DNA of 64,000 nt from Flaccisagitta enflata (GCA_965153355.1 OZ231126.1:22754001-22818000), one strand, 5' to 3'. Shown: positions 1-64,000, numbered from the stretch's first letter. Translations and numbers: made by a program. Notes: generated by a model not told the origin, from the sequence alone.

Positions 1-1654
1 TTTTTGCTCCAGTTCACATTTTTTACAGAGTACATCCCCATTTGTGAAGATCATTGAAGGCGCCATAAACAGAGCGGAGATTCAAGGACGAACTTGAAAA
101 ATATTTGGTCGTTCACTGAAATCTTTTCTAAACGATTGAGCTCAATTTTTTTATGTCCTATGAGTGAGTTGCTGTTGCCAACAGGTTGGTACACCTTCTT
201 TACCAAACATTCAACCTATAAACCACGTAATTTACTCTTTAAACAAACGTTATATTACAATGGATACTCGTTAAAAATTCAAAAGATGAACAAAAGTTGA
301 AACGGTGGATGCTCCTAGGATTTTATAACCCTAATCTTAAACCAACAAAATTAAGTTGAAAAACCGCCATTTGATTATATTAATCTGATTTGTATAATTT
401 GTTTTCTATGCGATTTTTTTTCCTCTTTCCCTTCCTCATTTTAAAGTTTGCACAGCCATCATCTTCTCCGCCTTACAAAGAAAAGCCAGCTTGAAAGGCT
501 TTCATGACCTTAAGGCATTTCCCCAGTTTAACGTTTGAAGAAGCAGACAGAAAATAAATCAAGCGAAGGAATTTGTCCACCCAATGTTTAAACTAATCGT
601 CCGTTTACCGCGGTCAAACAATCCAAGTACATTCACAAATATCATTCGGACATATTGTCTTTTTCCTTTTGTTTGTTCGTGTGACTTTACTTTGTTTACT
701 TGATTCCTTTAGTCACTTGTAATTGTTCGTCAGTGGCCCCGGGAAGAAATTTTTACCCATCAATTTGAACCTGAATCTGATCTGTCCTGGTGCATGTTAT
801 AATATTCACACAAAACTTTGGGCCTAAATGGAGATGTGAGTATTGAAACTGAAACTCAATCTTGGTCAGTATTCTTACCAACCAGGTCATGATTTTGGCA
901 AATCATTATCAACCTTTTCACTAGTTTTTTTTTTAGGACAAAAATTCTATTTAATCCACCAAATTTTCCGATATTGTACTTTATTTACGCTCAGCTCTAA
1001 AATCTATCAAATTGGGGAGGTAACCGATGTCCGTAAATTTTCTTACCTTCTTTCTCTCTTTTTATTTGGTTTCCAAACTTTGATCTTCATTCTTTCCCCC
1101 CTTTTTTAGGTGCACCATAGCACCTCTATAAGAGGCTCTGTCTGTCGGTCGGTTGGTTGGTTGGTTGGTTGGTCGGTCGTTTGGTTGGTCGGTCTAGCTC
1201 GAGTTGAAAATCTCTTAAAGAAGCAAAAATCACTGGAACTGATTCGGAAATATGCTAGGATGATTTTTAGATGCGCCATAGCACCTCTATAAGAAGCTTG
1301 GTCTGTCCCTCGATCCGTCGGTCACGCTCGAATGAAAAATCGCTAAAAATGTTTAAAATCAATTGAAAACTCATTTCGTTCATCACTGATAATACTTGTC
1401 ATTCCATTCACTAAAATAATCAGCTACGGTTAGGTCTGATAGAGCTGGGGATAGGTCGGATAGGTCTGGTGATAGGTCGGATAGGTCTGGGGATAGGTCT
1501 GATAGAGCTCGGGATAGGTCTTATAGAGCTCGGGATAGGTCTAAAAATTATTAACTCCCGGCGCACCGTCTTTGCCCCTGTATCCGGCCTTGTTTACTAA
1601 TTGCCTGGTTGCTTGCTGCCTGATCGCATGTATTATTATAGTACCCGACAGTCA

Positions 1655-1708
<54 letters not shown>

Positions 1709-3512
1709 ACTACGCAAACACAACACCCAAACTCCCCGGCAGCTACCAGAGAGTACAGAAATGAAAGAGATGCATAAAGAGAGAAGCCAAAACCAATTTT
1801 GAGATCAAACTTGGAAAAGAACAACTAACCCAGGGTTACAAAATCGTTGCGGACAAGTAGGCCGGGGCGTGCAATCTCCCTCCTCAAAACACATAATGTA
1901 CACTGTCTAAAATGTGAGTTTTCACACATTTTGACTTGATCATTATGGATGAACTACCGACGGACCTACGGATGTATCGACTAACTCACGGATGGACAGC
2001 TAAACCAGCGAGTGCAATAAAATCATCAAGCCGTCCCATACACAAAACACACAAAACGGTGCAATCTTAGGTCTCACTTGAAAACTCTTTTGAAATATTT
2101 CATTAATCAAAGAAACGAAGCGAAAAAAATAACCGAACAATCAAACGCAAAACAAACGAAAAAAAACTATGAAATAGACTTAGCTTTGGGCAAGAATTGA
2201 GAGGAAGCCATGAAGCAGACTCGTTAAATACAAACAAAAGGATGAGCTCCTGGGTTTTGTTGATAAATACACGTTCCGGTTTGTGTTCGCGTTATCATGG
2301 TTAATGATCAATCAGAATTGAGGGCCGAGGGTGCACACTTTCACAAATTGGTTGAATCTGCGTGTAGAGTACACGTCTAGAAAGGAAAATGCACGCAATT
2401 GCCTCCTGTGAGAGGCATACAATTCTCCAATATACTTGTTTTAGTCTTCTACTTCTCAATTTACGACTCAATTTACAGGTTAGAATAATGTCGGGAAGTC
2501 CGAGTATCACGTCCGAGAATATCGTAAATTCGTTAGGCGATTTTCAGTCGAGTGCACGCGATTCTACACACCGCTTTATCGGTCGGTCGGTCGGTCGGAC
2601 GGTGGGTCTTCATGTTGGTACATAAAGGAAATTTCCTCTAGATCCCTCCAGGAAATTTGTTACTTTTTTATGTAAGACCTGTTAACACATTGCTTTTTTG
2701 CCGAACGGTTTTTGCATCACTTCCCCTGTCCAATTGCTTGGTTACCCTATATCATCTCTGCCCCTGCCCACCCGCATGCGACTTAGCCACTTGGGTAGCT
2801 TTGAATCCTGCCTTGTATGTTTGTTTGTCTGTGTGGCTCAAATCGAAACCAAGCCCTACAGCACAAAATCAAGTTTGGTTGGGTATTGTCAATAAAAGAT
2901 TGTTTGAACCATCATGCATGAAAGGCCAAAACTGCTCTTTCACAACGAATTGATTGTCTAGCAAGACAGAAACACCGAGAATCTACGACGGACCAAGCCT
3001 ACCGGTCGACCGACTCTGACGCGACCTGTAATGTCGCAGGCACGCGTTTACAATATTCTAAACCTTGCATGAGGCTCAAGAGGCAAAAATGACAGAGACA
3101 AAGTGACCGATGAATTGTTCTGGAGGCGCGGCCTGTGAATACATTTTTGTCAGCAAAACTGAGAGGTAACTCAATCACTTGATGACAAGTGGACCTGCAA
3201 AATGTTTATTTTATCGGAATGATCTGGACAAGGCGTCCAACCAAGGGCGCCTTCTTACGGCCTCTCATGAAAGGAGGTCTTTGGATTACCTCGTTTCACA
3301 TGTCCAACATTTAGGCGGAAAAATACTTATGTATAGTAAGTGTGAAAACACGACTTCTAGTTGGACGAGTGTGATGAAATTTCAACTGAGGGGTCCCAAT
3401 ACTTTCAGGCTACTACAGTAAAATTTCCATCTTACTGGGCCAACAAGAAATATGTATTTCATATTCTAAATATTTTAGTATTTTCCACCTAATTGTTGGA
3501 CATCTGTTAAGC

Positions 3513-3730
3513 TTTTTAGTCGCGTGCTACGCGACTCTACACCCCGCTTTGTCGGTCCGTCCGTTCGTCCATCCGTCCGTCCATCGGTCTGTCCGTCCAT
3601 CACATTTTACTTTTTTTGGTTTTTTTTCGGTCTTTGGCCTCACTGCTCCTGCCCAAATGATCAAGTGACCTCAAAAAACAGCCCCTGCCCACCCGCACGC
3701 GACTGGGGTAGCCGTGTATCCGGCCTTGTT
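3513..3730 (+). mobile_element. DINE-1/HINE-like element, family A (type copy)
   Basis: TTTTT-AGTCGCGTG-cta-CGCGACT hairpin, (GTCC/GTCG)n tract, 3' subterminal IR CACGCGACT, hairpin GCCGtgtatcCGGC, ending CTTGTT. No TSD. Other copies at ~2542, 7108, 15278(-), 33903(-), 37082(-), 41944 and 59790(-). Confidence 0.75.
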
Positions 3731-3798
3731 CCCTTCCCCAGAACAGGAATTCATCAAAAATCATCAATTTGTATATCGTGGATAGAATTCATCACCTA

Positions 3799-4399
3799 CA
3801 GTACGATGGGAGCAAAGACGACCTAGACTGGAGGATAGATTTTAGGTATATTAATTTCGTTTGATGCATAAAAGAATTAGGATCTATGCTTATTAAAAGT
3901 TGCTATATTGCTTGAATATATTACCTTCTTTCATTCTTCAATTTGTGACTTGACATTATCGGAACTTCATTTTTCAACGCTTTAACTTAGTCTATTTGAT
4001 TAGGCTAAAATTTTTATATAATTTTGAAAAAAGAATCAGCTCAATCGGACTATTTTTACAGGTTTTACAATTATTTTTCAAACAGAATAATTATGTAAAT
4101 TAATATCTGGGCAAAACTTAAATCAGGCATAAAACCTGTAAAAATAGTCCGATTGAGCTGATTTTTTTTCTGAATTATGAGCTAGGTTAGAACATTGAAA
4201 AATAAAGTCCTGATGAAGTCAAGTCACAAGCTGAAGATTAAGTGAAGCAAATATATTCAAGCAATAAAACAACATTTAATTAGCATAGATCTCAAATTTT
4301 TTATAAATTAAATCAAGATACCTAAATTTTTTTATAAATGAAATTAAAATACTTCAAATCTATCCTCAAGTCTAGGTCGTCTTTGCTCCCATCGTACTG
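3799..4399. mobile_element. Palindromic (foldback) MITE, Tc1/mariner-like termini
   Basis: Termini TA-CAGTACGATGGGAGCAAAGACGACCTAGACT ... AGTCTAGGTCGTCTTTGCTCCCATCGTACTG. The arms stay complementary for about 265 bp (e.g. 4033-4068 vs 4131-4163). Confidence 0.85.
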
Positions 4400-5095
4400 T
4401 CGTTTGCTTGGTTTTTAGTTGCGGACACGCGACTCTATATGCTATAAGCCACTTTTCAGTCAGTCGGTCGGTCCATCCGTCCGTCCCGTCCACGAGTAAT
4501 GCTGCCGTGTATGCGGTCTGTTTTTTTTTTTTTTTTTTTTTTTTATAAAGCGTGCCATTTTTAGATGCGTCCTCGCATGTTAATCTAGTTTGCTGTTATA
4601 GAGTATAAAACAGTACAGTTCTTTATAAGATGGTTTTCTCCATGTAAAGATATTTTTTTCAGCCATGCCATGAAAATCTGTTGATGCAATATGAAGAGTT
4701 TTATGTAATAGTGGAATTCTTTCCACATAGAGCTAAGGTGAGGTAGCATCGTTGCCGGATTGGGCTTGTTCCATAATCAATTCTTTTTACATTTCAAAAT
4801 TCTTATTTCTAACGAGTGGTTGATCATGATTTAAGAAACCAGGTAGACTTAAAGTTGGAGCCTTATTATTCACCAATATTGGTTGCTTTTTAAATTCTTG
4901 ATGATTAGAGAAGTGGAGAAGGACCGGATTTGAAGGGGGGAGGGACTGACGCGATTTATTGCGAATTCTCACAGATATACGATTAGCTCGTTGAGGGGTG
5001 TTTTCGTGGATACTAAATGATTAGGGTACTAAGGGAAAGATTTATCATGAACCAGCCAGTCCAACTGACCATCGGTCCATGGATTGGTCTATCTA

Positions 5096-5440
5096 CCGTA
5101 TTTTTTCTAATTAGCGCCCCGGGCGCTTTTGAAATTGGAAAAAGATATTGTCATTTTACCCCCCAATTAGCGCCCCCTTTTGATTCATGAACATTCTGTT
5201 TTCCTATGTTTTTTACATTGAATATTATTCAGAATATCAGAAATATAAGATTAAATGTATTAGAGTCACATTTTTTGCTTGTTTTATAATAAATCCCTAA
5301 TAATAGACACTGAAATAATCAAAATCATTTCTCTTTCAATGATTATTTACTTTTTCATCTTCCTTCAAATCATTATTCTGGGGAGCAAAAAGAGGGGGGG
5401 GCGTTAATTGGAGGGGGGGCGATAAATGGAAAAAATACGG
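5096..5440. mobile_element. MITE with TA target-site duplication (Tc1/mariner/pogo type)
   Basis: Termini TA-CCGTATTTTTTCTAATTAGCGCCCC ... GGGGCGATAAATGGAAAAAATACGG-TA. Confidence 0.8.
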
Positions 5441-5785
5441 TATCCGTTGATCTGTTGGTCAGTCACGCATAGGGCCTTTTGGGTCCTAACGTGCAGTTAT
5501 ATGTATCACTGCACTGCCCTTACCCATCCTTCAATATAGCTACTGCACCCTGCCCCTGCCTATTTGCACGCGATCAAAACACGTTAGGGACCAATTAATG
5601 AACCATACAAACGCCTAAAGTGCAGTTAAATGCATCACTGCACTGCCCTTGCCCAACATTTAATATAGCTACTGCACCCTGCCCCTGCTTATCCGCACGC
5701 GATCAAAACAAGTTAGGGACCAATCAATGAACCATGAAAACGCCTGAACAACCGACTGACTGACCTACCAACAAACCAACCAACG

Positions 5786-6661
5786 CACTAAGGGCCACGG
5801 ATTGCGCTAGATGGCTCCTTGGGTATTTGGGTGATAATTTTCATCTCTGCTATATGGCTCAAACTAAGTAGAATGGTCATGGTAGCATTTGAGCATATAT
5901 TACCGGTCCATATGACAGGTTTTATGGTGATTTAGAGTGAAAAAAGGCGACCTTAATGGACATTACTACAAAAAACGCTGAATTTCATTAATGTTTACAT
6001 GTCTGGAAAAATTTCAAATATCATAGTTTTTTACATTTTTAGCACTGATAAGTTAGTCTACTTTTACTACATATATGACCTAATTTGCATGCTTTTATTA
6101 TCCTGTAAATAAAAAAAATCGCACAAGGATGCACAATGAGCGACCAATGCCAAAATGTAGTTCAAGGGGTCCTGAATCCAGAATGCTATGGCTCAAGCCG
6201 TCCTTGGCCGTACAAATTGCGATTTTATGGCTTAAAATGGACAAGTAATAATATAGATAAATGTAAAAATCTATATTTGATTGGAAGAAGAATGAGCAAA
6301 ATGAGCTAAATGAGCAAAAAAATGATTTTTTTTGAGCTCTTTATTAAGGAATCTTCTTAAACAAAAACAAAAATTAAATTGAATTGGTCAAAACATTAGA
6401 CAATTTAAATGTAATAAATGTAAGAGAATTTAGCAGTATTTTTCACTTGATTTTCTCAAATTTCTCTTCTTTTGTACTCTAAGCTCATCAAGCTTTTAAT
6501 CCAATAGAAATAAGTCAATATTGGATATAAATAGTTTCATAACATCTGAAAATATGCAGAAAAATACTTTTCACTCTGTATATTCATACGGAACAATGTA
6601 ATGGAAAAGATGCATTGTCAATCCCTAATGAGCCACCTAGCGCACAATTCAGCCCACAGTG
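5786..6661. mobile_element. Non-autonomous Transib-like DNA transposon
   Basis: Termini CACTAAGGG...GCGCTAGATGGCTC and GAGCCACCTAGCGC...CCCACAGTG. Perfect 5-bp TSD CAACG at 5781-5785 and 6662-6666. Confidence 0.75.
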
Positions 6662-8409
6662 CAACGGACCGACCAACCGAGAAACCAACTCGGCAATGTC
6701 ATAGAGTCGCGATTTAACTCACCCCTAATCCCCCAATCACAGTTATGAAGCTTTGGAGTTCTTGCCATAAACCTTCACTATAGTATGCATCTCACAGTGA
6801 GTGAGTGACTTCTTTTTTTTTTTTTTTGTCCGCCCGCCCCGGTGAGTCGCGTTTTGCAAAGGGGCATCTCCAAATTGTTTCACAACCTTCACCGACAACT
6901 CACTACGTCTGATATATCATCCATTTCAGTCCAACTTCTTCGTCCTCGTCATCAGTTACAAAAAAACGATCGTTGTCAACGATACGCGATTGGCGTCGTT
7001 GTCCTTGTTGTCGTTGTCCTTGTCGTTGTCCTTGTTGTCTCATTTATCGTCCAATCGTCCGTTGATTTCGTTTTGATCACGATGGTTGTTTTTTTTTTTT
7101 TTTTTTTTTTTTGTCGCGTGTACGCGACTTTATTACCGCTATGTCTGTCGGTCCGTCTGACGGTTAGTCGGTCGGCAACACTCAGCTTTTTTCCGCATTC
7201 ACTGGCGGTTTCCGCATTACCGCTATTGATCTTTCTGTAACTGATCCTGCCCACGCGCACGCAACATGGGTAGCCATGTATCCAGTCTCGTTCTTTTTGA
7301 TTTTCAGTCGCTTAGCACATAAGATACCAATAACGTACTCACAATGACAACAATCAATGATATGCGATGTCTTTTCTACGGTCGTTGAAGAGTCTTTTTA
7401 GGTGCGACAAAGCACCTCTATAACTGGCTCTGTCCGTCTGTCTGTCGGTTGGTCTGTAACGCATTCGTTCCACGATCAACACGTCGCACCTTATTGGCCT
7501 ACTTGGCCTTGTTCTCAGTCTGTTTGTCTCTATCTTTGTTTAAAGCAATTTTACTTGTTTTAATGTAAAAAAGTCATTTGCTTGGGGATGTCAGGGAGAA
7601 AGATTTGTCGTTTTTTGGCAGCGGCCCCGAAGAAGCAGAAGGAGGAAGAAGAGAAAGTTCCCCATATGTGTGAAAGCATAGGTCATCGACCCCTTCGAGG
7701 CCGCTGCCCTGCTTCCCCCTCAATTTCAACCACAACCTACTCTCTTAAAAGCAGGGCACGGGTACCGCTGACCATCCAACGCTTTTGCGGCTATTTTTCT
7801 TGGTTTCGTTTGTTTGTTTGTTTTCTTTTCTTTTTTTTTTTTTGGTTGTTGTTGTTGTTTTTTTATTTTTTTATTTCTATTTTTCTTCAATAATTCATCC
7901 AATTTGTTTGTGAAATGACCGATATGTGTAGACGGTGATATGCATTTTCAAAATCCCGTTACTTATAGGTCGTAAAAGACTTTCCTTTTCCACCATCACA
8001 CCCCCATGCCCTTACCCCCGTACCTCACCCCCACTTTCCCCCTAAAAACAAACCCCTTCACTCGCTCCAACGCTCGCTTCTTCTCAGCCAAAAGGGTCAG
8101 ATCTTTTTTCAGAAAAAGATCAACCTGTTCTAGATTTTAAACCCTCCTCCTCCTTCTCCTTGCTTTACATTCTCTTTCTTCTCCTTCTCTTTCTACTTGA
8201 TCCATCTATTCTTTTCTTTACTAGTGATTTCTCTTTCTCTCCCTCACCTTCCCCCAGTTCGTCCGGACTGCCATTTTCGTTTTTCATCCCCTTGGGTACC
8301 GCTCTTTGGCAAATTCTCTTTATCATTATTTTGAACAACGTTCGCGCTAAGGGGGCTGAATGAACGGGGAATGAGGGGGAAGGGGGCAGCATGCCAGACG
8401 GACAATGAG

Positions 8410-9158
<749 letters not shown>

Positions 9159-9756
9159 ACAGAGAGAGAACGACAGACAGACAGACCGACAGACAGACTA
9201 AGACTGACTCACATCATAGACAGATAATTGTACAGAAAGATAAAAAGACGTACAGAAAGACAGACAAAGATGAACAGATCAGAGAGATAGACAGACACAC
9301 AGACACAGACAGAATAAGACTGACTCATGAACATAGACAGATAGGCGTACAGAAAGACAGAAAGACGCACAGAAAGGCAGACACAGATGTAGAGACACAG
9401 ACAAAAAGTTACCCGGATACAACGTAAAAAAAGAGATAAGTGGAACAAGTATGAATTATAAGAAACATGATAATGGAGATAAGTGTTTATGTCAGAAGCT
9501 GAGAGATGCAACTAAACTGTAAACATATGTTCTGCTTATGTCTGTGTGTTTCTTTGTGATCTGAGTTCTGAAGGGACAAGATTGGGTGCAACTTATTTTG
9601 CAGGTCTGTTTGATGGGAGTCAGTGAAAGTATGATCGAAAAAGTATCACCGTCATTATTTGCTCCGCCATTATACCAATTATGACTTTAATCATTCTTTT
9701 TTTTTCATCTTCCTTTTCTTCTTTTTTTCGTCTCTTACTTCTTCTTCTTCTTCATC

Positions 9757-10345
9757 TTTTTGGGCAGCGGCCCCAAAGGGACCGATGACTTATGCTTTCT
9801 CACATAGGGGAAGTTTCTCCTTCTTCTTCTCCTCCTTCTTCTTCTTCTTCTTCTCCATTCCCCTCCCCCCCTCGAGGCCCAAGTCCTAATCTGGAGGCCC
9901 AAATCCTAGCCTCGAGGCTCAAATCCTAGCTTTGAAGCTCAAATCCCAGCCTCATAGATCAAATCCCAATCTCAGGGCTCTAATCTCAGCCTCAAAGCTC
10001 AAACCAAAGACTCAAAGCTCAAATCCCAGCCTTGAGGCTCAAATCCCGGCCCCAAGGCTCAAATCATAGTCTCGAGCCCCAAATCCTAGCCTCAAGGTTC
10101 AAATACCAGCCGCCAAGCTCAAATCCCAGCCTCGAGGCTTAAATCCCAGCCTCAGGACTCAAATATCAGGCTTAAGGCCCCAAATATAGCTTCCAGGCTC
10201 TGATTCAAGCCTTGAGGTTCAAATAAAAAGAGTAAAGGTCATAAGCCCTTTTAGGGCCGCTGCCCCTCTAACCACCTCACACCCACAAACATTCACCTAG
10301 GGGCAACGGGTACCGCTGACCATCTAATACTTTTGCGACTATTTT
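9757..10345 (+). mobile_element. HINE-like family C with an internal 20-bp tandem array (~17 units)
   Basis: TTTTTGGGCAGCGGCCCC...(AAATCCCAGCCTCGAGGCTC)n...GGGCCGCTGCCC...GGGTACCGCTGACCATCTAA..TTTTGCGACTATTT. A short array-less copy is at 7611-7798. Confidence 0.68.
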
Positions 10346-10362
10346 CCTATGTTTTCTTCTTC

Positions 10363-10493
10363 TTTTTAGGTGCGACAAAGCACCTCTATAATTGGCCGTG
10401 TCCATTGGTCGGTCTGTCTGTCTGTCGGTCTATCGGGTAACGCATTCGTTGGACGATCCACACGTCGCACCTTATTGGCCTACTTGGCCTTGT
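10363..10493 (+). mobile_element. HINE-like family B; also at 7396-7513, 29990-30120, ~1102-1290 and 58853-58985(-)
   Basis: TTTT-AGGTGCGACAAAGCACCT-CTATA, a (GTCG/GTCT)n tract, 3' CGTCGCACCT, hairpin GGCCtacttGGCC, ending TTGTT. Confidence 0.7.
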
Positions 10494-11125
10494 TCTCCTT
10501 CTTTCTTTCCGAGTTTTCCACTTTCACTCTTTATCATCTGCTGCTTCTTCTTCTTCTTTTTCTTTTTCTTTTTCTTTTTCTTTTTCTTTTTCTTTTTCTT
10601 TTTCTTTTTCTTTTTCTTTTTCTTCTTCTTCTTCTTCTTCTTCATCCTCTTCTTCTTCTTCGTTATCTTTTTCTTTTTTTCCCTTCCTCTTCTTCTCTTT
10701 TCCGCTTCCCCTCTCTATCATCTGCTTCTTCTTCTTCCTTTGCTTTGCTTTTCCCTTTTTTTCCCTCAGAAATGAGATGTGTTTACTTTCTGCAGACTCA
10801 GTCTTCTCGGGGATGAGGTCCAGATGGTATACAGAAATTTTCTCTCTCCTCCATCCCTATATAATAGCTATTTTCAGAGGGAAAGAAAAACATTCAAGTC
10901 AAAGGTAGACTTCTTCATCATGTAACTTCATATTTATAAACAACGTTGTAAGCAAAGGATCATTTAAGAAAAGAATTTTTTGTTCTTTCGTTTTCCAATC
11001 ATCATTTAAAAAGGCTAAGAATTTAACCCACGCATATTTAGAAAAAGCTCATGTTGAATAGAAATTGGAAAACGTTGGGGGCTACTTTTCAGAAGCCAGC
11101 AGCTATTTTTTAAACAAAACACTCA

Positions 11126-11333
11126 TTTTTAGTCGCGTGCTACGCGACTCTACTACCCGCTTTGTCCGTCCGTCCGTCTGTCGGTCCGTCGGTCCGTCCG
11201 TCCGTCACACTTTACTTTTTTTGGGTTTTTGCGGTCTTTGGCCTTACTGCTCCTGCCCAAATGATGGAGTGGCCTTAGATATGGCCCCTGCCCACCCACA
11301 CGCGACTTGGGTAGCCGTGTATCCGGCCTTGTT
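11126..11333 (+). mobile_element. HINE-like family A copy
   Basis: Near-identical to 3513-3730. Confidence 0.75.
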
Positions 11334-11359
11334 TCAAGCAAATCTAAAATGCTTCATCA

Positions 11360-13180
11360 TGATCGGGAAAAAAGTCGAAGTCAGTCTTCGACTTTTTGAC
11401 ATATTCGAGAGAAACAGGGTTTTCATTTTCTTATGGGAAAGTTGGGAATCTCCACCGACCAGTTGGGTAAGTAAATTTGATAATTCGCTTTCATTTGGCT
11501 CCAAGCAGAATGCTCTACGACAAATATTTTTCGCGCTCTGATTTTTTAAAGATTTATTTATGAAAAATTTGAATGAAATTTTTTTTGATTTTTTACAATT
11601 TTATGTAGGATCAATAAAAGAGTGTATTTATGTTTGTTTGAGCATGCAAATATAAGAAAACATGTTTATGAGCACAGCTGCTCATCTGTGAGGGCGTTTT
11701 TGAGCATTTCAGCTCATTTAGCTCACTTAGCTCAGTCTATTCTTTCTGATTTCAAATATGATAAATGAATAAATATTTTCAAACTTGTTTAAGCAAGCAA
11801 ATTAAAAAAAAACATGTCAGTGAGCAGAGCTGCTCCTCTGTAAGGGCGTTTTCAAATATTCTAGCTCATTTAGCTAATTTAGCTTGTGCTTTTTCTCTGA
11901 TTTTAAATAGGATGAATAAATTGATGTTTTGATTTAGGCATACAAATACAAGAAAGCATGTCAGTGAGCAAAGCTGGTTGTCTGGTTGAATCATCGGGAA
12001 AAAAGTCGAAGTCAGTCTTCCACTTTTTGACATATTCGAGAGAAACATGGTTTTAATTTTCTAATTTTTCTTATTAAAAAGTTGGGGATCTCCACCGACT
12101 GAATGAGCCCTCCAATGAAATTGTTAGGGTAAGTAAATTTAATAATTCTCTTTCATTTGGCGCTAAGTAGAATGCTCTACGACAAATATTTTTCGCATTA
12201 TGATTTTTTAAAGATTTATTTATGAAAATTGGGAATTGAATTTTTTTCGATTTTTTTTATATTTTGAATAGGATCAAATAGTCGCAAAAGCGTTAGATGG
12301 TCAGCGGAACCCGTGCCCTGCCTAAGTAGGTTGTGGTTGAAGTTGAGGGGGGAGCAGGGCAGCGGCCCCGAAGGGGTCGATGACCTATGCTTTCACACAT
12401 ATGGGGGATTTTCTCCTTCTTCTCCTCCTCCGTCCCTCCCCCCCTCAAATCCCAGTCTCGAGGCCCAAATTCCAGTCTCGAGGCCCAAATCCCAGTCTCG
12501 AGGCCAAAATCCCAGCCTCAAAGCCCAAATCCTAGCCTCAAGGCCTTAATCCTAGCCTGGAGGCCCAGATTTCAGTCTTGCAGCCCAAATCTCAGCCTCA
12601 ACGTCAAAATCTCAGCCAAGAGGCCCAGATCCCGGCCTTGAGGCCCAAATCTCAGCCTCCAGGCCTCAAGACTGGGATTTGGGCCTCGAGACTGGAATTT
12701 GGGCCTCGAGACTGGGATTTGAGGGGGGGGGGACGTAGGAGAAGAAGAAGGAGAAAATCCCCCATATGTTTGAAAGCATAGGTCATCGACCCCTTCGGGG
12801 CCGCTGCCCAAAAAGGAGTGTATTTATGTTTGTTTCAGCATGCAAATACAAAAAAACATGTTTATGAGCATAGCTGCTCATCTGTGAGGGTGTTTTGTAG
12901 GATTCTAGCTCATTTAATTTATTTAGCTCAGTTTTTTTATGTTTTAAATGTCATAAATGAATAGATATTTTGATAAATGTTTAAAAAAGCAGATACAAAA
13001 AAAAACACATATCAGTGAGCATAACTGCTCATCTGTGAGGGTGTTTTTAAGCATTTTAGCTTGCTAAGCTCATTTAGCTGTCTTTTTTTTATTTTTAATG
13101 GGATAAATAAATGTTTTGATGGGAGCATGTAAATACAAGAAAGCATATCAGTGAGCATAGCGGATTGTCTGGTTGAATGA
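11360..13180. repeat. Tandem ~630-bp unit x2, the second copy interrupted by a family C insertion
   Basis: ATCGGGAAAAAAGTCGAAGTCAGTCTTC(G/C)ACTTTTTGACATATTCGAGAG occurs at ~11362 and ~11993 with colinear continuation, which resumes after 12814. Confidence 0.75.
12276..12813 (-). mobile_element. HINE-like family C copy with ~150-bp inverted arms
   Basis: 12357-12505 is the reverse complement of 12662-12809. Same termini as the 9757 copy. Confidence 0.72.
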
Positions 13181-13539
13181 TTTTGAGCATTTTAGCTCAT
13201 CTATCTCATTTGGCTCAGTCCTATTTTTCTCTGATTTTCAGTGCAATCAATACATACAATTGCTCCTGATTTGATCTAATAGAAAAAAAAGATTTGCAGT
13301 GACCAAAGATAAAAGCCTGGTGAAATGTAACTAACGCTTACAACTTTTTTCCTCACGGCGACAGCCGCCATTACTGGTAAGACATTCCTTGTACGGGAGT
13401 TGATGTTTATGTATCTTTACAGATACAATAGCCACATGATAGGAAGACGGAGCCACTGACCATACTGACTTCACGAGTATTGTGCAAGTGACGTGATAAA
13501 AAAGCATGGAGGAAGAGGAGGAAGAAAAAAATCAAAAAG

Positions 13540-13825
13540 AAGAAGAAGAAGACGCAGAAGGAGAAGAAGAAGAAGAAGAAGACGAAGAAGAAGAAGAAGA
13601 AGAAGAAGAAGAAGAAGAAGAAGAAGAAGAAGAAGAAGAAGAAGAAGAAGAAGAAGAAGAAGAAGGAGAAGAAGAAGAAGAAGAAGAAGAAGAAGAAGAA
13701 GAAGGAGAAAGAACATGAAGATGGAAAATGGAAACAGAAGTAAACATTCAAAAGAAAACCAAACAAAAACAAAAACAAAAACAAAAACAAAAACAAAAAC
13801 AAAAACAAAAACAAAAACAAAAACA
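13540..13825. repeat. (GAA)n followed by (AAAAAC)n microsatellites
   Basis: Directly visible. Confidence 0.97.
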
Positions 13826-13906
13826 AAGACGTAAACAACCAAAAAACAAAGGATAAACAAAAAAACAAAACACAATAGACGTTAATGAAAAAAGACAACA
13901 ATCGAA

Positions 13907-14228
13907 TAGGGGTGTATATTCTTGAGTCGCTTTTGGTTCCCCCCCCCCCCACCTTTGATTTTATTCCCCGCAGCGCATCGCGTCGCGTTTTTTACATCTA
14001 TGATTATCTACCCCATATAGCAATAAAACTATGTAGTTTAGGTTTAAATTATGTTAAATTGTGTTTTACTAATTGAGTTTTATGATTTGGTACTGTCATA
14101 AGTTATATTTCCCCCAAATTTCCTTTTTTTCCTTTTTTCCCCCATTGATTTCCTTCCCTATCTCCAGACCCTTTGATTTCCCCCCCCCCCCCCGGGGTGG
14201 GGGAGAAACTCAAGAATATACAGGCCTG
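13907..14228. mobile_element. hAT-type MITE
   Basis: TIRs TAGGGGTGTATATTCTTGAGT / ACTCAAGAATATACAGGCCTG and a perfect 8-bp TSD CAATCGAA (13899-13906, 14229-14236). A partial second copy lies at ~57310-57535. Confidence 0.88.
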
Positions 14229-14559
14229 CAATCGAAACAAATCAACAACAAAACCGAAATAAAACAAAAGAAAAAACAGGATAACAAAACAACAGTAAAA
14301 GAAATAACAAGAATCATAGATATAAAAAAATCAGAAAAAGAAATGAACGAAAAAGGAAGAAGAAGAAAAGAAAGAGAAAAAAGAAGAAAAAGAAGGAGAG
14401 CTTGTGAAACTGGTATTGATGAGACATGAAAACAATTTTACCCTAGCCTCAGGCAACTAAAAGTTCACATTCTTCCTTAAATCTTTACGATCTTATTAAG
14501 CCCTCTACGATTAAGCCTGTCGGTCGGTTTGTCATTTTCTGTTGTGTATTTTATTCTTA

Positions 14560-14668
<109 letters not shown>

Positions 14669-14784
14669 TTATCTCATCATTCTTGTAAGTCTTATCATTG
14701 AATGATGATACGACGTGACGCGTCATTGGATCATTCACCAAAATCACTCATCAATATGATAGTGTTCCAATAAAAAGTTTCCAA

Positions 14785-14878
<94 letters not shown>

Positions 14879-15512
14879 GTGATATTCACCTGCCGTGAAA
14901 AAATGAAAGATGATTAACAACATTTGACTTTGATATGCAAAGGGTTATGATAGATCAGGATTTTCGGCACGACCACCAAGGTATTAGGCATAATCAATGA
15001 CATATGAAAAAACAAGGTCATTAGACCTAAGTCGCGTGCATCGGCACTTTCAAAAAATGTCAGGCAGACAGACGGACACAATTTTTTTTTTCAAAAGCAC
15101 TTTTTAAAAGGCTCTCTAGACCTCTAAGTTTCTTCTCTGCCATTCAGAGCCGTCAAAAACGTGATAAAAAGCCTTAAAAACGACTTTGTGACGGACCGAC
15201 CGACCGACGGACCGACGGACCGACCGACGGACCGACCGACAAAGTGGCTTATAGAGTCGCGTAGCACGCGACTAAAAAGAGAAAAGAAATCTTTGCAATT
15301 TGTCATTTGATTTTAATCCAAATAAATAATTTTGTTTTTTATCTAAGCTTCCCTGATGACAGACACATTTCGTTCACTCCATCTGTTACTTTTTTGCCTG
15401 TCCGTTATGCTGCCTGATTCTTTTAAATCTCACATTGTCTCTCAATGTCTCTCCAACTCAATTCCCTTTTTTCTTTTTCTTTATCTCCTTTTTCTCCTTT
15501 TTCTTTTTCTTT

Positions 15513-16047
15513 TTCTTCTTCTTCTTCTTCTTTTTCTTCCTCCTCTTCTTCTTCCTCTATTTCTTCTTCTTCTTCTTCTGCTTCTTCTTCATCTTCTTCT
15601 TCTTCTTCTTCTTCTTCTTCTTCTTCTTCTTCTTCTTCTTCTTCTTCTTCTTCTTCTTCTTCTTCTTCTTCTTCTTCTTCTTCTTCTTCTTCTTCTTCTT
15701 CTTCTTCTTCTTCTTCTTCTTCTTCTTCTTCTTCTTCTTCTTCTTCTTCTTCTTCTTCTTCTTCTTCTTCTTCTTTGTCTTCCTCTTCTTCTTCTTCTTC
15801 TTCTTCTTCTTCTTCTTCTTCTTCTTCTTCTTCTTCTTCTTCTTCTTCTTCTTCTTCTTCTTCTTCTTCTTCTTCTTCTTCTTCTTCTTCTTCTTCTTCT
15901 TCTTCTTCTTCTTCTTCTTCTTCTTCTTCTTCTTCTTCTTCTTCTTCTTCTTCTTCTTCTTCTTCTTCTTCTTCTTCTTCTTCTTCTTCTTCTTCTTCTT
16001 CTTCTTCTTCTTCTTCTTCTGCTTGTTCTTCTTCGTCTTCTTCTTCT
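15513..16047. repeat. (CTT)n microsatellite, about 530 bp
   Basis: Directly visible. Confidence 0.98.
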
Positions 16048-17062
16048 TTTTCTTTTTCTTTTCTATTTTTCCATTCTTCTTCCCTAAAAGGTTTCTTTTT
16101 CCACCTTCCTGTAAGTTAAACAACTTATTCATTAGACCTGTTAATTGACAATACTTTTACAGCTGAACTTTGCAATAACGGATGCCAAGTTACCAATAAA
16201 TTTCATCTATTATTGACAGATTTCCTTAACAGATAAGATACATACAAATAGTAATATATGACATGAAGGGACAAATATTTTATATCAATAGTAAGCAAAT
16301 TGCTGTTACTTTTGGGTCGATTGTAGCAGGGTGTAACTGTATTTGAATCAGCATTTCATTTTTGGGAGGCTCTTTGAGAGTTTAAAAATCTTTATGGAGA
16401 ATATATGCGCATTTTTTTCGAAGTTATTTTCATCACAGTCACAGTCACTTCTTCTTCTTCTTCTTCTGCTTCTTCTTCATCGTGTTCTTCTTCTTCTTCT
16501 TCTTCTTCTTCTTCTTCTTCTTCTTCTTCTTCTTCTTTTTCTTCTTCTTCTTCTTCTTCTTCTTCTTCTTCTTCTTCTTCTTCTTCTTCTTCTTCTTTTT
16601 CTTCTTCTTCTTCTTCTCCTTCTTCTTCTTCTTCTTCTTCTGCTTGTTCTTCTTCGTCTCTTCTTCTTTTTCTTTTTCTTTTCTATTTTTCCATTCTTCT
16701 TCCCTAAAAGGTTTCTTTTTCCACCTTCCTGTAAGTTAAACAACTTATTCATTAGACCTGTTGTTTGACAATACTTTTACAGCTGAACTTTGCAATAACG
16801 GATGCCAAGTTACCAATAAATTTCATCTATTATTGACAGATTTCCTTAACAGATAAGATACATACAAATAGTAATATATGACATGAAGGGACAAATATTT
16901 TATATCAATAGTGAGCAAATTGCTGTTACTGTTGGGTCGATTGTAGCAGGGTGTAACTGTATTTGAATCAGCATTTCATTTTTGGGAGGCTCTTTGAGAG
17001 TTTAAAAATCTTTATGGAGAATATATGCGCATTTTTTTCGAAGTTATTTTCATCACAGTCAC
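16021..17062. repeat. Recent tandem duplication, period 620 bp, with (CTT)n between the copies
   Basis: 16021-16442 and 16642-17062 are nearly identical (e.g. the same ORF start at 16343 and 16963). Confidence 0.92.
16160..16339. mobile_element. Small TA-flanked MITE (duplicated at ~16780-16959; related copy at 47620-47776)
   Basis: Termini TA-CAGCTGAACTTTGCAATAACGGA ... TTGTAGCAGGGTGTAACTG-TA. Confidence 0.65.
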
Positions 17063-17312
17063 TCAGAATAAACTTGTATGATATAATCAAACTGAGTGAT
17101 AACAAATACAAGATACCAACACAACCCATTTGCTACACATGGGTATATTTTAGTGCCAATATGAAAAAAATACAAAATTGGCATAATTCGTTCAAAATAC
17201 TTATATATTAGAGCAAATCATATTACGTTTGAATCTTTTTAGCAGGGTGTGACTGTAGCAAACATCTGAAAAAACAATTGATTTCATCTTCATTGGTAAA
17301 TCGAGTGCATCC

Positions 17313-17414
<102 letters not shown>

Positions 17415-17834
17415 CCCTACGCCGCATCACGAGGCTTCGTACTTCTCTCTTCAGAGGATGAAATTTCTTCACTCTCCGTCGACTCTCTCTCGACTTTCGT
17501 CCCGTCGACGCAGCGGCGCTTCCTCAACCTCGTCTTCATCCCCTCCTCTTTCTTCTCCTGCTCCTCCTCCACCCCCTCCTCTTCCTCCTCCTCGCCATCA
17601 TCACCCTTCTTTTCACTTTCATCATCATCTTCTACTCCTACTTCTTCTTCACCATTTTTTCACCTTTTTCTCATCTTCATCATTATCATCATCATCATTA
17701 TCAACATCATCATCAGCAGCAGCAGCAGCATCATCAGCAGCATCAACATCTTCATCTCCTCCAACTTCTTCTTCATCTGCTTTACCCGGTTTGAATGGAG
17801 ATATAGAGATTTTTCCGCGAGCCACCGCCGTCTC

Positions 17835-17865
<31 letters not shown>

Positions 17866-17898
17866 TCTTTCTCTTTTTCTCTTTTTCTCTCTTTCTCT

Positions 17899-18008
<110 letters not shown>

Positions 18009-18167
18009 GCATTCTCGTCCTGCACTGTGGCCACGTACGTACTTCCGGATTTACCCAACCACCGGGAATTATTCGATCAAAATTCCTTTTTCTTTCTCTT
18101 TTTTTTCTCTCTCTCTCTATTTTGAATTTTTTGGTTCGGTTCTTTTTTCTTCGTCTTGGTCAGATGA

Positions 18168-18378
18168 AAACAAGGCCGGATACACGGCAACTCTAGTCGC
18201 CTGCGGGTTGGTAGGGGCAGTGACAGAGAAGGTTACCAGGGCATTCAGGCGGGAGTGGTGAGCCAAAAAAGCCCACAAACGCCGTTATAAGGGGACCCAC
18301 CGACCAACCAACCAACCAACCAACGGAGAGACGGATGGACATAGCGGTGTGTAGAGTCGCATAAGACGCGACTTAAAA
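18168..18378 (-). mobile_element. HINE-like family A copy
   Basis: AACAAGGCCGGATACACGGC...GACGCGACTTAAAA is the reverse complement of the family A consensus. Confidence 0.7.
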
Positions 18379-18537
18379 AGATCCTATTCGGTTTGATTTG
18401 GGCAGGGGTACAGCAAGAAGAAAATAGAAGATGCTTGATCAGCACACAGACTACGAAAACGAAAACGAAAAGGGTGAAATAAAACGAAAACGAAAAGAGT
18501 AAAACAAAACGAAATTAGTTATTGAAAAGAAGTGTTT

Positions 18538-18642
<105 letters not shown>

Positions 18643-18854
18643 TGTCTATGTCTATGTTCTATGCAAACACAAAAGTGAAGAAAACAAAACAAAAACAAAA
18701 ACAAAACCCATTGTAAAAGAGTAAACGATGAAAAAATATTCTAAAACGAAAAAAAGAATGTCAACATCGTCTACGCCTCAAATTCATTTATGCTTTTGAA
18801 AACTTTTTATTCTTTGGATGTGAAACGTCCGTTTTCGACCAACTCGATTATTTT

Positions 18855-18889
18855 CTGACCATTTTCTTTTCTTTTTCGTTAACTTTCAG
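18855..18889 (+). promoter_or_regulatory. Splice acceptor of a 5'-UTR intron just upstream of the collagen ATG
   Basis: Branch-like CTGAC at 18855, a polypyrimidine tract, and CAG at 18887-18889, 21 nt before ATG 18911. Confidence 0.6.
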
Positions 18890-18910
18890 TGAGAGCTTCG
18901 CGCCGTTAAG

Positions 18911-21900
18911 ATGTGGAGGGACAAGGAAAAGTCCCGTCGCCATCCTGGCGCCTCGATAGCCGCGAGTCGTAGTCATCATAGGAGTACTTCCAGACATTCT
19001 TCCAATCCATCGTCGCTACATCAAAATTCATCCTTCATCTCCGCATCCTCATCGTCGTTTTTCGCATATTCCTCATCCCTCATTTTCGCCGTTTTGTGTG
19101 TCATCGCCTTCACCGGCGTCTCCAGTTCCAGCGTCCCATTGCCAAAAGGGGCGTATGATTTACTCAGTGCTGTGAACATCCAATCCTTCCCATATGGAGT
19201 CAAGGAAACCGTTGGTATCTGTACGAACCGGCCGCCGTACGTCACGGACAGTAACGGTTATCCCGTTGGGAAACCCGACGTTGCTTATCGGTTAAATGAA
19301 GATGCTCAACTCAGCGTGACGACGAATACGGTTTTCCCGGATGGATTCCCTCAAGATTTTTCCATCCTGGCCACCATTCGACCAGACGATCAAAATTCCG
19401 CCTTCTTGTTCACCATCTACAATGGGCAAAATGGCAACGAAGAATTGGCAATTCAGGTTGGTCCCAGGCCTTTGTTTTGGTATGAAGATGTGAATGGAAG
19501 ACCTGGCCGTGAGAATTCGCCAAGATTCAACAATATCAATCTGTCTGATGGCAAGTGGCACAGAGTGGCATTTTCTGTGAAAGGTGATTCCGTGACTATG
19601 TTGCTTGACTGCAAGGAAAATCAGACGCTTCCTTTGAAGAGGAGCAATCCATCCAACATTGATCTTACTGGTATCATAATTGTTGGAAGGCAGTTGATGG
19701 AAGATGCAGTTTTCAAGGGAGATATTCAAGATTTGATCATTGTCGACAACCCTGAAGCGGCTTATTCTCATTGCACCTGTTTGTCACCTGACTGTCAAGT
19801 TCCATTTGACACTGCAGAAAAGGCGTGCAAGTCTGGATTTGGTAAGGGAGTTGTCACACGGTTTGATGGACATCGAGGCAGCTCTAGAGGATCCAGGTCT
19901 CGCTTGAGCAGGAGTGAAGCGAATGCTCGGCTGAATGAAGAAGCTGGTGGTTATGGCTTTGGATCATTTGGTGATGAAGCTGTTAGTAGTGTCGGTGAAG
20001 GAGCCTTTGGAGCAGCTGGTGGTGAGATTGGTCTTGCACCAAGTTTGTCTGGTGGTGACTATGAATATGGTGAAGCTGAATCAAGCCAGTTTGGAGGGTG
20101 GGAAGGATCAGGAGAGGCTGAATCTCCTGCCGCACCTGGACCAGGTGGCAATGCATACTACATTCCAGGCCCACCAGGACCCCCAGGATGGCCGGGACCA
20201 CCAGGACCAAATGGACCCAAGGGAGAAAGAGGTTTACCTGGCCGAGATGGTATTGCTGGAGCAGATGGTTTACCAGGACCCCCTGGCCATGTCTTCATTA
20301 TTCCATTGCAGGGACCAGATGGAAAAGGTCCAGATAACGCTGAGACTTTCAGGCAAATGCTCAGTCAACATATGCTTGCCATGAGAGGTGCCACTGGACC
20401 TCAAGGTGTTGCTGGTCTGTCTGGTGTTCCTGGTTCACCAGGTTTTGAAGGCCCCAAAGGTGAACCTGGAGATGGTGGGGAAGCTGGTCCAAGAGGAGGC
20501 AGAGGAGCAATGGGACCTCCTGGCAGAAATGGAAAGCGTGGTAGAACAGGTGGTGATGGAGAGCGTGGAAGAAGTGGTCCCCCTGGAGCCAAAGGAGAAC
20601 AAGGATACCCTGGAATGCCAGGATTGCCAGGTCCCAAAGGACACTTTGGTTTACCAGGGTTTCCAGGAAAACCGGGTAGTGATGGACCAACTGGAGAGCC
20701 TGGAGAAGATGGACCCCAAGGTCAACCAGGATCTCAAGGTGATATGGGACCCCGCGGATTTTTGGGACCAAGAGGACAGCCAGGTCCAGCTGGACAGCCA
20801 GGTATTCCTGGCTTGGAAGGAGCAGAGGGTCCAAAGGGCTCCATGGGTCCCATGGGTGGACCTGGTAATCCAGGAACTCCTGGGCCATCTGGTCCCATAG
20901 GTCCACCAGGTTCTCAAGGTTCAATTGGACCACCAGGTATGCCAGGTCCAGTTGGAAAGCCTGGCCTCCCAGGTCTGCCAGGTGCTGATGGTTTGCCAGG
21001 TCTTACAGGAACTGGTGGTTCCCCAGGAGAGAAAGGTGAATCTGGTCCCCCTGGACCTCAAGGTATCCTTGGATATCCCGGAGTGCGTGGAGTTAAAGGA
21101 GATGCTGGTGGAAGAGGATACCCTGGTGAAAAGGGAGACAAAGGTGCTGCAGGTATTGACGGATTTAAAGGAGCGCCTGGTCAATCTGGTGAAAAAGGTA
21201 AACCAGGACCACGAGGTTTACCAGGTGAACCAGGACCTGAGGGTCCCAAAGGATTTGAGGGTCCACGTGGAGAAGCTGGTCCTCCAGGCCCCTTTGGTGA
21301 GAAGGGAAAAATGGGTATCCCTGGATTCCCAGGCTACCCTGGAAGAAGAGGAGGAAAGGGTGACCGAGGACTGGTTGGTAAAAGAGGCAGAGATGGCTCA
21401 ACTGGCCCACAAGGAACACCTGGAGCTGATGGGGATAGAGGAGAACCTGGACCAAGAGGCCCGAGAGGTGAACGTGGAATCAGAGGTATCCCTGGACCAG
21501 TTGGAAACAAAGGTGAAACAGGCCCTCCAGGAACTCCTGGAGCCTCAGGCGCTCCTGGCCTTGAGGGAAATAGGGGTCCTAGTGGCTACCCTGGTGCCCC
21601 TGGGCCTTCAGGTATTCCTGGTAAAGATGGATTGGTTGGTTTGCCAGGTGAAAGAGGTGAGCCTGGAAGCCCAGGTCAACCTGGTCAACCAGGACCAGTT
21701 GGTGTCGTTGGACCACCTGGACCTGGTGGAGAAACAGGTCCAGCTGGAGATCGTGGTGTGCCAGGTAACCCTGGTCTACCTGGAGAAGCAGGACTTCCAG
21801 GTGAGTCAGGAAAGCCAGGAGAAAGAGGATTACCAGGGCCAGCAGGAACTGGAGGAGCTGAGGGGCCACCAGGCTTTCAAGGTTTCCCTGGTGAGAGAGG

Positions 21901-24226
21901 CTTGCCAGGACCCCCAGGAAAAGATGGAGGAAAGGGAGAAATTGGACCTAGTGGACCTAATGGCCCAGGTGGTGATAAAGGTGAACAAGGCATGGCTGGA
22001 CCCCCAGGTGGCCAAGGCCCTGTTGGCAGACCAGGTCCTCAAGGAGAAATCGGACTTCAAGGTGGCAAAGGAGATCCTGGAGAACCTGGCATTAATGGTG
22101 TGCCAGGAAGAGATGGCTTGCCAGGTGGAAGAGGTTTGCCTGGTGCTCCAGGACCTGTTGGAAGACCAGGAGAAGATGGTGATAAAGGAGATCCAGGACC
22201 TGCTGGTGAAAAAGGATTCAAAGGTGACTTTGGTCTTCAAGGACCACCTGGATCCCCAGGCAAACAAGGACCAGAAGGACCTATGGGCCCAATTGGACCA
22301 CCAGGAGAAACTGGAGCTAAAGGTCCTCAAGGTATTCCAGGTACAAAGGGAGATGAAGGTCCAAGAGGCCCACCAGGTGTTCCAGGACTTCCAGGATTGC
22401 AGGGATTACCAGGTCCTCAAGGAGGAAAAGGGGACTCAGGTGATCCAGGACAGAGAGGACCACCTGGTCCTCCAGGACCACAAGGATCTCCAGGAACTCC
22501 AGGAGCCCAAGGAGAAGCAGGAACACCAGGGCCACCAGGAACTGAAGGAGCAAGAGGTGGCAAGGGTGATCCTGGCCTTCCAGGTTTAGTTGGAAATCCA
22601 GGCAAAGATGGAGAACCAGGCCCCCGTGGTCTTCCAGGGGCAAAGGGTGAAGATGGTTCACTTGGTCCACAAGGACCCCCAGGCCCAAGAGGTCTTCCGG
22701 GAGTTGAAGGACCAAAGGGTGATCCAGGACCAACAGGTTTCCCAGGAAACGCAGGTCGCCCAGGCCCTCCTGGTCCCAAAGGATTGGATGGATTGCCAGG
22801 CATCAATGGAGACCCTGGACCGCTTGGACCCCCAGGAAAAGATGGACCACCAGGTGAAGTTGGGCTTCAAGGCCTCCCAGGCAAGCAAGGACCATCTGGC
22901 CCACCAGGTGTGCAGGGCCCCTCAGGACCAATTGGGCCTAAAGGTGATGCTGGTCCCATTGGTACCCAAGGTCCTCCAGGCGGTCCAGGAGGTTTGGGAC
23001 CACCTGGTCCAGCTGGAATTCCAGGATTGAGAGGATCAATTGGACCCCAAGGAGATGTTGGACCACCAGGACCATCTGGTGCACCAGGACAAGCTGGCAT
23101 AACTGGACCACCAGGACCAGGAGGTCCTAAAGGAGATCCTGGCCCCAAGGGAACAAAAGGTCATCCAGGTGCCATTGGTTTGATGGGTCCTCCAGGTGAA
23201 GCTGGACCAAAGGGAGATACTGGACCTAAGGGACCTCCAGGAAAAGTTGGATCAAAAGGAGACCCAGGAATTGCTGGCCCAGATGGAATTTCTGGTGCTG
23301 ATGGACCTGCTGGGCCCCCAGGACCTGAGGGTTCAAGTGGACCAAAAGGACAAACTGGACCTGCTGGAACCAAGGGAGATGCTGGTCCAGTTGGACCTCC
23401 TGGACCTCCAGGACCACCAGGTGAGGCTCAGTTAATTCCTCCTGACTTTATCAGTCCACCAAAGAGTGCTGCTAGAAGAAAGAGAGATTTGGATGAAAAC
23501 AACAAAATCTCTGAGGATGATCTTCATGTTGGAGAGCATTATGTCAATGTTGTGTCAAGAATTGTGGATTATCTGGACAACATGCAAAAGCAGTTGGATG
23601 GCATTACTAATCCAGTTGGAACTAAGGATGAGCCAGCCAGGTCATGCAGAGATTTACATCAAGGACACCCTGATTTGCCAGATGGTTGGTATTGGATTGA
23701 TCCAAATTTGGGCGTCATCAATGATGCCATCTATGTGTATTGCAACATGACAAGATCTGGAGAAACCTGTGTCAAACCCACACAAAATACACGCACTATG
23801 CCCCAGAGGTGGTGGAGAAAAGAAAGTGAAACAAACAAGCCATTCTCAAAACTGAAAGGTGGATTTGATATTGAGTATGATGATTCAGTGCAACTCACAT
23901 TCCTCAGACTTCTCAGTGAGGAAGCAAGGCAAAACTTCACCTACTTCTGCACAAATTCCGCTGGCTGGTACAACGTTGATGACTACTCATTGAATTGGGC
24001 TTTGGTCCTTCAAGGTCAAAATGACCACGAGTTTGATACCAAGTACTTCACCTCACAGCAAGTTATCTACGATGGCTGCAGAAACCGTCGTTCTCAAAGC
24101 TACACAGTCTTTGAAGTCAAGACAAAGAAGTTGAACCAGCTACCACTTGTCAACTTCGTACCCAAGGATTACGGCGCTGGATACCAAATGTTTGGATTTG
24201 AAGTTGGTGCTATTTGCTTCAGTTAG
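18911..24226 (+). CDS. COL11A1-like: Clade-B fibrillar procollagen alpha chain (collagen V/XI-like), single coding exon, 1771 aa
   Basis: The ORF has a hydrophobic leader (aa 57-70) and a TSPN/LamG domain (~19154-19750; [29 protein letters not shown]). An acidic/Gly variable region is followed by a minor helix ending [13 protein letters not shown]. The uninterrupted Gly-X-Y major helix spans 20387-23428 (3042 nt = 338 triplets). Then come a furin site RRKR (23474-23485) and a COLFI C-propeptide ([34 protein letters not shown]). Confidence 0.97.
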
Positions 24227-25422
24227 CACCAGAAGAAGATGAACCCTTGGCTGTCTACAATCTGGCATAATTAGTTCTCATCAATTGGTCATCATCGTGG
24301 TAAATATTTGGTAAGCTTTAGGGGATTTCACTTGAAGAGTGACACTACAGGTTTAACTAAGATTGATTAGTTTTAGTTATGTCAGAGATATCAACAAAAA
24401 TGTGATTATTGAAATTTTGGATGTAAATGGTGTTGTAAATCATGGAATTGGTAGATTACTGAAACTTTTGTTGTAAAAATATCGAAACTTAAAGCGCGAG
24501 TTGTCTGGAAGTAACTAAATGTAAATGACATCACCTCAAGACATGCTTGAATTTACCTAAGCTTGTCAAATTCCAACTGCTATAAAACTGCCATTTTCAA
24601 ACTCATAACCGGCTATGCAAAGCCGTCCCTGTCAAGATAATTAGTTCAAATACCAATGAGCATTTTTACTCACACCAATTCCACGCTGAAAATCTATTTG
24701 AGGTTCAGGATGACTGTGGCCAGTCTAAAAAAGTACAATCCAATCACCAGCACCTCTCGGGAACAGATAATTTAATTCAGTGCTGGTAATCAATTCGCAT
24801 AGTTTGTCTTAGAGTCATTTTTTTGTCTTTGTTTTTGTCGTTATTGTTAGCATTGTTTTTGTTGTCTTTGTAACTGTTGTTACTACTTCCAAGGTGCTAA
24901 GTTCCCCTCTCCCCTTTTTGTCATTTTTTTTAGTATTGACTTTGTCACGAATGTCATTGTCGTCGTTTTCGCTGTTAAAGCTTCAATGACGCAAACTTTG
25001 CCATTTATTCTCAAAATCTATTCGCATTTGCGTTCGAAAGTATCAGTATATTCAGCAAAAGTTCAATACTTAGAATAATATCGTAGCTATCATGTCCCCA
25101 CCGTATAGTTCTGGCGTTTATTTCAATCTAACGTAATTAGAAATGTCCTCATAAGAAGCCTAGCGAATATTAAGAAAAAAAGTTTTAAAGCCTTTATTTG
25201 GTTGTTGATGTAAAAAAACGAGCTTGTATATTGTGTATGAATGCAAAAGCGCCTCGGGAAGAAAATGAAGAATAAGGGTGCCTTTTTGGTGCTCACGACT
25301 CAACACCGGCGTCCTTACCAACACGGCAACAGTTTGAGCGTCATTCTCGTTCTCACGCCTCTCGCGTTGTCCATGTCCGCGACAACGAATTCATCTTGGA
25401 ACGGATCGTCATCAATCATCTC

Positions 25423-25533
25423 GGGATGCTTCGTCGATTACATCCCGGAATGCCTCGTCGATTAAATCCCGGAATGCCTCGTCGATTACAACCCGGAATG
25501 CCTCGTTATCTACACCATGGAATGCCTCGTCGA
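25423..25533 (+). repeat. 24-bp tandem repeat (CCCGGAATGCCTCGTCGATTACAT), about 5 copies
   Basis: Core GGAATGCCTCGT at 25447, 25471, 25495 and 25519. Confidence 0.85.
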
Positions 25534-25761
25534 TCTCGCGTCCAAATCATCCGGCGTTGCGGCGTCGTCATTCTCTCAAAACTTCGACGCCGTCATTTCG
25601 GATTACTTCACGACGCCGTCGGCGACACCATCTGCAACGTCGTCTGGAACATCATCTGCAACGTCGTCTGGAACATCATCTAAATCTTCATCGTTACAGC
25701 AGAAATTTTGTTCTCTTTTGGTAAGTTAATCCGCGTAAGAAATGAAAGACTAAACAAAAAC

Positions 25762-26526
<765 letters not shown>

Positions 26527-27705
26527 AGAAATATGTAATGATAAATTACGTGGGCCCTGGGGCAAATTCTTTCAATCGCCATTAATTACTTTTTTTCTTT
26601 CTTTCTTTTTTTTCACTCTCTCCTTTCTTTTAGACTTTTCGTCTTCGAGGATTTGGTCCACGTTTTTCACCTCGATGACAGCAGTCCAAGGCGGAGTTAA
26701 GACAAAAAAATATATAAAAATATACAAACATAATTTGGGAGTTTTTAACGAAAAGCATACTAAAAAAAAACAAGAAATGGATTCTCCTCGACAGACAAAA
26801 AATTGAAGGGAGAAAAAAAGACAAAAAGAAAACGAAGAAGATAAAGAAAAAAAAAAAGAAAGTTCAAAAGCCGGCTTTAAATCTTCGTCGCTGCTTTAAA
26901 CTAATAAATTTAGAAAGAAAAAGAAAAAAAAAACGCAACACAAAAAAAAAACGGCTGTGTTCTGAAAAAAAGTGCCAAGAATATTCAAAAAAAAAAAAAA
27001 GAAAGACAAAATCGTTTCCCGTCGCCGCCTAAGCTACATTCGGTTTGGATTGTAGCAGCTGTGCTCGCTGCTCCTAAACGTCGACGGAGGCAGCAGCAGC
27101 TGCCGGAACAACTACGCTGACCACAACTGCAGCGGCACAAACAATTACAGTAACGAGAGCTGCAGCAGCAGCAACAACAACATCGGAAGCGATATCGGCC
27201 ACTGCGGTGTTCGACGCCAACGCCGAACCGGAAGTAGATTTTCGGGGACGATAACTCAACGGTACCTTTGATGGAGCCGCGCTGACATGGCGCCACCTCA
27301 TAACTTCATCACCACTCGCTGGCGCCTCTACATCACGGCGTCACGTCATCATAACGCCACGTATTCGTGGTGCCACAACAAACTGGCGCCGCGTCACCAA
27401 AGCGTTTCTCCATCAAGGCTCCACGTCTTCAGGGCGTTACTCCATCCTGTCGCCGCTACGTCATAGCGAAACACTAACGTTTGATGCTCCGCTCTCGCAA
27501 TTTCTACAAAAACAAAAAAGAAACTAACAACAGAACAACAGAACAACAGAACAACAGAACAACGGAACAACAACGCTTCGACGTAGCGATAAGAAGCTGG
27601 GACTAACACCATCGGAGCTTTTCCAGAATTCATGTAAGTGACATGTGGGGACTATTATTGCTTATTTAATACTTCATGATGCAATTAGGAGTTCTTGAAG
27701 ATAAG

Positions 27706-27782
<77 letters not shown>

Positions 27783-27908
27783 ACACATACACACACGTTC
27801 CCTGTCTTATCTACACTTCTGAACTACTGCCCAATTGGAATTCACTTTGAGAAGCGTAAGAAATGAAAAACAAAACAAAATAACGACATTCTCATTAATA
27901 ACAACAGC

Positions 27909-27941
<33 letters not shown>

Positions 27942-27944
27942 ACC

Positions 27945-28048
<104 letters not shown>

Positions 28049-28613
28049 CGAGCCAAAAAGTAAAATCTTAAGTTGCCTTTATCATAAAATGTTACAAAAT
28101 TTATCAAACTGTATGTAGACTTGAACCAGGAACCTCAAACTGTTTACTCAATTTTCAAACGGATCGAACTAGAGATCTCATATAATTCAGATATTCTTAG
28201 ATTTTTGCTCAAAATTTTGTCACAATCTTTTAAGCAGAAACTTGTCCAGTGTAAGTCTTCCTCACTACATCCTGACAGAGAATTTGATTTATATTATGGA
28301 CGAAAAATGGATCGCAATAAGTTTGAAAAGAGCAATGAGAATGAAGTTTTCAAGTTCGAGTATGTTTTGAGTAAACAAATTCATGATTGAACGATAACTC
28401 TAAACATTGGCGAGGTAAATGAGGAGATCAGATTTTGAGAGAGCGAGCTAAAAATCTGAGTCAAATATTTCAAGGCTGTTTTAGGCTGAGGCTCCCAAAG
28501 TCAAAACCCTTTCATTAATTTTTTTTTCTCTTACATCCAAAAATCTTCTCACCCTCACAAAAAAGAAAACAGGAAAAATAGCAGTGGGAGGGGATAGGAC
28601 TAAAGGGAGAGGG

Positions 28614-28705
<92 letters not shown>

Positions 28706-28737
28706 AGAGAGACAGACAGACTGACAGACAGAGAGTC

Positions 28738-28776
<39 letters not shown>

Positions 28777-28801
28777 GGCAGACAGACAGACAGACAGAGA
28801 A

Positions 28802-28840
<39 letters not shown>

Positions 28841-29422
28841 GACAGACAGAGACAGACAGAGACACACAGAGACAGACAGAAACAGACAGAGGAAAAAAAT
28901 GCTCACTGACAGAGAAAAACAGAAACGCCGTCAAACTGGCAGACGGACATAACAAGTCAAATAGACAGAAATACACGGGCAGACAGACAGACAGACAGAC
29001 AGACAGATAGACAGATAGACAGACAGATTGGGACAGAGACAAAGAGCCCCAGAGATAGGTATAGAAGGAGACAGAGACCTCGTAGTGGGAGAGGGAGAGA
29101 GTGCGAAAGAGTTAATTGATGAGGCCAAGAGCTTGGGTTGAAGGCGGGGGTCATAGGCAGGGGGGGGGTCGTGTTGGAGGGGGGGGGGGTCATGGGCGGG
29201 AGAAGAGGTGACTGAAGAACGTTTCAACCGGCCAAACGAGAAAATGATTTTCGACTCGAGAGCAATAAAATGTTTGTAGTGATCACGAAAAAGTTGAAAA
29301 GGTACAAAAATTGATCGTAAACATACAACGAAAGACCCTCATTTTTAACCAGATGATCTGACGTTAGGCAGTTGTCGCTCTCTTTTTTTTATTGCTTTCC
29401 CATTACTAGTGTGTAAGACGAG

Positions 29423-29489
<67 letters not shown>

Positions 29490-29654
29490 TGAGTGAGTGA
29501 GAGAGTGAGTGAGTGAGTGTGTGTGTGTTTGTCTCTGTCTGTCCGTCAGTCTTCTCTGGCTGTCTGTATATTAGTTTTTGTGTAGTTGAATGAACACGGT
29601 TGTAGCGAAAATCCACCCATACAGAAAGAGTTGTAAGCTCCCTTAAGAGAATTC

Positions 29655-29833
29655 TTTCTAGTCGCGTGCAGGCGACTATATAACCCGCTATGTCTGTTGG
29701 TCCGTTGGTCCATCCGTTCGTCCGTCCCTGTTTGCGTGCAATACTGCTCCTGCCCAAATGCTTGAGTAATCTTTTTTTATCACAGCCCCTGCCCACCCAC
29801 ATGCGACTTCGGTAGCCGTGAATCGGCCTTGTT
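29655..29833 (+). mobile_element. HINE-like family A copy
   Basis: AGTCGCGTGCAGGCGACT...GTAGCCGTGAATCGGCCTTGTT. Confidence 0.7.
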
Positions 29834-30496
29834 ATCTCATATAGTAGTTATTAAGAAAACTTCTATGGCAAACTACAGCTGTATTTATTGATCTGTGTTA
29901 GTGTATACATGTGTTAGTGTATACATGTATCCATCGCCATCTATCCCTCGCCACATGGGCATCCATGATTTCCTCAAATATATCACAAATTTTTAGGTGC
30001 GCCAAAGCACCTCTATACGAGGCTCTGTCCGTCGGTCGGTCGGTCGGTCGGTTGGTTGGTCGGTAACGCATTCGTTCGACAATCCACCCGGCGCACCATA
30101 TTGGCCTACTTGGCCTTGTTTTATTGTATCCGCACCTTACATCTTTAAGAAATCGGGGCAATGGTTTTACGCCCAGCTCAAACTTAAAATGGGCCAACGG
30201 ATTGACCATCGGACCAACAAGCACAACCTCAAAAAGATTCGATATTCCGTAAATAAAAACACTTCATCTTCCTCGCCACTGCTTTATCCCATAATCGATT
30301 CACCTTCCAAAGGGGACAAATTTTCTTAAATAGAGTTTCGTCTCTTGCACAACCCCTAAACGATTTGACATTTCGGAAATAAAAACACTTCGCCTTCCTC
30401 ACTACCGCCTTACTCCAGAGGGACATATTTTCTTGAACAGAGTCGCTAGCACGCGACAAGAGAAGGGTACACTCTCGATTACTCGGTCCATCGGGA

Positions 30497-30692
30497 TTTT
30501 TAGTCGCGTGCTACGCGACTCTACACCCCGCTTTGTCGGTCCGTTGGTCCGTCCGTCGGTCCGTCACACTTTACTTTTTCGGCATTAATGGGGTTTTTGG
30601 CCATACTGCTCCTGCCCAAATGCTCCACTGACCTCAATTATGGCCCCTGCCCACCCGCACGCGACTGGGGTAGCCGTGTATCCGGCCTTGTT
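30497..30692 (+). mobile_element. HINE-like family A copy
   Basis: Near-identical to 3513-3730. Confidence 0.75.
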
Positions 30693-32579
30693 AAACGACG
30701 AAGTTAAAAAGCTTGTGTTTCACTAAATTAGATGATTTGCCCAGTGATTGTTTATTTGAAATACGAATTGTAGTCTCAAGAGGGATTAACAAGATGGGCC
30801 ATGACGTCAAATGAATATCTTTACATAGCAGGGAATTTTCAATATAATATCTTTTACTTCTTTCTTTCCCCCCTCTCCCTTTTTTACACAGGCTTTCCGT
30901 CGACGTTTCTCGAAGAAATTGACACGGTGACCTCTGTGGAACAGTCAGCAGAAGACTATCACTTTCTTCCCTCTCCTCCTCCTCCTTTTACTCCTCCTCC
31001 TCGTCCTCCTTCTCCGAACTTTCTCTCTCCACTGCCAAGCCCCTCGTTTTCGACTTCGGCTCCTCGGTGTCCTCAACACGATCCCAGAGAAAGGAACATC
31101 CAACTCGAAACTTCAAACCGATGAGAGAGAGAGAGAGAGAGGGAGGAGTAAACCTCCTCATCTTCCTCATCATTCTCCTCAACCGCCTCCTCCACCACAA
31201 CCACCTCCTCTTTTCTTTTTCAAACGGAAGAGAGGGTTGGAGTGGTGAGGGGGGTGTGGGGACGCGGAAGTCTCCTGTATCTGAACAGCCTTTCACCCAC
31301 TTGATTCGACATGTGGAGATGCCCTTGACTTTCTTCACTCTCTCGACGATCAAACGGGCTAGAATTTTTTCTTCTCGACTCTCTTTTTATCGCGCAACCA
31401 CCTTCACTCTCCTCCCTCAACTCCCATCCTTCTCTCCAACTCCTTCTCCATCATCCTCTTCTTCTTCTTCTTCTTCTTCTTCTTCTTCTTCTTCTTCTTC
31501 TTCCTCCTCAATGCGTTCACCTCCTCATTCTCGTGAAACGTCAACAATCCAAGCGCGTTTCTGACGGAAAAGACACTTCATGATCTGAAATCACGGCGAC
31601 GACGACGACAACGGACGAGGCATTCCATCTACGACAACAGATGGGACATTCCATCGCCATTGACGAGGCATTCCAACGGCATTGACGAGGCATTCCAAGG
31701 CAACAACGACGACGACGACGACGACGACGACTGTAAGATCGACGATGTCTAATGAGAGGCATGAAAGAGACGATTGAGGCTTAGACAATAAAAAACGTAT
31801 AAAACGGCGACATTAGGACATGCAAGACAATCATGAGCAACTATCAAAAGAGGAACAACAAAGACAACAACAACAACAACAACAAAAACAACAACAACTA
31901 ATTTCACTCATGGCCACGCTCATCCCCCTGAGTCTCAAAGCGATATTCAGCGTGGAATGAATCGCTATCCCGTTGGCTTAGCCCTCCTAAGCATTCCTTA
32001 AGACCGCCCTTATAAAAAAAAAGAAAAGAGATCCCCCCACTCTCCTTGACCCCACCCCTTCCCTCCCTCCTCCTCCTCCTCCCTATTATTCACCCCTCTC
32101 AATCGTGACAATAATCAATTTTTTCGCTGCAACGGGAAACTATGCTCGGTCTGTCTCTCTTTGATACCGATTGTCGCCTTTTTTTTTTACTTTCAAATAT
32201 TTCATGTAATGGTATTAAAATCAAATAAAAGATTGCGATGACCTTTTCAGATATATGTAAATAACCGCAGTAGAAGAGTCTTGTTTTTGTTACTTTTTTT
32301 AACCCACATCTTTTTTTTTTTTTATTATCATTTTCTTCTACATTTTCGATCCATCGCGACATCTGCATTCACGATACAAACATAAGCGTGGCTTCGTTAT
32401 TACTATTTCGCATTGTCATTCGCAGAGTAGAAGTTCTCGTGCAATATTAGAAATAACTTCAGCAGTATTTCTTTTGTTTTTATCCTATACGTGTGGGGAC
32501 ATGGTTTTATTTATTCTTTTTCTGACCATTTGCTGAACATTGACATTTTTTTTCATAGAAGGAACACAAATGGTGCTAT

Positions 32580-32669
<90 letters not shown>

Positions 32670-35137
32670 TCGTCAAACTCGAAACTCTATGGTGCTAAAT
32701 TTCTCAAAAACGGTGCTAATTTTCGGGGGACATTTAGTCCCTCTTTATCTTAACTGTTCTTTTTTTTTCAATTTTTTTTGTTTATGTACAGTTGACTGTT
32801 TTTATCATTTTCTTACCACATAGAAATTGTGCAATAACGCAGAAAAAAGCGACGGCTTTAGGATACAAGATATGCCTAGAAGAAATTATATCGAGTCAAG
32901 TTGACTGCATGGTCTGGGACATTGAAGGGAAAGAACATTTTGAATGGATTCCAAAGAAAATTATTCTCATCATCATTTTATGCGATTGTCTTTCTTTTGG
33001 AGATATATCAGAATATTCTTTCATTAACAATGCGCCAAAAAAAGTAAGGTCTTCCACATTGCGAAATAGAGCAGAGCTTGTCAGCTATTTTCTTTATTCC
33101 TTTTCAAATTTTATCGTTTCATGTTTAAAGATGACTTAAAACTAGATCCTTTCAGTTTGTACTATGTTATCATCGTTGATGTATAATTTCTCTTTTAGTG
33201 CCAATTACATGAAATTATTTACATTCTAGTGTCGTCAATATCCTTTGATGTTAACGAGGTAATGAGAGACTAATGTTGTGTCCGTTCATAGGTCTTCTTT
33301 TTGTTCCTTTAATTCATTCTACTATATTTCTCAGATGAGCGTATCTATTGATCACCTCCTGGTCCTGGTCTAATGATGCCCATAAGGCCAGGCTTCTCTC
33401 TAAGCACGTTTCTTTGTCCATTTGCGCAATTAAAGCCCAATTTACTTGAAAAATCAACTTGGACTTGATCTAGGCACCACTTCATCGATGCTTAAGATGT
33501 ATAGAATTGATTGCTGTAGTTGTGAGAGAAGTTTCTGCCATAGACCCTGATCATTTTACACAACTACACCATTTATGAGGTGGCGGCTAGATCAAATCCA
33601 TATTTATCTAGCAAGTAGATTGGCCTCTAATTATACAAATAGGGCATGGAAACTGCTTTGAAATGAGTCTTTTCTGGTTTTTTTTAAATGCAAAAATGGA
33701 GTCTCATGACATTGACCGACTCTAGACTATTGGATATTAGGAAAAGATGCAAATAAGGCCGTTTACACGGACCCCAGTGAGCAGGGGCAATAAAGCAAAA
33801 AACCGCTCACATTTTGAAAAAAGTTACCTAGCGATTGACGGACGAACCGACCGACTGACTGCCCAACATGACAAGTTCTAGAATTGCGCGTCCGCGACAA
33901 AAAATACGACATAGTATTTCCTTCGTTTTTATTGATTTGGGAAAGATGGATACGTGTTCAGAGAATATCATATGTGCTTATGCTACAAAATTAATGACCA
34001 AAAGTTATAACACCATTATCAATTTCGGCAGTCAGTTGCAAAACCTAAGACAAATTAGTCAAAAGTCAGGGAATTGCAGGATTTGAAATTGACAAGGTTA
34101 GCAATCAATAACAAAGTGGTGCACTTTGAGGCGGTGTATCTGTTCAATGTTGGCATGACCTTAAATTTATAACGATTTTTTTCGGCTATTATTCCGAATA
34201 TTATTCTCGAATATTATGTGGTTAGCTGAGCTACGAAATTAAGTCTCCATCCAGGATTTTTTTGATGTTCTCCTTTCCAAGTTCTTTAGTTTTTCAGTTT
34301 TTGTTTCTTAGGTTACTTTTTCTTTTTCGTTTTTTTTTCTTTTTTTCTGTTAGTTATTTGGTTTTTGTCTTTTTTAGTTTTTAAAACACTTCTAGGTTTG
34401 AGGTTTTAAACTTTTGACTTTTGAGTTAACTCAGAATCAGAAACTATACAACTTGAAGAGTCACATGTTCTCGCAAGTCAGGCAGGAAAGTAGAGTATGA
34501 CTACTTATAGAATGAAAAGGGCTGTAAAAAACCCGAAAAACAAAAGATGTGAGGGACAGGCAGACCAACCAACCAACTTCGTAAAAAGAGTCGCGTGAAT
34601 AGGACTACATACCGCCTGCCAAAATACTGACTGCGTGACAGATTGATAGAAAGATTACAACAAAGTGACACCGCCTTGCTTTTCGCTAAAGAGGTGAAGC
34701 TTGTTGGTCAGTCGGTCAGTCATGCATAACATCTATTGCACTATGTACATATTATTGCACTATGTACATATTAGCCCACCTTATTTTGCATTGTATATGC
34801 AATACATGAACGCGGTGGACTACTCTTGCGCGACGGACGGAGGCCGGAGGAACCGACTGACCGACGGATAGAGTGACAGAGCCTCACAGAGTTGCGATGG
34901 CGCATCAGTGTGGACTCAACGGTCCCATGCGGTGGGCAGGGGCAGTCAACGTCTGCTAAGAAATTTGTGACTAACCAACAGACTGACCAAAAAGTGACTT
35001 TAAGGCTCACATACCACGCGACCTAAGGCTAAACAGTGTATTATAGAGGAAGTGAATCAAATAATGAAAATGTGTAAGAATCTGCACTGAGTAAAAGACA
35101 AGAACATCCAGAACTACGACACAGACTCAATTGCAGC

Positions 35138-35231
<94 letters not shown>

Positions 35232-35420
35232 AAAGAGGAAAGAGAACAGACAGACAGACAGACAGACAGAGCAGGCAGAGAGAGACAAAAGAGGAAAGAG
35301 AAGTGCGCGGAAATTTATTGCTTCCACTTGACAGGGCGGCGAGCAAGGAAAAGATGTCACGCAGAGACTCCCATTGACTGGTTCCACTGTCGGCCTCTTT
35401 GCCAAAGCCCTTTGTCGCAT

Positions 35421-35502
<82 letters not shown>

Positions 35503-35569
35503 AATCGGAATGACAATTGTGCAACTCAATGTCTGTGTGTGACTGAGTGTATGTGTGTGTGTGTGCAAA

Positions 35570-35635
<66 letters not shown>

Positions 35636-36650
35636 GAGACAGAGAGAGAGACAGAGACAGAGACAGAGACAGACAGAGACAGACAGAGACAGACAGAGAC
35701 AGACAGAGACAGACTGACAGATTTACAAGCAACAATTCATTCAAGGATCGCAAATGGACAGCGGTACTCGTTTGCTTCTTTTTCGAGCGATGAAGCAAAG
35801 AAGTGGAGTAAGAGCAGGGCAGCGGCCTCTAACGGCCAATTTCCTTCATATTACGGTGTTGAAATTCTAGACATCCTGTGGAAGCATATTTTGGGTTACA
35901 GACGGCTGATTTAGGTCTTTGGAGGCTTATTCGAGACCCGGGGCGACAGATTTTAAGTCTGAAGACCTGATTTGAGGCCCCCAGCAGTAATTTGAGGCCT
36001 GCAGGGCTGATTTGAGTTCTTGAGGCCTGATCAGAGGTCAGGAGAGCTAGTTTGAGACCTGGAAAGAATGATTCTTCTAGCCAACAAGGAGAAGGAAGGA
36101 GGAAGAGTGGCAAATAAGATAGACACAGACACTGAAAAGCCAACATTATGATTTTAGAAAACGCAAATTGGGAAGACAGACAGATGGACGGAAAAACAGA
36201 CAGAAGGATAGACAGTCAGAGAAACATTCGGATCCAGAAGCTACTATTCAAGTAGTATTTCCTCCACTGTATTTATCGTTTGTATATTTTTATCACTGCC
36301 GCTGTCCACCCGCACGCGACTTGCGTAACCGTGTATCCGGCAATGTTCAATTTTCTTCTTACCAATACGTTACTAAATGTGTTTCATAAATCTTTGTTCG
36401 TAGCTTAAAGACCCAGTTCTTTTGCTTCTTTTGGCTAGACTTACCGTCTCATGTCGGCCAACCGGCATGTCAGTAACATTCATAATTTGCCGATTGTGCT
36501 GGGGCGAGGATGTAGACTAGACGCCAGTGGCCGAATGCCCAAAGTGGAAGTTTCAACGAACCTCATTCCCCACTGACCTTTTTCGCGCCAAGTTTACACT
36601 CGTGAATGTAAAAATAAGGTTTTAAAACTGACAAAAAGAAACGAATGTAA

Positions 36651-36690
<40 letters not shown>

Positions 36691-37223
36691 TCTTTGATCG
36701 ATACTAGAATTAGAAACGTCGATACGGCCACGAAAAAGCCCACATTGATTTTGTGATGTTAGCAATTTCAAACAGATAAGAACGAGAAAACCATCTTGCT
36801 AATAAATCAACAGACGTCTAAAATAGGCATCAACTTCAGTTCTCACTTTGTTAAAAAAAAGGCCGTATACATGGCTACCCCAGTTGCGTACAGGTGGGCA
36901 GGGGCAGTATTGAAGGTCAATAGAGCATTTTGGCAATAGCAGTGAGGCCAAAGACCGCAAAAACTAAAAAATTAGGGACCATCTGACCAACTGACCAACT
37001 GACTGAATAATGGACGGATGGACAGATGAATGGATGGATGGACAAAGCGGGTTCTAGTGTTGCATGCATGTGGCTAGAAATAAAGCTATGAAGCTATAGT
37101 CCAATAGGTCGAATTTTCAAATATAATCAATCTGGATTCAATAGCTTAAATTGTTTATGAGCAGCTCTCTTCTAAAGATGATGCTTCTTTTCAGGTGCCC
37201 GCTTATTTATTAGCAAGACAGTA

Positions 37224-40200
37224 ACCGTCTGCGTGTTTTCGGTCTGTAGGGCTTCATGAAAAGGGCGAGTCCCCTGCGACCTATGAAGTTGGGTCTTAAA
37301 ATGTGCGTACTACCTTGGGGAACACTAATTCAGGGTTGTTATACCCAGTTTCAGGTGCTAATTCGAATGTCTCAAAAAAAAGTGCCCAAAATGGCCAAAA
37401 TTAGCTATTTTTGACGGTTTTTGGCCCTGAAACCTATTTTAAACATGGAGTAGAGCCATGAAATTTTGCACACATATGTATTAGACCCTAATTTAGTTGT
37501 GTGGAAAAAATTTTGAACCTCGGAAAATTTTTAGGTACCTAAATTTGAAAAAAACGTGTTTTTTGCGAATTTTGAAAAGAAAAAAAAATTCGTTACCCCC
37601 CAAAAAATTCACCAATTTGGACAAAATTTTTACTGGAGATACTTCACATTATGAAGTACCTCCATGCAAAATTTCATCAAAATCGGAGCACTTTAAGTAC
37701 CCAAAATTGTCTTCGAAAACCAAAAAATGGAAAAAAATGGCTTCGAAAATCGTCTTTTGGCCTGAGACATTGCCATGTTATGGCAGGGACGTATGAACCA
37801 AGGGCCAAAATTTCTTTTAATGACTGTTGTTGATGCCCAAAAAAAATTTCGTGACCCTGAGAGCATTTTTTGGGTGTCAATTAACACTTTTTTGGAGACC
37901 GTCAGACCCAAAATCGTGAAATTCGACGATTTTTGGCCTTTTTTCAAGTTAAAACCTAAAAAGAAGTCGAAATATGGGCCAACAAATTTGCATGGACATA
38001 TGGTAGACCTTAATAAAGCTTCATGAAAAAAAAAATTTTGTAAAAAAAATTTCTAGATACCTAAATTAGGAAAAATATGTGTTTTTCGCGATTTTTTTAA
38101 TGAAAACAAATGTCGTTACCCCCCTTAAACGTCACCGATTTGGACAAAATTTTTACTGAAGATACGTCACATTATGAGGTACCTTCATACAAAATTTCAT
38201 CAAAATCGGAGCTTTTTAAGTACCCAAATTTGTCTTCGAAAACCAAAAAATGGCAAAAAATGGCTTCGAAAATTGTCTTTTTGCCTGAGACATTGCCATG
38301 TTATGGCAGGGACGTATGAACCGAGGGCCAAAATTCCTGTTAGTGACTGTTGTTGATGCCCAAAAAAAATTTCGTGACCCTGAGAGCATTTTTTGGGTGT
38401 CAAATAACACTTTTTTGCAGACCGTCAGACCCAAAATCGCGAAATTTGACGATTTTTGGCCTTTTTTCAAGTTAAAACCTAAAAAGAAGTTGAAATATGG
38501 GCCAACAATTTTGCATGGACATATAGTAGACCTTCATAAAGCTTCATGAAAAAAAAATTTTTTGTAAAAAAAATTCCTAGATACCTAAATTAGGAAAAAA
38601 ATGTGTTTTTCGCGATTTTTTTAATGAAAAAAAATGTGGTTACCCCCTTAAAGTTCACCGATTTGCACAAAATTTTTACTGAACATACGTCTTATTATAA
38701 AGTATCTCCATGCAAAATTTCATAAAAATCGGAGCACTTTAAATACCCAAAATTGCCTTTGAAAATCAAAAAATGGCAAAAAATGACTTCGAAAATCGTC
38801 TTTTTGCCTGAGACATTGCCATGTTATAGCAGGGATGTATGGACCAAGGGCCAAAATTCCTTCTAGGGACTGTTGTTTATGCCCAAAAACAATTTCATGA
38901 CCCTGAGAGCATTGTTTGGGTGTCAATTAACACTTTTTTGTAGACCGTCAGACCCAAAATCTTGAAATTTTACAATTTTTGGCCTTTTTTCAAGTAAAAA
39001 CCTAGAAAGAAGTTGAAATATGGGCCAACAATTTTGCATGGACATATAGTAGAAAAAAATTGAAATATAGCCTGAAATTTCCACCCCCCCCCCTAAAAAA
39101 ATTTCATCTGCTCGCTTGGTAGTCAGTGATATAATAAAACATATTTTTGCATATGTTAGATATCAAAGACCAGTGCCAGGGCCCACCACGTGGAGGTGGA
39201 GCAGGAAAAGGCCCCATCGGACAAACGGACAAATAGACGAACAGACAATAACTAACAGGAGATTCTCTGATACGTGTGATCAGTAAACTTCACCAACTTC
39301 TTCATCTCTACTTGCTCCACTCTCTTCCTCATCCTCTTCCATCTCTTCCTTGTAATCACTTTCATCTGCTCGCTTGGTAGTCAGTGATATAGTAAAATAT
39401 ATTTTTTATATGTTAAATATCAAAGACCAGAGCCAGGGCCCACCACGTGGAGGTGGAGCAGGAAAAGGCCCCATCGGACAAACGGACAAACAGACAAACA
39501 GACAATTACCAACAGGAGACTCTCTGATGCGCGTGATCAGTAAACTTCATCAACTTCCTCATTTCCACTTGCTCCACTCTCGTCCTCCTCCTCTTCCATC
39601 CTCGGAATCAATTTCCTCAACTGATTTTTGAACTTCCTTGGCAAATGGATTCCAAATTTAGGTATCTAGAAATTTTTTTTACAAAAAAATTTTTTTTCAT
39701 GAAGCTTTATTAAAGTCTACCATATGTCCATGCAAAATTGTTGGCCCATATTTCAACTTCTTTTTAGGTTTTAACTTGAAAAAAGGCCAAAAATCGTCAA
39801 ATTTCGCGATTTTGGGTCTGACGGTCTGCAAAAAAGTGTTATTTGACACCCAAAAAATGCTCTCAGGGTCACGAAATGTTTTTTTTGCATCAACAACAGT
39901 CACTAACAGGAATTTTGGCCCTTGGTTCATACGTCCCTGCCATAACATGGCAATGTCTCAGGCCAAAAGACAATTTTCGAAGCCATTTTTTGCCATTTTT
40001 TTGGTTTTCGAAGCAATTTTGGGTACTTAAAAAGCTCCGATTTTGATGAAATTTTGCATGAAGGTACCTCATAATGTGACGTATTGTCAGTAAAAATTTT
40101 GTCCAAATCGGTGACGTTTAAGGGGGGTAACGACATTTGTTTTCATTAAAAAAATCGCGAAAAACACATTTTTTTCCTAATTTAGGTATCTAGAAATTTT

Positions 40201-41013
40201 TTTTTTTTTAAATTTTTTTTCATGAAGCTTTATCAAGGTCTACCATATGTCCATGCAAATTTGTTGGCCCATATTTCGACTTCTTTTTAGGTTTTAACTT
40301 AAAAAAAGGCCAAAAATCATCGAATTTCACGATTTTGGGTCTGACGGTCTCCAAAAAAGTGTTAATTGACACCCAAAAAATGCTCTCAGGGTCACGAAAT
40401 TTTTTTTGGGCATCAACAACAGTCACTAAAAGAAATTTTGGCCCTTGGTTCATACGTCCCTGCCATAACATGGCAATGTCTCAGGCCAAAAGACGATTTT
40501 CGAAGCCATTTTTTTCCATTTTTTTGTTTTCGAAGGCAATTTTGGGTACTTAAAGTGCTCCGATTTTGATGAAATTTTGCATGGTACTTTATAATGTGAA
40601 GTATCTCCAGTAAAAATTTTGTCCAAATCAGTGAACTGGGGGGTAACGATTTTTTTTTTCCAAAATTCATAAAAAATACATTTTAAATTTAATACCTAAA
40701 AATTCCGAGGTTCAAAATTTTTTACACACAACTAAATTAGGGTCTAATACATATGTGTGTAAAATTTCATGGCTCTACTCCATGTTTAAGATAGGTTTCA
40801 GGGCCAAAAACCGTCAAAAATAGCTAATTTTGGCCATTTTGGGCACTTTTTTTTAGACATTCGAACTAGCACCTGAAACTGGGTATAACAAACCTGGATT
40901 AGTGTTCCCCAAGGTATTACGCACATTTTAAGACCCAACTTCATGGGTCGCAGGGGACTCGCCCTTTTGACCCCCCTTTTCTTTGAGCTACAAACCAAAA
41001 ACACGCAGACGGG
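37224..41013. mobile_element. 3.8-kb foldback element whose ~1.37-kb inverted arms are made of 523-bp tandem units
   Basis: Termini TA-(A)CCGTCTGCGTGTTTT / AAAACACGCAGACGGG-TA. The left arm 37224-38594 mirrors the right arm 39653-41013. The 523-bp period shows as identical spurious ORFs at 37775/38298 and 39843/40366. Confidence 0.88.
39102..39600. repeat. Direct duplication (~258 bp x2) in the loop of the foldback element
   Basis: TTTCATCTGCTCGCTTGGTAGTCAGTGATATA... starts at both 39102 and 39360, with near-identical continuation. Confidence 0.85.
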
Positions 41014-41061
41014 TAAATCGAATAATCTTATCTGTTACTTTAGCGATTTTCTTTACCCTGA

Positions 41062-41586
41062 GTGCATGTGCTTCCTGCATGTGCATCCTGCATGTGCTTC
41101 CTGCATGTGCATCCTGCATGTGCTTCCTGCATGTGCTTCTTGCATGTGCTTCCTGCATGTGCTTCCTGCATGTGCTTCCCGCATGCGCTTCCTGCATGTG
41201 CTTCTTGCATGCGCTTCCTGCATGTGCTTCCTGCATGTGCTTCCTGCATAAGCTTTCTGTATGTGCTTCCTGCATGTGCTCCCTGCATGTGCTTCCTGCA
41301 TGTGCTTCCTGCATGTGCTTCCTGCATGTGCTTCCTGCATGTGCTTCCTGCATGTGCTTCCTGCATGTGCTTCCTGCATGTGCTTCCTGCATGTGCTTCC
41401 TGCATGTGCTTCCTGCTTGTGCTTCCTGCTTGTGCTTCCTGCATGTGCTTCCTGCATGTGCTTCCTGCATGTACTTCCTGCATGTGCTTTCTGCATGTGC
41501 TTCCTGCATGTGCTTCTTGCATGCGCTTCCTGCATGCGCTTCCTGCATGCGCTTCCTGCATGTGCTTCCTGCATGTGCTTCCTGCA
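41062..41586. repeat. 13-bp minisatellite (TGCATGTGCTTCC), about 40 copies
   Basis: Tandem unit is directly visible and gives 13-aa periodic ORFs in all six frames. Confidence 0.97.
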
Positions 41587-42475
41587 ATTCTGCCCCCTGT
41601 CGTTCCACAAAGCTAATCTCCCACTTGATCATGACTGGAAAACATTTGAAACTCTACGAAAACTGAATGAAAATGCCGAATTGAATGAATGTTATTTCAA
41701 GTTCAGGAATGAAGAAAGAAAAAAGTTTCTTCTGATTTCACATCCGCAACGATGGGATTTAGATTCATTCTTTCTGTTTTTCTCTCTCTCAGTCCCTCAC
41801 TGTTCTTCGAGCTCTCTTTAGCTATCTGCCCTTGTCTATCTGGATACCTCGGTTTCTCTCTCCCTGTCTCTGCTTGACCTTCCTTTTTATAGCTTTACTA
41901 AGGAGCCACGCTCTTGCATCGTTATTAAGATTATATTGTTCACTTTAGTCGAGTGCTCGCGACTCTTGATACCGCTATATTTGTCGATCGGTCACCGTTT
42001 GCTTTTTAAGCGTTTTCCACTTTTTTTGGGCATGGTTGATCCTGCCCAAATGCTTGAGTTAGCAGTTTCCTCACTGCCCCTGCCCAACCACACGCGACTT
42101 CGGTTGCCGTGTATCCGGCCTTGTAGCCATGTGCTTCGCGACCAGCCAATTTTGGGTCGAGCCAATTTTGGGTCTGCTAGTACATCCCTACGTCGGTCCA
42201 CCCATAACATCTGTCCATTTTTCGTAGATTTTGCTTTTCTGCTCCTGCCATAATACTCGACTGGCCTCCCACATCGCTGCCCCTAACCACCCGCTGGTGA
42301 CCAAGGCTGCCGTTTATGCGGCCTTAAAACTATCTTATCAAACTTAGTCACTCTGTTTTGCACTGCCCACGCTAAGCCTAAATTCCAAGTGCAGCTAATC
42401 AGAGGATTCTTCTTAGTCTTATAGTTTTTGCGTTTTTTTTTCTTTGTTAGTTATTGTTTATTATTTCATCGAACA

Positions 42476-42571
<96 letters not shown>

Positions 42572-42703
42572 CCTTAGCTCAATTTCGCATTTTTCAGGTC
42601 TCCCACGCTCATCCGATTGAGAACTGACTCCCACCTCAGACTTGGCCAGCCTTGGTTTCCATTATAGTCTTTGTCTGGAAAATGTTTCCACGATTTGTTT
42701 TTT

Positions 42704-42885
42704 TTTTTAGTCGCGTGCACGCGACTCTACAACCCGCTTTGTCCGTCGGTCGGTCGGTCACGCTTTACTTTTTTTATGATTTTATTTCTCTGACCTCACT
42801 GCTCCTGCCCAAATGGTCTGGTGACCTCAAATATGGCCTCTGCCCACCCGCACGCGACTTCGGTAGCCGTGTATCCGGCCTTGTT
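42704..42885 (+). mobile_element. HINE-like family A copy
   Basis: AGTCGCGTGCACGCGACT...GTAGCCGTGTATCCGGCCTTGTT. Confidence 0.75.

Positions 42886-64000: not shown

What the first reader, a model, noticed from the sequence alone, without database searches (positions are those of the whole stretch)
18890..24226. Completely intronless fibrillar collagen coding sequence
Seen: 5316 nt of continuous ORF from start codon to COLFI, with only a 5'-UTR acceptor upstream. No microsatellite or TE occurs from 18890 to ~25720, in a window otherwise saturated with them. Established: fibrillar collagen genes are classically split into dozens of exons, many of 54/45 bp multiples. Inference: wholesale intron loss by cDNA-mediated recombination, or a functional retrogene that captured an upstream non-coding exon. 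I saw no poly(A) remnant or TSD.
Basis: partly seen in the sequence, partly recalled or inferred. Interest (0 to 1): 0.75.

Follow-up and report, generated by a model that had tools for sequence, protein, structure and literature searches.

The report
Intronless type V/XI-like fibrillar collagen gene
A marine plankton animal encodes a complete, expressed fibril-forming collagen in a single 5.3-kb coding exon, although this gene family is the textbook case of a gene split into dozens of small exons.

Summary
Window 18911-24226 (+) is one ORF of 1771 aa. It encodes a canonical clade-B (type V/XI-like) fibrillar procollagen. The parts are a TSPN/LamG domain, a variable region, a 14-triplet minor helix, an unbroken 338-triplet (1014-residue) major helix, an RRKR site and a COLFI C-propeptide.

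RNA contigs from three metatranscriptome studies are colinear with the genome from 18890 to 24355. They leave the genome exactly at the AG acceptor 18889/18890, and the intron side has no RNA cover. So the coding sequence is unspliced in the dominant transcripts, and the only splice site lies 21 nt before the ATG.

A relative's orthologue (L001) is 76% identical in DNA and 87% in protein, with dN/dS 0.07. The gene is therefore functional and under constraint.

The mechanism is not settled. In-situ cDNA-mediated intron erasure and retroposition cannot be told apart, because no genome is held. I also could not show whether the relative's gene is intronless. The upstream "exon" could instead be a trans-spliced leader.

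Six literature searches found no description of an intronless fibrillar collagen gene. Verdict: a real, ordinary protein with an extreme gene structure, of moderate interest.

The parts
18860..18889 (+). 3' splice site (polypyrimidine tract + AG) of a 5'-UTR intron or of a trans-splice outron
   Evidence: Sequence ttttctttttcgttaactttcag|. RNA contigs of runs X2 and X6 stop matching the genome exactly at 18890. RNA depth is 0 upstream, where DNA run X1 covers from 18715.
18890..18910 (+). 21-nt 5' UTR part of the coding exon, beginning with an in-frame TGA
   Evidence: frame opens at 18893. RNA contigs start matching here.
18911..24226 (+). Single-exon CDS of a 1771-aa fibrillar procollagen chain (stop codon included)
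   Evidence: Colinear RNA contigs of three studies. Orthologous 1781-aa ORF in L001, 76.4% nt identity over 5302 nt. dN/dS 0.067.
18911..19132 (+). N-terminal aa 1-74: a long Ser/Arg/His-rich stretch, then one hydrophobic segment ([14 protein letters not shown]), presumed signal sequence
   Evidence: Translation. 48% identical to L001 with dN/dS 0.42, and the hydrophobic core is kept. Signal function is inferred, not tested.
19343..19747 (+). TSPN / laminin-G-like domain of the N-propeptide (aa 145-279 by Pfam; conserved block aa 75-300)
   Evidence: Laminin_G_3 4.6e-07 and Laminin_G_2 8e-06. PDB match to the collagen IX NC4 domain 2uur, 5e-14. aa 75-300 are 90% identical to L001.
20168..20293 (+). 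Minor triple helix, 14 Gly-X-Y triplets (aa 420-461)
   Evidence: Gly-periodicity count.
20387..23428 (+). Major triple helix, 338 uninterrupted Gly-X-Y triplets = 1014 residues (aa 493-1506)
   Evidence: The review PMC2852846 gives about 338 triplets as the prototype (passages seen).
23474..23485 (+). RRKR (aa 1522-1525), candidate furin-type C-propeptide cleavage site
   Evidence: Sequence. Beetle relatives have RERR/RRRR in the aligned place. Cleavage is inferred from recalled knowledge of pro-alpha1(V) processing.
23564..24220 (+). COLFI C-propeptide (aa 1552-1770), six cysteines
   Evidence: PF01410, 2e-65. PDB matches to procollagen I and III C-propeptides 5k31 and 4ae2. Cysteines counted in the translation.
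24227..25272 (+). 3' UTR, minimum extent
   Evidence: RNA contigs X9 24013-24355 and 24697-25099; X2 24357-24907 and 24924-25272; X6 24601-24766. Block 24367-24683 is 72% identical to L001 behind its stop codon. No AATAAA in it; the nearest ATTAAA is at 25461.

Best explanation
This is a genuine, expressed gene of a marine planktonic invertebrate. Its nearest named protein relatives are beetle collagens, so it is probably an arthropod. It encodes one chain of a clade-B (vertebrate type V/XI-like) fibrillar procollagen.

The protein should work like any such chain. It is secreted, three chains register through the C-propeptide, the 1014-residue helix zips up, the C-propeptide is probably removed at RRKR, and the molecule enters striated fibrils with its TSPN N-propeptide kept at the surface.

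The gene is unusual in one respect. Every intron inside the coding sequence is gone, and the only splice junction is an acceptor 21 nt before the start codon. The most likely origin is reverse-transcriptase-mediated. Either the spliced mRNA was copied to cDNA and recombined with the resident gene, erasing all introns downstream of the 5'-most one, or a retrocopy replaced or outlived its parent.

Shown: the intronless CDS, the used acceptor, expression, purifying selection and the domain architecture. Inferred: protein function, cleavage, and the mechanism and age of intron loss.
For: Uninterrupted ORF.

RNA contigs of 3 of 3 laid RNA runs are colinear over 18890-24355, and all breaks are bridged. 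The RNA departs from the genome at 18890. A silent control stretch, 18715-18885, is covered only by the DNA run.

All listed joints inside the ORF have sides of 20-24 nt and no GT..AG ends, and several also occur in the DNA run. They are cross-matches of collagen repeats, not splicing.

Domains are; 14 + 338 triplets.

In a C-propeptide tree, window + L001 sit with beetle and plankton sequences in a clade (SH-aLRT 98). That clade joins vertebrate V/XI chains (98), apart from ant, echinoderm and coral chains.

The orthologue L001 is 86.7% identical in aa, with dN 0.10, dS 1.5 and dN/dS 0.067. The helix region aligns without gaps.

The genome does splice elsewhere. A donor AAG|GTGTGAGT ends a 1.77-kb exon of the neighbouring SRCR gene at 50536. 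Intron loss here is therefore gene-specific or exon-size-related, not a lack of introns.

Keeping only the 5'-most junction is what 3'-primed cDNA recombination predicts (established model, recalled).
Against: Contigs show presence, not absence, so a rare spliced isoform cannot be excluded (tool caveat).

The best DNA run may be the sample from which the window was assembled, so it is not independent.

No hallmark of retroposition or of recombination is left: no poly(A) remnant and no target-site duplication.

I could not establish whether relatives are intronless. L001 may be an RNA-derived assembly.

The taxon is inferred only from the nearest named hits, beetles at 42-53% identity.

Gradual one-by-one intron loss is not excluded.
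Confidence: 0.85

Rival explanations
1. Lineage-wide trait: all clade-B fibrillar collagen genes of this animal group (perhaps of crustaceans or arthropods in general) are intron-poor or intronless, so this locus is just one ordinary member.
For: L001, from a relative with saturated synonymous divergence (dS 1.5), carries the same uninterrupted ORF. Its 3' flank shares five weak colinear blocks with the window's genomic flank, out to 9 kb behind the stop, so it may be genomic or unspliced. The neighbouring SRCR gene also has exons of more than 1 kb. From memory, not from a call: insect fibrillar collagen genes were reported to have kept few of the ancestral introns (Aouacheria et al. 2004; the paper was not held).
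Against: L001 may be a cDNA-derived assembly. In all 7 contigs with a complete ORF, the ORF starts 78-483 nt from the contig's 5' end, which looks like transcripts. The beetle model P0002 has a heparanase-like sequence inserted in the middle of its major helix. This suggests at least one large intron in a beetle relative. No paper found describes such genes.
Confidence: 0.45
2. Recent functional retrogene: an mRNA of an intron-bearing parent gene that still exists elsewhere was retroposed here and acquired a 5' exon or a trans-splice acceptor.
For: Intronless CDS with a non-coding junction just upstream. A reverse-transcriptase ORF of a retroelement lies in the window at 62851-63999 (-). The C-propeptide tree shows two arthropod-type subclades, so paralogues exist in plankton animals. 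A DNA contig of run X1 has an intron-like end (ttactcttag) followed by Gly codons next to a short collagen match (table 7). Some collagen gene in that DNA therefore has helix introns.
Against: No poly(A) tract and no flanking unique direct repeat. The orthologue in L001 shares the 3' UTR block and further downstream blocks, so the locus itself is old. dN/dS of 0.067 over a dS of 1.5 means long-standing constraint. The parent could not be searched for.
Confidence: 0.12
3. The junction at 18890 is not a cis-splice to an upstream exon but a spliced-leader trans-splice acceptor. The gene would then have no intron at all, and its 5' end would be supplied in trans.
For: Both RNA contigs that reach the 5' end carry only 16 and 25 extra letters and then end. 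If these contigs were built from 31-letter words (the word length of the run index), an assembly running into a leader shared by many mRNAs would be expected to stop after fewer than 31 letters; this is my inference. The acceptor lies only 21 nt before the ATG. Calanoid copepods trans-splice a 46-nt leader and have short 5' UTRs and long 3' UTRs (PMC4664967, abstract and passages read). The stretch is found in marine plankton metagenomes and metatranscriptomes.
Against: The taxon is unknown. The published CopepodSL was not found, with up to 3 errors, in the window or in any of the 24 loci. I could not see the 16-25 letters themselves, as they were not among the rows shown. Low 5' coverage explains short contig ends equally well.
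Confidence: 0.3
4. Artefact or dead copy: cDNA contamination of the assembly, or a processed pseudogene.
For: An intronless copy of a normally intron-rich gene is the classic look of both.
Against: The DNA contig of run X1 runs from 18715 through the acceptor to 21297, so intron-side sequence is physically joined to the ORF. Five further DNA-type runs of two other studies hold 32-72% of the stretch's words; none of them was laid. The 5316-nt frame is intact, with 338 perfect triplets. It is expressed, and dN/dS is 0.067.
Confidence: 0.02

Closest known systems
Vertebrate clade-B fibrillar procollagens: pro-alpha1(V), pro-alpha1(XI), pro-alpha2(XI) (COL5A1, COL11A1, COL11A2)
   Same: Same module order: TSPN/LamG, variable region, minor helix, 1014-residue major helix, COLFI. 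The best named full-length hits after a beetle protein are fish COL11A1/COL5A1-like chains. The C-propeptide groups with them in the tree. There is a basic RRKR site before the C-propeptide.
   Different: The vertebrate genes are split into dozens of exons of 54 bp and its multiples (review PMC2852846, passages read). Here the CDS is one exon. Only six C-propeptide cysteines are present; by my recalled numbering, Cys-2 and Cys-3 are missing. The review says either or both can be absent. The stretch before the hydrophobic signal segment is unusually long, about 50 aa.
Beetle fibrillar collagen models (Gonioctena quinquepunctata JTB14_037568 = P0002; Aromia moschata NQ318_004111 = P0122)
   Same: These are the closest named proteins: 53% identity over 62% of the query (P0002) and 42% over the C-propeptide search region, query aa 1505-1771 (P0122). 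They share the architecture and the motif GPPGHVF(I/M)IP...QMLxQHM between the minor and major helix. They fall in the same protostome clade in the tree.
   Different: They fall in the sister subclade, not the window's own. P0002 carries a heparanase-like insertion inside the helix, most simply a gene nested in an intron and fused by the annotation. The beetle gene is therefore probably not intronless. This is inference from a gene model, not from DNA.
Classical split fibrillar collagen genes of other animals, as sampled in the same scan (L016, L018-L024 except L017)
   Same: The same C-propeptide motif...DPDG...PIYVYCNMT.
   Different: In 8 of 24 loci the match stops one or two codons after YVYCNMT at a donor (for example ACAG|GTAAAT), and in-frame stops follow within 30 codons in 6 of the 8. 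The window and L001-L013 read straight through this position; the matches of L014 and L015 also cross it but run to the contig's end.
RT-mediated intron loss and expressed retrogenes (general phenomenon)
   Same: Complete absence of CDS introns, with the only junction at the extreme 5' end. This is the pattern expected from recombination with a 3'-primed cDNA (recalled model).
   Different: No poly(A) remnant, target-site duplication or parent copy could be shown. The size of the erased structure, about 5.3 kb of CDS that in other phyla holds some 50 or more introns, is large for a single event.

Membership tests
Fibrillar collagen (COLFI-bearing procollagen) | C-terminal COLFI / NC1 propeptide | tested here: met
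   PF01410 at aa 1552-1770, profile positions 6-233 of 233, E 2e-65. PDB C-propeptides 5k31 (1e-43) and 4ae2 (5e-42).
Fibrillar collagen (COLFI-bearing procollagen) | Uninterrupted major triple helix of about 338 Gly-X-Y triplets | tested here: met
   Exactly 338 consecutive triplets, aa 493-1506. The prototype value comes from review PMC2852846.
Fibrillar collagen (COLFI-bearing procollagen) | Conserved exon-intron pattern of the helix (54/45/99/108-bp exons beginning with intact Gly codons) | tested here: not met
   No intron in the CDS, in DNA or in RNA contigs. This is a feature of gene structure, not of the protein, so protein membership is unaffected.
Clade B (type V/XI-like) fibrillar collagens | TSPN/LamG module plus variable region plus minor helix in the N-propeptide | tested here: met
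   Laminin_G_3 and Laminin_G_2 at aa 145-279. Collagen IX NC4 (TSPN fold) 2uur, 5e-14. 14-triplet minor helix at aa 420-461.
Clade B (type V/XI-like) fibrillar collagens | Phylogenetic grouping with V/XI chains rather than with clade A; a perfect 1014-residue helix, unlike clade C | tested here: met
   C-propeptide tree of 22 rows (quick search, SH-aLRT only). The protostome clade with the window joins gar, trout and salmon V/XI chains at 98, apart from ant, urchin, starfish and coral rows. No clade-C sequence was in the tree. The helix length and perfection argument against clade C rests on recalled knowledge.
Clade B (type V/XI-like) fibrillar collagens | Formation of thin striated fibrils, retention of the N-propeptide, trimer composition | not testable with these tools
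   Needs protein biochemistry or electron microscopy.
Processed retrogene | Poly(A) tract at the 3' end and flanking target-site duplication | tested here: not met
   The longest A-runs in 24227-26100 are 7 nt. The only shared flanking words are (AAC)n microsatellite, which is common in the window.
Processed retrogene | Intron-bearing parent gene elsewhere in the genome | not testable with these tools
   No genome is held for this window.
Spliced-leader trans-spliced mRNA | The same short leader at the 5' end of many unrelated mRNAs; the acceptor has no cis donor | tested here: inconclusive
   16 and 25 non-genomic letters precede 18890 in two RNA contigs, but the letters were not shown. The published calanoid leader is absent from the window and the 24 loci.

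The most novel reading that the evidence does not exclude
A major marine zooplankton lineage has erased the entire ancestral exon mosaic of a fibrillar collagen gene, an architecture otherwise kept from sponges to humans. It has maintained the resulting single 5.3-kb coding exon under strong purifying selection since before the split from the relative sampled as L001 (dS about 1.5). The 5' end is supplied by spliced-leader trans-splicing, so the gene has no cis-intron at all. This would be a natural experiment showing that the 54/45-bp exon structure is dispensable for making and evolving a perfect 338-triplet helix.
Probability: 0.2. Interest if true: 0.55.

Novelty: new variant of a known kind. 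Interest (0 to 1): 0.4.

Why it matters
Fibrillar collagen genes are the classic example of assembly from a 54-bp primordial exon. The review I read stresses that their exon pattern is conserved across Metazoa and is even used to align helices (PMC2852846). A fully functional chain with the canonical 1014-residue helix, encoded without any internal intron, shows that this pattern is historical baggage rather than a functional requirement. It also gives a clean case for studying large-scale RT-mediated intron loss in a long, repetitive, GC-rich coding region.

On the practical side, single-exon procollagen genes are convenient for recombinant expression. They also help in annotating plankton metagenomes, where such long ORFs could be mistaken for cDNA contamination.

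The impact is limited because drastic intron loss is common in several invertebrate lineages and the protein itself is conventional.

Tried and rejected
1. Own genome for a tBLASTn search for a parent copy: not held.

2. Names and taxa of the nearest proteins. The whole-protein word search was swamped by collagen words: 7997 candidates scored, best hit a beetle. The C-propeptide region gave 2 hits and the TSPN region gave 0. The exhaustive HMMER search gave one 99%-identical 112-aa fragment and otherwise at most 61% identity over partial matches, about 50% or less over most of the query, without names. The cluster look-up that would have named them was switched off. The ESM Atlas returned only generic COLFI clusters.

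3. Literature on arthropod fibrillar collagen gene structure. Six full-text searches found no paper describing an intronless or intron-poor fibrillar collagen gene. The two JBC papers most likely to hold exon maps of insect genes are not held. PMC4450265 and PMC5120351 say nothing on arthropod exon structure.

4. Upstream exon. L001's first 276 nt have no match in the 18.9 kb upstream in the window (best E 6.6 by blastn, 0.38 by tblastx).

5. Calanoid spliced leader: no match with up to 3 errors in the window or loci.

6. Rfam on the whole window: 0 matches.

7. Earlier findings of this scan: nothing on this genome and no look-alike. The collagen notes from other genomes are unrelated.

8. L003/L005 against L004, and L010 (two overlapping frames; its L008 overlap is 99.8% identical and colinear), were examined as possible intron-bearing genomic versions. 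They differ by single-base frame shifts only and are colinear.

9. I considered reading the flanking (ACA)35 and (AAC)72 arrays as a split target site or an expanded poly(A) tail. I rejected this as unsupported, because (AAC)n occurs at least four times in 25 kb and L001 has no tandem repeats outside its coding region.

10. The joints inside the ORF listed were rejected as splicing: sides of 20-24 nt, no GT..AG, and some also in DNA.


Full report
**Observation.** The window holds one open reading frame from the ATG at 18911 to the TAG ending at 24226, on the + strand, of 1771 codons. Read from stop to stop, the frame opens at 18893. The three bases before that, 18890-18892, are TGA. They follow directly on ttttctttttcgttaactttcag, a polypyrimidine tract ending in AG.

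Tandem repeats cover 18.8% of the window and microsatellites of period 6 or less cover 12.0%. The longest microsatellite-free interval is 18643-25752 (7110 nt), which is this gene. Intervals of 5791, 4813 and 4072 nt also occur, so the gap is what a constrained transcription unit would give, and no more. Two 24-nt minisatellites lie at 25417-25534 and 25617-25681.

**What it encodes.** Pfam finds collagen repeats (2e-148), a full COLFI domain at aa 1552-1770 (2e-65) and a laminin-G/TSPN-type domain at aa 145-279. Sequence matches in the PDB agree: collagen I, V, XI and II chains, procollagen I and III C-propeptides, and the collagen IX NC4 domain.

Counting glycines gives a minor helix of 14 triplets (aa 420-461) and a major helix of exactly 338 uninterrupted triplets (aa 493-1506, 1014 residues). 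The review PMC2852846 gives this as the prototype (passages read). RRKR at aa 1522-1525 precedes the C-propeptide, which has six cysteines. The review notes that Cys-2, Cys-3 or both may be absent.

I built a C-propeptide tree of 22 rows (quick IQ-TREE, SH-aLRT only). The window and its relative L001 sit inside a clade with two beetle proteins and ten plankton contigs (98). That clade joins fish V/XI chains (98), apart from ant, echinoderm and coral chains. The protein is thus a conventional clade-B (V/XI-like) chain. One oddity is that about 50 residues precede the single hydrophobic segment. No other ATG is available, and L001 has the same layout.

**Is the CDS really unspliced?** The stretch 18890-25400 is held by 20 public runs of 11 studies, nine of them recorded as RNA. 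Most are marine metagenomes or metatranscriptomes. I laid three RNA runs from three studies and one DNA run on 18650-25700.
- RNA contigs are colinear with the genome. X6 gives 18890-20992 and 20994-24239 (3246 nt, no gaps). X2 gives six contigs from 18890 to 24239. X9 gives several, including 24013-24355 across the stop codon.
- Every break between contigs of one run is bridged by a contig of another.
- The two contigs that reach the 5' end stop matching exactly at 18890, with 16 (X2) and 25 (X6) further letters that are not in the genome there.
- RNA depth is 0 in 18650-18885, while the DNA run has a contig 18715-21297 across the junction.

This internal control argues that the RNA contigs are spliced RNA rather than contaminating DNA, and that the acceptor is used. 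The joints listed inside the ORF all have sides of 20-24 nt, lack GT..AG ends, and partly occur in the DNA run too. They are cross-matches among collagen repeats. Because these are contigs, rare spliced isoforms cannot be excluded. The 3' UTR is colinear to at least 25272. RNA contigs continue to beyond 25700, but with a different depth pattern.

**Relatives.** One scan of metagenome contigs with a C-propeptide alignment gave 24 loci.

L001 (9298 nt) carries an ORF of 1781 aa (277-5622) that is colinear with the window's ORF at 76.4% nucleotide identity over 5302 nt. Protein identity is 86.7%. By Nei-Gojobori, dN is 0.10, dS 1.5 (saturated) and dN/dS 0.067. The values are lowest in the TSPN domain (0.03) and the helix (0.06), and higher in the N-terminal 74 residues (0.42) and the variable region (0.20). 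The region boundaries were approximate. The gene is therefore old and under strong purifying selection.

Whether L001 shows that the relative is also intronless is open. In favour of a genomic or unspliced origin, its 3.7 kb behind the stop share five weak but colinear blocks with the window's flank from 24.4 to 33.25 kb. One of these is a unique 30-nt identity at 33193-33222 that begins with an acceptor-like ttttag. A T-rich tract plus cag also precedes its ATG. Against this, in all 7 contigs with a complete ORF, L001 included, the ORF starts 78-483 nt from the contig's 5' end, as transcripts would. I therefore do not count L001 as proof.

The scan did pick up classical split genes. In 8 of the 24 loci the match ends one or two codons after YVYCNMT at a GT donor, followed within 30 codons by in-frame stops in 6 of the 8. 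The window reads through this position. L017 looks like a different family.

The beetle model P0002 has a heparanase-like sequence in the middle of its helix. This is most simply an intron-nested gene fused by annotation, which hints that beetle relatives keep at least one helix intron.

**Mechanism.** What is shown is the end state: no CDS intron and one junction 21 nt before the ATG. Complete and precise removal of what in other phyla is some fifty or more introns is best explained by reverse transcription of the spliced mRNA. Two routes are possible.
- (a) Recombination of the cDNA with the resident gene. This classically spares the 5'-most intron, because cDNAs are 3'-primed and often 5'-incomplete (recalled model). 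It fits the retained junction.
- (b) Retroposition to a new place, with later gain of a 5' exon or acceptor.

I found no poly(A) remnant (longest A-run 7 nt) and no unique flanking direct repeat. The (ACA)35 array at 18538-18642 and the (AAC)72 array at 25753-25967 bracket the unit. However, (AAC)n is frequent here, and L001 has no tandem repeats outside its coding region, so I read this bracket as chance.

The genome does have ordinary introns. The neighbouring SRCR/ephrin-receptor-like gene ends a 1.77-kb exon at the donor AAG|GTGTGAGT at 50536. A DNA contig of run X1 shows an intron end followed by Gly codons beside a short collagen match (table 7). No genome is held, so I could not look for a parent copy.

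**A second reading of the junction.** The RNA contigs end 16 and 25 letters upstream of the acceptor. If these contigs were built from 31-letter words (the word length of the run index), an assembly that runs into a leader shared by many mRNAs would be expected to stop after fewer than 31 letters; this is my inference. Calanoid copepods trans-splice a 46-nt leader and have short 5' and long 3' UTRs (PMC4664967, abstract, passages and Table 1 read). The published leader is not in the window or the loci, I could not see the letters themselves, and the taxon is unknown. This stays a hypothesis at about 0.3.

**Known or new.** The review I read presents the exon pattern of fibrillar collagen genes as conserved across Metazoa. 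Six full-text searches found no description of an intronless fibrillar collagen gene. The two papers most likely to show insect exon maps are not held. From memory only, insect genes were reported to have kept few introns, so complete loss would be the extreme of a known trend.

**Verdict.** This is a real feature and a conventional protein with an extreme gene structure. I class it as a new variant of a known kind, with interest 0.4.

Noticed in passing
window 48764-51711 (+): A second gene with very long exons. One ORF of 591 aa has two SRCR domains (1e-28) and ends at a good donor, AAG|GTGTGAGT, at 50536. An overlapping ORF in another frame (50305-51711, 468 aa) has an ephrin-receptor-like / TNFR-like Cys-rich module. 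The 591-aa ORF has no start codon at its head, so further exons lie upstream.
   Followed up: partly
window 62851-63999 (-): An open-ended 382-aa ORF with a reverse-transcriptase domain (RVT_1, 3e-20), probably a non-LTR retroelement running off the window's end. It shows that RT activity exists in this genome.
   Followed up: partly
window 18538-18642 and 25753-25967: The collagen transcription unit is bracketed by same-strand (ACA)35 and (AAC)72 microsatellites. A-rich AAACAAAAAC words lie just inside both (18687-18705 and 25752). This is probably chance in DNA that is 12% microsatellite. The relative L001 has no such arrays.
   Followed up: partly
window 25261-25700 and beyond: RNA contigs of runs X2 and X6 cover this GC-richer stretch, which contains 24-nt minisatellites. 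X6 has no cover over 24786-25257. This may be the far end of a long collagen 3' UTR or a separate transcript; the strand is unknown. A 135-aa ORF (25276-25683, +) has no obvious meaning.
   Followed up: no
window 33193-33222; L001 9193-9244: A unique 30-nt block is identical between the window and the relative's contig, about 9 kb and 3.6 kb behind the respective stop codons. It starts with an acceptor-like ttttag, and in L001 it is followed 52 nt later by a donor-like caag|gtacgt. It may be a conserved small exon or a regulatory element of a downstream gene.
   Followed up: partly
window 40971-41666: A tandem array of a unit of about 45-48 nt is open in several frames on both strands (repeats such as HVLPACASCMCFL). 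It is a minisatellite rather than a gene, by appearance only.
   Followed up: no
L002-L015 (metagenome contigs): At least six further full-length collagens with collagen repeats and COLFI (1636-1740 aa; LamG also detected in four of the six) come from other plankton organisms. In the C-propeptide tree they fall into two subclades, one with the window and one with the beetles, which suggests two ancient clade-B paralogues in these animals.
   Followed up: partly
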